From the NCBI GenBank assembly GCA_963828465.1, contig CAWHEU010000004.1, forward strand, positions 64,001-128,000: a stretch of DNA of 64,000 nucleotides. Direction: 5' to 3'. Positions 1-64,000 of the stretch are shown one piece after another. The notes under the pieces are model-generated. The model did not search any database. It was given only the letters and a program-made list of their open reading frames with translations, and had not been told where the DNA came from. Source of the DNA: an uncultured Acidobacteriota bacterium. GTDB taxonomy: Bacteria; Actinomycetota; Acidimicrobiia; Spongiisociales; ZC4RG35. The position numbers were made by a program, and so were the translations under genes. How positions within the stretch are numbered: the stretch's first letter is position 1; every line of letters starts with the position of its first letter.

Positions 1-920
1 GTGACATGGGTCGGGCTCAACTCGATTTGGACCCCGGTGCTCTCGAGCCGGGCCACAGCAAGGAGATCGTCGACCATACGGGTCATCTCGGCCGCCTCGT
101 TGGCGATTATCTGGGAGACCTCGACGGCAGTCGCCTGGTCCTCGGCTCCACCGTCTGTGAGGATCTCCGCGAACCCGTAGATCGAAGTGAGCGGGGTACG
201 CAGCTCGTGGGAGAGGCCGGCGATGAATTCGTCCTTGGCCCGCCCGATCTCCCTCTCCTTCTCCAGTTCTAGATCGACCTTGAGACGGAGCTCACGCATC
301 TGGCGGCGGGCCACGAAGCGGTAGATGAGCACTGCCGATGCGGGAATGGCCAGCATGAGGAAGAACTGGATGAACTCGGTGGTACGGCGGGAACCCGCCG
401 TGTTGGCGTCGATCTGGGCCTGAATCTCGGTCTGCTCGGTCTGGAGGGAGTCGACCAGGCCGGTGTAGGCCCGCTCCCCATCGTTCATCAACATTGCTTT
501 GGATGCGCTGAAGTCACCGTTGTCGAGGTGGGCCAGAGCCTCGTCCATCCGGGCCAGGAAATGGGTCAGTGCCGCGGTAGAGACGCTCGACCCCGAGGCA
601 TCGAGGAGCTCGGCCAGCCGTTCCCGCGCATCGTGGGCCTCGCCCATTGCAGCTGCCAGGTCGTCCTGTGTGACGAGCCCGCTGCCCGCCAGTTCCGAGA
701 AGGTGGTGGCCTGGACCACTGCCGCTCGGGTCAGGGCACCGGTGCCGAGGGTGGCATTGGTCCAATGCAGGTCGGAGGCGTTCCCCGCCACGCGGGCTGC
801 GCCGACCGAGTTGGCGAAGGTGAGACCAACGACGAGGACGACGAGCACCAGCGTTGCCCCGATGGCGATCCCAACCGCGCGTCGCCGCGCTGTTGGACTG
901 GACAGGCGCTCCGTCCCCAT
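1..920 (-). CDS. Membrane sensor histidine kinase (3' end outside window)
   Basis: Manual minus-strand translation from ATG 920: MGTERLSS.., TM segment (GIAIGATLVLVVLVVGL), second TM, then HisKA H-box DEFIAGLSHELRTPLTSIYGFAEIL; frame stays open to the window edge, so it is absent from the ORF track. Confidence 0.9.
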   Translation of the reverse strand, partial: MGTERLSSPTARRRAVGIAIGATLVLVVLVVGLTFANSVGAARVAGNASDLHWTNATLGTGALTRAAVVQATTFSELAGSGLVTQDDLAAAMGEAHDARERLAELLDASGSSVSTAALTHFLARMDEALAHLDNGDFSASKAMLMNDGERAYTGLVDSLQTEQTEIQAQIDANTAGSRRTTEFIQFFLMLAIPASAVLIYRFVARRQMRELRLKVDLELEKEREIGRAKDEFIAGLSHELRTPLTSIYGFAEILTDGGAEDQATAVEVSQIIANEAAEMTRMVDDLLAVARLESTGVQIELSPTHV

Positions 921-1048
921 GATGATTGGTTATCGGAGATTTCGCGCATTTTTCTTTAGGGGCCGGTGGACCCTTGCGCGGGCCTCAAGGTCGGTCCCCG
1001 GGGCACCAACTCGTGCTCGTCGAAAAACCTCGACGAGGGTATGGATTC

Positions 1049-1070
1049 TGTCGGGGTCCTGTTGTAGTGT
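1049..1070 (+). promoter_or_regulatory. PafBC/RecA-NDp-type DNA-damage promoter
   Basis: TGTCGG-ggtcctgttg-TA-gtg-T, exact match to the mycobacterial TGTCGG-N10-TA-N3-T consensus, 7 nt before the DUF222 ATG. Confidence 0.75.
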
Positions 1071-1085
1071 CGAACGTATGTTCGA
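1070..1085 (+). promoter_or_regulatory. LexA (SOS) box overlapping the start codon
   Basis: TCGAAC-gtat-GTTCGA, actinobacterial SOS consensus TCGAAC-N4-GTTCGA. Confidence 0.85.
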
Positions 1086-2376
1086 TACCGAGATTCTGCC
1101 ACCTGATCTCGACCTTCTCGATTCGGAGCAGGTGGACGACCACGGGCTGCCTGCTGATCTAGAAACGATCCCACCGGGTCTGCTGCTGGCAGTGATCCTG
1201 TCCAGCGTGGACCGGGATGAATTGTCGGGGTTTGACCGGGTGGAATTGTTGAAGGCTCGGAGCCGGCTGATTTCTCATCTTCAAGCCGAGCTGTACGCCG
1301 ACATCCATTCCGTCTCCGAGGCGGTCTCGGACCTGGACCGCTTCGAACATCGGGACGGGTTCTGTATCACCGCCTCCGAAGTCCAGGCAGCGCTCACTCT
1401 GACCCGTCGGGCCGGGGAGATGCACACTGATCTCGCCTTCCAACTCCGCGACCGTCTGCCCGGTGTGTGGGAGGCGCTTCATGATGGTTTCATCGACCTG
1501 GCCAGGGCTCGAGTCCTCTCCGACCAGACCTGTCATCTCCCCCAGGACCTCGCCCAACAGGTATGTGATGCCGCGCTAGAGCGGGCGCCGGACCAGACCA
1601 CGGGGCAACTCCGCGCCCGGATCCAAAGGTTGATCATCTCGATCGATCCGGCCTCGGCCCGGGACCGGTACGAGGAGAAGCTGAAGGAGCGACGGGTGAT
1701 ATCCGAGATGACCGATGAAGGTACGGCCAACCTCCACGGTCTCGACCTGCCTCCGGCCGACGCCCATGCCGCGATGCGAAGGATCAACCGGATGGCCCGG
1801 TACCTCAAGGCCAAAGGTGACAAACGACCGATCGACCAGATCCGAGCCGACATCCTCTTGGACCTTCTCACCGGCCGCAATCAGGGTCAGAGCCAAGGCG
1901 TCGACCGGGGAGTGGTCGACGTGAGGGTGGAGATGACCACCCTGGCCGGGATCGACGACAAACCCGGAGAAATACCGGGATGGGGACCTGTCATCGCCGA
2001 TGTCGCCCGTCAGATCGTGGACGAACAACCCGATTCCGAATGGCGGATCGTCACCACCGACGACAACGGGCACCCGGTCGGTGTGGTCACCACCAAGAGA
2101 CGACCGACGACCACCCAGAAGCGGATCGTCGAGACCAGGAATCCGACCTGTGTCTACCCCGGTTGTCGCATCGACTCAGCTCAATGCGATCTCAATCACG
2201 AGGTCCCCTGGGCAGAAGCCCACCACACGACGTGCCCAGAGCTAGGACCACTCTGCCGCCACCACCACAAAAACCACCACCACCGTGGATGGAAACTGAA
2301 ACAGACGAGACCCGGTCACTACCAGTGGACCAGCCCACTTGGACACAAGTATGCGACCGGCCCCGACCCACCCTGA
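1078..2376 (+). CDS. DUF222 domain / HNH-type nuclease (13E12 repeat family-like)
   Basis: Start re-set to MFDTEILPP; DUF222-like core (DQIRADILLDLL, GEIPGWGPV) and C-terminal CVYPGC..CDLNH..LCRHHH..GW..WTSPLG motif. Confidence 0.88.
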   Translation: MFDTEILPPDLDLLDSEQVDDHGLPADLETIPPGLLLAVILSSVDRDELSGFDRVELLKARSRLISHLQAELYADIHSVSEAVSDLDRFEHRDGFCITASEVQAALTLTRRAGEMHTDLAFQLRDRLPGVWEALHDGFIDLARARVLSDQTCHLPQDLAQQVCDAALERAPDQTTGQLRARIQRLIISIDPASARDRYEEKLKERRVISEMTDEGTANLHGLDLPPADAHAAMRRINRMARYLKAKGDKRPIDQIRADILLDLLTGRNQGQSQGVDRGVVDVRVEMTTLAGIDDKPGEIPGWGPVIADVARQIVDEQPDSEWRIVTTDDNGHPVGVVTTKRRPTTTQKRIVETRNPTCVYPGCRIDSAQCDLNHEVPWAEAHHTTCPELGPLCRHHHKNHHHRGWKLKQTRPGHYQWTSPLGHKYATGPDPP

Positions 2377-2382
2377 CGGCGG

Positions 2383-3177
2383 TCACTCCACGCGGTTCAG
2401 CCAGTTATCTGCGGCCTCACCCACCACCGAGTCGAATTTGAGCCCCATGAGGATGACCCCGGCCGCCCCCGCGTCCTGGGCTCGTTTCTCCAACTCAGTA
2501 GTCAGCTCCCATGCCAGTTTTCGGCCCACCTCGGGCGTGAGGTCGGCCAACCGCTCCTTGAGGCCATCGGTAGACGGGACCGACCCGATCGCCTCCATCT
2601 GCTCGACCCAGGACGGGCTGAACGGAGGGATGATCATGACGAAGACGGGAGGATCCTCCGGCTTCAGGTTGAGCAGGCCCAAGTGCCGCTCCATCACCTC
2701 GGGGTCGAGGATCGGCCCGGTGACGAAGAATTGGGCGCCCAGCTCGATCCTCCTCCGGAACTGCCATTCGCGGAACCGTGAGGGCATGCCCACCTCGAAA
2801 TCGGGCAGGTTCTCCTGGAGCTCCCGTAGGTGTTCGACGATCTCGTAATGATGGGCGAGATGGTCGACGTGGGGAACGGTGTCGCCAATGACGACGAGGA
2901 AAGAGTCAACGCCGTTGCCGAGGGCCCCTCGCACCTCTGATTCGATGGCCAGGATGTTCCGGTCTCGGGTCGACACCACCACGGTGGGGTGCACGTCCGG
3001 GGTGTCGTGCGTGATGCGGGCTGAGAACGCATAAGGCGAAACCCGGATCCGTCCAAAGACGTTGTCGGTGACCAGCACATGGCTCCACGCCGGAGACAGA
3101 CTCCGATGCTGGAGGTTGGGGAGCTCAGGTGGGTTGATCTCGGCGATCCTGAGCCAGCCGTCAGCCTTTGTCAGCAT
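2383..3177 (-). CDS. Methylenetetrahydrofolate reductase-like protein (YitJ C-terminal type)
   Basis: Start MLTKADG at 3177 overlapping the metH end; motifs AEINPP, VTDN, RDRN, VIGD, GAQFFVTGP. Confidence 0.75.
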   Translation of the reverse strand: MLTKADGWLRIAEINPPELPNLQHRSLSPAWSHVLVTDNVFGRIRVSPYAFSARITHDTPDVHPTVVVSTRDRNILAIESEVRGALGNGVDSFLVVIGDTVPHVDHLAHHYEIVEHLRELQENLPDFEVGMPSRFREWQFRRRIELGAQFFVTGPILDPEVMERHLGLLNLKPEDPPVFVMIIPPFSPSWVEQMEAIGSVPSTDGLKERLADLTPEVGRKLAWELTTELEKRAQDAGAAGVILMGLKFDSVVGEAADNWLNRVE

Positions 3178-6100
3178 CTCGGTCCTCCCTCGGTTTGCGG
3201 GCGACGAAATACTTCGCCTGGGGGTGATGGCAGATGATCGCCGACGTGGTCTGCTCCGGCTGGTACTGGTAGAAGGTCTCCTCGCCAACGGTGATCCCGA
3301 TGCGATCGGCGCCGAGCAGATAGGCCACCTTCTCGTTGTCCTCCAGGTCGGGACAGGCCGGGTATCCCCACGAGAAGCGCCCGCCCCGGTATTGCTGACG
3401 GAACAACCCGAGCAGCGATGGCCCGTCCTCGTCGACGAACCCCCACTCCTCCCGGATCCTGTGATGCCAGTGTTCGGCCAGGGCCTCCGCCATCTCCACA
3501 CCCAGACCGTGGAGGAGCAAGTAGTCGGTGTAGCGATCCTGATCGAACAACTCCTTGGTCCGGTCGGAGACCTTGTCACCCATGGTGACGATGTGGAAGG
3601 CCGCGTAATCGACCTCCTCACCGACAGGGCGAAAGAAGTCGGCGATGCACATGTACGGATCCTCCCGCTGCCTGGGGAAGCTGAATCGAGTCAACTCCCT
3701 CTGGGCGCTCACGTCGTCCCAGATGACGAGGTCGTTGCCGTCGCCATTCGCCGGGAAATAGCCGTAGACAACCTTCGGGTTCAGCAGGTCGTCGTGCCGG
3801 GCCAGCGCGATCTGTTCACGAAGCAACGGCGCCAGCCGCTCCTTGAAATCGAGGTCCCGCTCACCCTTCTCAGGCCGATACTGCCATTGGTTGCGGAAGA
3901 GGGCGGTCAGGTTGAGATAGGGGACGATCTCGTCGATCGAGACGCCCCGGATCACACGCGACCCGGTGAAGGGGGGCACGAAGATCTGGTTGTCCCGCTT
4001 GACGTCCGGGGACCGGGCCGGGATCACACCTCCCTCGGCCTCCCGTCCGTGATACTGCCGGGCCGCGATCGGCTCGGGGGCCGGTTCGCCGGCGACGATC
4101 TTTCCCATGGCCTCTAGGCCGGCGAAGGCGTTCTTGCCGTAATACAGCGGGCCCTGATAGCGCGATCGGAGATCTGCTTCGACGTAGTTCCTGGTCAAGG
4201 CGGCACCGCCGAGAAGGACGGGCACCTTGCCGAGGCCACGTCGCTCCAACTCCTCGAGGTTGTCCCTCATGATCAGCGTGCTCTTCACCAGGAGACCGCT
4301 CATCCCGATCGCGTCCGCTGAAGTCTCCTCGAACTTGGCGATCATTTCTGAGATGCCGATCTTGATGCCGAGGTTGTGTACCTCATAGCCGTTGTTGGTG
4401 AGGATGATGTCGACCAGGTTCTTGCCGATGTCGTGGACGTCGCCGGAAACGGTGGCCAGCACGATTCGGCCCCGTGTCGACCCTTCGGCCTTCTCCATCA
4501 TCGGCTCGAGGTAGGCGACCGCCTTCTTCATGGTCTCGGCCGACTTCAAGACGAACGGGAGTTGCATTTCACCGCTGGCGAACAGCTCGCCCACCGTCCG
4601 CATCCCATCGAGGAGGTAGTTGTTGATGATGTCGAGCGGCGTGGTGCCTTCGCCCAAGGCGACGTCGAGGTCAGCGATGACGTTCTTCTGGTCGCCGTCG
4701 ATGATGCGCTTGGCGAGACGCTCCCCCACCTCCATACCCTCGTAGTCGCTCTCCGACCTCTCGACTGTCTCGACTCCCGCGAACAGCTCGAGGAGTTTCT
4801 CCAACGGGTCGTATCCCTCGGCACGCCGGTCGTAGATGAGGTCGAGGCAGACCTGGCGCTGTTCAGGGTCGATCCGATTGAGCGGCTCGATCTTCCCGGC
4901 ATGGACGATGGCTGCGTCGAGACCTGCTTCGACCGCCTCATGGAGGAACACCGAATTGAGGACACGCCGCGCCGCCGGGTTCAGCCCGAACGAGACGTTG
5001 GACACGCCGAGCACGGTCCTCACCCCGGGCAGCTCGGTCTTGATCTGCCTGATGGCGTCGAGAGTGATCATCGCGTCTTTGCGCAGGTCGTCGCCACCGG
5101 TGGTGAGTGGGAACGTGAGGGCATCGAAGATCAGGTCCTCGGACCGAAGTCCGTAGCGCTCGACGGCGAGGTCGTGGATGCGATGGGCGATCCGCAGCTT
5201 CCACTCCAGGGTGCGAGCTTGACCCTCCTCGTCGATGAGCAGGCAGATGGCACCAGCGCCGTGCTTCCGAGCCAGGCCGAACACCCGATCGAGCCGTGAG
5301 CCCGGCTCTTCGCCATCCTCGAGGTTGGCACTGTTGAGCAGGCTGCGGCCGCCGAGCCGCTCCAGACCGGCCTCCATGACCTCGGGCTCGGTGGAGTCGA
5401 GCACCACGGGTGCGGCGACGTCGGTGGCAAAGGCGGCGGCCAGCCTTGTCATGTCGGCCACTCCGTCCCGCCCGACATAGTCCACACAGAGGTCGACGAG
5501 GTGGGCGCCTTCCTTCACCTGATCCTGGCCGACGGAGACGCAACTGTCGAGGTCGTCGACGAGAAGGGCATCTTTGAAGGCGCGAGAGCCGTTGGCGTTG
5601 GCGCGCTCCCCGATGATCAAGAACGATGTGTCCTGGTCGAAGGGGACCTGACTGTAGATCGAGGCGGCCGATGGGATCGTCTCTGGCCTGCGCTCGAGGA
5701 GAGGCAGAGGACGGGTCTTCTCGATGACCGCAGCCAGATGCTCGGGACTCGTGCCGCAACAACCTCCGATCACGCCGATCCCCATTTCGGTGACGAACTG
5801 GCCCAGATGGTGGGCGAGGTCGTCCGGTGAAAGGTCATAGGCCATCTGCCCGTCCTCGACATGGGGCAGACCGGCGTTTGGTATCGCCGACACCGGCAAT
5901 TTCGAGTGACGGGACAGGTGGCGCAGCGGCTCATACATCTCGGCCGGGCCGGTGGCACAGTTGAGGCCGATGACATCGGGTCCCAGCGCCTCCAGGGTGG
6001 TCAGGGCAGCGCCGATCTCGGTCCCGGGCAGCATCCGCCCGGTGAGCTCGATCGTGACCTGGACCTGGAGCGGGATCTCGACACCGGCGCTCTTCATCGC

Positions 6101-6646
6101 CCGTCGAGCGCCCTCGATAGCGGCTTTGGCACCAAGGAGGTCGAATTGGGTCTCGATGATCAGGAGGTCGGCGCCCCCGTCGATCAGCCCGGAGGATTCG
6201 ACCTCATACGCATCGGCGAGGTCTCTATAGGAGATCTGGCCAAGGGTGGCGAACTTGGTCCCGGGGCCGATCGACCCTGCGACGAATCGCGGTCGTCCGT
6301 CTGCTTTGACGAACTCGTCCACAGTCTCTCTGGCCAGCGTCGCCCCGGACGCGGCGATCTCATACGACTGGTCCTCGAGCCCGTACTCACCCAGCGGGAC
6401 AGAGAAGGCTCCGAAGGTGTTGGTCTCGACCACATCGACGCCGACTTCGAGGAAGGACCGATGAAGGTCCCTGATCACGTCGGGACGACGCAGGTTCAAC
6501 AGCTCGTTACATCCCTCCAAGGACGGACCCCCGAAGTCGTCGGCAGTGAGGCCGACCATCTGCAGGTTGGTGCCCGTAGCCCCGTCGAAAATGACGAGTC
6601 CGGATTGGACGAAATCTATGTAGTCGCTCGGCCGAGCCTCGCTCAA
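3161..6646 (-). CDS. metH: Cobalamin-dependent methionine synthase
   Basis: DGATGT, GLNCATGP, GGCCGT, IIGERAN, B12 motif GDVHDIGKN..SGLL, reactivation domain GYPACP. Confidence 0.97.
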   Translation of the reverse strand: MSEARPSDYIDFVQSGLVIFDGATGTNLQMVGLTADDFGGPSLEGCNELLNLRRPDVIRDLHRSFLEVGVDVVETNTFGAFSVPLGEYGLEDQSYEIAASGATLARETVDEFVKADGRPRFVAGSIGPGTKFATLGQISYRDLADAYEVESSGLIDGGADLLIIETQFDLLGAKAAIEGARRAMKSAGVEIPLQVQVTIELTGRMLPGTEIGAALTTLEALGPDVIGLNCATGPAEMYEPLRHLSRHSKLPVSAIPNAGLPHVEDGQMAYDLSPDDLAHHLGQFVTEMGIGVIGGCCGTSPEHLAAVIEKTRPLPLLERRPETIPSAASIYSQVPFDQDTSFLIIGERANANGSRAFKDALLVDDLDSCVSVGQDQVKEGAHLVDLCVDYVGRDGVADMTRLAAAFATDVAAPVVLDSTEPEVMEAGLERLGGRSLLNSANLEDGEEPGSRLDRVFGLARKHGAGAICLLIDEEGQARTLEWKLRIAHRIHDLAVERYGLRSEDLIFDALTFPLTTGGDDLRKDAMITLDAIRQIKTELPGVRTVLGVSNVSFGLNPAARRVLNSVFLHEAVEAGLDAAIVHAGKIEPLNRIDPEQRQVCLDLIYDRRAEGYDPLEKLLELFAGVETVERSESDYEGMEVGERLAKRIIDGDQKNVIADLDVALGEGTTPLDIINNYLLDGMRTVGELFASGEMQLPFVLKSAETMKKAVAYLEPMMEKAEGSTRGRIVLATVSGDVHDIGKNLVDIILTNNGYEVHNLGIKIGISEMIAKFEETSADAIGMSGLLVKSTLIMRDNLEELERRGLGKVPVLLGGAALTRNYVEADLRSRYQGPLYYGKNAFAGLEAMGKIVAGEPAPEPIAARQYHGREAEGGVIPARSPDVKRDNQIFVPPFTGSRVIRGVSIDEIVPYLNLTALFRNQWQYRPEKGERDLDFKERLAPLLREQIALARHDDLLNPKVVYGYFPANGDGNDLVIWDDVSAQRELTRFSFPRQREDPYMCIADFFRPVGEEVDYAAFHIVTMGDKVSDRTKELFDQDRYTDYLLLHGLGVEMAEALAEHWHHRIREEWGFVDEDGPSLLGLFRQQYRGGRFSWGYPACPDLEDNEKVAYLLGADRIGITVGEETFYQYQPEQTTSAIICHHPQAKYFVARKPREDRDADKG

Positions 6647-6709
6647 CGGTCACTCCTCTGTTTCTTCTCGAAACGCTTGAAGAGCGCCGGGAGCCAAGGG
6701 CTCCGGCAA

Positions 6710-6792
6710 CTCATCGATCCAGGCATTGGCACCGTGCTTGCGCCGGTTGCCGCGGTTTCATCGGGCCTGATCCCTCAACCGCTCAAGATGAG
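6710..6792 (-). ncRNA. SAM-I riboswitch aptamer (compact, apparently lacking P4)
   Basis: Minus strand CTCATC..GAGCGGTTGAGGGATCAGGCCCGATGAAACCGCGGCAACC..GGTGCCAATGCCTGG..GATGAG: P1 CTCATC/GATGAG, kink-turn, GCAACC/GGTGC core; directly upstream of metH. Confidence 0.92.
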
Positions 6793-6849
6793 CGCTTCGT
6801 CAGTGTTGAGACTATTGGATTTCAGCGGATTTGTGCAACATCCCCGGGT

Positions 6850-7239
6850 TCATCTGGAGGATGCGAGCTGAATGAGGTTGCCGCAAGTGTCATCGAGCAC
6901 GGTCGTGGTGATATCCCCCATCTCCAGTGGTTCCTGGGTGAAACGAACGCCGGCTGCGCTGAGCCGCTCGTATTCGGCACGGGCGTCATCCACGGCGAAA
7001 GACGCGAAGGGAATGCCGTCCTCCACCAGCGCCTTCTTGAAAACCCCGGCCGCAGGATGGTTGTCCGGCTCCAGAACGAGTTCCGGTCCATCGGGATCGG
7101 CTGGTGAGCAGACGGTCAGCCATCTGTACTCCCCAGCAGGGATCTCGGTCTTCTTCTCGAACCCGAGCTTCTCCGTGTAGAAGTCGAGTGCCTTGTCCTG
7201 ATCGTCCACCAGGACCGATGTGACGTTGATTCGGATCAT
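6850..7239 (-). CDS. VOC/glyoxalase family protein
   Basis: VDDQDKALDFYTEKLGF..DTCGNLIQL. Confidence 0.9.
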   Translation of the reverse strand: MIRINVTSVLVDDQDKALDFYTEKLGFEKKTEIPAGEYRWLTVCSPADPDGPELVLEPDNHPAAGVFKKALVEDGIPFASFAVDDARAEYERLSAAGVRFTQEPLEMGDITTTVLDDTCGNLIQLASSR

Positions 7240-7520
7240 CCTTCTTCCCTCTCGCTAGGGGGCCAACGCTCGACGATGCTCTGCAACGGCGAGGTGTTGA
7301 CGTGATGGAACTTGTACCGACCCTCACGCTGGGTACTGAGCAGACCGGCCTCTTCCAGAACATCCAGGTGCTGGGAGATGGCTTGCCGGGACGGGCTCAA
7401 ACCGTGTTTCATCGCCAGTCGGGCGCATATCTCGAACAGGGTCTGACCGTCCTTGTCGCTCAACTCGTCGAGGATCGCCCGCCGCGTGGGGTCGGCAAGA
7501 GCCTTGAACATGTCGCTCAT
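7236..7520 (-). CDS. ArsR/SmtB family transcriptional regulator
   Basis: FKALADPTRRAIL..SRQAISQHLDVLEEAGL; 4-bp overlap with the VOC gene. Confidence 0.9.
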   Translation of the reverse strand: MSDMFKALADPTRRAILDELSDKDGQTLFEICARLAMKHGLSPSRQAISQHLDVLEEAGLLSTQREGRYKFHHVNTSPLQSIVERWPPSEREEG

Positions 7521-7579
7521 GGCCCTGTCATCATAGGCAAGTCGTTACTTGCCTGTCGAACCCGCCTTCGTTTCGTGCA

Positions 7580-7608
7580 TTGACTTGAACCCCGATCCTG
7601 GATACCTT
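7580..7608 (+). promoter_or_regulatory. Housekeeping sigma promoter for the hom leader
   Basis: TTGACT-17 nt-TACCTT, 9 nt before the leader ATG. Confidence 0.65.
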
Positions 7609-7617
7609 TCCTGTCAC

Positions 7618-7683
7618 ATGAGCGCCTGGCTCACGACCGGTATGACGACCACGACCGAAAGGCCGTGCGACTCGTCCGTGTAA
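7618..7683 (+). CDS. Thr/Met-rich attenuation leader peptide (MSAWLTTGMTTTTERPCDSSV)
   Basis: 21-codon ORF with 6 Thr codons (ACG/ACC) and an internal Met, between the promoter and a terminator upstream of hom. Confidence 0.8.
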   Translation: MSAWLTTGMTTTTERPCDSSV

Positions 7684-7708
7684 CCAGCGACACCACCACA
7701 CGAAACAC

Positions 7709-7740
7709 GAGATCCGCACCGGCAGGGAGCGGATCTTTTT
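7709..7740 (+). terminator. Intrinsic terminator of the hom attenuator
   Basis: AGATCCGC/GCGGATCT stem followed by a T run; 5' arm can alternatively pair with 7665-7681. Confidence 0.8.
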
Positions 7741-7814
7741 GATTCCCGACCCGGTAGCGGCCATCGGAGAAGCGAAGGTCACATGAGAGAGCAGACAGAA
7801 TCGAGGCGGAGGCC

Positions 7815-8840
7815 ATGACCGTCCGCGTCGGCGTGCTCGGTGCCGGAACCGTCGGTGGCGCCCTGGTCAACCGGCTGTTGACCGACCGTGACGCCATCAG
7901 ACTGAAATCAGGCGTTGATCTAGAGGTCCGGCGTGTCGCGGTGAGGGACCTGGCCAAGGAGCGTCCCTTCGCCATCAAGGCAGACCGGCTGACCGACGAC
8001 GCGGTGTCGGTCGTCACCGACCCTTCGATCGACGTGATCGTCGAGGTGATCGGTGGCCTCGAGCCGGCGGGTGCCCTGGTCCTGGCCGCCTTGCGCTCGG
8101 GAAAGCCCGTGGTCACCGCCAACAAGGAGCTCATCGCCACCAGGGGCCAGGAGATCGTGGAGGCGGCAAAGCGGGCCGGGGTATCCGTCATGTACGAGGC
8201 GGCGGTGGGAGGTGGGATCCCGGTGATCCGCCCCCTTGCCGAGAGCCTCGCCGGCGAGGACATCGACGTGGTGAGCGGCATCGTGAACGGGACCACCAAC
8301 TACATCCTCACCGCGATGGCAAAAGAGGGCCGCAGCTATGACGACGCCCTGGCTGAGGCCCAGCGTCTCGGCTACGCCGAGACCGACCCCGCGGACGATG
8401 TCTCCGGGCGCGATGCTGCCTTCAAGACCTCGATCCTCGCCAGCCTCGCCTTCGGTGAGCGGGTCGCGCCGTGGGAAGTCGAATGTGAAGGGATCGAAGG
8501 CGTGACCGCCGACGACGTGGCCTCCGCCACCGAAAAGGGCGAGGTGATCAAGCTCATCGGCTCGGCGCAGAGGGGAATCGATGGGCGGGTCGAGGCAACG
8601 GTGAAGCCGCTGAGCCTTCCCGACGACCACCCGCTGGCCGGCGTCAACGGGGTGACCAACGCCATCTTCATCGAGGGGCCGTCGGTGGGCCGTCTCCTCT
8701 TCACCGGACCTGGGGCCGGGGGCCAGCCCACGGCTAGCGCGATGCTCGGCGATCTGATCCAGGTGGCCTCACGGGGCCGTGGCCCGAGGACCGGCTCGGC
8801 GCACGATCCCAAGCCGCGACGCCAGGTGCTCCACCGCTAG
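7815..8840 (+). CDS. hom: Homoserine dehydrogenase (no C-terminal ACT domain)
   Basis: GAGTVG, VVTANK, YEAAVGGGIP, GIVNGTTNYIL, GYAETDP, GPGAG; only 341 aa. Confidence 0.95.
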   Translation: MTVRVGVLGAGTVGGALVNRLLTDRDAIRLKSGVDLEVRRVAVRDLAKERPFAIKADRLTDDAVSVVTDPSIDVIVEVIGGLEPAGALVLAALRSGKPVVTANKELIATRGQEIVEAAKRAGVSVMYEAAVGGGIPVIRPLAESLAGEDIDVVSGIVNGTTNYILTAMAKEGRSYDDALAEAQRLGYAETDPADDVSGRDAAFKTSILASLAFGERVAPWEVECEGIEGVTADDVASATEKGEVIKLIGSAQRGIDGRVEATVKPLSLPDDHPLAGVNGVTNAIFIEGPSVGRLLFTGPGAGGQPTASAMLGDLIQVASRGRGPRTGSAHDPKPRRQVLHR

Positions 8841-10210
8841 GTGCTTGCCTGGCCCGCGAGGAAGTCGCGGTACCAGGCTCCGCTCGCTTTGATCGTTCGG
8901 CTCATCGTCTCGAAATCGACCCTGACGATCCCGAAACGCTTGTCATAGCCACGGGCCCATTCGAAGTTGTCCATGAGGGACCAGAGGAAATAGCCCCGCA
9001 CATCGACACCCCGATCGACCGCGGTCTTGATCGCGTCGATATGTTGCCGGACGTAGTTGGTGCGATCCGGGTCGTCGATCGATCCGTCGGAACCCACCAC
9101 ATCGACATAGGCGGCGCCGTTCTCACAGATCACCAGCGGCAAGCCGGGGTTCTCGCTGCCGATGCGCTCCAGCATCCAGGTCAGGCCTTCGGGCTCGACT
9201 CCCCAGTTCATCTCGGTCAGTTTCCCAGGCGCTCGAACCACCCTGGCCCCCCAAGATCCGGGCCAGGGAGCCATCGACTCGGCCCCACCCACATGCTCGA
9301 TGTGGTTGACGTTGTAATAGTTGACCCCGAGGAAATCGATCGGCTGCCGGCGAGCGGCGAGCTCATCGATGTCTATCGCCTGGGACACCCCGTACCGCTC
9401 GAACACCGACAGGATCTCGTCTGGATAGCGGGCGTGGATCACCGCATCCGCGAACAGCCGGTTCTGGACCAGGTCGACAGCCGCGGCTGCCGCCCGATCC
9501 TCATCGGTGTCGTTCTGGGGCCAGGCGGGGATGAGATTGAGCACGATGCCTAGCCGGTCGTCCTCCCGTGGAGCTGTCTCCCGCATCGCCCTGATCGCCG
9601 AGTGATGGGCCAGCATCAGGTGATGAGCCACCCTGAGAGATCCTGGGGTGTCGGTGATCCCCGGGGCATGCTCCCCCGAGCTGTGCCCGAGGAAGGCGAC
9701 GCACCAGGGCTCGTTGAGCGTCACCCAGGTGTTGACCATGTCACCCAGGGCGTCCTTGGCCACGCGGGCGTACTCGGTAAACCAGGCAACCGACTCGGGG
9801 TTGAGCCAGCCGCCCCGGTCCTGCAGGGCCTGGGGCAGGTCCCAGTGATAGAGCGTGGCAACCGGAGTGATCCCGGCCCCGGCCAACTCCTTGCAAAGCC
9901 GGCGATAGAAGTCGACGCCGGCCTGATTTACTCGACCGGTCCCATCGGGCAGCAGACGTGGCCACGCGATCGAGAACCTGTAGGCATTGACCCCGAGCTC
10001 AGACATGAGGGCGACGTCCTCGGCGTATCGGTGGTAATGATCCACCGCACGATCGCCGGTTTCCCCGTTGCTCGTGTTGCCCGGGGTGTGGGCGAATGTG
10101 TCCCAGATAGACGGAGCCCGTCCGTCTTCGGCCACGGCACCCTCGATCTGATACGAGGCCGTGGCCACACCCCACAGGAACCCAGGGGGGAACTGCGACA
10201 AAGATGCCAT
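8837..10210 (-). CDS. GH1 beta-glucosidase
   Basis: FLWGVATASYQIEG, TLNEP (acid/base), ICENG (nucleophile), WSLMDNFEW. Confidence 0.95.
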   Translation of the reverse strand: MASLSQFPPGFLWGVATASYQIEGAVAEDGRAPSIWDTFAHTPGNTSNGETGDRAVDHYHRYAEDVALMSELGVNAYRFSIAWPRLLPDGTGRVNQAGVDFYRRLCKELAGAGITPVATLYHWDLPQALQDRGGWLNPESVAWFTEYARVAKDALGDMVNTWVTLNEPWCVAFLGHSSGEHAPGITDTPGSLRVAHHLMLAHHSAIRAMRETAPREDDRLGIVLNLIPAWPQNDTDEDRAAAAAVDLVQNRLFADAVIHARYPDEILSVFERYGVSQAIDIDELAARRQPIDFLGVNYYNVNHIEHVGGAESMAPWPGSWGARVVRAPGKLTEMNWGVEPEGLTWMLERIGSENPGLPLVICENGAAYVDVVGSDGSIDDPDRTNYVRQHIDAIKTAVDRGVDVRGYFLWSLMDNFEWARGYDKRFGIVRVDFETMSRTIKASGAWYRDFLAGQAST

Positions 10211-10233
10211 CTGGCGCTGCTTCCTTTCTCTAC

Positions 10234-11313
10234 CTACTTCTGGACACCGGAGAGATCGATGCCCTTCAGAAACACTCTTTGGGCGAAGAGGAAGACCATC
10301 ACCGGGATGATCAGGGCCAGCATGGCGCCCGACTGGACGAGGCTGGGGGTGTCGTCGTAGAGCGTGTTGAAAGTGCGCAGGCCCACCGCAATCGGCTGCA
10401 ATTCCGGTCGTGCCGAGAGATAGATCAAGGGCTCGAAGAAGTCATTCCAGGCGAAGTAGAAATGAAAGAGGGATACAGCAACGATCGGGGCCTTCATCTG
10501 CGGGAGGAGGACCGACCACAGAGTGCGAAACGGCCCAGCCCCGTCGATGGTGGCTGCTTCGTCGAGCTCTCTGGGGATGGTGAGGAAATACTGTCTGAGC
10601 AGGAACACGTTGAAGGCGTTGGCGAAGAAGTGGGGAACGATCAACGGCAGCCATGTGCCCACCCATCCGATGCGGAGGAAGAGCGTGTAGGTGGGAACAA
10701 GCGTGGCGTAACGAGGGAGGATGATCGTGGCGATCAGCACCACCATGATCGACCTGCCGAACGGCACGTGGAAGCGGGCCAACCCGTAGGCGACCAGGAT
10801 GGAGGACCCGACCGCCCCTATCGTCCCCAGTCCGGCGATGACCAGCGTGTTCCTCAGCAGGAGCGGGAAGTCCATCAAGTCCCAGGCTTGGCTGTAGTTC
10901 TGCCATTGCGGGTCGAACGCGTACGCGGGCTCGAGCAACCTCCAGTTGCCTTCCCACTCGATAGGCCCAGCCGATGGATCGGCGGGGTCGATGAATTGCG
11001 ACGTCTGCCGCCCCGGCTGGAGCATCGCCAGCTCTCGTTCCGTGCCATCGGGCATGGGAACGGTGTAGATGTCGAGTTGTTCGCCCTCGTACTCGAAGGT
11101 GGCTGCCGACTGGGGAAGGATCGGACCCTCGAAGTCGGAGAGCATCTGCTCGGACTTGAGCGAAGTGACTGCCATGTATCCGAGGGGAAGAAGGAACACG
11201 AACAGGACCAACCCGGTGATCCCGGTCAACATCCAGCCCTGGAGGCGCCTCTTCCGGGGACGACCGGCAGTGGGGGTGGTCGAGGTGCTCTCGCGCTCCA
11301 GGGTCGCAGTCAT
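10234..11313 (-). CDS. Carbohydrate ABC permease (MalG-like)
   Basis: EAA loop ELDEAATIDGA; WNDFFEPL. Confidence 0.92.
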   Translation of the reverse strand: MTATLERESTSTTPTAGRPRKRRLQGWMLTGITGLVLFVFLLPLGYMAVTSLKSEQMLSDFEGPILPQSAATFEYEGEQLDIYTVPMPDGTERELAMLQPGRQTSQFIDPADPSAGPIEWEGNWRLLEPAYAFDPQWQNYSQAWDLMDFPLLLRNTLVIAGLGTIGAVGSSILVAYGLARFHVPFGRSIMVVLIATIILPRYATLVPTYTLFLRIGWVGTWLPLIVPHFFANAFNVFLLRQYFLTIPRELDEAATIDGAGPFRTLWSVLLPQMKAPIVAVSLFHFYFAWNDFFEPLIYLSARPELQPIAVGLRTFNTLYDDTPSLVQSGAMLALIIPVMVFLFAQRVFLKGIDLSGVQK

Positions 11314-11317
11314 CGTC

Positions 11318-12277
11318 TCATCCCTCGAACTCGTAGTGGACCCAGTACTTGGCCGACCAGAAAAGGGCCCCCGTCGTCAACACCGCGACGATGAACAGCG
11401 CCCAAGCCAATGTCGCCGCGTACCCCATGTTGAAAAACTGGAACCCGGTCCTGAAGAAATAGAGGGCAAAGAACTGGGTCGCCCCGTTGGGGGCGCCGCT
11501 GCCGTTGTTGAGGACGAAGGGGACGAGGAAGTAACCGAAGATCCCGATCAGGGTGATGACCAGGTTGTAGAAGATGATCGGGGTGATGAATGGGATGGTG
11601 ATGTGCCGGAAGGAGCCCCACTCCCCGGCGCCGTCGATGCGGGCCGCGGCATAGAGGTCTTCCGGGACCCCTTTCATGGCGGCAATGAAGATGAGGACGG
11701 CATTCCCCACCGCCCAGAGACCGATGAACACCAGGGAGGGGTAGATCCAGAACTCATCGTGGAACCAGTCCGGCCCGTCGATACCGAAAATGGCGAGGAT
11801 CTTGTTCACCCAGCCTATTTGCCCATTGAAGACCCCGTTGAAGATGAGGACCGCGGCCACGAAGGGGATGATCGACGGCATGTAGAAGAGGGCCCGGAAT
11901 GTCTCCCGCCCCTTGAGGGACCTGCTGACCAGGAGATATGCGATTGCCATCGGGAACAGAATCGCGAAGGGGAGGGCGATCGCCCCGAACTTGAGGGTTA
12001 CCAAGACCGACTGGTGAACGTCGGCGTCGTTGAACATCCTGACCCAGTTCTCCAGCCCGATGAATTGCATCGGCTCGTCACTCACCAGGTCGTAGTCGGT
12101 GAACGAGAACCAGAGGGAGGCCGCCATCGGGATCGCGTACCAGAGGAAGAACCCGAGTATCCAGGGCATGACGAACCAAATCCCGGCTCGGCCCCGTCTC
12201 CTTGCCAGGGATGATCTCCTGGGCCGAGAGGGAGCGGCCGGGTGCTCGGCCGCTCCCTCATCGACGATCACAGTCAT
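11318..12277 (-). CDS. Carbohydrate ABC permease (MalF-like)
   Basis: LYAAARIDGAG loop, multiple TM segments; start re-set to MTVIVDE. Confidence 0.9.
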   Translation of the reverse strand: MTVIVDEGAAEHPAAPSRPRRSSLARRRGRAGIWFVMPWILGFFLWYAIPMAASLWFSFTDYDLVSDEPMQFIGLENWVRMFNDADVHQSVLVTLKFGAIALPFAILFPMAIAYLLVSRSLKGRETFRALFYMPSIIPFVAAVLIFNGVFNGQIGWVNKILAIFGIDGPDWFHDEFWIYPSLVFIGLWAVGNAVLIFIAAMKGVPEDLYAAARIDGAGEWGSFRHITIPFITPIIFYNLVITLIGIFGYFLVPFVLNNGSGAPNGATQFFALYFFRTGFQFFNMGYAATLAWALFIVAVLTTGALFWSAKYWVHYEFEG

Positions 12278-12294
12278 GCGATCGACCCTAACCG

Positions 12295-13767
12295 TCAGCC
12301 TTCGGCGTTCTCGGCGAAGATCGCGCTCAGGTCGCTTTCCACCTGGGCGATCTCGGCATCCAGATCGATATCTGGATTGGACAGGAGCCCGGTTTCGAGC
12401 TCCTTGAGCCGGATCTTGTACTCCGACCATCCGGGGAGGAAGGTCTCGTGGCTCGGGTTGTCCGCATAGTTGGCTCCATCGAGGATGGTCTGCCAGTTGA
12501 CCCCTTGCGGGTACCTCTCATCTTGGGCTGCCAGGTAAGCGTCCATCAGCGCCGGGTCCGCCGGCGCTGCACCGTAGGCCGTCAGCAGGTCCAGAGCCGC
12601 CTCGGTGAGGAGGTAGTACATGGCCGTGAACGCCTCTTCAGGATGCTCGGTCGAGTCCAGGATGCGGAAGGTGTCCGCATGCAGGTTGGCCGTGACCACC
12701 CCCTCATTGGAAGGCATGACCCCGTAGTCCCAGAAGTCTCCGGCAATGGTGTCGCTCTGAATGCAGCACGTGTACCAGAGGTGAGTCGCCGCCATTGCTA
12801 TGTTCCCGCCCTGGAACAGGTTGTCGCCCGCATCCAATACGGTCTGGTCTGGTGAGATGCCTCGCTCCCACACGTTGGCGTGGAACCACTTCCACTCCTC
12901 TTCCCAGATCGCCGGGATGTCGGCTGTGCCGTCATCCGCCATCGGGTAACCGGCGCCCCAGAACGACCCGTTCTGGAAGAGACCGGTGGTGAACTGCCAG
13001 TGGAAGCCCCACTGGGTCGCAGTCGTGCGGTCGAAGGCGGGATCCGTGGCGTCCACCCCGTTGCCATCGACGGTCAGGATCTCGGCGATCTCCTGGACCT
13101 TGGCCCAGTCCCAGGTTCCCTCGTATTCCGTGCCCTCACCGTAGACAGTCACGCCATCCGGCCCATACTCCTGTGGCGGTTCGGGCAGACCGGCCTCCGC
13201 GAAGAGGTCCCGGTTGAAATAGATGGCCGACGGGAAGGATCCGAACGGGAGACCCACCAAGGTCCCGTCGGCTTCCCGCTGGTTGTCCACGGCGGCGGTC
13301 GCCCATTGTGAGGTCTCCACCCCGGTCGACTCGATCAACGGCTCGATGTCCAGGTAGAGCCCGGCGAACCCATTCGAGCCGTCGCGGCCTACCGGACCGA
13401 TGATGTCCGGGGCGTCGCCCGTCGCGATCTGGTTTGCCAGGGTCGTGTATGCGACGTCGTAGTCGACGATCTCGAGCACGAGCTCGATCTCATCCTGCGA
13501 CTCGTTGAAAGCGGCAACGACCTCCTCTTGAGCCGCCTTCTGCTCCGGCTGATCCCCGGCGCCGAGCCCGACGAACCACCTAATCTCAACTGCCTCGCCG
13601 GACGGTGCCGCGGTAGTCGCCGCCGCAGCCGCCGTGGTAGTGGGCTCCTCGGAAGCGGCCGCCGTGGTACTGGAACCACCGGATTCACCGGATTCACCGG
13701 TACCACCACACGCGGCAAGGATCAAGAGGAGCACCACCACGAGGGCGGTACTCTTGGATTTCTTCAT
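12295..13767 (-). CDS. Sugar ABC solute-binding lipoprotein
   Basis: Lipobox LAAC, Thr/Ala linker, APDII, YFNRDLFAEAG. Confidence 0.92.
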   Translation of the reverse strand: MKKSKSTALVVVLLLILAACGGTGESGESGGSSTTAAASEEPTTTAAAAATTAAPSGEAVEIRWFVGLGAGDQPEQKAAQEEVVAAFNESQDEIELVLEIVDYDVAYTTLANQIATGDAPDIIGPVGRDGSNGFAGLYLDIEPLIESTGVETSQWATAAVDNQREADGTLVGLPFGSFPSAIYFNRDLFAEAGLPEPPQEYGPDGVTVYGEGTEYEGTWDWAKVQEIAEILTVDGNGVDATDPAFDRTTATQWGFHWQFTTGLFQNGSFWGAGYPMADDGTADIPAIWEEEWKWFHANVWERGISPDQTVLDAGDNLFQGGNIAMAATHLWYTCCIQSDTIAGDFWDYGVMPSNEGVVTANLHADTFRILDSTEHPEEAFTAMYYLLTEAALDLLTAYGAAPADPALMDAYLAAQDERYPQGVNWQTILDGANYADNPSHETFLPGWSEYKIRLKELETGLLSNPDIDLDAEIAQVESDLSAIFAENAEG

Positions 13768-13880
13768 TGCTTTCCTTCTCCTCCTTCGGCCCCGGCTATT
13801 TCAACGGCCGCCTGGCCGTTGTGGTCCTGCACCGGGGACAGGCAGGACCTCCTTCTTCGGGCTATCCCCGCTACTTCGGT

Positions 13881-14888
13881 CTATCCCGATAGACCTCCAA
13901 CCGTCGATTGCCTGATGACCAACTCGGTTGGAAGAAGCACTCGCCGCGGCCCACCCTCAGGATTCTCCAGAAGGCTGAGGAGGGCAGAGGCCGACTCGAT
14001 GCCCTGGGCGTGCACGCCCTGACGGATCGTGGTCAGCGGAGGATCGAGCTCAGATGCGCCGGGGAGATCATCGAACCCGGCCAGCGCCACGTCCCTCGGA
14101 ACGATCAGACCGGCTGCCCTGATCGCCTCCATTGCCCCACTTGCCGTGGCGTCGTTCGCGCAAAAGATGGCATCGACCCCAAGTTCGAGCACCTTCGCTG
14201 CGGCCTCGATACCGGTTGGGCGGGTGAAGTCACCCTCCACCACCAAGAGTTCGGGGTCGAGGCCGGCACGCTGCATCGCCCGTCGGTACCCGGTCAGACG
14301 GTCCTCGCCGGCCACACTGCCCAGACGGCCCGTGATGTGGCCGACACGGGTCCGGCCGAGGTCGATGAGGTGGGTCGTGACCGTGTCGGCGGCACCAATG
14401 TTGTCGATATCGACATAGCTGGCGGTCAGATCAGAGCGCCGATGACCGATGAGGACGGTGGGAAGGTCCGAGGCGAGCAGGCCATCGACCAGGGGATCAT
14501 CGAGGTTGTCTGCAGACACGATGACTCCATCCATGAGGCCGGTGCCGAGGATCCGGTCCAGGGTCTCTTCCTTGCTCCGGTTGCCCAGCCACAACATCAT
14601 CCCGCTCGCCCGATCGGCGAGCACGTCACTCACTCCGTGGAGCAGGGCCACGAAATAGGAGTCTTCGAAGAGGACAGGTGGGGCGACATGCATGACAACG
14701 CCCACCACCCCGGTGCGCCCCGACGCCAGGGAGCGGGCGGCGAGGTTTGGTCGATAGTTGGTGCCCTCGATCACCTCGAGGACACGTCGTCTGGTCGCTT
14801 CGGAGACCGATCCCCCGTTGATTACCCGGGAGACGGTGGCACGCGAAACACCGCTGAGTTCGGCCAAGTCGTCGAGCGTCCGCGCCAT
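13881..14888 (-). CDS. LacI family transcriptional regulator
   Basis: TLDDLAELSGVSRATVSRVIN..YRPNLAARSL..GFDD..PPLTTIRQ. Confidence 0.95.
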   Translation of the reverse strand: MARTLDDLAELSGVSRATVSRVINGGSVSEATRRRVLEVIEGTNYRPNLAARSLASGRTGVVGVVMHVAPPVLFEDSYFVALLHGVSDVLADRASGMMLWLGNRSKEETLDRILGTGLMDGVIVSADNLDDPLVDGLLASDLPTVLIGHRRSDLTASYVDIDNIGAADTVTTHLIDLGRTRVGHITGRLGSVAGEDRLTGYRRAMQRAGLDPELLVVEGDFTRPTGIEAAAKVLELGVDAIFCANDATASGAMEAIRAAGLIVPRDVALAGFDDLPGASELDPPLTTIRQGVHAQGIESASALLSLLENPEGGPRRVLLPTELVIRQSTVGGLSG

Positions 14889-14907
14889 CCGTTGAGCCTC
14901 ATCCCTC

Positions 14908-14921
14908 TGAGAGCGCTCTCA
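14908..14921. promoter_or_regulatory. LacI-type operator (CebR-box-like)
   Basis: Perfect palindrome TGAGAGCGCTCTCA immediately downstream of a minus-strand TTGACA-18-TATGTT promoter (14951-14922). Confidence 0.8.
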
Positions 14922-14982
14922 AACATACCGGCCATCAGTAGGCGCTGTCAATCAAAAGTGGGGATCAATTTGCCAGAAGTTT

Positions 14983-14996
14983 GGAAAGCGCTTTCA
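14983..14996. promoter_or_regulatory. Second LacI-type operator
   Basis: GGAAAGCGCTTTCA with palindromic core GAAAGCGCTTTC, 75 bp from the first. Confidence 0.6.
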
Positions 14997-16223
14997 GGAC
15001 GAGGGCTTCCAGGTCTGGTAATGGCGCCGGGCACAGGCCTCCGGGTCCTCGTAGTACTGGTCGGGGGTGACGTCGAGAGTCACGGTCTTCACCGGAGCCC
15101 GGATCGTGGGAGCGGTAGCGGCGAATCTCCGAATCACCTCGGCGTGCGGCTTGAGGGTGCCATCGGGTCGCACCAGGCCGAAGTGGCGCTCGTGCTTGGC
15201 CCCGCCGTCGTCGCACGGGGGCCGGTCCCAGAGGTCGGGGTGATAATCGGCGAAACACCACATGAAGGCGCCACTCGCCCCGACATCGACCAACCGGGGC
15301 AGCACCGATTCGACGTAGTCGGCGAACGCCTCCTCCCCGGCCATGAACTGGGTCCTCGACGATCCGTAAGCAGTCCAGGACCAGGTCGTGGAGCCGGCAG
15401 TGTCGGGTGAGGTGCAGCCACCCCACTCCTCGGCCAGGCACGGCTTACCGGTGAGCGCGGTGACCAGCGCACAGAGATAGGGGACGAAGTCCGGGTCGAG
15501 TGGGTCACGTGCCCAATCGACATACATCGGGTAGCCGTGCATCACCGCGACATCGCTCTCGCTGAACACATGGTCGACACGGAGCCCGTTGTCGGCGAAG
15601 AGACTGGCCGTGTGCAGGCCCGTCGTGACCGGGTGGTCGGGGTCGATCTCTTTGACCAGTTGAGTCATCTCCCTGACCCAGGATCGGCCCGCAGCAGCAT
15701 CGCGGGGGTGGGCAAACAAATCGGGCTCGTTCCCCAGGTTCCACATCCAGACCCCGGCGTGGGAGCGGTACTCGCCGACGACCGTCTCGAGGAGCAGACG
15801 ACCCGCATCGAGGGCGGCCCGGTCGTGGAACATGTTCCGATACGACGTGTCTACGACCACTCCCCCGCTGACCACCTGACGGACGTGTGGGGACGGGTGC
15901 CCGGCCACAGATGGATCCAGGAGCCATCCCGGCGACCAGTTGGGCCCGCTCATGTGACCGGTGAAGAAGGTCACATCCAGAGCCAGCCCTCGCCCGGCAG
16001 CGAGGTCCAAGACCACGCCGAGGTCGCGAAGACGTTCGGGCGAGACCGCGTCGGCTGAAGGCTGCCAATCGTCCCAGAGCAGGAAGATCCGCACCACGGA
16101 CATGCCCAGCGACTCGATCACATCGAACTCTTCTGCCACTTCGCCCCGGTCGAAATCAGACCACCAGTACATCGCCTTGGCCCGCGGCCAGTAGTTGACA
16201 CCGAGGGGGAAAGGGTCGCCCAT
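14994..16223 (-). CDS. Clan GH-A glycoside hydrolase, GH5-like (possible beta-mannosidase)
   Basis: LGVNYWP, RIFLLWDDWQP, WNLGNEP, AEEWG, WCFADY, HERHFG; no signal peptide. Confidence 0.8.
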   Translation of the reverse strand: MGDPFPLGVNYWPRAKAMYWWSDFDRGEVAEEFDVIESLGMSVVRIFLLWDDWQPSADAVSPERLRDLGVVLDLAAGRGLALDVTFFTGHMSGPNWSPGWLLDPSVAGHPSPHVRQVVSGGVVVDTSYRNMFHDRAALDAGRLLLETVVGEYRSHAGVWMWNLGNEPDLFAHPRDAAAGRSWVREMTQLVKEIDPDHPVTTGLHTASLFADNGLRVDHVFSESDVAVMHGYPMYVDWARDPLDPDFVPYLCALVTALTGKPCLAEEWGGCTSPDTAGSTTWSWTAYGSSRTQFMAGEEAFADYVESVLPRLVDVGASGAFMWCFADYHPDLWDRPPCDDGGAKHERHFGLVRPDGTLKPHAEVIRRFAATAPTIRAPVKTVTLDVTPDQYYEDPEACARRHYQTWKPSS

Positions 16224-16232
16224 CTGCGCCGC

Positions 16233-16737
16233 TCATTTGTCTTCGTCCTGCAACGCATCGAGGACCAATGCCACCGACTCTTCCACCGATCGATCACCCG
16301 TGTCGACCACGACATCAGCGATCTCCCTGAACAGTCGGTCTCGATTCTCCAGATGCTCCGATTGCCGGACCGGTCGGCGATGCGATCCGCGTGCCGATCG
16401 CTCGGCCAGGATGCGAGGGTCGGCTGTCACCCAGACACAGAACGCCCGGGCGAGGTCGTCACGCACGTCGGGCGTCTTCGATCACAGAAGCCGCCGCGGC
16501 GATCACTGCCGGCTGCTCAACGGAGAGCGAATCGATGAGGACTTCCTTCTCGCGGCGGTGCAATGCATCGACACCATCGGTCTCGGCGATCTCACGACCT
16601 GACCGCCCGGTTTGGGTCTCGATCGATCGGTCGGAGTCGTGGAAGATTCGGCCAAGGGCCACGGCCAGCCTCTCGCCTACCGTGGTCTTGCCAGAGCCCA
16701 TGGCCCCAATGACCACGATGTGCTCAGCCTCGGGCAA
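16233..16737 (-). CDS. aroK: Shikimate kinase-like protein, single-base frameshift near 16470
   Basis: GAMGSGKTT..DSD in ORF 16459-16791 continues as VRDDLARAFCVWVTAD..HRRP in ORF 16233-16466. Confidence 0.7.
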
Positions 16738-17035
16738 GGGCGCTCTCGATCCACTCGACGAGGGACTCCTCGCCGGCAACCGAGGCACCATCGACCATCA
16801 CCCAGCCTGGCACGGGCAGATCGGCGAACAGCAGCGGACGGACTCCATCTCCGGCCAAGAACTCCTCCCACTCATCCCTGCCAACGTTGACACAGAGATC
16901 GTCGTCCATCACTGCGACCACGAGCTGGCCATCGACGAAGTAGCCGTCACCGTCGAGCACCCTTCCTTCGGTCAGTTCCCCACGCCCACGGAGGTGCGTC
17001 TCAATCCGGCCGAGGAGGTCGTCGTGCGGGCTCAA
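16724..17035 (-). CDS. TfoX N-terminal-like small protein
   Basis: GYFVDGQLVVAV..GWVMV..LVEWIESAL pattern. Confidence 0.55.
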   Translation of the reverse strand: MSPHDDLLGRIETHLRGRGELTEGRVLDGDGYFVDGQLVVAVMDDDLCVNVGRDEWEEFLAGDGVRPLLFADLPVPGWVMVDGASVAGEESLVEWIESALARG

Positions 17036-20000
17036 CCGGCAGCTGGGACCTCGGTCACTTCGATCCCAACCGGCTTCCGTGGTGGCGCCGATGCCGAGAT
17101 CACCCAGAAGGCGCCTTGCTGGCGATTCCAGTCGTCGAGGATCTGCTCGGCGACCGGACTAGCCGTGCAGCGCAGGTGAGTGTCGATGAGAGTGCGGATG
17201 TCGGCCAGATCCGCGTCCAGCGGCCGTCGGGCGGAAGGAGCAGTGTCGGCCAACAGGGCCTTGAGGCTGAGATCCGGGTCCCAGACATACGCCACCCCGC
17301 CGGTCATCCCGGCGGCGAAGTTGCGCCCGACGTCGCCGATCACCAGCACCTTGCCCCCGGTCATGTACTCACAACCGTGATCGGAGCAACCCTCGATCAC
17401 CGCAGTCGCACCGGAGTTGCGAACTGCAAATCTCTGTCCGACCCGTCCGGCCAGGAAGGCGCGGCCCCCGGTAGCGCCATAGAGCACCGCATTCCCGGCA
17501 GCGTGTGGGGCGGACCCGCTCGGGCGCCGGGGCGAGACCGAGATCAGGCCGCCGCCCATCCCTTTGCCCAGATAATCGTTGGAGGTTCCCTCGAGATGGA
17601 ATTCCACCCCGTTGCACAGCCAGGCACCGAAGCTCTGCCCGGCGGTCCCGGCGAACTTGACCACGATCGTGCTCTCAGGGAGGGCATCGCTCCCGTGGCG
17701 GGCGGTTATATCACCCGAGAGCCGGGCGCCGATGGCCCGGTCGACATTGCGGATCGGGTAGGAGAGCTCGACAGGTCGCTGAGTAGCAATTGCCTCCTGG
17801 CTGTCTGCCACCAGGCGAACGGAAAGACGTGAAAGCGGTAGCTTCCGGTAGCCCTCGTGGACCTTTCCACCCTTGGATGCGATCAGCATGGCGGATAGAT
17901 CGGCGGAGAGCGGATGCTGAGGATCGATCGGGCGCAGCAGGTCGGCGCGACCCACCAGGTCGGCGATCGATCGGGCCCCGAGTGAAGCCATGTGACGGCG
18001 TGCCTCTTCGGCCAGGCGGCGGAAGAGAAGGACGACCTGATCGGCCGAGCCGGTGAACTTCGCCCTCAGGTCCTCCTGTTGGGTGGCGATGCCGACCGGG
18101 CAGGTGTTGAGGTGGCACTGGCGGACCATCTTGCAACCCATGGCGAGTAGCGGGAGGGTCCCGAAGCCGAAGCGCTCCGCCCCGAGCAGCGCGGCAACGA
18201 TGATGTCGCGCCCGGTGCGCAGCCCTCCGTCGGTCTCCAGCAGCACCCGAGAGCGAAGGCCGTTGGCGGTGAGCACCTGGTGCGCCTCGGCCAGACCTAG
18301 CTCCCATGGCGAGCCGGCATGCTTGATCGAGACGAGTGGAGAGGCTCCGGTGCCTCCCTCTGACCCAGAGATGGTGATCACATCGGCGTCAGCCTTGGCG
18401 ACTCCGACGGCGATCGTGCCCACCCCGGGCTCGCTCACCAGCTTCACCGAGACGAGCGCGGTCGGCTTGAACGCCTTCAGGTCGTAGATGAGCTCGGCGA
18501 GGTCTTCGATCGAGTAAATGTCGTGATGCGGGGGCGGCGAGATGAGGGTGACACCCGGCTCGGTATAACGGAGACGGGCGATCTCGGGAGACACCTTGTG
18601 GCCGGGAAGCTGGCCCCCTTCGCCGGGCTTGGAGCCCTGGGCCATCTTGATCTGCAGCTCGTCGGCGGAATGCAGATAGGCGGGAGTGACCCCGAATCGG
18701 CCTGATGCGACCTGTTTGATCGCCGAGTTCATCGGCGTGCCGAACCGGGCGGGGTCCTCCCCTCCCTCACCGGAATTCGAGTGCCCGCCGATCAGGTTCA
18801 TCGCCTCGGCCAGTGCAACGTGGGCTTCGGCCGATAGAGCGCCGTGCGACATCGCAGCCGTCGTGAACCGCCGCATGATCGCCTCGACCGGCTCCACCTC
18901 CTCCATCGGGACCGGGTTCCGCTGCACGAAGGCGAGGAGATCGCGCACCAACGCAGGATCGCGATCCGAGATCATTTCGATGTACTTGTCCCAGTCCTCA
19001 GGGTCACCCGATCGGACCGCCTTCTGCACTCCGAGGACGACCATCGGGCTGGTGACGTGGGTGTCCGAGCCGCGGCGGTGCTTGTAGAACCCGCCTGGAT
19101 CCGGGACGCTCGCGGTGTAGCCCTCATGACGCAACAGCGCCTGCCGGGCCAGTTCCTTGATCCCAACGCCCCGGAGACGGCGCGGAGCGTTGCGGAACGC
19201 CTTGCGGCAGACCTGCTCGGAGAGCCCGATCGCCTCGAAGAGCTCAGAGCCGCGGTAGGCAGACAACGTGCAGATCCCCATCTTGGACATGATCTTGAGC
19301 AGGCCACCCTCCATGGCAGCCCGGAAGTTCTCCTGGGCTGCCACCGGGTCGACGTCGATGGCGCCCGAGGCGGCGAGGTCGCCGGGCGTGCTCGATGGCC
19401 AGGTACGGGTTCACCGCCGACGCCCCGAACCCAACCATGCAGGCCAGGTCGTGGGGGTCTCGTGGCTCCCCCGACACAACCACCAGCGACACCGAACCCC
19501 GCACCCCCTCGTCGATCAAACGGTGATGGACTGCTCCCAGAGCCAGGAGCATCGGTATCGGCGCCCTGGTGGCCTCCGTCTCCCGATCGGAAAGCACGAT
19601 GATCGTCGCCCCCAACTTCACCGCCTGGGTGGCTTCCTCACAGATCTCGTCGAGCCGGCGCTCCATGCCCTCGGGCCCGTCGGCCACAGCCCACGTGGTG
19701 GCGATCCAATGCGAGAAGAAGCGGGCGTCCCCGGAGCGGACGATCGACTCCAGCTCGGCATCGGACAGGATCGGGCTGGACAGCTCGATGAGATGGGCTT
19801 GCTGCGGGCGGTCCTCGAGGAGCGGACCGCGTCGCCCGAGCTGGATGCGGAGAGACATGACCAGCTTCTCCCGGATCGGGTCCATGGGCGGGTTGGTCAC
19901 CTGGGCGAACTGCTCGTGGAAGAACTGGGTCAGACGACGTGGCTTGGTGGCCAGAACGGCGAGCCCGGTGTCATCACCCATGGAGCCGAGCGGATTGTCG

Positions 20001-21403
20001 CCCTGAGCCATGTCTGCAATGACCAGCCGACGCTCCTCTGCGGTGTAGCCAAACACCCGGCTCAGGGCAGCAGCATCGAAACGGTCGTCGGCCAAGCTGT
20101 CGAAGGACGCCTGGATGCGCAGGGTCTCGGTATTGACCCAGTCGCCATAGGGCCGGGCCGTGGCCAGCGCTCGCTTGACCTCGTCGGTGTGGAGCACCTG
20201 GCCCGTCTCGCCATCGAAGAGAATCAGCTCGCCGGGCCCGAGTTGGCCAGTAGCTGTCGCTTTTGACTCCTCCTCGGGGCACACACCTGCCTCGGACGCG
20301 ACCAGGAGCACATCCGGCGTCACCGCCCACCGGGCGGGGCGAAGACCGTTGCGGTCCATGCCGGCCAGCAGAGACGACCCGTCGGTGGCTGCGATGGCGG
20401 CCGGACCATCCCACGGCTCGGTGAGAAATGCGTGATAGGCGTAGAAGGAGGCCAGGTCCGGCTCCAGGTCAGGGACGTTCTCCCAGGCCGCCGGCATGAG
20501 CATCTCTTTGACGTGGGGAAGGGAGCGACCGCTCTGCATAAGCAGCTCGAACACGTTGTCGAGGCTTCCCGAGTCGGAGATCCCGGGCTGGAGGAACGGG
20601 AAGACATCGGGGAGGCGGTCTCCCCAAACCCCCGGCGTCGCCGCCTTCTCCCTGGCCAGCATCCACGATCGGTTGGACTGGATGGTGTTGATCTCACCGT
20701 TGTGGGCAAGGGTGCGGAACGGCTGGGCGTTGTCCCACGACGGGAAGGTGTTGGTCGAATACCGCTGGTGGAATATGGCGAACGCCGTCTCGAAATCGGG
20801 GTCGCGCAGGTCCCAGTAGAAGTCCGAGATCTTGGAGGCGGTGAACAGCCCTTTGTAGACCACGGTGCGGCTCGAGGCCGACGGGATGGACAATCCCGGG
20901 ACATCCGCCCTCTCGATGCGCTTCCGGGACAGATAGAGGGCCCGCTCGAAATCGGCGCCTTCGCTCTCGCTGGTGACAATGGCCTGCTCGATGAGGGGCA
21001 AGACGAGTCGGGCGTGATCGCCGAGGACCGAGGGGTCGGTGGGGACGGAGCGCCAGAACAAGAGGTGCATCCCCTCCGCCTCGATCGCCTCAGTGACCAC
21101 CGATCGGGAGGCCGCGGCGTCGGTCGGCGAGAGGAAGCACATCACCACTCCGAGACGCGACGGCGACACTTCGAGCCCGTGGGTGGCCAACTCGCGGTTG
21201 ATCAGTCGATGGGGCACCTGGGTCAGGAGCCCGGCGCCGTCACCGGTGCCATCTGCCGCCCGAGCCCCACGGTGGTCCAGGTTGACCAGGCACTCGACGG
21301 CGAGACGTGTCATCCGGAAGGTGGGTGCGAGATCCCGGGCCGCGATGAACCCGACGCCGCAGGCGTCACGGTCAGGGCCAGGATCGAAGAAGGGTGCCGT
21401 CAT
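17032..21403 (-). CDS. gltB: Glutamate synthase large subunit, single-base frameshift near 19385
   Basis: N-part DACGVGF, HQRYSTNT, HNGEINT, EPWDGPA; C-part SKMGI, SNSGEGGE, KQVASGRFGV, CHLNTCPVGIA, GXGXG repeats. Confidence 0.93.
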
Positions 21404-21482
21404 CGCTCCATGGGTGTCTCGGGAGCGATGCAGTGTAAACCCAGAAAACCCAGGTCCAACCATGTTTCGTTAGCCTCGCCTC

Positions 21483-22466
21483 ATGAGATTCGGAGCATTC
21501 GTCCCACAGGGATGGCGTCTCGATCTGGTCGGGATCGACAAGAGTGAGCATTGGAAGACCATGTCCGACGTGGCGCGGCGGATCGAGGAGACCGGATTCG
21601 AGTCGCTCTGGGTCTACGACCACTTCCACACCACTCCCGCCCCGACCCAGGAGGCCACCTACGAGGCATGGACGCTGATGGCATCACTCGCGGCCGTGAC
21701 AAACACGGTCCGTCTCGGGCAGATGTGCACCTGCAACACCTACCGCCCGCCCTCCTATCTGGCCAAGGTGGCGGCCTCGATCGACGTGATCTCTGGTGGC
21801 CGTCTCGAGATGGGGATCGGTGCCGGCTGGTACGGGCACGAGCATGATGGCTACGGCTACCCCTTCCTCGAGCCGGCGCCGCGAATCAAGATGCTGGAGG
21901 AAGGCGTCGAGATCATGAAAGCCATGTGGACCGAGGAGGTGGTCGACTATGAGGGCAGGCACTATCGGCTCAAGGGAGCGATCTGTCAGCCCAAGCCTGT
22001 CCAGTCGCCCCACATCCCGCTCTGGGTCGCCGGCGGCGGGGAGCAGCTGACGCTACGAGTGGCGGCCCGGCACGCCCAGTACACCAACTTCGGGATCAAA
22101 CCCGAGCTCTTCGTCCAGAAATCCGAGGCCCTGGCGGGGCATTGCCGAGACATTGGCCGCGACTTCGACTCGATCACGAGGTCGGCCAACTTCAACATCG
22201 TCTGCGACGAGACCGAGGCCGGTGTCCAGGAGAAGATCCGGGCCGTCGAGAGCCGGATGCAGCAGTACGTCTCGGAGGATCGCGCCGCCGAGCAGGCGAA
22301 GCTTTACAAGTACGCCTCGGGCACCCCGGACCAGGTCATCAGCTACCTCAAGGAGTGGGAGGCACTCGGGCTGGCGTACGCCATCATCTATTTCCCCGAC
22401 CCCGCCTACGACTTGTCGAGCCTGGAGCTGTTCGCCCGCGAGGTGATGCCCGCCTTCGCCGGCTGA
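21483..22466 (+). CDS. LLM-class F420-dependent oxidoreductase
   Basis: WVYDHFH, VRLGQMCTCNTYR, ISGGRLEMGIGAGW, PKPVQ. Confidence 0.9.
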   Translation: MRFGAFVPQGWRLDLVGIDKSEHWKTMSDVARRIEETGFESLWVYDHFHTTPAPTQEATYEAWTLMASLAAVTNTVRLGQMCTCNTYRPPSYLAKVAASIDVISGGRLEMGIGAGWYGHEHDGYGYPFLEPAPRIKMLEEGVEIMKAMWTEEVVDYEGRHYRLKGAICQPKPVQSPHIPLWVAGGGEQLTLRVAARHAQYTNFGIKPELFVQKSEALAGHCRDIGRDFDSITRSANFNIVCDETEAGVQEKIRAVESRMQQYVSEDRAAEQAKLYKYASGTPDQVISYLKEWEALGLAYAIIYFPDPAYDLSSLELFAREVMPAFAG

Positions 22467-22475
22467 ACACACATA

Positions 22476-23627
22476 TCACTTGAGACCGCTGAGCCGGTCG
22501 AGGGCCTCGGTGAGTATCTCCTCGTCCTTGCAGAAGGCAAAGCGGACCAGAGAAGCTCCATCATCGGGCCGGTGATAGAAGACACTCGGCGGGATCGCCA
22601 CCACTCGGGCAGTCTCGACCATGTGACGGCAGAAAGTCCTGTCGTCGTCGAAGCCGAAGCCGTCGAACCCGGCCATCATGAAATACGTCCCTTGCGGGCG
22701 GTGTACCTGAAAGCCGACAGCATCGAGGCCATTGGCGAGTAGGTCCCGTTTCTTCAGATAATCCGAGCGAAGGTCCTCATAGAAGCCAGCCGGTGCGCCC
22801 ATCGCGGCCACCGCCCCGTGTTGCACCGGGGTCGGGGTGGTGAAGGTGAGGAACTGATGGGCGGCACGTAACCCGGCGGTCAGCGCCCGTGGGGCGATAC
22901 CCCAGCCCACCTTCCATCCGGTGAGCGAGAACGTCTTCCCGATCGAGGAAAGGGTGAGGGTTCGCTCCCACATCCCCTCATACGTGGCCAGCCGGCGGTG
23001 CTCACCGTCGTAGACCATCTCCTCGTAGACCTCGTCGGTGATGGCGATGACGTTGTATTCGACACAGAGAGAGGCGATGGCCGCCAGCTCATGGTCGCTG
23101 AACACCCGACCTGTCGGGTTGTGGGGATTGTTGACCACGATCGCCTTGGTCTTCGGGGAGAACGTCGATCGAAGCTCCTCGAGGTCGATGCCGAAGCCCG
23201 GTGGCCTCAGGGTCACGTACCTCGGCACAGCGCCGGTCATCGAGACGAACACCGGATAGGCGTCGTAGAAAGGCTCGATGAGGATCACCTCGTCGCCGGG
23301 ATCGATGAGCCCGAGGAACGATGCCGCGAGGGCTTCTGTGCATCCACAGGTGATGGTCACCTCCCCAACAGGGTCGACCTGCCTCCCGAGAAGCGGCCCG
23401 TATCGATCGGCAATGGCTTGTCGCAGCGCCGGCACACCCTGGCTCGGCGGATATTGGTCGCTGCCGCCCTCGACCAACGAACGAGCGGCGGCATCCTTCA
23501 CGAACTCCGCCCCCTCCCAGTTGGGGAAGCCCTGTCCGAGATTGATGGCGTCGTACTCCATGGCGAGGGCGGTCATTTCGCTGAAGATGGTGACCCCGAA
23601 CGAGGCAAGACGGTCGGCGATCGACAT
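22476..23627 (-). CDS. PLP-dependent class I/II aminotransferase (YbdL/DapC-like)
   Basis: INLGQGFP, NNPHNPTG, DEVYE, SIGKTFSLTGWKVG, RFAFCK. Confidence 0.92.
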   Translation of the reverse strand: MSIADRLASFGVTIFSEMTALAMEYDAINLGQGFPNWEGAEFVKDAAARSLVEGGSDQYPPSQGVPALRQAIADRYGPLLGRQVDPVGEVTITCGCTEALAASFLGLIDPGDEVILIEPFYDAYPVFVSMTGAVPRYVTLRPPGFGIDLEELRSTFSPKTKAIVVNNPHNPTGRVFSDHELAAIASLCVEYNVIAITDEVYEEMVYDGEHRRLATYEGMWERTLTLSSIGKTFSLTGWKVGWGIAPRALTAGLRAAHQFLTFTTPTPVQHGAVAAMGAPAGFYEDLRSDYLKKRDLLANGLDAVGFQVHRPQGTYFMMAGFDGFGFDDDRTFCRHMVETARVVAIPPSVFYHRPDDGASLVRFAFCKDEEILTEALDRLSGLK

Positions 23628-23647
23628 GTCCGTCAGACTATGCCGCC

Positions 23648-24070
23648 TCAGCCCAGGCGCTCGAGGGTGACGATCGGGATCTCCCGGTCGGTTCTCGTCT
23701 GGTAAACGGCGTAGTCGCCATAAGACGCCACCACCTTCGGCCACCACACCTCGCGATCCGCCGACGAGGCGGTCCGTGCGGTCAGCACCAGCTTCCTATC
23801 GCCGACCCGGGCGGTGACCGAGGGATCGGCGAGCAGATTGAGATACCACTCTGGATGACGATCACGCCCGCCGTAGGAAGCGATCACCAGAAACTTGTCG
23901 CCATCCCGCAGGTAGAGCAGAGGAACGGTGTGGGGCTGACCGGTCAGCCTCCCCCGCGTGGTGAGGAGGAGCATGTCGTTCCCGACCAGCCGCCTGCCGA
24001 CCACCCCGTTCGTCGCCTCGTAGAGGACGCGGTGAAATGCTGACCACCGCTTGACGCCCGAATCTCTCAC
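23648..24070 (-). CDS. Deazaflavin-dependent nitroreductase (Ddn) family protein
   Basis: LLLTTRGRLTG..IASYGG..HPEWYLNL..YQTRTDREIP. Confidence 0.9.
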   Translation of the reverse strand: MRDSGVKRWSAFHRVLYEATNGVVGRRLVGNDMLLLTTRGRLTGQPHTVPLLYLRDGDKFLVIASYGGRDRHPEWYLNLLADPSVTARVGDRKLVLTARTASSADREVWWPKVVASYGDYAVYQTRTDREIPIVTLERLG

Positions 24071-24080
24071 CGTGCTGGCC

Positions 24081-25115
24081 TCAGCCGGCGTCGCTGGACC
24101 TGGCCCACAAGTTGATGTCGCCCTCAACCGCGTACCGGTCGATGGCAGCCAACTCCTCCTCACTGAAACGCGTGTTGTCGACGGCTCGCAGCAGGTCTTC
24201 GACCTGAGACCAGCGACTCGCCCCGATGAGAGCCGACGTGACACGTTCGTCTCGTAGCACCCAGGCCACGGCCATCTGGGCCAGGGTCTGGCCCCGATCT
24301 CGGGCGACGTCGTTGAGCCCGCTCACCCGGGCCAGGTTGTCTTCGGACAGCATCGAGCGATCCAGCGCACCTCCTGTCGCCACCCGGGAGTCGGCCGGGA
24401 CACCATCGAGGTATCGATCGGTCAGCAGCCCCTGGGCCAAGGGAGAGAACGCGATGCAGCCGATACCCAGCTCGCCGAGCACATCGAGGAGCCCATCCTC
24501 GACCCACCGATTGAGCATTGAATAAGAGGGCTGATGGATGATGAACGGCGTCCCGAGTCGGGTGAGGATGGCGTGCGCCTCCCGTGTCATCTCCGGGCTA
24601 TATGAGGAGATCCCGGCATATAGGGCCTTCCCGGCGCGGACCGCGGTATCGAGTGAGCCCAGGGTCTCCTCGAGGGGCGTGTCCGGGTCGTAACGATGGG
24701 AGTAGAAGATGTCGACGTATTCGAGTCCCATACGCGTCAGGCTCTGGTCCAAGCTGGCCAACAGGTACTTCCGTGAGCCCCATTCGCCATAGGGCCCCTC
24801 CCACATGTCGTATCCCGCCTTGGTGGAGATGATCAGCTCATCGCGATATGGCGCCAAGTCCGAAGCAAGAAGCGTCCCGAAGTTCCGCTCCGCCGATCCG
24901 GGTGGTGGCCCGTAGTTGTTGGCCAGGTCGAAGTGTGTGATCCCCTGGTCGAAGGAGTTCAGGATCATGCGCCGACCCTCCTCGGTCAGCGAGTCGCCTC
25001 CGAAGTTGTGCCATAGCCCCAAAGACACCCGGGGCAGGTCGAGACCACTCCGCCCCGATCGGGCATAGGGCATACGGCTGTATCGGTCCGGGTCTGGATT
25101 GTGCAACGGACTCAC
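24081..25115 (-). CDS. Aldo/keto reductase (L-glyceraldehyde-3-phosphate reductase-like)
   Basis: SLGLWHNFG, FDLANNYGP, ISTKAGY, DIFYSHR; GTG start after AGGAG. Confidence 0.9.
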   Translation of the reverse strand: MSPLHNPDPDRYSRMPYARSGRSGLDLPRVSLGLWHNFGGDSLTEEGRRMILNSFDQGITHFDLANNYGPPPGSAERNFGTLLASDLAPYRDELIISTKAGYDMWEGPYGEWGSRKYLLASLDQSLTRMGLEYVDIFYSHRYDPDTPLEETLGSLDTAVRAGKALYAGISSYSPEMTREAHAILTRLGTPFIIHQPSYSMLNRWVEDGLLDVLGELGIGCIAFSPLAQGLLTDRYLDGVPADSRVATGGALDRSMLSEDNLARVSGLNDVARDRGQTLAQMAVAWVLRDERVTSALIGASRWSQVEDLLRAVDNTRFSEEELAAIDRYAVEGDINLWARSSDAG

Positions 25116-25122
25116 CTCCTGG

Positions 25123-25965
25123 TCAGACAGCTTCCAATTGTGGCTCGTCCTTCCGTCGACGTCGCGACGTCGACCCTGACGATGGCTCCCACCTGAAGAA
25201 CCGGATCGCGAGGAGAGCGGCCACCACACCCCAGAGGGCGAGATAGCCGATCTGGGGCCAGTGGAACTGAGGCCCGGTCAGGGTGGGGTCGAAGGCATCT
25301 CGGAAAGCCTCGGCGAAGGCTTTGAGTGGGAAGAAGTTGCCGGCGATCTCCATCCACCGCGGTGGGTCCTGTATCGGGAAGAAAATGTTGGAGATGAACG
25401 CGACGGGGAGGAGAGTGGCGTTGGTGATCGCGGGGGCGGCATCGCCATTGGGCGAGATCGCCGCTACCAACATCCCGAGAGCAGCGAAACAGCTGACCCC
25501 GACGACGAACGTGAGCAGGGCCGCCGGCAGGGTGCGGGCGATGATCTGGACCCCGTAAAAGACCACTCCGGCCGCCATCATCAGGGCCATGGCGAGAAAT
25601 GCGAGGTAGACCGAGGAAGCCACGCGGCCTGCGATGTAGGCCCACGGCGGGATCGGCGTGCCCCGGATACGCTTGAGTATCCCGTTGTCGCGGGCAATGG
25701 CCGTGCCGATGGCGAGATTGGTGTAGGTGGCCGAGACGGCAGCGAACACGGCGAGGCCGGGGGTGAAGTACTGGGCCGTGGTGATCCCCAAGCCTTCGAT
25801 CTCATCGTTGCCGAAGATGGCGGTGAACAGCACGAGCAACATCAACGGGAACACGATGGTGAAGAATGCTGCGATCGGCGTGCGCCAGAACACCTTGTTC
25901 TGATAGCGGAACTGCTGCCAGACCAAAGACCATACCGAGGGTCTGTGTAGGGCTTCAGTGCTCAT
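25123..25965 (-). CDS. ABC-2 type exporter permease
   Basis: RDNGILKRIRGTP, six TM segments. Confidence 0.88.
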   Translation of the reverse strand: MSTEALHRPSVWSLVWQQFRYQNKVFWRTPIAAFFTIVFPLMLLVLFTAIFGNDEIEGLGITTAQYFTPGLAVFAAVSATYTNLAIGTAIARDNGILKRIRGTPIPPWAYIAGRVASSVYLAFLAMALMMAAGVVFYGVQIIARTLPAALLTFVVGVSCFAALGMLVAAISPNGDAAPAITNATLLPVAFISNIFFPIQDPPRWMEIAGNFFPLKAFAEAFRDAFDPTLTGPQFHWPQIGYLALWGVVAALLAIRFFRWEPSSGSTSRRRRKDEPQLEAV

Positions 25966-26848
25966 CGGTCAGCTCGAGATAGACATCCTCCAACGATGGT
26001 CGGGCGACCTGGAGTTGTTCCAGCTCCAGGTCTTTGCCGATCGCCCAGGTGGTGAGCTCATGGAGCGCCCGGGTGGCCGACTCGGCGCTGACCTCGATCA
26101 TGTCGCCGTCCACCGTGCTGGCGCTGATCGGCAGTTCCTCGACGCTGACCCCTTCAGGAAGCGCGAATCGGATCATGCTCTTCCCGTCCGCCCGCCCGCC
26201 GAGCGTCTCCGGTGTGCCCTCCGCCACGATCTTGCCGCTGTCGATGATGGCGATCCGATCCGCAAGATGCTGGGCCTCATCCATGTAGTGGGTCGTGAGC
26301 AGGATTGTCTTGCCCAGGTCAGCCAGGTTCTCGAGGATCCCCCAGGCCTGTCTGCGCGCCGAGGGGTCGAATCCGGTGGTGGGCTCGTCCAGGAAGAGAA
26401 GGTCGGGATCGCCGACCAGCCCGAGGGCCAGCTCGAGTCTTCGCTGCTGGCCACCCGACAGGGTCTTGATCCTGGCGTCGGCCTTTTCGGTGAGCCCGAC
26501 CAGGTCGATCAAATGATCGGCCTCGAGCCGCCTGGGATACATGCCCCCGTATATGGACAACGCCTCACGCACCGAGAGCTCCCGTTCCACAGCGCCCTCC
26601 TGGAGCACGATCCCGATTCGCTCCCGGTAGGCGCGGCCGCCTGTGGAGGGGTCGAAGCCGAGCACACTGATGCTGCCGCCATCGGCCGAGCGATGCCCCT
26701 CGAGGATCTCTACCGTGGTGGTCTTGCCCGCCCCGTTGGGTCCGAGCAGCGCAAACACCTCACCGGTCTCGATCGAGATGTCGACGCCGTCGACGGCCAC
26801 CACGTCGCCATAGGACTTCCTGAGGCCCCTGACCTCGATTGCCGCCAT
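25955..26848 (-). CDS. ABC exporter ATP-binding protein
   Basis: GPNGAGKTT, LSGGQ, FLDEPTTG, TTHYMDEA. Confidence 0.93.
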   Translation of the reverse strand: MAAIEVRGLRKSYGDVVAVDGVDISIETGEVFALLGPNGAGKTTTVEILEGHRSADGGSISVLGFDPSTGGRAYRERIGIVLQEGAVERELSVREALSIYGGMYPRRLEADHLIDLVGLTEKADARIKTLSGGQQRRLELALGLVGDPDLLFLDEPTTGFDPSARRQAWGILENLADLGKTILLTTHYMDEAQHLADRIAIIDSGKIVAEGTPETLGGRADGKSMIRFALPEGVSVEELPISASTVDGDMIEVSAESATRALHELTTWAIGKDLELEQLQVARPSLEDVYLELTDEH

Positions 26849-26855
26849 TTCCGGG

Positions 26856-26865
26856 ATCCTAGGAT
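26856..26865. promoter_or_regulatory. Palindromic shared -10 element (TAGGAT on both strands)
   Basis: ATCCTAGGAT in a 23-bp gap; 6 nt to ATG 26872 (+) and 7 nt to ATG 26848 (-). Confidence 0.6.
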
Positions 26866-26871
26866 GCCGCC

Positions 26872-27330
26872 ATGACAGCAGAATCCGGTCCAATTGGGCC
26901 TGTGGTTGTGGGAATCGACGGGTCCGAGCCGGGCTTCACGGCATTGCGACATGCGGTTCGGGAGGCCGAATGGCGAGACGTCCCTCTGCACGCGGTCCAC
27001 GTGCTCGATGTCAGCCCGGCTGTTCTCCACCTCGAGGGAGATCGAACGGTCAACACCCGCGAGCTCGCCGAGAGCGACAGGGCCCGGATCTGGGAGCTGG
27101 CCGAGCCCATCCTCGAAGACACCAAAGCGGAGGTGGTACGCGTAGAGAGGGACGGCAACCCGGGCAAGACGCTCATCGCATATTGCGACGAAGCCGGCGG
27201 GTCAGTGCTGGTGGTTGGACCGCGGGGTCGGGGACGAGTGGGCCGATGGCTGCTCGGGTCGACCGCCGACCAGGCGGTCAAGACTGCGCCTTGCGATGTG
27301 CTCGTTGTCAAGCCTGGTGCGGACATCTAG
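26872..27330 (+). CDS. Universal stress protein
   Basis: VVVGIDGS..LVVGPRGRG..LLGST..APCDVLVV. Confidence 0.92.
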   Translation: MTAESGPIGPVVVGIDGSEPGFTALRHAVREAEWRDVPLHAVHVLDVSPAVLHLEGDRTVNTRELAESDRARIWELAEPILEDTKAEVVRVERDGNPGKTLIAYCDEAGGSVLVVGPRGRGRVGRWLLGSTADQAVKTAPCDVLVVKPGADI

Positions 27331-27371
27331 GCCTGCCTCCTTGAGTTTTCAGGCGGGCGGGTCGATCCTCT

Positions 27372-27974
27372 AGCCGTGCATGCACTGTTGTTGGCGGTGT
27401 TCATGGCTGTGCTTCCTCCTGGAGGCTCGTTCGTCGATGACGACGGGAACGTCCACGAGGGGGGTATCGAGGCGATCGCCGCCGAAGGCATCACCCGTGG
27501 CTGCAACCCACCAGCCAACGACCGTTACTGTCCGGAAAAGACAGTCACTCGGGGCCAAATGGCGGTGTTTCTGGCCCGCGCCCTCGATCTCGGCCCCACC
27601 TCCAACGACTATTTCAACGACGACGAAACCAGCCTGTTCGAAGCCGGGATCAACCGTCTCGCCGCCGCCGGGATTACCCAGGGCTGCAATCCGCCGGCCA
27701 ACAACCGGTTCTGTCCCGAACAGGAAATGACCCGTGGCCAGATGGCAGCCATGCTGGCCAGAGCCTTCGACTATCCGGTGTCACACCACAACCGGTTCAA
27801 CGATGACAACGGTCACATCTTCGAACAGGCAATCCAGAAGCTCGCCGCCGCTGGAGTGACCGTCGGCTGCAATCCACCGGCCAACAACCGGTTCTGTCCC
27901 AACGATCCGATCAGACGAGACCAGATGGCCACCCTCCTCACCCGAGCCAACCACCTCACCCCCAACCGACCACC
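27372..27974 (+). repeat. Direct repeat copy 1 (SLH cassette)
   Basis: Matches 28994-29596 with about six substitutions by eye. Confidence 0.95.
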
Positions 27975-28983
27975 GGCGCGACTGCTGCCCACCCCGGGCA
28001 ACCCTGACGGAAATTCGCCTGTCCCTGTCGCCGGCAGGGCGGTGGACACCTCCAACCCGGACATCGTGATCGGCAATGGCTCGCCACAGGGTTGCACGTC
28101 CCAGGCGGTGGTGAACGCCGTGGCGCAGGGGGGGATCATCACATTCGACTGCGGGCCGGACCCGGTGACGATCGTCATGAATGCCACGGCCAAGGTCTTC
28201 AACGACACCGGGCCCGAAATCGTCATCGACGGCGGCGGCCTCGTGACGCTCAGCGGGGGCGGCGTGCGACGGATCCTCTACATGAACACATGCGATCTGG
28301 CCCAGGTCTGGACCACCGCCCACTGCCAGAACCAGGACCACCCGAGGCTGACCGTGCAAAACCTGGGTTTCATCGATGGGAACAGCACGAGCCATGGTCA
28401 GGACCTGGAGGGTGGTGGGGGCGCAATCTGGGTGCGCGGCGGTCGCTTCAAGATCGTGAACTCTGTGTTTGCCCGAAACACCTGTGCGCCAAGCGGGCCC
28501 GACGTGGGAGGCGCCTCGGTCAGGGTCTTCAGTCAGCATGACAACCAACCGGTCTACGTCGTCAACAGCACATTCGGCGGCGGCACGTCATTTGCCAATA
28601 CCTGCTCCAACGCCGGTGGCATCAGCAGCATCGGGGTCTCCTGGACCATCATCAACAGCCTCTTCACCGACAACGACGCCACCGGCCGCGGTGCCAACCC
28701 GGCCCGAGGGGGCACTCCGGGCGGCGGAAGTGGTGGGGCCATCTATCTGGACGGGAACACCATGACTCTGCGGATCCAGGGCACGAGGATCGAGCGCAAC
28801 CACGCACAGGAAGGTGGCGGCGGCATCTTCTTCGTCAGCAATGACAGGACGGGACACCTCGTGATCCAGAGCTCCGTCCTGTCGAACAACCCGAGCGACG
28901 GGTTCGAGACGGCCGGCTTCCCGGGCATCTTCTATCTCGGCGACGGGCCGATCCAGGTGACCGACAGCGTGATCGAGGACTGA
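27376..28983 (+). CDS. SLH-type surface protein with a pectin-lyase-like/beta-helix C-terminal domain
   Basis: Three GIT-GCNPPAN..CP..TRGQMA repeats; GGGAI/GGAIY repeats in the C-terminal half. Confidence 0.75.
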   Translation: MHALLLAVFMAVLPPGGSFVDDDGNVHEGGIEAIAAEGITRGCNPPANDRYCPEKTVTRGQMAVFLARALDLGPTSNDYFNDDETSLFEAGINRLAAAGITQGCNPPANNRFCPEQEMTRGQMAAMLARAFDYPVSHHNRFNDDNGHIFEQAIQKLAAAGVTVGCNPPANNRFCPNDPIRRDQMATLLTRANHLTPNRPPARLLPTPGNPDGNSPVPVAGRAVDTSNPDIVIGNGSPQGCTSQAVVNAVAQGGIITFDCGPDPVTIVMNATAKVFNDTGPEIVIDGGGLVTLSGGGVRRILYMNTCDLAQVWTTAHCQNQDHPRLTVQNLGFIDGNSTSHGQDLEGGGGAIWVRGGRFKIVNSVFARNTCAPSGPDVGGASVRVFSQHDNQPVYVVNSTFGGGTSFANTCSNAGGISSIGVSWTIINSLFTDNDATGRGANPARGGTPGGGSGGAIYLDGNTMTLRIQGTRIERNHAQEGGGGIFFVSNDRTGHLVIQSSVLSNNPSDGFETAGFPGIFYLGDGPIQVTDSVIED

Positions 28984-28985
28984 CG

Positions 28986-30482
28986 GTGACATCAGCCGTG
29001 CATGCACTGTTGTTGGCGGTGTTCATGGCTGTGCTTCCTCCTGGAGGCTCGTTCGTCGATGACGACGGGAACGTCCACGAGGGGGGTATCGAGGCGATCG
29101 CCGCCGAAGGCATCACCCGTGGCTGCAACCCACCGGCCAACGACCGTTACTGTCCGGAAAAGACAGTCACTCGGGGCCAAATGGCGGTGTTCCTGGCCCG
29201 CGCCCTCGATCTCGGCCCCACCTCCAACGACTATTTCATCGACGACGAAACCAGCCTGTTCGAAGCCGGGATCAACCGTCTCGCCGCCGCCGGGATTACC
29301 CAGGGCTGCAATCCGCCGGCCAACAACCGGTTCTGTCCCGAACAGGAAATGACCCGTGGCCAGATGGCAGCCATGCTGGCCAGAGCCTTCGACTATCCGG
29401 TGTCACACCACAACCGGTTCAACGACGACAACGGTCACATCTTCGAACAGGCAATCCAGAAGATCGCCGCCGCTGGAGTGACCGTCGGCTGCAATCCACC
29501 GGCCAACAACCGGTTCTGTCCCAACGATCCGATCAGACGAGACCAGATGGCCACCCTCCTCACCCGAGCCAACCACCTCACCCCAAACCGACCACCCGGG
29601 CGATGCCCCACACTCCCGGCGGACGACATCTGGAACACCCCGATCGATCATCTACCGGTGCACACACGCTCGACTCAATACGTGTCGTCGATCGGGCTCT
29701 TGGCCCATCTCCACCCCGACTTCGGATCGGGTGTCTGGCCGCCCGGATCCAACAGCCCCATCGGGATCCCATATGTCGAGGCGCCGTCCGGCACACCTGC
29801 CGTGACCGTCACTTATACCGCCTATGGCAGCGAGTCGGACCCGGGCCCGTTGCCGATTCCCGCCGGCGCTCCGATCGAGGGTGGGCCCGATTCGTCGGGC
29901 GATCGTCACGTCATCGTCGTCGACCGATATCGATGCGAGCTCTTCGAGCTATTCGATGCCCATCCGGGACCAGGCTCATCCTGGCGAGCAGCATCAGGAG
30001 CCCGGTATCAGCTCGATTCGTCTCGACTTCGCCCCGATGGTTGGACTTCGGCCGACGCTGCCGGCCTACCGATCTTTCCGGGTCTGGTTCGATACGACGA
30101 AGTTGCCTCCGGGCACATCGATCACGCCATCAGATTCACGGCGCCGCAAACGCGGTCGGCGCACGTTTGGCCCGCCCGCCACCACGCCTCGAGTTCGCCC
30201 AACCTGGCCCTGCCGGCGATGGGGCAGAGGTTTCGCCTCTCGGCCCAGTTCGACATCTCGGGTTTCTCACCTCAGGTGCAGGTGATCCTGCGGGCCTTCA
30301 AGGAGTACGGGATCATCCTCGCCGACAATGGCTCCCCGTGGTACATCTCCGGGAGCCCGGACCCCAGGTGGGACAACGATCTGTTGCGTGAGTTGAAGGA
30401 GATCCCCGGGTCCGCATTCGAGGCGGTCGATGTCTCGTCGTTGATGATCGATCCCGGCTCCGGACAGGCGCGTCAGCCCTGA
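28986..30482 (+). CDS. SLH-type surface protein with an uncharacterised C-terminal domain
   Basis: Same N-terminal cassette, then WNTPID..GIPY..GDRHV..TSADAAGLP..IDHAIRF..YGIILADNGS. Confidence 0.75.
   Translation: MTSAVHALLLAVFMAVLPPGGSFVDDDGNVHEGGIEAIAAEGITRGCNPPANDRYCPEKTVTRGQMAVFLARALDLGPTSNDYFIDDETSLFEAGINRLAAAGITQGCNPPANNRFCPEQEMTRGQMAAMLARAFDYPVSHHNRFNDDNGHIFEQAIQKIAAAGVTVGCNPPANNRFCPNDPIRRDQMATLLTRANHLTPNRPPGRCPTLPADDIWNTPIDHLPVHTRSTQYVSSIGLLAHLHPDFGSGVWPPGSNSPIGIPYVEAPSGTPAVTVTYTAYGSESDPGPLPIPAGAPIEGGPDSSGDRHVIVVDRYRCELFELFDAHPGPGSSWRAASGARYQLDSSRLRPDGWTSADAAGLPIFPGLVRYDEVASGHIDHAIRFTAPQTRSAHVWPARHHASSSPNLALPAMGQRFRLSAQFDISGFSPQVQVILRAFKEYGIILADNGSPWYISGSPDPRWDNDLLRELKEIPGSAFEAVDVSSLMIDPGSGQARQP
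28994..29596 (+). repeat. Direct repeat copy 2 (SLH cassette)
   Basis: Offset 1622 bp from copy 1. Confidence 0.95.
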
Positions 30483-30505
30483 GCGGGCCCGCCCGTCCGG
30501 GTATC

Positions 30506-30883
30506 TCAGCGACTCAGGGCGCGCCAGATCCCGACCGAGGCCAGAAGCAGCGTGACTCCGATCTTGGTGAAATCGATCACCGGCGTCACCTCGACCCTGC
30601 TGGGTGTGACCCTGATCATTGCCACCGGACGCCCCTGGGAGAAGCCTCCGCCACCTCCACCCTCTCCAGTGCCAATCTCGTCTTCGCCGCTCTGGCCCTG
30701 GCCGGCGCCGAACCCGAAACCACCGGCCCGCTCCCATGCCACCGCGGTGACGATGAGGTCGTCGCCGTGTTTGATCGGCTCGGAGAACAACGCACTCGGG
30801 GACGCCTCGCCGAAGAGCCCGGTGAGGGCGTCGCCGATCTGCGAGGCGATCGCCTCCGAAGTCGTCTGATCGTCATTTGCCAT
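30506..30883 (-). CDS. YtfJ/GerW-like small protein
   Basis: FSEPI..GGFGFGAG..GGGGGG..RPVAMI. Confidence 0.6.
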   Translation of the reverse strand: MANDDQTTSEAIASQIGDALTGLFGEASPSALFSEPIKHGDDLIVTAVAWERAGGFGFGAGQGQSGEDEIGTGEGGGGGGFSQGRPVAMIRVTPSRVEVTPVIDFTKIGVTLLLASVGIWRALSR

Positions 30884-31130
30884 CGAGCCACCTCCAGATT
30901 CCGGCCAACACGAGCATCACGACAGCAGCCAGCCTGACCTCCATCACGTGATCCCGGATCGGGATTACCACACCGCTGTCAGGGAGCCTGACGAGGACGG
31001 GTCGGTGATATGTGAAGCCACCGCCGCCAATCGAGGTCGTCCAGTAGAAACCACTGTCGGCAAACGTCAAAGTGACACCACTGGCGCCATCGACCGCCTG
31101 CTCTGATCGGGCATGTCTGAACCGCAACAT
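30873..31130 (-). CDS. Hypothetical membrane protein
   Basis: 85-aa ORF with C-terminal TM, overlapping the next gene; PIRD motif. Confidence 0.5.
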   Translation of the reverse strand: MLRFRHARSEQAVDGASGVTLTFADSGFYWTTSIGGGGFTYHRPVLVRLPDSGVVIPIRDHVMEVRLAAVVMLVLAGIWRWLDGK

Positions 31131-31153
31131 GGCACCACCCTACAAACCCGGCG

Positions 31154-32599
31154 TCATAGCCCGGTCAGCATCTGGTCTACTGGCGCGAAGTCGTCGGTCA
31201 AGGGGCGGGCGTCGTCGATGAACCGGGCCAGCTCGTCACCGGTCAGCCCGACCTCCACCCCGCCTCTGGAGGAGAGAGCCGATCGCACCCGATCCATGTC
31301 GATCGGATCGTCCGACCCAACGAGGACGTAATTGCCACCTCGGTCCCCCGTGAAGTAGTCCCCCGGGGCGAACACCGCCACGTGGCCGAACACCTCCTTG
31401 AGCGTCGCAGCCTCGGCCCGGGCGAAACGCGCCTCGGGCCGGTCGATCACGTTGACCGTGTAGAACCCTCCCGGCGCCAGCGAGTCACCGATCATCTCGA
31501 CGAACTCCACCGTGGTGAGATGCCACGGCACTGTGAGGCCGGTGAACGCGTCACCGACTACGACATCGACCGAGCCTGGTGCAACTTCTGTGATCGATCT
31601 CCGTGCGTCATCGACAATCACCTCGGCCTCGTCCTCGAACCCGAGATGACGCCGGCCGATATCGACCAGCGAGGCATCGATCTCGAGAACCCGGTGTTCG
31701 GTGCCCGGTCGTGTGGCAGCCAGATACCCGGGCAAGGTGAATCCCCCTCCACCAATGGAGACGACATCGAGAGGGCCCGAGGGCATCTCGACATCGATCA
31801 GATCGGCCATCACCCGGATGTAGCGAAACTCGAGGTGGGTCGGGTCCTCGAGGTCGACGTAGCTGTTGTGGCCACGATCCAGGATCAGCAACCTCCCCGA
31901 CGGGCGCGCAGTGTCGGCAACCACTTCGGCGCAGTGGTAGGAGGTCTCGTATTGGCACGGTCCTTCCCACACGAGGGCAAAGCCGCTCAGGAGGAACAGC
32001 GCAGCGATGGATGCGGTGACGGTCCAGGCGCTCCGACCGACCCACACCGCCACCCCGAACGCGACCAGCACCACCCCCACGACGATCACGATCGGCCGGG
32101 TGGGGAAGGCGGCGATCAGGACGAATCCGGTGACGAAGGTGCCGAATAAGGCCCCCGCGGTCCCGATGGCGGAGTACGTGCCGACCACGGACCCAGTCTC
32201 TTGCAAAGAGGCGAGCCTGATCTTGACCACGATCGGCGGGATCGCCGACAGGATCGCGGCAGGGGCGAAGAACCCGATGAGGCTGAGACCAACGATCGAG
32301 AGAGGCCCGGTCGAAGCGGCCGGGCCAACGAGGTCGACGAGCAGAGGAGACGCCACCGCCGTCAACCCGCCGGCAACAAGGAGAGGGCCGATCAGGCGAC
32401 GGGGGTCGCCGCGATCGGCCGCCCGCCCCCCGGCCCAAGCTCCCACCGAGATCCCGGCGAGGATCACACCGATGATGCCAGTGAACACCTCGAGGCTGAC
32501 CCCCAGGTAGGGCGCAAGCAGTCGCCCGGCGAGGATCTCGAGAATGAGGACCGCGGCGGAGGTGATGAAGACGAGTGACCGGGCGAGGAGCTGTGGCAA
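31154..32599 (-). CDS. Fused membrane domain / spermidine synthase-like methyltransferase
   Basis: LEILAGRLLAPYLG TM domain; IGGGGF, LEID, DAR, GDAF. Confidence 0.85.
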   Translation of the reverse strand: MPQLLARSLVFITSAAVLILEILAGRLLAPYLGVSLEVFTGIIGVILAGISVGAWAGGRAADRGDPRRLIGPLLVAGGLTAVASPLLVDLVGPAASTGPLSIVGLSLIGFFAPAAILSAIPPIVVKIRLASLQETGSVVGTYSAIGTAGALFGTFVTGFVLIAAFPTRPIVIVVGVVLVAFGVAVWVGRSAWTVTASIAALFLLSGFALVWEGPCQYETSYHCAEVVADTARPSGRLLILDRGHNSYVDLEDPTHLEFRYIRVMADLIDVEMPSGPLDVVSIGGGGFTLPGYLAATRPGTEHRVLEIDASLVDIGRRHLGFEDEAEVIVDDARRSITEVAPGSVDVVVGDAFTGLTVPWHLTTVEFVEMIGDSLAPGGFYTVNVIDRPEARFARAEAATLKEVFGHVAVFAPGDYFTGDRGGNYVLVGSDDPIDMDRVRSALSSRGGVEVGLTGDELARFIDDARPLTDDFAPVDQMLTGL

Positions 32600-32675
32600 C
32601 CGCCGGAGTATGCCCTACTCGGTCAACGAGCAGCGAGGCACCATGACTTTCACTTCTCTCTCTCGCTCGCTCTCG

Positions 32676-32920
32676 TTAGGGGCTGAACCTTCGCCTCGTG
32701 TTAGCCGTGACCCTGCGGGCTGTGGCGTACAGCCACGCCCGAGCAGCACCGCCCGGTGGGACCAGATCGATCTTTCGCCAAGCCACCAGGAAGACCTCTG
32801 CCACTGCGTCCTCGGCGTCGGCCCTCGACGAGGTTCGCCAGTTGCATACGAAGCGATGTCGAGTCGGTGGGCCTCGAACAGGGCATCGAACTTCCGGCGA
32901 CGCCTCGCTTCGCCGCTCAT
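32676..32920 (-). pseudogene. Truncated, frameshifted ECF sigma factor (region 2 only)
   Basis: MSGEARRRRKFDALFEAH.. then after a frame change ADAEDAVAEVFLVAWRK..RAWLYATARRVTAN..stop; no region 4 follows. Confidence 0.75.
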
Positions 32921-33033
32921 GTCGCTACCTGAGATATGGCTGGGCCAGTCATCTATCGGTGAAATGTCCGGCATTCTTCGAATCGTTTGAGGCCATCTGA
33001 CGAGATGGTTGACACCGTATCGGGCGGCGTACG

Positions 33034-35001
33034 ATGCCGCCGATGCGGAGGTGGCGTCGCGTCGGGGTTTTGTTGCTCCTGGCTGCGTGCACGTCGGATG
33101 CCGGGTCCGGGACCACGACGACGACCCAGTCGAATGCCACGACGACTGCGCCCACCCCGACCGCCACGATCGCACGACCCGCTACCGATCAACTTCTCGA
33201 GGACCTCGACGCGAGCCTTTGCCCCGACTCGCGGTTCAGCTGTGTGACGCTCGACATGCCGATGAATCATTTCGATGCCGCCGACGTGCGGACCATTCCC
33301 GTGACATTTGCCGTGCTCCCTGCCACCGGGGAAAGACTCGGAGCTTTCGTAACCGCCACCGGTGGCCCGGGTAGCTCCGGGATCGCCGTGGCCGACTCGT
33401 ACACCGACGCCCTCGACCCGGCGATTCCCGAGTCGTATGACATCGTCTTCTTCGATCAGCGGGGAATAGCCATGTCTGGTGGGCTCAGCTGCCCCCAGGC
33501 GGCCGCGGCCTACTACCGGGTCGATGCCACAACGGCTCTCGGGTTCGACCAGGAGGAGCTCACATCGGCCGCCTCGACGTTCGCCGACGATTGTGTTGCA
33601 GAGATGGGCGATCCGGAGATGCTCCCCTATCTGGGGACCGATCAAGTCGTCGAGGACCTCGAGGTCTTTCGGGACACGTTCGGCTACGAGCAGATCGTCC
33701 TCTACGGGGAGAGCTACGGCACCCAGGTATCCCAGACCTATGCCGCCTTCCACGGAGACCAAGTCGCCCGATTGATCCTCGACGGGACGGTCGACCTCAC
33801 CTTGGAGGCGTTCGACTTCTTCGATGAGCAGGCAACGGCCTTCGGGGACACACTCCAATCGACGCTGGACTATTGCGCAGAGGACGAGTTCTGCGCATCC
33901 GACCTCGGCGTCGCCCCGGACGCGTCCTACGACCAGCTCCTCGCATTACTGGCCGAGGGGCCGCTCACGGCGCAATACCCCTTGCCCAGCGGCGGATTCG
34001 AGGAGCGCACCTTTGGGCTCGGAGACCTCGAGGTGGTGGCCAGCGCGCAGATGTACTCCGAGGACGACCGAATGATGTTTCTACGCGCTCTGGCGGCCCA
34101 CAGCGGCCGGGGCGATCTGGTGCCCCTGCTACGGCTCCTCTATATCAACCTGGGGATCGACCCCGAGACCGAGGCCGTGCTCGAAGATCCGACCTACTCG
34201 GACGCCATCTTCTATGCAGTCGAATGCCTCGACTATCACTATCCCGGCTCCACGCCGGAGGAGAAAGCGCAGGCCTTCTTCACGGCAGGCGCCGATCTCA
34301 ACCCGGGAAGGCTGGGCATCCTGTTCTTCGGGGATCTTCCCTGTGCCTTCTGGCCCGACGCCAGGGAGGATGCGACGCGCCCGGAGGCTCTGGTCGCGCC
34401 GGGAACGCCCGCGGTGGTGTTGGGAGCGACCGCGGACCCCGCCACCCCGTACCAGCAGGGAGTCGACGTCTCGGGCCGTCTCGAGGACGGGTACCTGATC
34501 AGCCAGCAAGGCGGGCCACATGTCATCTTCGGACGGGGCAACGAGTGCCCGGACGACGCCGTCACCGACTTCATTCTTGAGGGCACCGCGCCCGAGGTGA
34601 CTGAATGCGAGGGAGATGTCGTCGGGTACTACATCACCCTGCTCCCGATCTCCATCGATGAGTTCGACAGCGCCGAGACGATGCTGGACTCAGTCGAGTT
34701 CGAGATCTTCTACATGCCCGAGTACTACTGGTGGGACACCGTCACCGACACGCCCGCCGGCTGTAACCAGGGTGGAGTCATCACGTTCACCGCCCAGGAG
34801 GCGACGGACGGTTTCATCCTCGAGGAATGCGTCTTCATGGATGGCCTGACCCTCACCGGGGACGGCTCGTACAACTGGGACGAGGACATCTTCACGCTCG
34901 ACATCCAGATCGGCGCAGCTGATTGCCTCTACTCCTACCAGCGCTCCGGCGAGGAGTACACCGTCGAGGACAACTGCCCGACCGATCAATTCAACGGCTA
35001 G
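33034..35001 (+). CDS. Secreted lipoprotein alpha/beta hydrolase (TAP-like S33 peptidase)
   Basis: LAAC lipobox, GGPGSSG, FDQRG, GESYGT, DPATPY, GPH. Confidence 0.85.
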   Translation: MPPMRRWRRVGVLLLLAACTSDAGSGTTTTTQSNATTTAPTPTATIARPATDQLLEDLDASLCPDSRFSCVTLDMPMNHFDAADVRTIPVTFAVLPATGERLGAFVTATGGPGSSGIAVADSYTDALDPAIPESYDIVFFDQRGIAMSGGLSCPQAAAAYYRVDATTALGFDQEELTSAASTFADDCVAEMGDPEMLPYLGTDQVVEDLEVFRDTFGYEQIVLYGESYGTQVSQTYAAFHGDQVARLILDGTVDLTLEAFDFFDEQATAFGDTLQSTLDYCAEDEFCASDLGVAPDASYDQLLALLAEGPLTAQYPLPSGGFEERTFGLGDLEVVASAQMYSEDDRMMFLRALAAHSGRGDLVPLLRLLYINLGIDPETEAVLEDPTYSDAIFYAVECLDYHYPGSTPEEKAQAFFTAGADLNPGRLGILFFGDLPCAFWPDAREDATRPEALVAPGTPAVVLGATADPATPYQQGVDVSGRLEDGYLISQQGGPHVIFGRGNECPDDAVTDFILEGTAPEVTECEGDVVGYYITLLPISIDEFDSAETMLDSVEFEIFYMPEYYWWDTVTDTPAGCNQGGVITFTAQEATDGFILEECVFMDGLTLTGDGSYNWDEDIFTLDIQIGAADCLYSYQRSGEEYTVEDNCPTDQFNG

Positions 35002-36056
35002 ACGACCCTTCGCGCCTGTTGCAGGGTGCTCAAGGCGGAGAGAGTCGACTCCGCACCTTGGTTCATGTTCGGCCCTTTCACGGCCAGGCCATCGCAGCAC
35101 CCGCCGGTTTCGAAGTCGTAGAGCACCACATCGCCGTCATTGTCGGCGAGCAGCCAACGGGCAGCTCTCAACACTGCGTCTCTCCACTTGCCGTCACCCG
35201 TGAGTAGCCAGGCCCGGGTGCAGGCATCCGCCATGGCCGCCGCCTCCACCGGTTGCTGGTCATAGCCGGGCCGGGGCTCGCCCGGTTCCCAGCCGCCGAC
35301 AGGCGCGAAGCTGTAGTGGTCGTCGCGGGTTTCGATCGTCACCAGCCATTCGAGCAGCCGAAGGCCGGCTTCGACGAGTTGGTCGTTTCCAAGTGAGATG
35401 CCGGCCGCGATCAGGGCTTCGGGGATTCGCGCGTTGTCGTAAGCAAGCCGCGGCTCGGGCCAGGGCCATCCGGGGTCATCGGCGACGTGGAGAACACGGG
35501 CCCACCGTGTGAGTGCCGCCCTGGCCACAGCATTCTCCGGATCTCCGGCGAGCACCTCGGACGCCCCCAGGATCGCGAAAGCGTTGGCTCGTGGCGACGT
35601 CGACGCGTACCCCTCCTGCTGATGGAACAATCCCAGCGCCGCCCTACGCATCCATTCCTCCGGTCCCAGTCGGGCAGCTGACCCCAGGCTCCAGATGGCC
35701 CGACCCTGTGAGTCGTCGGATCCGATCTCGTCGGCCCACGACTCGTCCGCTCCTCGCCTGTTGTGGAAACCGCCTTGGGGAAGTGCTGCGTCGGCCACAA
35801 ACCGAAAATAGACGCGGGCCAACCCGATGAGCTCGGCAGAGGGATCGAATTCACGGCTGAGCAGGATGAGTGCCCGAGCGTTGTCGTCTGTGCAGTAACC
35901 GTGCTCGGGTCGCGGGGTCGTGTACCGGGCGTGCTCCCAGAGACCCACGTGGTCTGTCATCCGCCGCAGGTGTTGGAAACGCGGTGCCGGGAGGGCCTCG
36001 ATGACTTGAAGGATGCCAGCGCCGGCGAACACCGACGACCGACTTGACATGTTCAC
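34998..36056 (-). CDS. GT4-associated protein, probable (alpha/alpha) barrel glycosidase-like
   Basis: GYCTDDNARAL, LAYDNARIPEAL, DQQPVE, GGCCDGL, NQGAEST. Confidence 0.7.
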   Translation of the reverse strand: MNMSSRSSVFAGAGILQVIEALPAPRFQHLRRMTDHVGLWEHARYTTPRPEHGYCTDDNARALILLSREFDPSAELIGLARVYFRFVADAALPQGGFHNRRGADESWADEIGSDDSQGRAIWSLGSAARLGPEEWMRRAALGLFHQQEGYASTSPRANAFAILGASEVLAGDPENAVARAALTRWARVLHVADDPGWPWPEPRLAYDNARIPEALIAAGISLGNDQLVEAGLRLLEWLVTIETRDDHYSFAPVGGWEPGEPRPGYDQQPVEAAAMADACTRAWLLTGDGKWRDAVLRAARWLLADNDGDVVLYDFETGGCCDGLAVKGPNMNQGAESTLSALSTLQQARRVV

Positions 36057-37249
36057 CCGACCTTGGCGAGCCCCCCGGCACGCTGCCCGGAGGAGAACCC
36101 GGCCACCAAGGCTTGGCGCTCGACGAGAGTGGAGGCGATGGCTTCGTACCGATCGGCCACTACCGGCCAGTGGAGGGTCGAACCGATTGAAGTCGCCATC
36201 GCCGCCATTCGAGCCGCCACCCCCGGCTCCGAAAAGAGCCTCCGCAAGGCGATCGCCATCGCTTCGGGATCGGAGTGGGGGACAAGGGCGCCGGCACCGG
36301 TGCCGAGCATTTCCACCGCGTGGGGGAAGTCCGTTGCGATCACAGGCTTCCCGGCGGCCAGGGCCTCGACCAACACCCCCGATGTGACCTGTTCTGTGGA
36401 CTCATAGGGCAGAAGCACGGCGTCGGCCTGTCGGATCTCCGCAGCGAGGGAATCGGTATCCAAATAACGATTATCGAACTCGACGACATCTTCCAGACCC
36501 AGCGCGTGCGCCTTCGCCTTCAACCCATCCAGATAGGAATCACCTTGGGTGGCCTGCACCTTGGGATGGGTCTTGCCGAGGATCACATACCGTGGGAGTG
36601 GCTGCAGGTCTTTCACGCTGGCGAAGGCGTCGAGAGCTGTTTCCAGCCCTTTGCCCGGCCCGATCAGCCCCCAGGTCAGGGCGACCGGTCGCGGCCCACT
36701 GGCCTCGCTCGGAACAGCCAGTCCGGGCATCGCCCCATGGGGAACCATGGTCACTCTGTCGGGGTCGAGGTCGTACCTGTCCCGCAAGCGGCGCACGGCT
36801 GTGTCGCTCATGACGATCGTCTGCCCCGCCAGGTCGACGATCCTCTCAAGAATCCACTTCTGTCTCAGCGTCGGCCGGTCGAGCACGGTATGCAGGGTGA
36901 CGATCGTTGGGACCTCTACCTCGGAGATGAAGTCGAGTACCTCGGTGCCGTCAGGCCCGCCATAGATCCCATATTCGTGTTGGAAGAAGACGATGTCGTG
37001 GCGGTTGAGGATTCGAATCGCCTGCTTCAAGGAGGATCGATCACCGTTGACGTGCTGCAGCATGACTTCGGGTCGTGAATTCTCGAGCCTGCGGTCTCCG
37101 AGACTCACCACCTCGAGACCCTCCTCAGATCCGCGCCCATCTGCCATCGCCCCGCGCAAGGCTGCTGTGAAGGTGGCCAGACCGCAAACGGTAGGTGGAT
37201 AGGTGCTGACGAATCCGATCGACGGAAGGTTCGCTTGGCTTTGTTTCAT
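36053..37249 (-). CDS. GT4 glycosyltransferase
   Basis: STYPPTVCGLATF, QHEYGIYGG, WGLIGPGKG, TSGVL. Confidence 0.88.
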   Translation of the reverse strand: MKQSQANLPSIGFVSTYPPTVCGLATFTAALRGAMADGRGSEEGLEVVSLGDRRLENSRPEVMLQHVNGDRSSLKQAIRILNRHDIVFFQHEYGIYGGPDGTEVLDFISEVEVPTIVTLHTVLDRPTLRQKWILERIVDLAGQTIVMSDTAVRRLRDRYDLDPDRVTMVPHGAMPGLAVPSEASGPRPVALTWGLIGPGKGLETALDAFASVKDLQPLPRYVILGKTHPKVQATQGDSYLDGLKAKAHALGLEDVVEFDNRYLDTDSLAAEIRQADAVLLPYESTEQVTSGVLVEALAAGKPVIATDFPHAVEMLGTGAGALVPHSDPEAMAIALRRLFSEPGVAARMAAMATSIGSTLHWPVVADRYEAIASTLVERQALVAGFSSGQRAGGLAKVG

Positions 37250-37441
37250 AGAGATCTCCGTGATGTGAACGACCGGTGAATGCGTCGGCTGTTGATGATC
37301 CACAGCAATTCGCCGGCTACGGAGAGCTGCATTCCATGAGCCCTGCGGGATAACGAAAGACTGGCACCGAGGCCGCGTCGAAGTCATACCGTACCAGTCA
37401 TCCCGCCCAAGCCACTATCGCGCCCACCCACCCTGGGGCGA

Positions 37442-40075
37442 TCAGGGCCTATCGGCCGCGAGCTCGGGGGGGTTCTCGAACTCAACGACCAGGTCGTCTT
37501 CGACGAGCTCGACCCTGATGGTGGCGCCATCCTGGATCTCACCACCGATCAGAGCACGGCCGATGCGAGTCTCGAGCTCGTGGGAGATGAAGCGGCGCAA
37601 CGGTCGAGCTCCATAGACCGGGTCGAAGCCCTGCTCGGCGATGAACTTCATTGCGGCGTCGCTCACCTCTAGCTTCGTGTTCCTCTCGGCGAGCCGGTTC
37701 CTCACGTCGTCGAGCATCAGATCGACGACCCTCTCGATCTCCTCCAGTGTCAGTGGCTTGAACAGCACCACATCATCGACCCGATTGAGAAACTCGGGTC
37801 TGAAATGGCGACGTAGTTCGCCGGTGACCATCTCTCTCGCCTCCGGCTTGATCTCGCCCGCCGGCGTGATCCCTTCCAGCAGATATTGGGAACCGATATT
37901 CGAGGTCATGATGATGACCGTGTTCCGGAAATCGACCGTCCTCCCCTGCGCATCTGTGAGCCTCCCGTCGTCGAGCACCTGGAGCAGCGTGTTGAACACG
38001 TCCGCATGGGCCTTCTCGATCTCATCGAAGAGCACCACCGAATAGGGCTTCCTCCGAACCGCTTCGGTGAGCTGCCCGCCCTCCTCGTACCCGACATACC
38101 CCGGAGGCGCCCCGACCAGGCGGCTCACGGTGTGCCGCTCCTGGTATTCGCTCATGTCGATGCGGACCATGTTCTCCTGGCTGTCGAACAGGGCTGAGGC
38201 CAATGCCTTGGCCAGTTCGGTCTTCCCAACTCCGGTAGGACCGAGAAACACGAAGGAGCCGATGGGCCGGCGAGGGTCCTTGATCCCTGAACGGGCACGG
38301 ATGATGGCGTCGGCCACGAGGCCGACCGCCTCGTCCTGACCGACCACCCTCTCGTGGAGGATCGAATCGAGTCGCAGGAGCTTCTCCCGCTCGCCCTCCT
38401 GGAGTCGGCTGACAGGTATGCCTGTCCACCGTGACACGATCCCGGCGATCTCCTCCTCGGTCACGACCTCTCGCAGGAGACGGTGCTGACCCTGTTCGGA
38501 GGCCAGCTTCTCCTCCATCTCTTTCAGCTTGCGTTCCAGGTCGGGAAGGTCCCCATGACGCAGCTGGGCAGCCCGATCGAGGTCGTAGTTCCGCTCGGCC
38601 TCCTCGGTCTCCCGATGCACACGTTCGATCGAGGCGCGAAGCTCCTGCACGTCCCTCAGGATCTGCCGCTCCGACTCCCACTGCCCCCGCATCGCCGCCG
38701 CCTCGGTCTTCAGGTCGGCCAGCTCCCTCCGCAGTTCCTCCAGCCGCTTCTTGCTGGCCGCGTCCTTCTCCTTGCTGAGTGCCGCTTCCTCGATCTCGAG
38801 CCGGGTCACACGCCGGGTGAGCTCGTCGAGCTCGGCGGGCATGGAGTCGATCTCGGTGCGAAGCATGGCGCATGCCTCGTCGACGAGGTCGATCGCCTTG
38901 TCGGGAAGGAATCGGTCAGTGATGTACCGGTGACTGAGGACGGCGGCAGCGACCAGCGCCGAGTCCTGGATCTTCACGCCGTGGAACACCTCGAAGCGCT
39001 CGCGCAGACCGCGGAGGATCGAGATGGCGTCCTCCACAGTTGGCTCGTCGACCAGCACGGTCTGGAAACGCCGCTCGAGCGCCGCATCCTTTTCGATGTG
39101 CCTTCGGTACTCGTCAAGTGTGGTGGCCCCGATCATGTGGAGCTCGCCACGGGCCAGCATCGGCTTGAGCATGTTCCCGGCATCCATCGCCCCCTCGGCC
39201 GCACCGGCGCCGACAACCGTGTGGAGCTCGTCAACGAATAGAAGGATCCGGCCCTCCGCTGCCTTCACCTCGCCGAGGACGGCCTTGAGGCGCTCCTCGA
39301 ATTCACCCCGGTACTTGGCGCCGGCGATCAGAGATCCCATGTCGAGGGCGAACACCGACTTGTCCTTGAGCCCTTCGGGGACATCGCCTCGCATGATGCG
39401 CTGGGCCAGGCCTTCGACAATGGCGGTCTTGCCCACTCCCGGGTCACCGATGAGGACCGGGTTGTTCTTGGTCTTCCTGGACAGGATCTGGATGGCCCGG
39501 CGAATCTCGGTGTCGCGACCGATCACAGGGTCGAGCTTCCCGCTCCGGGCGTCGGCGACCAGGTCCCGGCCGTACTTCTCCAACGACTCGTACGCCGACT
39601 CTGGTGTTGCCGAGGTCACCCGCTGGTTGCCCCGGATGGCCGTCAGTGATTCGAGGAACCGATCCCGTGTGATGCCCTGCTCGGTGAGGGCGCGCTTGGC
39701 GTCGGTGTCCGCCTCACCGAGAAAGGCGATGATGAGATGCTCCACCGACACGTATTCGTCCTTGAGACGCGTCGCCTCCCTCTCTGCCGTGTCAAGGAGC
39801 CTGGCCAGGCGTTGCGTCACCCGGATCTCTCCGGGCGAAACCCCGGACCCACTGACACTCGGGCGCTTGGCGAGATCCGCCTCCGTATGGCCGGCGAGAC
39901 GAGCGGGCTCGCCGCCGGCTTGCGAGATGAGACGAGGCACCAGGCCTTCCGGTTGCGTCAAGAGGGCGAGGAGAAGGTGCTCGCCGTCGACCTCGGTGTG
40001 ACCGAGCCGGACCGCGATCGACTGGGCTTCGGAAAGCGCCTGCTGCGATTTTTCGGTGAGTCGATTCAGATCCAT
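37442..40075 (-). CDS. clpB: ATP-dependent disaggregase ClpB
   Basis: Two Walker A motifs ([16 protein letters not shown]), coiled-coil M domain, GARPLRR. Confidence 0.97.
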
Positions 40076-40196
40076 GACCAATCCCAATCTATTTCACACC
40101 GCCCTATTTCGTACCCGGCCGCCGGCCGCAGGTAAACCAAGTAGCGCGGTTGTGCGTGTTAGGTGGGTGAACACGATTCAGGAATCGAGGAGACAC

Positions 40197-40715
40197 GTGT
40201 CTTCGACAGAGATCGGTGCGCTCGACGTCGAGCCCTTCGAGAGCTTCTACCGACGTGAATACGCCCGGATGGTGGCAATCGCGCGCGCCCTCATGCGAAC
40301 CGGCTCCTCGGCGGAGGATCTCGCCCAAGAATCGTTCGTGGCCGCCCACCGCAATTGGGATCGGATCTCGGGATACGACGATCCCGGGGCCTGGGTCCGA
40401 AGGGTGCTGATCAATCGAGCAACGTCCCTTCATCGCAAGGCCGGCGCCGAGCTGCGTGCTCTGACCCGGCTCGGGGGCCACGCTGAGGACACGATTCCTG
40501 AGCTGACCCCGCGAGGCCTCGAGGTGTGGGATGAGGTGAGGAAACTCCCGAGACGACAGGCCCAGGCCACGGTATTGCACTACGTCGACCAGCTCTCGAT
40601 CGAGGAGATAGGCGAGGTCATGGGTGTTAGCCCGGGTGCTGTGAAGGCACATCTGCACAAGGCGAGGGCCCACCTCAGCAAGCGTCTGGTGGCATGGGGC
40701 GAGGAGACGATATGA
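40197..40715 (+). CDS. ECF RNA polymerase sigma factor
   Basis: AEDLAQESF..AWVRRV..LPRRQ..EIGEVMG..GAVKAHL; GTG start after GAGGAG. Confidence 0.9.
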   Translation: MSSTEIGALDVEPFESFYRREYARMVAIARALMRTGSSAEDLAQESFVAAHRNWDRISGYDDPGAWVRRVLINRATSLHRKAGAELRALTRLGGHAEDTIPELTPRGLEVWDEVRKLPRRQAQATVLHYVDQLSIEEIGEVMGVSPGAVKAHLHKARAHLSKRLVAWGEETI

Positions 40716-41473
40716 AGCATCTCGACGAATTCGAGCAGAGGATGGAACAGGCCGCTCAGGAGGTGCGCCAGTCCGCCAAGCACGCTGTGCCGCCCCCGCT
40801 GGAAACCGGGGCTCGCCGCACCCTTCCCCGCGGATGGCTGATCTTCGCCGCCGCCTTCGGTGTGGTGATCGTGACTCTCGGTGTGCTCCCGATGATCTCG
40901 ACCCCCGAAGATTCCGGGCCCGCCAGCGAGTCCACGCCCTCGACAACTCCGGCCGTCGCATCGACCACCGTGCCCGAACCGGTCACGACCGTCCCGTCAG
41001 CCGATGCCGGCTGCTCGGCTGCCGGGCTGCCGATGCCTGCGGAGCAGGAGGGTCTGCCGGCGCCGGTCGCCGACGCAAGGCGAGCGATCGCCGCCGCTGC
41101 GATTGCATGCGACTACGAGGCGCTCGAGGCGTTGGCCTCTCCCGATCTCGTCACCAGCTTTGGCGGTGGCGGATTCGAGAACATCCCGATGTGGGAGGAA
41201 GAGGGCACGTATCCGGCGCTCGCCCTGCTTGTGGAGCTGTTCGACACTCCGTATGCCTTCGAGGACTACGAAGACCTGCCGCGTCACTATTACTGGCCGT
41301 CCGCCTTCGTATACGACTCGTGGGAAGAGATCCCCCCCGCCGACATGGAAGCGCTTCTCACGGTCTACACCCAGGAGGAGCTCGACCAGTCCGCCGAATT
41401 CGGCTCTTACGCCCTCTGGCGCATCGGCATCACCGAGACCGGTGAGTGGAGGTTCTTCGTCGCAGGCGACTGA
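40712..41473 (+). CDS. Single-pass membrane protein, putative anti-sigma factor
   Basis: ATGA overlap with the sigma gene, one TM, Pro/Thr linker, C-terminal WRFFVAGD. Confidence 0.6.
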   Translation: MKHLDEFEQRMEQAAQEVRQSAKHAVPPPLETGARRTLPRGWLIFAAAFGVVIVTLGVLPMISTPEDSGPASESTPSTTPAVASTTVPEPVTTVPSADAGCSAAGLPMPAEQEGLPAPVADARRAIAAAAIACDYEALEALASPDLVTSFGGGGFENIPMWEEEGTYPALALLVELFDTPYAFEDYEDLPRHYYWPSAFVYDSWEEIPPADMEALLTVYTQEELDQSAEFGSYALWRIGITETGEWRFFVAGD

Positions 41474-41488
41474 GGGTCGGCTGGTAAC

Positions 41489-42151
41489 TTGCCGCCGGTG
41501 AATTGGGGACGCGTCTTCTTCGGCCTGCTGGTGGTGGCGGTTGGCGTCATCCTCCTGCTCGACAACGCAGGGATCCTCGATTCGTGGGAGATCTTCAGCA
41601 CCTGGTGGCCGGCGGTTCTGATCCTCGCCGGTGTTCTCACCTTCGCCGCCAACCCGAGGCACTGGCCTGTTGCCCTGATCATCACCGGAGTCGGAGCCGC
41701 CTTCTTGCTTTCCAATCTCGGCATCGTTGACATCGGTGATTTCATCATTCCGGCCGCCATCATCCTGGTCGGACTCCTCGTGCTCTTCGGACGTGGCCTT
41801 GGGGCGAGAACCGAGGCCGGCGATCGGGTCAACAGTTTCAACGTCTTCTCCGGCAGCGAGATCGCATCGCACTCGAAGCAGTTCCAGGGTGGGAGCATCT
41901 CCGCGGTGTTCGGCGGAGCGGAGGTGGATCTCCGGGACACGTTGCCCGCGCCCGACGCACGTTTGGACGTGTTCGCTGCGTTCGGTGGGGTGGAGGTAAC
42001 CGTGCCCGAGGGCTGGAATGTCGTGATCCGTGGCCTGCCTCTATTCGGGGGCATCGAAAACGCGACCGCCAAGGAGGCAGTCCCGGCGGACGCTCCCACG
42101 CTGGCGGTCAGCGCCACCGTCCTGTTCGGCGGGCTCGAAATCAAGCATTGA
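41489..42151 (+). CDS. LiaF-like membrane protein
   Basis: Four TM with WWPAVLI, C-terminal FGG repeats. Confidence 0.75.
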   Translation: MPPVNWGRVFFGLLVVAVGVILLLDNAGILDSWEIFSTWWPAVLILAGVLTFAANPRHWPVALIITGVGAAFLLSNLGIVDIGDFIIPAAIILVGLLVLFGRGLGARTEAGDRVNSFNVFSGSEIASHSKQFQGGSISAVFGGAEVDLRDTLPAPDARLDVFAAFGGVEVTVPEGWNVVIRGLPLFGGIENATAKEAVPADAPTLAVSATVLFGGLEIKH

Positions 42152-43233
42152 CCGCCCGACTCAGCAGACGGGCCCTCAACCGGACCACGCTGGGACGCCA
42201 GCTGTTGCTCGAGCGGGCGAAGCACACACCGGGCGACGCGATGGAGCTCCTGGTGGGGATGCAGGCTCAAAATCCGCAGGACCCCTACTACGCACTGTGG
42301 TCCCGGCTCGAGGAGTTCGCCCCCGAGGACCTCTCCGGCATGATCGAGCGCCGCGAAGCGCTTCGCGGCGCTCTCCTGCGAGCCACTCTGCACATCTCCA
42401 CGACCCCCGACTTCATGTTTCTGCGCTCACACCTCCAGGAGACCCTGGCAGCCGTCCTTGGATCCACCTCATTCGCCAAAGACACCGCAGGCATGGACCG
42501 GAAAATGCTTCTCGACCGGGGCCGGTCGTTGCTGGAGGAGCGTCCGATGACCCGTGCCGATCTGGCACGGGCACTCGAAGAAAGGTGGCCCGGGATCCCA
42601 GGAAACTCGATGGCCCAGGTCGTCACCTACCTGCTGCCGGTGATCCAGGTACCACCACGGGGGTTGTGGGGTCGATCCGGCGCCGCCACTTGGACAACTC
42701 TCGAGAGCTGGGTCGGTAGCGGCTTGCCCGACGTGAGTGATCTCGAGAAGATCGTCATGCGGTACCTGGCCGTGTTCGGGCCGGCCACGATCTCAGACAT
42801 GAGGGTGTGGTCGAGACTCAATGGTCTACGCCAGGTGGTCGACGGGATGCGCGATCGTCTTCGATCCCTTCAAGGCGAGGACGGCTCCGAGCTGCTCGAT
42901 CACCCCAATGCCCCCATCCTCGATGAAGACACCCCTGCTCCGCCCCGATTCCTTCCCGAGTACGACAACGTCCTCCTCGGGCATTCCGATCGCTCCCGAT
43001 TCTTCACTCCCGGGATCGTGCCGCCGGGCTGGGCGGGCAACCTCCTGGTCGACGGGGTGTTCAGTGGATGGTGGAAGATCGGCCGGGACGGCAAGAAATC
43101 GCAGCTGGAGGTTCATCTCCAGCGCGACGTCTCTCCCGTCGAAGTGAGGGCCGTCGGGGAGGAAGCGGAGCGCTTGCATCCCTTCGCTGCGCCCGATGCC
43201 GCCCTTCGTGAGATCCTCGTCCGCGAGTACTGA
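42148..43233 (+). CDS. AlkZ/YcaQ (HTH_42) family DNA glycosylase
   Basis: LNRTTLGRQLLL, GMQAQ, RATLH, RYLAVFGPAT, RFLPEYDNVLLGH. Confidence 0.85.
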   Translation: MTARLSRRALNRTTLGRQLLLERAKHTPGDAMELLVGMQAQNPQDPYYALWSRLEEFAPEDLSGMIERREALRGALLRATLHISTTPDFMFLRSHLQETLAAVLGSTSFAKDTAGMDRKMLLDRGRSLLEERPMTRADLARALEERWPGIPGNSMAQVVTYLLPVIQVPPRGLWGRSGAATWTTLESWVGSGLPDVSDLEKIVMRYLAVFGPATISDMRVWSRLNGLRQVVDGMRDRLRSLQGEDGSELLDHPNAPILDEDTPAPPRFLPEYDNVLLGHSDRSRFFTPGIVPPGWAGNLLVDGVFSGWWKIGRDGKKSQLEVHLQRDVSPVEVRAVGEEAERLHPFAAPDAALREILVREY

Positions 43234-43377
43234 CTCGTCATTCAACCCGCTGGACAAATGCGAGGACGTGTGCCAAGGTTGGGCTCTGAAGGGCCCGAAG
43301 GGCGGCGAAAGTCGTTCATCGGGCTCTTCTCTAATCCACGGATTCTGATCCGTGGCCGCGGGAAGAAGGGACACGAG

Positions 43378-43839
43378 ATGACATCGACAGGTGAGCCACC
43401 TCGTCTGACCCAAGAGGGCCGTGTGCTCCTCGAGGAGCGCGCCCGTCGTCTCGAAGAGGAAACGATCCCTGCTCTCGTCGAGGCGATCGAAGAAGAAGAC
43501 GATGAGATGGCGCCCAGACTCGAGCAAGACCTCGCTCTTCGTGAGCTGGAGCAACTGAAGTACGTCCTTGCCACCGCCGGCAATATCTACGACATCCCCG
43601 AGGATCCCGGGATAGTCCAGATCGGTGACCGGGTGACGATCCGACTCGATGACGGGGAAGAGGTCCGCCACCTGATCGTGGACCCTGCCGAGGCCGGTCT
43701 CGACACCATTCGAATCTCATCCGACTCACCCCTTGCCACAGGAATCCTCGGCCATGGGGTTGGGGAGGAAGTGACCATCGAAGCGCCCAGCGGGCCCTAC
43801 ACCGCCACCATCGTCGAATCGGCGCGCGCCGGCGACTGA
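43378..43839 (+). CDS. GreA/GreB C-terminal domain protein
   Basis: LTQEG..VQIGDRV..ISSDSPLATGILG..APSG. Confidence 0.8.
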   Translation: MTSTGEPPRLTQEGRVLLEERARRLEEETIPALVEAIEEEDDEMAPRLEQDLALRELEQLKYVLATAGNIYDIPEDPGIVQIGDRVTIRLDDGEEVRHLIVDPAEAGLDTIRISSDSPLATGILGHGVGEEVTIEAPSGPYTATIVESARAGD

Positions 43840-43866
43840 GAGAGTCTCAGGCTAAGAAGGGGTGGG

Positions 43867-45246
43867 TCAGGGCGCTGCCAGGCTGTCCGCCACCCACGAC
43901 GAGATCTCATCCACAGTCCGGACACCGCGTTCCCAAGATGACCACCCGTTGGTCAGGACCGCGATCACGTATCCCCCCTGGCGCCCCGGCCGGGCGACGT
44001 AGCCCACCGAATTGGCCACCCCGCCTGCGAAGCCGTTCTTCTGGCCGACCGTCCAACCCTCCGGAACTCCACGGGTGATGCCCCATGTCTGCCCGGACAC
44101 CACCGAGGTCATGAGGTCCCAGGCGATTTCACGGTCCGCTCTCTCGAGCGGGCCCCAGTCGCCGAGGATGACCTGGCGAACGAGATCCCCCTGGTCCTTC
44201 GCCGAGGTGGTGGTCAGGCCCCAGGCGGCACCATCGTCACCCACGGTCGTGGTCTGGGCGAGTTCGAAGATCCTGGCCTGCCGGGAATACCAGGGCGATC
44301 CCCCATATCTGCTCCACAGTGCCCTCACCGGCCCGTCGGCAGAACGCGTGATCATGGGTCGCAGTTGGCCCAGTTCCCATGACGTGATGGCGCGCCCGTT
44401 GGATCGAGCCTCCAACAATGTGCCCGCCATGACCATGACCTTGAATACCGAGGCCGTCCGCAGCCTCTCTTCCGGATTCATCCAGTAGGCACATCCCGTT
44501 CTCGTGTCGTAGGCATATGCAGCGAACGCCTGGCCCGGATACCGCGCGGAAAGAGACTGTGCTCGGGCCTCGGTGAACGGGTCTGGAGGACATGGGTCCA
44601 AACCCAGTGCCGTCACCACCACTCTGGCGAACTCGGCGCGAGTCACCGGCGACCTGCCCCCGAACAGGCCGTTGCTCGAGTCCCACAGGCCGTGGTAGGC
44701 GGCAATTCGAGCTGCCCGGTGATAAAACCGCGTAGCCGTGTCCGTCCAAGGGGAGCGAAACGACTCGGGGGCATTCAGAGCCAAGGTGTTGACCAGCATC
44801 TTGGCGATCTGGCCGCGTTGAAGAGGCTCCGACGGGCAGATGTGCCGGTTGACCGGTGGGTCGCATCCACTGATCACACCGGCGTGTGCCAGCAGATTCG
44901 CCAGGCCCGAGGCGGCTCCGCCCCAGATTGGATCATCGTCGACGAAGTAGTCGTGAGCGATCGAGGGATACGTCGGAAGTGACCCAGCGTGGTGGCCAAC
45001 GCCAACGAGGATCTTGACCGCCTCGATCCGGTTGAGGACACGATCCGGGCAAATCCTGGTATTGGCTGGTGGGTTGCACCCATGAACGATGCCGTTTTCG
45101 GCCAGCCACTCGAGATATGGCTCACCCGGGTGCCCGTCGTCATCTGTGAACGGGCCGAGATCCGAAACCTGAGCGTCCGCCACGTCGGGGAGCATCCAGA
45201 CACACATCGACACCAGAAGTCCAGCAGCGACGATTCGGAGACTCAC
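43867..45246 (-). CDS. SLH-type surface protein fused to a class A beta-lactamase-like serine hydrolase
   Basis: GCNPPAN..CP repeats; SxxK (ASVFK), SAD, KNG motifs. Confidence 0.78.
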
Positions 45247-45368
45247 AGACAACTTCCCTTGATTGTGCCAGCGCGGTGGAACGGACCCGCAACCCGTATC
45301 TTTGCTCCCGGCATGCAACACAAATAGTGTTCCTGAGTTCTCGACGGGAGTGGAAGTGGAGGTTGACC

Positions 45369-46706
45369 GTGCCGGATGAGTTCTTTGCCGATGTCCCCGG
45401 GCCGATCGGGTTCGGAGGGCTCGACTCCGACGACGCACTCACCTTCCACGTCTACGAGCCCGACCGTGTGGTCCTTGGTAAGCGGATGGAGGATCACCTC
45501 CGGATAGCCGTCTGTTATTGGCACTCGTTCAATTGGCCCGGCAGCGATGTGTTCGGTGCCGGCACCCTCGATCGACCCTGGCTCAGTGGGCAGGGGGACC
45601 CGATGGACGCCGCCCGGCAGAAGATGGACGCGGCATTCGAGTTCTTCTCAAAGATGGGCACTCCCTTCTTCTGCTTCCACGACGTGGACATCGCTCCAGA
45701 GGCCGACACATTTGCCGGGTCGGCCGCCAACCTCGAGGTCATGGTGGATTACGCCGAGAAGAAGATGGCCGACACCGGGGTGCGTCTCCTGTGGGGAACG
45801 GCCAATTTGTTCTCCCACCCCCGCTACGCGGCCGGGGCTTCGACAAACCCCGACCCCGAGGTTTTCGCCTACGCCGCGGCCCAGGTGAAACACGCTCTGG
45901 AGGCGACCCTTCGCCTCGACGGCGCCAACTATGTCCTGTGGGGAGGCCGGGAGGGTTACGAGACGCTGCTCAACACGGATTTGAAGCGGGAGGGTGAGCA
46001 ATTCGCCCGGTTCCTGACCATGGTGGCCGAGCACAAGCACAAGATCGGCTTCACCGGCACCCTTCTCATCGAGCCAAAACCAGCCGAGCCGACCAAGCAC
46101 CAGTACGACTACGACAGCCAGTCCGTGCACGGGTTCCTGGAGCGCTACGACCTGGTCGACGAGTACAAGGTCAACATCGAGGGAAACCACGCCACGCTTG
46201 CCGGGCACTCGTTCCATCACGAGGTCGCCTACGCAGTGGCGAACGGGATCTTCGGGTCGATCGACGCCAATCGGGGCGACTATCAGAACGGCTGGGACAC
46301 CGACCAGTTCCCCAACTCGGTCGACGAGTTGTCACTCGCCATTTACGAGGTCCTGCGAGGTGGTGGATTCACCACCGGGGGCTTCAACTTCGACACCAAG
46401 TTGCGCCGCCAGTCGATGGACCGGACCGATCTGTTCCACGGTCACATCGGCGGGATCGACACGGTGGCCCGGGCACTCCTGGTGGCGGCCGACATGATCG
46501 AGTCGGAGACGCTCTCGGGCCCCCTCGAGAAGCGGTACGAAGGGTGGTCGGCCGATCTCGGCTCGTCGATCCTGGCGGGTGAGGAAACGCTCGAGTCACT
46601 CGAGGCGAGGGTGGCAGCCGGAGAAATCGACCCGTCACCTGTGTCCGGCAACCAGGAGCTCCTCGAGAATCGGGTCAATAGGGTCATCTGGTCCTCGGGG
46701 CGCTGA
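45369..46706 (+). CDS. xylA: Xylose isomerase (class II)
   Basis: VCYWHSF, FHDVD, WGGREG, IEPKP, GWDTDQF. Confidence 0.97.
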
Positions 46707-46762
46707 TAGTCGGTGCCCGAGGACGTCGTCGAGACGGCATTGAACCGGCTATCTGGTGACCC

Positions 46763-48249
46763 ATGAGCCTCGTCCTCGGAATCGATACCTCTACCACCGC
46801 CACCAAGGCGATCCTGGTCGACCGATCGGGAGTGGTGAAGGGTGTCGCCACGGCCACCTACGAATACGAGACACCCCAACCGCTCTGGTCTGAGCAAAGC
46901 CCCGAATCTTGGTGGGAGGGCACTGCATCCTCGATTCGAGATGTGATGGAGGCGACCAATGCCTCACCCGGCGATATCGAGGCGGTCGGGCTCACCGGGC
47001 AGATGCACGGCTCGGTGCTCCTCGACGGAGTAGGCGCCGTGGTGAGACCCGCCATCCTCTGGAACGACCAGAGGACTGGACCCCAGTGCGACGAGATCCG
47101 GCGTCGGATCGGGAAGCGGCGGCTGATCGAGATCACGGGCAACGACGCCCTGACCGGGTTCACCGCCCCGAAATTGTTGTGGGTGCAGGAGCACGAGCCC
47201 GAGAACTGGGCACGGGTGCGTCATGTGCTCCTCCCCAAGGATTACGTGCGCTTCCGCCTCACCGACGAATACGCGGTCGATGTCGCCGACGGGTCGGGGA
47301 CGATCCTGTTCGACCTCAAATCGAGGACATGGTCACCCGAGGTGATCGAAGCCCTCGGCATCGCGGCAGACCTCCTTCCCTCCGCTCACGAGGGACCCGA
47401 CGTCACCGGGACGGTGAGCGGCGACGGATCCGAAGCCACGGGACTGCTGGCAGGCACGCCAGTCGTGGCCGGCGGGGGCGACCAATCCGCCAATGCCGTC
47501 GGAGTCGGGGCAATCGCACCGGGGGTGGTGGCTCTCTCTCTCGGGACTTCGGGCGTGGTGTTTGCCACAACAGATGGCCCTGCAGTCGAGCCTGAAGGAC
47601 GGGTCCATGCCTTTTGCCATGCCGTTCCCCGTCGCTGGCACATGATGGGCGTCATGCTGTCGGCTGCCGGCAGTCTCCGATGGCTGCGGGACGCCGTCGC
47701 GCCCAACAGCTCGTTCGACGACCTTGTCGCAGGGGCGGCCGAAGTCCCCCCGGGAGCGACGGTCTGCTCTTCCTCCCCTACCTCACCGGTGAGCGCACTC
47801 CTCACCCGGATCCACTGGCCCGGGGCGCATTCGTCGGGCTCACGGTGCGTCACGACCTGCGCCACATGACCCGTGCCGTGATGGAGGGTGTCGCCTTCGG
47901 GTTGCGGGACGGCCTCGATCTGATGGTCGATGCCGGGATGGCCGCTCCCTCGCAGATCCGTGCGTCAGGAGGAGGGATCCGAAGTGCCCTGTGGCGCCAG
48001 GTCCTGGCCGACGTGCTCGACGCCGAGATCGCCCAGGTGGGCACCGAGGAAGGGGCCGCCTACGGCGCTTCTCTGTTGGCGGCCGTCGGGACGGGGTGGT
48101 TCGACACCGTCGATCAGGCGGCAGGCAATGTCATCGAGGTGAAGCCGGTGGCCACACCTTCATCGGCCGGCGAGGTCTACGACACGGCACATGCTCGTTT
48201 CGCAGATCTGTACCCGGCGCTCACCCCCACTTTTCACGCCACTGTCTGA
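46763..48249 (+). CDS. xylB: Xylulokinase, frameshift in a C/G run near 47750
   Basis: LGID..TGQMHG..WNDQRT..GGGDQ, continuing in another frame as [19 protein letters not shown]. Confidence 0.9.
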
Positions 48250-49023
48250 CGAGCTCAGCCAATCCCCCGGGTCCGGTATTCGGCAGAGACCAGATCGGTT
48301 AGCTCCTTCACCGAGGTCTCTCCCACCGGGGTGTCGAAGGTGATCCGGCCGTGCTGGACCAGGTTGACCCGATCGCACATCTCGACGACCTGGGCGAAGT
48401 TGTGGGCGATCAGGATGATCGGATACATCGCCTCTCTGTCTCAGCTCCTTGATCAGGTCGATGATGATGGCGCTCTCCTTGGCGCCCATCGCCGCCAGCG
48501 GCTCGTCGAGCAGAATCACCTTGGCGTCGGAGTAGACGGCCCGGGCGATCGCCACCGCCTGGCGCTGGCCCCCGGAGAGGAACCCCACCTCGGTGTCGAC
48601 CGACGGAATGCGGACCCCCATGTCGGCGAGACGTGTCTTGGCCAGGTCTCTCATCTCTTTCTTGTCGAGGAATGGGATCGGGCGATGCACCGACTCCTTG
48701 TTCAGACTCATGTTGGCGTACACCGGGAGCTGATTGACGAGGGCGAGGTCCTGGTAGACGGTCTCTATTCCCAGCTCACGGGCGTGCGAGACGGAGCGCA
48801 GCCTCACCTCTTCCCCGTCGATGAAGATCTGCCCCTGGTCGGGCTGGGTGAACCCGGTGAGAATCTTGATCAACGTCGACTTACCGGCGCCGTTGTCTCC
48901 GATCAGCCCCAGCACCTCGCCTTTGGCCAGGTGGATGTCGATGTCACGAAGAGCAACGACGGGCCCGTACGTCTTCCCGATCCCCTCGGCCCTGATCGCT
49001 TCACCGTTGGATCCAGAGCTCAT
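48221..49023 (-). CDS. Sugar ABC ATP-binding protein, frameshift near 48420
   Basis: [20 protein letters not shown], then IILIAHN in the alternate frame. Confidence 0.85.
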
Positions 49024-50030
49024 AATCGGGCGCTCTGTGATCTGATCCGGGCCTTGTTCGCCAGAGAGTTGAGGATCATGGCCAGGATGATCGCGCCACC
49101 CAGGACCATGGTGAAGGTAAAGGCACTGACCCCCTGCAGATTGAACCCGTCCTGCAGGATGGCCAGCACCAGGGCGCCGAAGAAGGCGCCGATGATGGTC
49201 CCCGACCCTCCGGAGAGAAGGGTCCCACCGATCACCGCGGCGGCCACCGATAGGAACACCTTGGTCCCCGCGACACCTGCGCCGGGGTCGAACGAACCCA
49301 CGCGGATCCCCTCGATCACCCCGGCAAAGCCGGCGAGCATCGCGGCGAGGATGAAGTTGCGCATCTTGATGCTTCGGCTGGGGACACCGGCCTCGGCAGC
49401 TCCCAGCGGGTTTCCTCCGACTGCGACCGTATAGACCCCCCATCGAGAGTGGTTGAGGATCAGATGCATGGCGATCACGATGATGATCACCCACATCAAC
49501 CCGGAGAAGTTGGCGTCTCCAAAGATCGCGGCGGCGACCCCGGTGGAGGGGACGCGCTTGGGAAACCCATCGGAGATGTTGAGGGTGAACCCGTTGATCA
49601 CGAACCCCATGCCCAGGGTGACGATGAAAGACGGGATCCCGAACCCGAGGCTGATCGCCCCGTTGAGATAGCCAACCACTCCGGCTCCGAGGACGCCAAC
49701 GAGGATGGCCAGCGGAAGCACGAGCCCTGCCTCGCTGGCGAAGAAGACCAGGAAAGGGGTCATGAAATAGACGTTCCCCATGGACAGGTCGATCTCCCCG
49801 CTGATCAGGAGCATGACCTGGCCGGCGGCCAGGATCGCGGTGGCGATCATGTACTGGGAGATGACCCGGATGTTGGCCGTGGTCAGAAACGCCGGGTTGA
49901 CCAATGCGAAGTAGGCCCCGAGCGCCAAAGCCACCAAGGCGATGGTCGACTCTGGCCGTCGCACCAGAAAGTCACCGACCCGGCCCCAGATGTTCTGGGG
50001 CCGGGGCGGTGCGACAGCAGTGTCAGTCAT
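49020..50030 (-). CDS. Sugar ABC permease (RbsC-like)
   Basis: [28 protein letters not shown]. Confidence 0.92.
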   Translation of the reverse strand: MTDTAVAPPRPQNIWGRVGDFLVRRPESTIALVALALGAYFALVNPAFLTTANIRVISQYMIATAILAAGQVMLLISGEIDLSMGNVYFMTPFLVFFASEAGLVLPLAILVGVLGAGVVGYLNGAISLGFGIPSFIVTLGMGFVINGFTLNISDGFPKRVPSTGVAAAIFGDANFSGLMWVIIIVIAMHLILNHSRWGVYTVAVGGNPLGAAEAGVPSRSIKMRNFILAAMLAGFAGVIEGIRVGSFDPGAGVAGTKVFLSVAAAVIGGTLLSGGSGTIIGAFFGALVLAILQDGFNLQGVSAFTFTMVLGGAIILAMILNSLANKARIRSQSARL

Positions 50031-50039
50031 CTATACGTG

Positions 50040-51161
50040 TCAGCCTACGGGCTCGACTATCGCCTGTTCCTCTGCATCGCCTTCGAACCGGCTCGCCGTC
50101 TCCAGGAACAACTGGGCAGACGACGAGTCGAGGAACACCAGACCGGTGTTGGTCTCCGGTGGGGTGACCACGCCGCCGGACAGCTTGTACATGTAGAGGT
50201 AGAGCGTGGGTAGGAACCCCTGCAGATAGGGCTGCTGGTCGATGGTGAAGTCGAGCACTCCCTCGGAGACCAATTCCACCGTCTCCGGCAACAGGTCGTA
50301 CCCGCCGGCGCCGACCAGGCCGTTGTCCCGGGCGCTCTGGTCCCGGACCACCTGGCCAACTGCCTGAGTGCTGCCCGCGTCTACGGCGAACATGCCGGTG
50401 GCGTCCTGATTACCCAGGTACCAAGCCTCCACCGTGCTCAACTCCTCTTCCAGGGAGGCGCCTGTGGCGATGTCGATCGCCTCGATAGGGGCTCCCGACT
50501 CGGCGATGGCGTCCAGGGCACCGTCGATGCGGGGCTGGATGTTGAGCTGCCCCGGGGTGGCGATGAACAGCGCTACCTGTCCCTCGCCGACCAGCTCGAC
50601 GATCCGGTTTCCCATCTCGAAGCCGGACCCGTACAGATCCTGACCGACATAGCAGAGACGGTTGTTCGGGTTGTCGGGCGGGGTGTCGGCGTTGTAGGCA
50701 ATGACCGGGATCCCCGCGGCAAGGGCATCGTCGGTCGGACCGTTGAACGCCTCGAGATCGACCAGGCACACCCCGATCCCGTCGGCTGCGCCGGCAATGG
50801 CGGCTTCCATCGCATTGACCATCGCCCCGTTGTCGGCGTCCTCCGACCCGGTCCACTGGGGAGTCGGGATGCCGAGGATGGCCGCGGCGTCCTCGATCCC
50901 GTACACGGTCGGGACGAAGAAGGGGTTGGTGGTGACGTGGTTGACGAAGACGAACTCCCACGCGGGCGTCTCGGGGAAATTCCCCGCTCCTGACCCGCCG
51001 GTAGCCGCCGTGCTCCCCGTCCCTCCGGTCCCACCGGCGGCCGTGGTCGCGGTGGCCCCGTCGTTGGTGCAGGCGTTGATGAGCCCTATCGCCGCAGTCA
51101 TCCCGAGCGCCTTGAGGAAGTTCCTCCGCGAGGGGCTGAGCAGTTGCGTTTCTGGTGGCAT
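50040..51161 (-). CDS. Sugar ABC binding protein with Tat lipoprotein signal
   Basis: SRRNFLK, INAC lipobox, NPFF, GIPVIAYN, TIDQQPYLQG. Confidence 0.9.
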   Translation of the reverse strand: MPPETQLLSPSRRNFLKALGMTAAIGLINACTNDGATATTAAGGTGGTGSTAATGGSGAGNFPETPAWEFVFVNHVTTNPFFVPTVYGIEDAAAILGIPTPQWTGSEDADNGAMVNAMEAAIAGAADGIGVCLVDLEAFNGPTDDALAAGIPVIAYNADTPPDNPNNRLCYVGQDLYGSGFEMGNRIVELVGEGQVALFIATPGQLNIQPRIDGALDAIAESGAPIEAIDIATGASLEEELSTVEAWYLGNQDATGMFAVDAGSTQAVGQVVRDQSARDNGLVGAGGYDLLPETVELVSEGVLDFTIDQQPYLQGFLPTLYLYMYKLSGGVVTPPETNTGLVFLDSSSAQLFLETASRFEGDAEEQAIVEPVG

Positions 51162-51328
51162 GACGTTTCCTCCTCGTCGAGCAGTCATGTTGCCCCGGAA
51201 TGCTGGAAGATAGCGATGAGATGGTAGGCCTGCAAGCGTATGCGGGGATACGTTCACAAGCATCACGTCTTCGTGCTTCGGACGACGACGGTGTGAAGAC
51301 GGGAGGGCTCGGCTCAGCCCGATCGGAA

Positions 51329-52123
51329 TCAGCCGTGTAGCTGTTCCAGCTCCTTGGTGGTGACCTCTTCCGGCATCTTGCCGATGATGATCATGGCTAG
51401 GACCTCGTCCATGGTGACGTCATCCTTGTTGACCGTCCCCACGAGCTTGCCCTGGAGCATGACGGAGATCCGATCGGCGAGATCGAACACGTCGTGGATG
51501 TCGTGGCTGATCATGATGATGCCGATGCCCTCCGACTTGAGCTGACGCATCAGCTCACGGACTTGCTCGGTCTCCGCCGGACCGAGGGCGGCGGTCGGCT
51601 CGTCCATGATCAGGATCCGGGCGTTGAAATGGACTGCCCGGGCGATGGCGACTGACTGTCTCTGGCCACCGGACAGAGAGGCCACCGGTTCCTTGAACTT
51701 CTGGAACCTCGGGTTGAGCCTCCCCATGATCTTCCTGGTGGCGTCCTCCATCGCCGAGTCGTCGAGAGTGCCCCAACGCGTCCTCAGCTCCCGCCCCAGG
51801 AACATGTTGCTCGGAGCGTCCTGGTTGTCGGCCAGCGCCAGAGTCTGATAGATGGTCTCGATCCCGTATGCCTTCGCATCGCGGGGGGTGGTGATGCTCA
51901 CCTCTTCGCCATCGACAAAGATCTCGCCCGAGTCCGGCCTCTGTGCTCCAGCAAGAGTCTTGATCAGGGTCGACTTGCCGGCGCCATTGCCACCGACCAG
52001 ACCGAGGATCTCGCCGGGGCGGAGGTCGATGGTGACGTCCTTGACCGCGTGAACGCCGCCGAAGGAGACGCTCATATCCCTCATCTCGACGAGGGCAGCA
52101 CCGTTGGCCGTGCTCCCATTCAC
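51329..52123 (-). CDS. xylG: Xylose-type ABC ATP-binding protein (single domain)
   Basis: [23 protein letters not shown]; GTGA overlap with the permease. Confidence 0.85.
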
Positions 52124-53439
52124 CGCGCTGCCCTCCTCCGGTAGATGGCGTCGATGGCAACTGCGGTCACCAGGACTACGCCAAGTGCCACGTCCTGCAC
52201 CGGAGCGCCGACCCCGATGAGGACCATGCCGGACTGGAGCGATTGCATGACGAGTGCTCCGAGAATGGCACCGGGAATGGTCCCGATCCCTCCTGCGAGT
52301 GATGTGCCCCCGATGACCGCGGCAGCAATCACATAGAGCTCGTTCAAGGTGCCGAGACCGCTCACCGCCGCGTTGAGACGGGCGATGGAGACGGCGGCGG
52401 AGATGGCCACGAGGATGCCCATCACCATGAAGGTCTTGACGATGGTGCGCTTGGTCTTGATCCCGGCCAAGTTGGCGGCCTCTGGATTCCCTCCAATGGA
52501 GAAGACATATCGCCCGAAGCGAAGACGGTTCGTGACAAACGTCATGGCGAGGGCGACTCCGCCCAGGATGAGCACTGGATAAGGGATTCCGAGCGGGATC
52601 TGAAGGCCGCCTTCGGGAATCGGGATGTCGTTCTCCTCGGCATACTGGATGGCCAGGTTCTCCGGCAGGTAGTAGCTGTTCATCACCCACACCGCGCCGA
52701 GCACCACGGCGCAGCCCAGGACGCCGAGAACGACGTCGAGCCAAGTGGGGCGGAGAAGAAAGCCGAACTTGCGACGACGACGACGACCCATGACGAGGAA
52801 GGCAATGATCCCGACACAGGCGACTCCCCCGACGATCCAGCTCCCAGTCTCTCCGAGCGACCCGTTGGATCCACCTCCGAGGAGCTGGAAAGTGGCGTCC
52901 ATCGGGGCGATGGTCCGGCCACTGGCGGTCAGCCAGGCAAACCCCCGCCACACGAGCAGCCCACCCAGCGTGACGATGAAAGAGGGAACGCCGACATAGG
53001 CGATTATGGATCCCTGGAATGCACCGATCGCAGCCCCCAACACGATGCCGACGGCCAGAGTGATCACCCAGATCCAAGAGTTTCCCAGGCCCATCACCGG
53101 TGGGAGCCACTCGACCTGGAGGACGGCCATGACCATTCCTACCGTGCCGACCATGGAGCCCACCGAGAGGTCGATGTTGCGGGAGACGATGACCAGCACC
53201 ATCCCGGTGGCCATGATCGCTATCGACGAGGTCTGGACCGAGAGGTTCCACAAGTTGCGCGGAGTGATGAAGGTGCCTCCCGAGATGAAGTGAAAGACGA
53301 CCCAGATGGCCAGGAGCACGGCGATCATCCCCACCATGCGGGTATCGATCTCGTTGTCCCTCAGGAAGGCGCCGAGAAACCGACGCGGGCTCTCTTCGAG
53401 GGGCTCGGTCTGGGTGGGCGGGGCCTCTACCACGCTCAT
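52120..53439 (-). CDS. xylH: Xylose ABC permease
   Basis: [40 protein letters not shown]. Confidence 0.88.
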
Positions 53440-53464
53440 AGCATCACCACACTAGAGATCGCAC

Positions 53465-53489
53465 TGCGCCCCCGGAGACCGGGGGCGCA
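53465..53489 (-). terminator. GC hairpin after the binding-protein gene (terminator or mRNA stabiliser)
   Basis: TGCGCCCCCGG-aga-CCGGGGGCGCA, 11-bp stem. Confidence 0.65.
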
Positions 53490-53521
53490 AATGCATTCAT
53501 CGATTTCGCTTCAGTGATTGG

Positions 53522-54692
53522 TCACGAGGCGCAGGGGCCGACCGTTCCGCCGGTCGAGCAGAGATCCTCGGCCGTGATCCATTCCGCGTCGACCACTTCC
53601 TGGAGGTTCTCCTGAGTGATCGGGATCGGGGTCAGCAGGATGCTGGTCAGAACCGTTTCTGCCTGCGTCTCCTTGTTCGTGTAGACGAACTCGCTCGTTC
53701 CCTCGACGTCGGCCAGCGAGGCGCCTCCGGCGAGCTGCACAGCGGCCTCACCGGCAGCGGTCCCCAGGGCACGTGCGTCCTTCCAGACAGACACCGCCTG
53801 CGTCCCGGCCGCTACCCGCTGGAGAGCGGCGACGTCGGCGTCCTGGCCGGACAACACCACAGTGCCCAGAAGACCCTGGCCGTCGAGAGCCGCGGCCGCA
53901 CCGGTGGCCATACCATCGTTCTCGGACACGATGGCTTGCACGTCATTGTCATGCCGCGCTCAACCACTGCTCGGTCGTGGTCTGGGCCAGCGCCGGGTCC
54001 CAGTTGTCGGTGTAGTCCTCCTCGAGAATGGTGATGTCACCGGCTTCGGCTGCGGCATCGATCACCGAACCGATCCCCTCACGAAGGAAGTCGGAGTTGG
54101 CGTCGGCTCCGTTGCCCTTGATTATGAAGTAGTTGCCTGTCGGAACCAGATCGAAGACGACCTCGGCCATCAGCTGCCCAACGAGGACGTTGTCGAAGCT
54201 GACATAGAAGGTGTTCGCATCCTCGATGAGGCGGTCATAGGCGATCACTGGGATCCCCTGGTCGGTCGCGCTTTGAACCGCGGGCAGGATCGCTTGCGTG
54301 TTCTGAGCCAGGATCATGACGACGGTCGCGCCGTCAGCGATCAGGTTCTCCACGTCTGTGATCTGCTGTTCCTCCGATGACCCCGCATCCGACTGGATGT
54401 ACGAGCAACCGCCGGCCTCGAGTGCCGCAACGATTGCGGGCTCATCGTGCTTGGCCCATCTCTCTTCGTTGTAGTTGTTCCACGACATGCCGACGACACA
54501 ATCGCCGCCCGCCGCAGCAGCCGTCGTGCTCGCTCCCCCGGCTGCCGTGGTCGTCGCCGCAGCTACCGTCGTGGTCGCTCCGGCTTCCGTCGTATCGGCA
54601 CCAGCTTCGGTGGTGTCGCCTCCTTCTTCACCACCACAAGCGGCGATGACAAGGGCGATGACGGCTACCAACGCCATTAGGCGTCTTTTCAT
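53522..54692 (-). CDS. xylF: D-xylose-binding lipoprotein, frameshift near 53950
   Basis: IAAC lipobox, EERW, VIAYDRLI, SFDN, then NDGMA, SGQD, SVWK in the next frame. Confidence 0.85.
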
Positions 54693-54810
54693 TTGTTTTC
54701 CTTCCTCCTCCGGTTGCCACCCCTCGAAGGGGGCTGGCAAATTCCGTACGAGTCGAACGCGATTGGGCCATGACGACCCCACGCCGACCAATGCGAGCAT
54801 AACCGTCATA

Positions 54811-54830
54811 TGTTTGACCCCGCAACAAAT
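54811..54830. promoter_or_regulatory. Candidate ROK/XylR operator
   Basis: AT-rich imperfect inverted repeat TGTTTG-accccg-CAACAAAT between divergent xylF and the ROK gene. Confidence 0.35.
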
Positions 54831-54874
54831 TGCGGCATAAGGTTCTCGCTCTCAATCGACCTCCCGGGAGACAC

Positions 54875-56116
54875 TTGAACCGCACCCAGATAACGGCCGG
54901 GAGGGATGACCATCACCGGCCCAAGGGCGTGGCTGCCGACGAGCTGCGCCGCCACAATCTGGGGGCGGTGGTGGAGAGCCTCCACCTCCACGGACCCGTC
55001 TCTCGCTCGGAGCTGACCGCCACCACCGGGCTCAACCGATCCACCATCGCCGATCTCATCGGTGAACTGACCAACCTCGGCCTCGTCGAGGAGGGCCCGG
55101 CGGTCGCACCCTCAGGGCCGGGGCGGCCCTCCCCGATGGTGAGGACCCGGCCCCAGGGCGCCGTCGTTCTATCGATCGAGTTGTCGGTCGACTCTGTTGC
55201 AGTAGCCACGGTTGGCCTTGGTGGTCATGTCTACGAACAGGTGCGGGTGCCGAGGCCCCGTGGCGAGTCGGCGGCCGACACGGTCGAGGTCGTCGCCGGC
55301 CTGTCCGGCGAGCTGCTGGAGGGCCTGCCCGCCGACGCGATCCGGACCGGGGTCGGCGTGGGCGTCGCCGGGGTCACCCGGAGATCAGACGGCTTCGTCC
55401 AGCTCGCCCCCAACCTCGGCTGGAGGAACGTCGCACTCGGTGAGATGCTCGCTTCCGCCCTCGGGCTGAGCAATCCGGTCCTCGTCGCCAACGAAGCCGA
55501 CCTCGGCGCCCTCGCCGAATACCGGCGAGGAGTCGGTGTCGGGGTGCCCCATCTCATCTACATATCGGGCGAGGCCGGAATCGGCGCCGGGATCATCCAC
55601 GACGGGAAGCCAATGTTGGGGGCTGCCGGCTACGCGGGCGAGGCCGGGCACACCCTGATCAACCCCGACGGACATCTCTGTCGCTGCGGGGCGACCGGCT
55701 GCTGGGAGACCGAGGCCGGGGAGGGAGCTCTGGCTCGTCTTGCCGGGATCCCGTCGAGCGTCACCGGGCTGGGGCTGGTCGACACCATCCTCGCCAGGGC
55801 GAATGACGGCGACCAGAAGACTCTCGACGCCCTTGCCGAGATCGGTCGATGGCTCGGGTTGGGCATCGGCAACCTGATCAACGTGTTCAACCCGCAACTC
55901 GTCGTGCTCGGGGGGTTTTATCACCCCCTCTTTCCGTTTCTCGAGAAAGCCGTCTTCGAAGGAGCTCGTCTCGGCGCGCTCGATGCTCCGGGTGACATCG
56001 CCGATATCGCAGCCGGCGGTTTGGGACCCGATGCCCCGCTGATCGGCGCGGCGGAGCTGGCCATCTCGGAGGTCATCGCCGACCCGGCCGGACACACTCG
56101 CGCCCGGTCCGGGTGA
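54875..56116 (+). CDS. ROK family transcriptional regulator (XylR-like)
   Basis: N-terminal HTH SRSELTATTGLNRST, GPGRP, NEAD, GEAGH, CRCGATGCWE; start uncertain. Confidence 0.9.
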   Translation: MNRTQITAGRDDHHRPKGVAADELRRHNLGAVVESLHLHGPVSRSELTATTGLNRSTIADLIGELTNLGLVEEGPAVAPSGPGRPSPMVRTRPQGAVVLSIELSVDSVAVATVGLGGHVYEQVRVPRPRGESAADTVEVVAGLSGELLEGLPADAIRTGVGVGVAGVTRRSDGFVQLAPNLGWRNVALGEMLASALGLSNPVLVANEADLGALAEYRRGVGVGVPHLIYISGEAGIGAGIIHDGKPMLGAAGYAGEAGHTLINPDGHLCRCGATGCWETEAGEGALARLAGIPSSVTGLGLVDTILARANDGDQKTLDALAEIGRWLGLGIGNLINVFNPQLVVLGGFYHPLFPFLEKAVFEGARLGALDAPGDIADIAAGGLGPDAPLIGAAELAISEVIADPAGHTRARSG

Positions 56117-56123
56117 ACGCCGC

Positions 56124-57119
56124 TCAGGCGCGGGCGGCGGCGTCCGCGAAGATTCGCTCCATGACCTCGATATTGGCGACGGCGTCCTGGGGTGGCGTCG
56201 GCACCGCCGTGTCATCCCGGATGGCGCGGGAGAAGGCGTCGGCCTGTACCCGGTATTGGTCGGCCTCGGGAACCTGATGAACCACCACATCGGGCGCCAC
56301 CGGGGGCTCGCCCCCGGACACGGCGAGCACGCGGGTCGGGCGATCGGGAGGGATGTTGAAGGGGATCTCGACGACAAGGCGCCCCCCGGTCCCGTAGATG
56401 TGAACGTGCTGATCGTTCTCCAGCTGCGTCGAGCAGATGAAACCGGCATGTCTCCCGTCGAAGTCGAGCACCACCGACGTGAGCACATCAGTGCCGAAAT
56501 CGGGGTCACGCCGGATCGAGGCCAGGACATCGGTGGGCTCGGCGTCGAAGAGCATCCGGGCGACGTTGACCGGATAGCAGCCGATGTCGAAGAGGGAACC
56601 GCCCCCCGCCTCGACCTGATTGCGGATGTCGCCCGGGTCATCGTTGTAATAGGAGAAGGCCGCCTGGACCGCCCTCAACTCCCCGATGGCGCCGTCGGCG
56701 ATGAGACGCCGCACCTCGACCCAAAGCGGGTGAAGCCGGTACATGAATGCCTCCATGAGCTTCACCCCGGACCGCTCGGCCACGTCGATCATCTTGCTGG
56801 CCAATTCGCTGCTGGTGGCGAGTGGTTTCTCACAAAGGACGTGTTTGCCCGCCTCGGCGGCCGCGATCGTCCACTCCGGGTGGAGATGATTGGGCAGGGG
56901 GATGTAGACCGCCTCGATGTCCCGGTCACCGAGCAATTCCTCGTAGCTGCCGTACGACTTGGGGATGCCGAGGGACTCGGCCGTGACCCGGGAACGCTCT
57001 GCCGACCGGGAGGCGATGGCTGCGACCTCACTGAGATCCGATCCATTCATGGCGGGAATGACCTTCCTCACCGCGATGTCCGCACACCCGAGGACGCCCC
57101 ATCGGACTGGATCCGTCAC
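56124..57119 (-). CDS. Gfo/Idh/MocA oxidoreductase
   Basis: WGVLGCADIA, YIPLPN, HVLCEKP, GGGSLFDIGCY. Confidence 0.92.
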   Translation of the reverse strand: MTDPVRWGVLGCADIAVRKVIPAMNGSDLSEVAAIASRSAERSRVTAESLGIPKSYGSYEELLGDRDIEAVYIPLPNHLHPEWTIAAAEAGKHVLCEKPLATSSELASKMIDVAERSGVKLMEAFMYRLHPLWVEVRRLIADGAIGELRAVQAAFSYYNDDPGDIRNQVEAGGGSLFDIGCYPVNVARMLFDAEPTDVLASIRRDPDFGTDVLTSVVLDFDGRHAGFICSTQLENDQHVHIYGTGGRLVVEIPFNIPPDRPTRVLAVSGGEPPVAPDVVVHQVPEADQYRVQADAFSRAIRDDTAVPTPPQDAVANIEVMERIFADAAARA

Positions 57120-57190
57120 CTCATAGCCTCCTCCACTCGACACAATCGACCCATGCGGCATTTTGTCGAAACGGCCCAAACGGGGCAAAC

Positions 57191-58843
57191 GTGACCGGAA
57201 AGGCCTGGGTGTGGCTCATCGCCGGGGTCGCGGCCGGAGCTTTGATGGCCGGCGCACTCGCATCTGGCGCCATCGCCGCCTTCTGGCCCGACCTGCCCGA
57301 GGCCGCGTCACCGCCACCCCACTACGTCGACGAGTCGGAGAGCGCAGGCATCGACCACGTCTATGAGGGCGAGTTCGAGTACTTCGTTGGAGGCGGCGTC
57401 GCCGTGCTCGACTGTGACGAGGACGGGCGCAGCGACCTCTACCTGGCAGGCGGCACCAATCCCAGCGCCCTCTATCGCAACGACAGCCCGATTGGCGGCG
57501 CCCTTCGATTCGGACAGATTCTGGACACGACGTCGAGCAATCTCACCGGAGTGACCGGCGCCTACCCGCTCGACATCGACAGCGACTCCCACACCGACCT
57601 GGCCGTGCTCCGGTTCGGCGAGGACGTCCTGCTCCGCGGCCGAGGGGATTGCGCCTTCGAACGGGCCAACGAGACATGGGGTCTCGATGCCGCCAACGAC
57701 TGGACTGTCGGGTTCAGTGCCACCTGGGAGGGAGGCGCCGATCTGCCGACTCTGGCCTTCGGCAACTACCTGGCAGAGGGTGGGCAGACGACCGGGGAGT
57801 GCGAGGACCACCGTCTTTTCCGACCGGACGAGGGGGGTTACGGCCCGCCCCAAGCGCTCAGCCCGGGGTACTGCACCCTCTCGATCCTCTTCTCCGACTG
57901 GGACCGATCGGGTCGCCGTGATCTGCGCATGACCAACGACCGTCACTACTACAGGAACGGCGAGGAGCAGCTCTGGCAGATGGCCGAGGGTGAGCCTCCC
58001 CGCCTCTACACCCGGGAGGACGGCTGGCAGCCCATGCAAATCTGGGGCATGGGCATCGCCGGCCAGGACGTCACGGGGGACGGGTTGCCCGAGTTCTTCC
58101 TCACCAGCCAGGGTGACAACAAGCTGCAGACTCTCGCCGACGGGTCAACTCAACCGAACTACACCGACATCGCCTTCGAACGGGGCGTGACCGCCCATCG
58201 CCCCTATGCGGGAGACCGGGCTGCGCCCTCGACTGCCTGGCACCCCGAATTCCAGGACGTGAACAACGACAGCCTGATCGACCTGTTCGTGTCCAAGGGC
58301 AACGTCGAGGCCCAGGAAGGCTACGCCTCGAGGGATCCGAGCAATCTCATGATCGGCAACCCGGATGGCACTTTCACCGAGATGGCAGATGAGGCAGGGA
58401 TCGTGGACTTCGCACGCTCTCGCGGCGCCGCCCTGGCCGACTTCAATCTCGACGGCATGCTCGATCTCGTCGAGGTGACCCGGCGAGAGAACATCAAACT
58501 CTTCCGCAACGCAGGATGGGGCGACGCCGCCTCGCCGTCCCCGATGGATAACTGGATCGGCATGCGCCTCGACCAGCCGGCGCCCAACGTCGACGCCATT
58601 GGGTCATGGATCGAGGTGAAGATCGGCAACCGCGTCGTACAGCGCGAAATCACCGTCGGCGGAGGGCACGCGGGTGGGCAGCTCGGCTGGACCCACTTCG
58701 GCGTCGGTGACGCGGATAGCGTTGAGGTGCGGGTGCAGTGGCCCGATGGCGAGAAGGGGCGGTGGATCGACGTGGGTTCGAACCAATTCATGATCATCGA
58801 ACGGGATGCCGACGAAGCCTTGGTCTGGGATCCGAGTCGATGA
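57191..58843 (+). CDS. CRTAC1 / ASPIC-UnbV family FG-GAP repeat protein
   Basis: N-terminal TM anchor; repeats DCDEDGRSDLY, DWDRSGRRDL, DVTGDGLPE, DVNNDSLIDL, DFNLDGMLDL; C-terminal AIG..HFGVG..VQWPDG. Confidence 0.88.
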   Translation: MTGKAWVWLIAGVAAGALMAGALASGAIAAFWPDLPEAASPPPHYVDESESAGIDHVYEGEFEYFVGGGVAVLDCDEDGRSDLYLAGGTNPSALYRNDSPIGGALRFGQILDTTSSNLTGVTGAYPLDIDSDSHTDLAVLRFGEDVLLRGRGDCAFERANETWGLDAANDWTVGFSATWEGGADLPTLAFGNYLAEGGQTTGECEDHRLFRPDEGGYGPPQALSPGYCTLSILFSDWDRSGRRDLRMTNDRHYYRNGEEQLWQMAEGEPPRLYTREDGWQPMQIWGMGIAGQDVTGDGLPEFFLTSQGDNKLQTLADGSTQPNYTDIAFERGVTAHRPYAGDRAAPSTAWHPEFQDVNNDSLIDLFVSKGNVEAQEGYASRDPSNLMIGNPDGTFTEMADEAGIVDFARSRGAALADFNLDGMLDLVEVTRRENIKLFRNAGWGDAASPSPMDNWIGMRLDQPAPNVDAIGSWIEVKIGNRVVQREITVGGGHAGGQLGWTHFGVGDADSVEVRVQWPDGEKGRWIDVGSNQFMIIERDADEALVWDPSR

Positions 58844-58847
58844 CCTC

Positions 58848-60224
58848 ATGACAGGGGCGCGTCTCGCCGAGGTGGAGCTGCCGGATTTCGGGATACCGCC
58901 TGCGATGCCCCTCATCCCCGACCTCGTCTACGAGGACCGAATGGAGCGTTTCCGCAAGCGGTCGGCCGAGCGGGGGCTCGACCGCATCGTGGTGTACGCC
59001 GATCGTGAGCACAGTGCCAATCTCTCCTACCTGACCGGCTTCGATCCGCGTTTCGAAGAGGCCCTCCTCGTCGTGGGTCCTGACGAGGTGCCGGCCATCC
59101 TCGTGGGCAACGAGTGCTGGGGAATGGCGGATGCCGCTCCCCTCACGATGCGGCGCCACCTCTTTCAAGACTTCAGTCTCCCCAGCCAGCCCCGCGACCG
59201 ATCCCTCCCTTTGGGGGAGATCCTGGGAGAGGAGGGCATCGGCGCCGGGAGCAGAGTCGGCGTGGTGGGGTGGAAGGTGTTCGACGATGGCGCGGTCATC
59301 GACCTTCCCGCATTCATCGTCGACGAATTGCGCCGGCTAACCGGGCCGGACGGCTCGGTGGAAAACGCGACTGACATCCTGGTCGGGGCCGCCGACGGGC
59401 TGCGCGTCATCAACGAGGTAGAACAGCTCGCCTACTACGAGTGGGCCGCCTGCCACACCTCGAGCGGCGTCCGCCGGGTGCTTCAGGGGCTGCGTCCTGG
59501 CCTGACCGAGCAAGAGGCGGTTCGGCTGCTCGAGTGGAACGGGACACCGCTCTCTTGCCACCTGATGCTGACCGCCGGGCCAAGAGCGTCGCTCGGGTTG
59601 CTCAGCCCTGGCGACCGGCCCATCGAGCGATCTGATCGGTTCACGGTCGCCTTCGGGATCTGGGGGGCTCTCAACTGCCGGGCCGGGTTCGTGGCCGAAG
59701 GCCCTGAGGATTTGCCCGGGGAAATCGGCGACTACGTCGATCGTCTGGTGGCTCCCTATTTCGAGGCGGTGGCTGAGTGGTACGGAGCGCTCCACGTCGG
59801 GCAGAAGGGCGGCGCACTCCAGGAGATCATCGATCGGCGTCTGGGCGACCCCTTCTTTGGCATCTTCCTCAACCCTGGTCATCAGATCCATCTAGACGAG
59901 TGGGTCAACTCGCCCGTTGGTCCGGGATCTGACATCGAGCTCGCTTCGGGGATGGCCCTACAGGTCGACATCATCCCGGCCACGGGCACCGAGTACTTCA
60001 CCACCAACATCGAGGACGGGATCGCTCTAGCCGACGAGTCTCTACGTAATTCGCTGGCCGATCACTATCCAGACGCTTGGCAACGAATCACGGCAAGGCG
60101 AGATTTCATGAAGGACTCGCTCGGCATCGACCTGCACCCGGATGTGCTCCCCTTCTCCAACATTCCCGCCTACCTCCCCCCATTTCTGCTCCGGCCCAAC
60201 CGGGTCATGATGATGACCGGCTAG
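58848..60224 (+). CDS. M24/creatinase-fold protein
   Basis: YADREHSANLSYLTGF N-domain; LNPGH, NIEDG. Confidence 0.65.
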   Translation: MTGARLAEVELPDFGIPPAMPLIPDLVYEDRMERFRKRSAERGLDRIVVYADREHSANLSYLTGFDPRFEEALLVVGPDEVPAILVGNECWGMADAAPLTMRRHLFQDFSLPSQPRDRSLPLGEILGEEGIGAGSRVGVVGWKVFDDGAVIDLPAFIVDELRRLTGPDGSVENATDILVGAADGLRVINEVEQLAYYEWAACHTSSGVRRVLQGLRPGLTEQEAVRLLEWNGTPLSCHLMLTAGPRASLGLLSPGDRPIERSDRFTVAFGIWGALNCRAGFVAEGPEDLPGEIGDYVDRLVAPYFEAVAEWYGALHVGQKGGALQEIIDRRLGDPFFGIFLNPGHQIHLDEWVNSPVGPGSDIELASGMALQVDIIPATGTEYFTTNIEDGIALADESLRNSLADHYPDAWQRITARRDFMKDSLGIDLHPDVLPFSNIPAYLPPFLLRPNRVMMMTG

Positions 60225-61408
60225 AAGAGGTCCGGGGTGGCGTCGGTCCAGGCGCCGCCGGTGCGGTTCGACTCGATGACTGCCTCGACGAAGCGGAGCC
60301 CGATCGCACCATCGACGGCGTTGGGGAAATACATGGCGAGAGGGTCGGGGTCGATCCCGCTACGTCGGGCTGCGATCGCCTCGGCGGCGTCGGAATAGAT
60401 GTTGGCGAACGCCTCCAGGAATGCCTCGGGATGCCCGGCCACGATCCGGGTGGAGCGGGCGGCCAAGGGCAGGGTCCCCGGCCCGTTTGGGGTTCGCCAC
60501 TCCGCCGGGCCGCCAAGCGGGGTGAAGAGAAGACGCATCGGTTGCTCCTGATGCCATTCCAGACTTCCACGCGTGCCGGAGACCCGGATCCGAAGTGCGT
60601 TCTCGACTCCTGCCGCCGCTTGCGTGACCCAAAACGATCCTCGGGCGCCATTGTCGAAGCGGAGCAGGGCCCCGGCGTAGTCATCGACCAGACGCCCGGG
60701 GACGATGGCGCCGACGTCGGCAGCCACCTCGGCAACCTCCAGGCCCGTGATGAACCGGGCCAGATTGTGGGCATGAGTGCCGATGTCTCCCATCACCAGC
60801 GACGGGCCACCTCGCACCGGGTCGTACCGCCACGGAAGCCCGTCACCAGGGTCGGGGTCGTTCTCATCGGCTTTGCCACCCTGGACGTACTCCACCTGCA
60901 CCAACCTGATCTCCCCAAGCTGGCCGTCCTCGACCATCGCCTTCGCCTGACGGACCAAGGAATAACCCGTGTAGTTGTGGGTGAGGCAGAAGACGAGACC
61001 GGTCTGGTCCACCCGCTTCACCAGGTCGAGAGCCTCGTCCAGCGTGTTGGTTATCGGCTTGTCGCAGATCACGTCGAAGCCATGCTCGAGAGCCGCCGCT
61101 GCATATTCGTGATGGCTGTCGTTGGGAGTCATGATCGAGATCACATCTGCGCCGTCCGGCCGCGATGCCTCGGTCTCGATGAGATCGATGGCCGAGCCAT
61201 AGACGCGGTCTGCCGCCAGGCCGAGGCCAATGCCGGCAGCCCGGGAACGATCCGGGTCCGCAGATAGAGCGCTCGCCACCAGCTCGTAGCGGTCATCGAG
61301 GCGCGCTGCCGACCGATGCATATCCCCGATGAAGCTCCCCGGCCCGCCTCCTATGACCGCGAGACGCAGCCTGCGTCCCAGCATCTTGATCACCGGGTTG
61401 TCAGCCAT
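60221..61408 (-). CDS. Gfo/Idh/MocA oxidoreductase
   Basis: GGGPGSFIG, TPN, ICDKP, THNYTGY, DIGTH, AGHPEAF. Confidence 0.92.
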   Translation of the reverse strand: MADNPVIKMLGRRLRLAVIGGGPGSFIGDMHRSAARLDDRYELVASALSADPDRSRAAGIGLGLAADRVYGSAIDLIETEASRPDGADVISIMTPNDSHHEYAAAALEHGFDVICDKPITNTLDEALDLVKRVDQTGLVFCLTHNYTGYSLVRQAKAMVEDGQLGEIRLVQVEYVQGGKADENDPDPGDGLPWRYDPVRGGPSLVMGDIGTHAHNLARFITGLEVAEVAADVGAIVPGRLVDDYAGALLRFDNGARGSFWVTQAAAGVENALRIRVSGTRGSLEWHQEQPMRLLFTPLGGPAEWRTPNGPGTLPLAARSTRIVAGHPEAFLEAFANIYSDAAEAIAARRSGIDPDPLAMYFPNAVDGAIGLRFVEAVIESNRTGGAWTDATPDLF

Positions 61409-62948
61409 CCTCCACCTCGTCCACGATCAGCCATCTGTCCCCTACTGCCGGGATGAGCACGAATGTCTTGGAAAAGGGCTCGCTGACCCGGCCCTGCTCG
61501 GCGCCGGCGGCATCGTAGGTGACGGTCTCGACCGTTCCCGCTGCCACCAGCCCGAGGCTGGCCGCGTTCTGTGTCTCGTCGGTGGGCGCGACGTCGACGT
61601 GCAGCGAGTCGAAGGTGTAGGTGGGAACCACATACAGGCCACTGGTCGCTGCCTGCTCGACCAGCCGTTCCATTTCGATGAGCCGGTCGGCGTCATCGGC
61701 CGATCGCAACAGCGACGTGTCGGCGCGACGAATCGCCTCCCCCTCTACCGCAAGCGCCTGGGCGAGACCCAGGGCGAGAGCGCCTGGATCGAATTCGTCG
61801 CTCAGAGCTGCGGCGTCGGCACTGACAGTGACCTCGGGGAGCTGTGTCGGGTCGATCTCGATGTCGGGCAGCGGAGCCGCGACCGTGGCTGCCTCCGCCG
61901 TCTCTCGCGCCGGCGCCCCGGCGATGACAATGGCCAGAGGGATCACAACAAGGAGGGCGCCAACGACCGCGCCCGGAACGAAGGCACGCGCAGGTCGGGT
62001 CTGCGAGGACGTCGCCAGCGATTCGATCCTCTCCGACTTGAAGACACGGTCGAGGAGGAAGCGGAGGGGTGTCATGACGACGAGGCCGGCAAGCAGTCCG
62101 ACCTTGGCCCCGAACTCCGTCGTCTGAGGTGCCATCAGCAGCGTACAAATCACACCGAGGCAAACGGCGAACGCGATCCTCGCCGCCCGTCCCTCCGGGA
62201 TGGTCTTGGGGTCTGTGATCATGAAGAAGAGGAAGACGAGCACCTCTGGTGAGGCGACGATCACCGACCAGAAGTGGGTCCCACACACTGGCTCGAGGGC
62301 CCATGCCGCGGTCATGCAATGTCCCGAGGCAGCAAGGACTCCCAGACCAACGGCGAGTGTCAGCCAGAAAATGGCGGCGAGGGTGAGAAGTCGGAGCCGG
62401 GAGGTGATCAGTACGCCGCCGACCAGGATGACCGCGTAGGCGGTGAGCATCCAGAAGTCGAGCGGCGCCCACCAAAAGTCGAGCGGCTCGATCACCGCGC
62501 TGCCCAGCACCAGGAATGCTGCGACGAGCCCGACGTTGGATGGGTTGAAGACGTGGGTCCCTCGATATCGGATCCAGTACTTCGTGAGCAGTGACAGCGC
62601 GGCGATCCCGGCAAACAGATACCAGCCCTCCCAGGTCCAGTGATCCCCTCGTTCCTGGCCGACGATCCGGAGGATCAGGGCGACGCCGCTCCCGGTGAGC
62701 ATGGCGCTGGCCGGCCAGACCACCTGCTTGGTCTTGCGAAACGTCAGCGTGACCTCGAGAAGGGCGCATGTGACGATTGCAGCGAGGATCTGGGGCACCG
62801 AGACCCGAAAATCGAGGGCCACCTGACCCAGTACGTGGATCGTGATGATCACACCTGCGAGATGCAGGCGCGGATCGCGCCAGCTCGGCAGCACCAACGG
62901 ATAGTCGGTGGCACCCAGGCGAACCGTCCGCGCGCTGGTCGTGGTCAC
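61401..62948 (-). CDS. RnfD/NqrB-like (UnbU-like) membrane protein with extracytoplasmic C-terminal domain
   Basis: DPRLH, HVFNPSNVG, FFMITDPKT; about 11 TM segments; start re-set to GTG 62948. Confidence 0.75.
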   Translation of the reverse strand: MTTTSARTVRLGATDYPLVLPSWRDPRLHLAGVIITIHVLGQVALDFRVSVPQILAAIVTCALLEVTLTFRKTKQVVWPASAMLTGSGVALILRIVGQERGDHWTWEGWYLFAGIAALSLLTKYWIRYRGTHVFNPSNVGLVAAFLVLGSAVIEPLDFWWAPLDFWMLTAYAVILVGGVLITSRLRLLTLAAIFWLTLAVGLGVLAASGHCMTAAWALEPVCGTHFWSVIVASPEVLVFLFFMITDPKTIPEGRAARIAFAVCLGVICTLLMAPQTTEFGAKVGLLAGLVVMTPLRFLLDRVFKSERIESLATSSQTRPARAFVPGAVVGALLVVIPLAIVIAGAPARETAEAATVAAPLPDIEIDPTQLPEVTVSADAAALSDEFDPGALALGLAQALAVEGEAIRRADTSLLRSADDADRLIEMERLVEQAATSGLYVVPTYTFDSLHVDVAPTDETQNAASLGLVAAGTVETVTYDAAGAEQGRVSEPFSKTFVLIPAVGDRWLIVDEVEDG

Positions 62949-62979
62949 GTCGGGAAGGCTGCCACAACCGGCGGGGCTA

Positions 62980-63190
62980 GGTTGCACTGGGGCGGGGCTG
63001 GTCCAGACCGACGACGGTTCGACAGTGCGCATCTCGACCGGCGACGTCGTGCACGCGCCCCTGGAGAACGCCATTGGCATGGGGCCGGTCCGGACTCGCC
63101 GATGATGCATCTCTCCCTCACCACGGGAGGGCCCGCGGCCTGGGAGGGGAAGGTCAGTGACGAGGAGTACGGGGGCCCCAGATTTCTTAG
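62980..63190 (+). pseudogene. Cupin C-terminal fragment
   Basis: GAGLVQ..ISTGDVVHAP / GERHWHGAGPDSPMMHLSL..VSDEEY across a frameshift; no N-terminal half or start. Confidence 0.7.
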
Positions 63191-63215
63191 ATTTCTGCTG
63201 CGATTCTCTTGAATT

Positions 63216-63237
63216 TGTCGCTGGGAATTGGTAGCGT
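63216..63237 (+). promoter_or_regulatory. PafBC/RecA-NDp-like promoter
   Basis: TGTCGC-tgggaattgg-TA-gcg-T, one mismatch to the consensus. Confidence 0.65.
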
Positions 63238-63238
63238 A

Positions 63239-63254
63239 TCGAACATATGTTCGA
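63239..63254 (+). promoter_or_regulatory. LexA (SOS) box overlapping the start codon
   Basis: Perfect palindrome TCGAAC-atat-GTTCGA. Confidence 0.88.
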
Positions 63255-64000
63255 TGTTGTTGAGACTTCGAACTTCCCCACCGAACCGCCTCTCGAGCTG
63301 ATCGCTCCCCAGGACCTGGTCGACGAGTTGGCGTCGGCATTTCGTGTTCGGGAGCAGGTGGATGCCCGGATCGCCCGACTTCTCCGTCAGGTCAACTTGT
63401 CGAAAGCGTTCGGGCGTGACGGTTACTCGTCTCTCACCCAACTCCTCAAATATCGCATGTCGCTTCATCCTGGGGAGGCTCAGCGGTTGGTGGCCCGGGC
63501 CAATGGTCTGGCCGAATCACCGATGGTTGCTCTCGCCTTCGATCAGGGTTTGATTTCGAGTTCTCAAGTTGATGTGCTGATGGAGGCAAGATGTCGGGCG
63601 CCCGAGCCGTTCACCAGGGACGAGGCCACCCTGGTTTCCGCTGCCCTGGGCACTCCTCTGATTCGAGAGTTGAGGAAACGTGTCGATTACTGGCTGGACC
63701 GAGTGGCCCGAGAGGACCTGGCCGATGAACGCCAACTAGTCCGGGACCTCCAGTCGCTGAGTCTCCGCCGGGAGGGGGAGATGATGCGAATCAACGGCTG
63801 GGTCGACATCGAAACCGGAGAGGAGATGAGAGCCCGACTCGATCCCGGGCCGCCCGCTCCTGGCGATGACAGATCCGCTCCGGCCCGGCGCGCCGCCGTT
63901 CTTGTCGACATCGTCAACGGAGCCGGCGACCGACCCGGCCTCATCGTCCATGTCTCCGCCGAAACCCTGCTCGAACACAAACCAGGACTTTCCGAAACCG
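63247..64000 (+). CDS. DUF222 domain protein (3' end outside window)
   Basis: Manual translation MFDVVETSN..RDGYSS..GLISSSQVDVL..RINGWVD..DDRSAPARRAAVLVDI..LIVHVSAETL, open to the window end. Confidence 0.8.
   Translation, partial: MFDVVETSNFPTEPPLELIAPQDLVDELASAFRVREQVDARIARLLRQVNLSKAFGRDGYSSLTQLLKYRMSLHPGEAQRLVARANGLAESPMVALAFDQGLISSSQVDVLMEARCRAPEPFTRDEATLVSAALGTPLIRELRKRVDYWLDRVAREDLADERQLVRDLQSLSLRREGEMMRINGWVDIETGEEMRARLDPGPPAPGDDRSAPARRAAVLVDIVNGAGDRPGLIVHVSAETLLEHKPGLSET

Follow-up and report, generated by a model that had tools for sequence, protein, structure and literature searches.

Organization of the hom Locus

The homoserine dehydrogenase gene hom is preceded by a putative promoter, a Thr-rich small open reading frame (sORF), a predicted intrinsic terminator and a second small ORF (uORF2), all of them on the forward (+) strand of the window, the whole stretch of 64,000 nucleotides that was analyzed, which comes from an uncultured member of the Acidimicrobiia. 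The promoter, read from the sequence, consists of a -35 box TTGACT (7580–7585) and, after a 17-nt spacer, a -10 box TACCTT (7603–7608), and its placement in the first-pass annotation of this DNA was confirmed. A simple promoter scan of the window missed this site, which was attributed to a -10 box without the A that the scan requires at position 2. The sORF (7618–7683) starts with the ATG at 7618, encodes MSAWLTTGMTTTTERPCDSSV in 21 codons and ends with TAA at 7681–7683; its earlier description as a 21-codon frame with six Thr codons and an internal Met proved correct to the base. The candidate sensor codons are Thr6-7 (7633–7638), Met9 (7642–7644) and Thr10-13 (7645–7656), Thr thus occupying 6 of the 21 codons (6, 7 and 10–13), four of them consecutive. 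A TTTT run was found in 19 of the 13,948 sORFs of 10–40 codons in the genome, and the combination of consensus promoter, terminator and Thr enrichment was found only at the hom leader among the sORFs genome-wide.

The distance from the end of the -10 box to the sORF ATG is 9 nt in the window, with no Shine-Dalgarno sequence and no purine-rich tract. This spacing is conserved at 8–10 nt across the loci of the genus, in which TTGACTT and GGATACCTT are invariant (20/20 loci), and the same promoter layout was observed at the Trp and Cys leaders of the window's genome. Since the ATG lies 9 nt from the -10 box and a Shine-Dalgarno sequence is absent, the mRNA of the sORF is probably leaderless, with a 5' UTR of 0–3 nt. 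True leaderless initiation is nevertheless not certain, because the -10-to-ATG distance (9–10 nt) slightly exceeds the 6–9 nt found in relatives whose hom genes appear to be leaderless.

The hom gene (7815–8840) is monocistronic and encodes a homoserine dehydrogenase of 341 amino acids. Its Pfam domains are NAD_binding_3 and Homoserine_dh alone, and its match to NCBIfam PRK06349 covers positions 4–325 of 430. The ACT domain (about positions 340–430 of PRK06349) is absent and no Pfam ACT match was detected either, so the protein lacks this domain, as had been claimed. The genome is 92% complete, and this gene is its sole PF00742 match; a fused aspartokinase-homoserine dehydrogenase is absent from that genome, its thrB has no leader, and a TIGR00260 search for thrC gave sub-threshold matches only. 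A convergent GH1 beta-glucosidase gene overlaps the hom stop codon.

Between the terminator and hom lies uORF2 (7783–7818; MREQTESRRRP), with GAAGG upstream of it and a TGA stop codon that overlaps the hom ATG (ATGA). The same overlap was observed in 25 of 27 hom loci, being missing in G014 and G071, and the length of uORF2 varied from 11 to 32 codons with no conservation of its peptide; this layout suggests that its translation is probably coupled to that of hom. The terminator is always located 5' of uORF2 where the latter occurs, and in 26 of 27 loci 32–137 nt separate it from the hom ATG; the value of 270 obtained for the remaining locus, G131, is an artefact of an interrupted T-run, the distance being about 88. 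The spacer between the terminator and uORF2 (7741–7782) is poorly conserved, and the promoter scan revealed no promoter-like site in it. Parts of the stretch were present in 12 sequencing runs, all as assembled contigs. Of four that were compared with the window, one rhizosphere metatranscriptome contig of a relative covered 7416–8171 and one soil contig 7527–7783, with strand and ends not readable from such contigs, with DNA carry-over possible, and with uncovered parts carrying no information.

Alternative RNA Folds in the Leader

Three mutually competing hairpins can be drawn in the leader. Segment 1 (7643–7656) is the Thr-codon run, and in the RNAalifold consensus it pairs with segment 2, forming a predicted anti-antiterminator that is possibly also a pause hairpin. 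The nearly invariant segment 2 (7661–7681) covers the sORF's 3' end and supplies, with GGCCGTGCG.CTCGT.CGTGT, the antiterminator's 5' arm. Segment 3 (7698–7723; ACACG, ACGAG and CGCACCGGC) is the 3' arm of the antiterminator and shares bases with both the 5' arm and the loop of the terminator. The intrinsic terminator (7709–7740) has a 9-bp GC-rich stem, formed by GAGATCCGC (7709–7717) and GCGGATCTT (7729–7737), an 11-nt loop and five T at 7736–7740, and the RNA 3' end is predicted at approximately 7740–7742.

The three stem pairs proposed for the antiterminator were found at exactly the coordinates claimed for them: GTGCG (7665–7669) with CGCAC (7715–7719), CTCGT (7671–7675) with ACGAG (7707–7711), and CGTGT (7677–7681) with ACACG (7698–7702). 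The outer helix is longer than first noted, pairing 7662–7669 with 7715–7723 with one bulged C. The antiterminator (7662–7681 with 7698–7723) shares bases 7709–7723 with the terminator, and this overlap makes the two folds mutually exclusive, in agreement with the initial description.

The terminator fold had a z-score of -4.59, with none of 200 shuffles as good. For the window sequence, the corresponding values were -2.18 for the antiterminator (4/200 shuffles as good) and -1.27 for hairpin 1:2 (26/200), the latter not significant alone. The terminator was missed by a simple terminator scan of the window because its loop is longer than 8 nt. The RNAalifold consensus of the hom leaders consisted of hairpin 1:2 and the terminator, and segments 2 and 3, when folded alone, gave the antiterminator in all 28 hom leaders, with energies of -18 to -30 kcal/mol.

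Conservation of the Leader Among Relatives

The leader was conserved in all 20 loci of the genus with upstream DNA, and was also present in one further member of the genus, in six genomes of a second genus and in one genome of a third. The hom-leader set comprises 28 loci from three genera of one Acidimicrobiia family. In each of these 28 aligned orthologous loci the whole arrangement was kept, including the frame, the Thr codons and the three alternative hairpins, and the element was located immediately upstream of hom. The sORF was intact with 21 codons in 27 of the 28 leaders and with 18 codons in the remaining one (G071), every leader had 4–7 Thr codons, and the stem followed by T5–8 was kept in all of them.

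Codon 7 was Thr in 21/21 leaders of the genus, encoded by ACC, ACG or ACT, and codon 8 was Gly in 19/21, with all four Gly codons in use. Synonymous variation with a fixed amino acid was observed at Ser2, Leu5, Thr7 and Gly8, all of them outside the stems; judged from these substitutions, the sORF frame is under codon-level constraint. The checks suggested in the first-pass annotation, as far as they could be run, all supported it: the hom genes of relatives are preceded by a conserved sORF, rich in Thr and fixed in length and frame, and by stems that are kept in three genera and in which some base pairs covary.

Within the genus alone there was almost no covariation, since the stems are invariant there. 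Helices 1 and 3 of the antiterminator were invariant throughout the hom leaders, so that their pairing is backed by conservation alone, and the fifth pair of helix 2 (7675/7707) was unpaired in 24 of 28. A single covarying antiterminator pair was found in the hom set, pair 55-96, which is UA in 26 rows and CG in 2 rows of the 28 leaders. In hairpin 1:2 (A3 alignment, 28 rows), the apical pair 39-44 was CG in 21 rows and UA in 4, with no pairing in the other 3, and pair 37-46 was GC in 9, AU in 1 and unpaired in 18. A UA/CG switch in a terminator pair was detected in the hom leaders of G005, G052 and G071.

None of 19 loci with full-length-class hom from 19 other genera had a Thr-rich sORF plus T-run upstream, a 20th locus having been left out of this control because it had no hom motif. 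No match to the leader model adjoined hom in any of the 86 genomes with full-length hom, and a further 73 hom loci gave no credible match.

Reuse of the Cassette With Other Sensor Codons

With a search model built from the hom leaders only, the same terminator/antiterminator cassette was found in three families before metY or metX, where the sORFs are rich in Met/Cys, and also before cysteine-synthase-like and TusA-like genes, where they are rich in Cys. The sensor codons follow the regulated pathway across these homologous cassettes, and the cassette remains constant. The Cys leader reads the same segment 2 RNA motif in another frame, which places its conservation at the RNA level. Over 52 cassette matches, in an alignment that follows the model and contains 2 antisense rows that are artefacts, 97.2% of the terminator cells were paired and compensatory changes occurred at 5 of 9 pairs, a result reached by none of 500 shuffles. 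In one lineage of the metY cassette (L179), segments 2, 3 and 4 changed together (G->A, C->U and G->A). The model-based A5 alignment was left out of the antiterminator pair counts because it misaligns segment 2 of the divergent Met and Cys leaders; in a fold-based check, segment 3 paired upstream in 17 of 22.

A WWW.W leader plus terminator precedes trpE in the window's genome with the same promoter layout, and in G168, a genome of the same family, the leader MCTGITTTTFGMWQGFAVH and a terminator precede an AK-HD-like gene, with a weak match (23.6 bits) to the hom-leader model.

Several candidate matches were rejected: L114 as a leader match (E 0.88), the one match in the 73 further hom loci, which lies inside the gene; L059 as a cassette match, a spurious hit 32 nt inside a gene; L062, likewise spurious, in a coding region; and the antisense matches, which arise on the palindromic terminator.

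Loss of the ACT Domain

Among 151 genomes of the family, the leader was present at 18 of the 18 ACT-less hom genes and at 0 of the 86 ACT-containing ones. The ACT-less state was found in 18 genomes from three genera, with PRK06349 matched as in the window. A quick IQ-TREE phylogeny of hom, from which 11 of 96 loci were dropped because their match did not span residues 12–310, fits a single loss of the ACT domain, and the co-occurrence of leader and ACT loss consequently represents one evolutionary event and not a statistic. The attenuator may plausibly compensate for the lost ACT feedback, as the initial annotation had tentatively supposed.

Discussion

The element before hom is best explained as a near-leaderless, ribosome-mediated, Thr-responsive transcription attenuator, a reading to which we assign a probability of about 0.8. 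An attenuator reading Thr had been the proposal of the first-pass annotation, and it was supported by conservation, by the alternative folds and by some covariation; the probable leaderless start, uORF2 with its overlap of the hom start codon, and the recurrence of the cassette for other amino acids had gone unnoticed there. From the sequence we infer the transcription start, the translation of the sORF, termination, the dependence on Thr and the coupling through uORF2 as follows. The attenuator would sense the supply of threonyl-tRNA and set the amount of full-length hom mRNA. Transcription would begin no more than about 3 nt from the AUG of the sORF, and the ribosome would load with no Shine-Dalgarno sequence. 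When Thr is plentiful, the ribosome would reach the stop codon (7681–7683) and mask segment 2 or, if it had already gone, segment 1 would pair with segment 2; segments 3 and 4 could then join as the terminator, and transcription would stop near 7740. When Thr-tRNA is scarce, the ribosome would stall on 7645–7656 (also on 7633–7638) and occupy segment 1, leaving segment 2 free to form the antiterminator with segment 3, and RNA polymerase would continue. In this geometry, stalling at the last Thr codon would hide part of helix 1, so that only stalls early in the run would free the whole antiterminator. On the read-through transcript uORF2 would be translated, and its stop codon, overlapping the hom AUG, would pass ribosomes to hom.

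Whether the attenuator also reads Met is a separate question. If the Met codons, or in one genus Ile, were read as well, hom would answer to all of the end products of homoserine, and we regard such multivalent sensing as possible but doubtful. In 26 of the 28 leaders the sORF has an internal Met within the Thr run or next to it, codons 6 and 9 alternate between ACG and ATG in the genus with at least one Met always retained, Ile immediately precedes the Thr run in the second genus, and the homologous metY and metX cassettes use Met codons as their obvious sensor. However, the leaders of G155 and G071 have no internal Met, ACG and ATG differ by a single transition, and the base that toggles also preserves a pair of hairpin 1:2 (U-G or C-G). 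Moreover, a single codon would confer weak sensitivity, and since the metY leaders share the cassette, the Met codon may be left over from an ancestral Met leader.

The remaining alternatives dispense with Thr-dependent termination or with the sORF as sensor. In the first of them, the sORF would sense Thr but the hairpin and T-run would be no terminator, and the folds or uORF2 would gate hom through translation or mRNA stability. Actinobacterial Cys LL-sORFs act on translation and not on termination, according to the available portion of their description (bioRxiv 10.1101/834739), and the conserved uORF2 overlaps the hom start; nonetheless, a canonical terminator with compensatory changes accompanies every one of the 28 hom leaders as well as the related cassettes, and at 32–137 nt from the hom ATG (26/27 loci) it masks no ribosome-binding site, which makes this explanation improbable. 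The conservation of segments 2–4 far beyond the needs of pairing, even across genes and families, could point to a riboregulator binding a ligand, a protein or a tRNA, with an incidental sORF. This explanation is very improbable, given that no Rfam family matched at E up to 10, that the sORF has kept its frame, its length and its Thr content alongside synonymous changes, and that the sensor codons switch with the pathway while the cassette is constant, as expected of a ribosome sensor and not of a fixed ligand pocket. Scarcely credible, finally, is a separate small gene for a small protein or sRNA, with hom depending on a promoter of its own downstream of 7740. Trans-acting leader peptides and attenuator RNAs exist elsewhere, according to abstracts on peTrpL/rnTrpL, and the peptide is conserved in its C-terminal half; yet this conservation tracks the RNA motif and not the reading frame, the spacer 7741–7782 is poorly conserved and contains no promoter-like site, and the element lies directly 5' of hom in 28/28 loci.

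Taking Thr attenuation at hom together with the related leaders, we tentatively suggest a joint history, one that we consider somewhat less probable than its converse. One homologous cassette may have been copied and re-aimed within one order of the Acidimicrobiia, a leaderless sORF having exchanged nothing but its sensor codons. The widespread form would be the Met(+Cys) leader before metY/metX in three families, and the derived forms would be the Cys leaders (cysteine-synthase-like and TusA-like genes) and, in one clade, the Thr leader of hom. The Thr/hom copy would have arisen with the loss of the ACT domain, control of the homoserine branch point shifting from the protein, through feedback inhibition, to the mRNA, through attenuation, possibly with Met still being read.

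The novelty is modest: the mechanism is a textbook one and the surprise for a specialist moderate, the sequence family, the gene and the lineage being what is new. On this reading, leader-peptide attenuation by threonine would reach the Actinomycetota (Acidimicrobiia) and a stand-alone hom; a comparative survey of Actinobacteria (Seliverstov et al., 2005; PMC1262725) saw, in its available portions, no RNA regulation for threonine genes, with no conserved RNA regulatory structure upstream of the threonine operons. The cassette may offer a natural example of modular attenuators, in which one expression platform is combined with Thr, Met/Cys or Cys codons according to the downstream gene, and it may be useful for the annotation of uncultured soil Acidimicrobiia and as a design template. 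It also presents a testable trade at a metabolic branch point, where allosteric ACT control may have been swapped for transcriptional control.

Comparison With Known Attenuators

The closest functional parallel is thrL of enterobacteria (RF00506), which works alike: it has a short Thr-rich leader peptide, hairpins 1:2, 2:3 and 3:4 and an intrinsic terminator, and it controls homoserine dehydrogenase. The enterobacterial leader is Shine-Dalgarno-led and senses Thr and Ile, and it controls the thrABC operon, in which aspartokinase and homoserine dehydrogenase are fused and allosterically inhibited. Unlike it, the sORF of the window is probably leaderless, hom is alone and ACT-less, and thrB is without a leader. 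The two also share no sequence or structure match by cmscan: a search of 7000–8300 against Rfam at E up to 10 gave 4 unrelated weak matches only, Thr_leader (RF00506) not being among them, and the SAM riboswitch was the only match at the gathering score in the whole window.

Leaderless leader-peptide attenuators have been documented in Actinobacteria, namely trpL, ilvL/ilvB1 and leuL, and in Streptomyces lividans a thrL before thrS and a metL before metNIQ have been proposed (PMC8079986, PMC13236596, as far as their accessible text goes). The window's genome has a Trp leader of this kind as well. Like the window leader, they carry sensor codons in a sORF upstream of amino-acid genes, with hairpins and U-runs after it; unlike the window leader, none is reported at hom in that text, and the S. 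lividans thrL, as described there, has two Thr and no clear terminator and precedes thrS. Among CC-licensed PMC papers and bioRxiv, no account was found of an actinobacterial Thr leader preceding hom. The mycobacterial polycysteine LL-sORFs (bioRxiv 10.1101/834739) place a leaderless sensor sORF before sulfur/cysteine genes, and the cassette family includes Cys-rich sORFs; in the available part of that report, however, they occlude the downstream ribosome-binding site with no terminator, whereas the window leader has a canonical one.

The AK-HD leader of G168, within the same bacterial family, follows the same logic as the hom leader, with a different gene and a different leader sequence. The reuse of one homologous attenuator scaffold with differing sensor codons before different amino-acid operons has a precedent in the leu/phe leader motif of Lactococcus, which differs from the hom cassette in phylum, in sequences and in the amino acids concerned.

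Anatomy of the predicted hom leader

The sequence from 7300 to 8100 was read directly and agreed base for base with the leader described in the first-pass annotation. On the forward strand, a promoter with the hexamers TTGACT (-35, 7580-7585) and TACCTT (-10, 7603-7608), 17 nt apart, precedes a 21-codon sORF, MSAWLTTGMTTTTERPCDSSV*, whose ATG (7618) lies nine nt past the -10, with no purine-rich tract in between, and which ends at 7683. Thr occupies codons 6, 7 and 10-13 of this sORF, and Met codon 9. The 3' third of the sORF (7662-7681) was predicted to pair with 7698-7723 in the three helices of an antiterminator; the pairing noticed earlier was borne out, and its outer helix proved longer than had been noted, with 8 bp and a bulged C. 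The alternative to this pairing is a canonical intrinsic terminator (7709-7717 with 7729-7737, then five T at 7736-7740). A further hairpin, absent from the first description and called here 1:2, was predicted between the Thr-codon run (segment 1, 7643-7656) and 7661-7676. When compared with 200 dinucleotide shuffles, the terminator obtained a z-score of -4.59 (0/200 folded as well), the antiterminator -2.18 (4/200) and hairpin 1:2 -1.27 (26/200). Both the promoter and the terminator were overlooked by the consensus scans, for technical reasons.

The leader precedes hom (7815-8840, +), which Pfam and NCBIfam identified as a homoserine dehydrogenase of 341 aa. Only the domains NAD_binding_3 and Homoserine_dh were found by Pfam, and since the NCBIfam profile PRK06349 aligned only over positions 4-325 of 430, this Hom is without an ACT domain. 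No other PF00742 match was found in the genome (3.07 Mb, 92% complete). The gene is monocistronic, and a GH1 beta-glucosidase gene (8837-10210, -) converges on it; the stop codon of hom and the 3' end of that gene overlap by 4 nt (8837-8840), which leaves no space for an intervening terminator. In all ACT-less Hom proteins a conserved basic tail (...GDLIQVASR...R..LHR) replaces the ACT domain (8741-8840 in the window; also the loci L022, L043, L045-L047 and L050).

Upstream of hom, an ArsR-type regulator gene (7236-7520) and a glyoxalase-fold gene (6850-7239) are divergent to it, followed by metH (3161-6646, -) behind a SAM-I riboswitch (6708-6794, -, 67.7 bits). In the genomes G001, G006 and G008 this riboswitch and the hom leader promoter are immediate divergent neighbours; the window has the ArsR-type and glyoxalase-fold genes inserted between the two. 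A second small frame, uORF2 (MREQTESRRRP, 7783-7818, +), is preceded by GAAGG and its TGA overlaps the hom ATG (ATGA). This frame was present in 25 of 27 hom loci, and because the overlap is fixed while the peptide and its length (11-32 codons) vary, the arrangement suggests that translation of hom is probably coupled to that of uORF2.

Conservation of the leader

An orthologue of hom was found in 22 genomes of the same genus (77-97% protein identity), with upstream DNA present for 20. The Thr-rich sORF recognized in the window is conserved in these relatives: an intact sORF of 21 codons with 4-7 Thr was observed in 20/20 genus loci, with invariant promoter hexamers and 8-10 nt from the -10 to the ATG. 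A covariance model built on the genus hom leaders (R1) was searched over 151 genomes of the family. Each of the 11 genomes drawn from the genus had a leader directly 5' of hom, as did six from a second genus and one from a third; MSAVFITTTTTTARQPCGSVV, MSAAITTTTMTTAHEPCGPVV and MNHLAATTTTTTAPEPCG are examples of the sORFs of these other two genera.

Codons outside the stems keep their amino acid but vary in sequence. Codon 7 encodes Thr in 21/21 leaders (ACC 13, ACG 7, ACT 1), codon 8 encodes Gly in 19/21 with all four Gly codons used, and Leu at codon 5 is written by four different codons. Synonymous variation of this kind is what a translated frame would leave. Towards the C-terminus it is the nucleotides that are conserved, and a Cys leader of the window's genome carries this RNA motif in a different reading frame, so the constraint there is on the RNA.

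The consensus fold of the genus alignment by RNAalifold was hairpin 1:2 plus the terminator. When segments 2 and 3 (the two arms of the antiterminator) were folded alone, the antiterminator formed in 28/28 leaders (-18 to -30 kcal/mol); the terminator fold had energies of -17.5 to -21.6 kcal/mol. Covariation is uninformative inside the genus because the stems hardly vary there. The alignment of the three genera (28 rows) had one terminator pair with 25 UA and 3 CG rows, and one antiterminator pair with 26 UA and 2 CG; in hairpin 1:2, the apical pair was CG in 21 rows and UA in 4. No variation occurred in antiterminator helices 1 and 3, and the fifth pair of helix 2 was unpaired in 24/28 rows. 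In an alignment of 52 model matches, fitted to the model and including two antisense artefacts, the terminator was 97.2% paired with compensatory change at 5/9 pairs (17 cells), a level that 0/500 shuffles reached. In one leader before metY (L179), segments 2, 3 and 4, the last being the 3' arm of the terminator, changed jointly (G to A, C to U, G to A) and both alternative pairings were kept; this triple change, a single event, is the pattern that an attenuator would predict.

The leader accompanies the ACT-less enzyme

The hom profile detected a full-length hom in 86 of the 151 family genomes (positions 3-428) and a short form in 18 (end near 324-334). G001 counts among the short forms: its match is given as 3-355, having been read through a TAG stop, and the 341-aa query is matched over its full length by this hom. 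These 18 genomes are exactly the 11 + 6 + 1 with the Thr leader, and no R1 match lay beside hom in the 86 full-length genomes (0/86). As a control, the DNA upstream of full-length-class hom was inspected in 20 other genera (L143-L162); the hom motif was located in 19, and a Thr-rich sORF followed by a T-run was found in 0/19. By eye, at least 8 control loci carry a -10-like TAnnnT box 6-9 nt before the hom start, as for a leaderless gene, and in about half a tRNA-like stretch adjoins hom.

A further 80 hom loci came from named Acidimicrobiia and other MAGs; the short-form loci among them that had upstream DNA all carried the leader (6/6), and the other 73 gave no credible R1 match. A match at L114 (E 0.88) was rejected as a leader, being positioned inside the gene. 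A quick tree (85 rows; 11/96 loci left out for partial matches) placed the short enzymes on one side of a branch (SH-aLRT 100), so loss of the ACT domain and gain of the leader fit one origin. The co-occurrence is therefore real but is a single event. Unpublished genomes contributed one row of the leader alignments and of the R1 seed (G018), one short-form genome (G148) and two full-length genomes (G073 and G182); another, G027, had no hom match in the orthologue search. Without them the counts become 27/27 leaders, 17/17 short-form and 84/84 full-length, and all conclusions stand.

Reuse of the cassette with other sensor codons

Besides the hom leader, R1 had one match in the window's genome, a Cys-rich sORF, MTCPTSPTRCCACSCAAVPCG* (contig C24, 13695-13843, +; L033 1501-1649), before a TusA-like gene (L033 1687-1953). 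Its promoter layout is that of the hom leader, and the two terminators have CCGCACCGGC in common. The other matches in the family and order have sORFs of about equal length and nearly letter-identical segments 2, 3 and terminator, with different sensor codons: Met/Cys-rich sORFs (MFGTKSTRMMCACSQEPCVRVV, MFAAHTIGCMCMAHNEPCGTDV, MTAARTTMMMPMAHMKPCGVVA) stand before O-acetylhomoserine sulfhydrylase (metY) or homoserine O-acetyltransferase (metX) genes, and a Cys-rich one (MTYHLTDRACVCACCCAAAPVG) before cysteine-synthase-like genes. Independently of R1, a genome scan for sORFs plus terminators detected a Trp leader, MSRKNLSHADGTWWWAWRAPEVASVG* (contig C2, from base 13853, +), directly before trpE, with promoter, terminator and the layout of the hom leader. 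The strongest argument for the ribosome as the putative sensor is that sensor codons change with the pathway served by the gene behind them while the RNA platform stays constant.

In an order-wide draw of 151 genomes, R1 matched in three families (7/19 in f1, 10/19 in f2 and 7/18 in f6) and in none of nine others, and the six matches inspected outside f1 were all Met leaders preceding metY. From this family spread, the Met/metY form is widespread, with the Thr/hom form limited to three genera. Met-rich, often Met/Cys, cassette sORFs of 21-23 codons (for example MTAARTTMMMPMAHMKPCGVVA) were seen in three families (L051-L056, L060, L169-L172, L175-L180), and this family of candidate Met-sensing attenuators before metY/metX may merit a separate description. 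In G168 (L056, about 1040-1155, -), a sORF, MCTGITTTTFGMWQGFAVH*, and a terminator lie before a fused aspartokinase-homoserine-dehydrogenase-like gene, divergent to the metY Met leader and with a weak R1 match (23.6 bits).

Proposed mechanism and the internal Met

The geometry proposed here assumes that the ribosome protects some 12-15 nt downstream of its A site. With a ribosome on the sORF stop codon, the protected stretch would be about 7666-7695, and segment 2 would be blocked. With a stall on the initial codons of the Thr run, protection would extend no further than about 7657-7662, so that segment 1 would be held and segment 2 left free; a stall on the last Thr codon would intrude on helix 1. 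On a read-through transcript, uORF2 (7783-7818) would come next, its TGA overlapping the hom ATG.

In 26/28 leaders an internal Met falls within the Thr run or next to it, and among the genus leaders codon 6 and codon 9 alternate between ACG and ATG with at least one Met always retained. Thr and Met codons together might sense both products of homoserine, a tentative reading to which we give rather less than even odds. The same pattern is equally fitted by inheritance of the Met from an ancestral Met leader, or by neutral transitions that preserve a U-G or C-G pair.

Comparison with known attenuators

Classical Thr attenuation is that of the enterobacterial thr operon, whose Rfam leader model has no match at the hom leader. 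For Actinobacteria, published studies document leaderless leader peptides for Trp, branched-chain amino acids and Leu (PMC8079986; PMC13236596), propose more tentatively those for Ala, Met (metNIQ) and Thr (thrS) (PMC8079986), give experimental support for the ilvB1 attenuator of Mycobacterium tuberculosis (PMC13236596) and describe a translational mode of action for Cys leaderless sORFs (bioRxiv 10.1101/834739). In the survey by Seliverstov et al. (2005; PMC1262725), no RNA element was seen ahead of threonine operons. No description of a Thr leader at hom in Actinobacteria was found in the literature searched, CC-licensed PMC papers and bioRxiv. The predicted hom leader is a real and accurately described finding, well supported by the comparative evidence, and the modular reuse of its cassette and its tie to an ACT-less enzyme add to its interest. 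Judged from its sequence, it is a new family that would place textbook attenuation in a new gene and lineage context.
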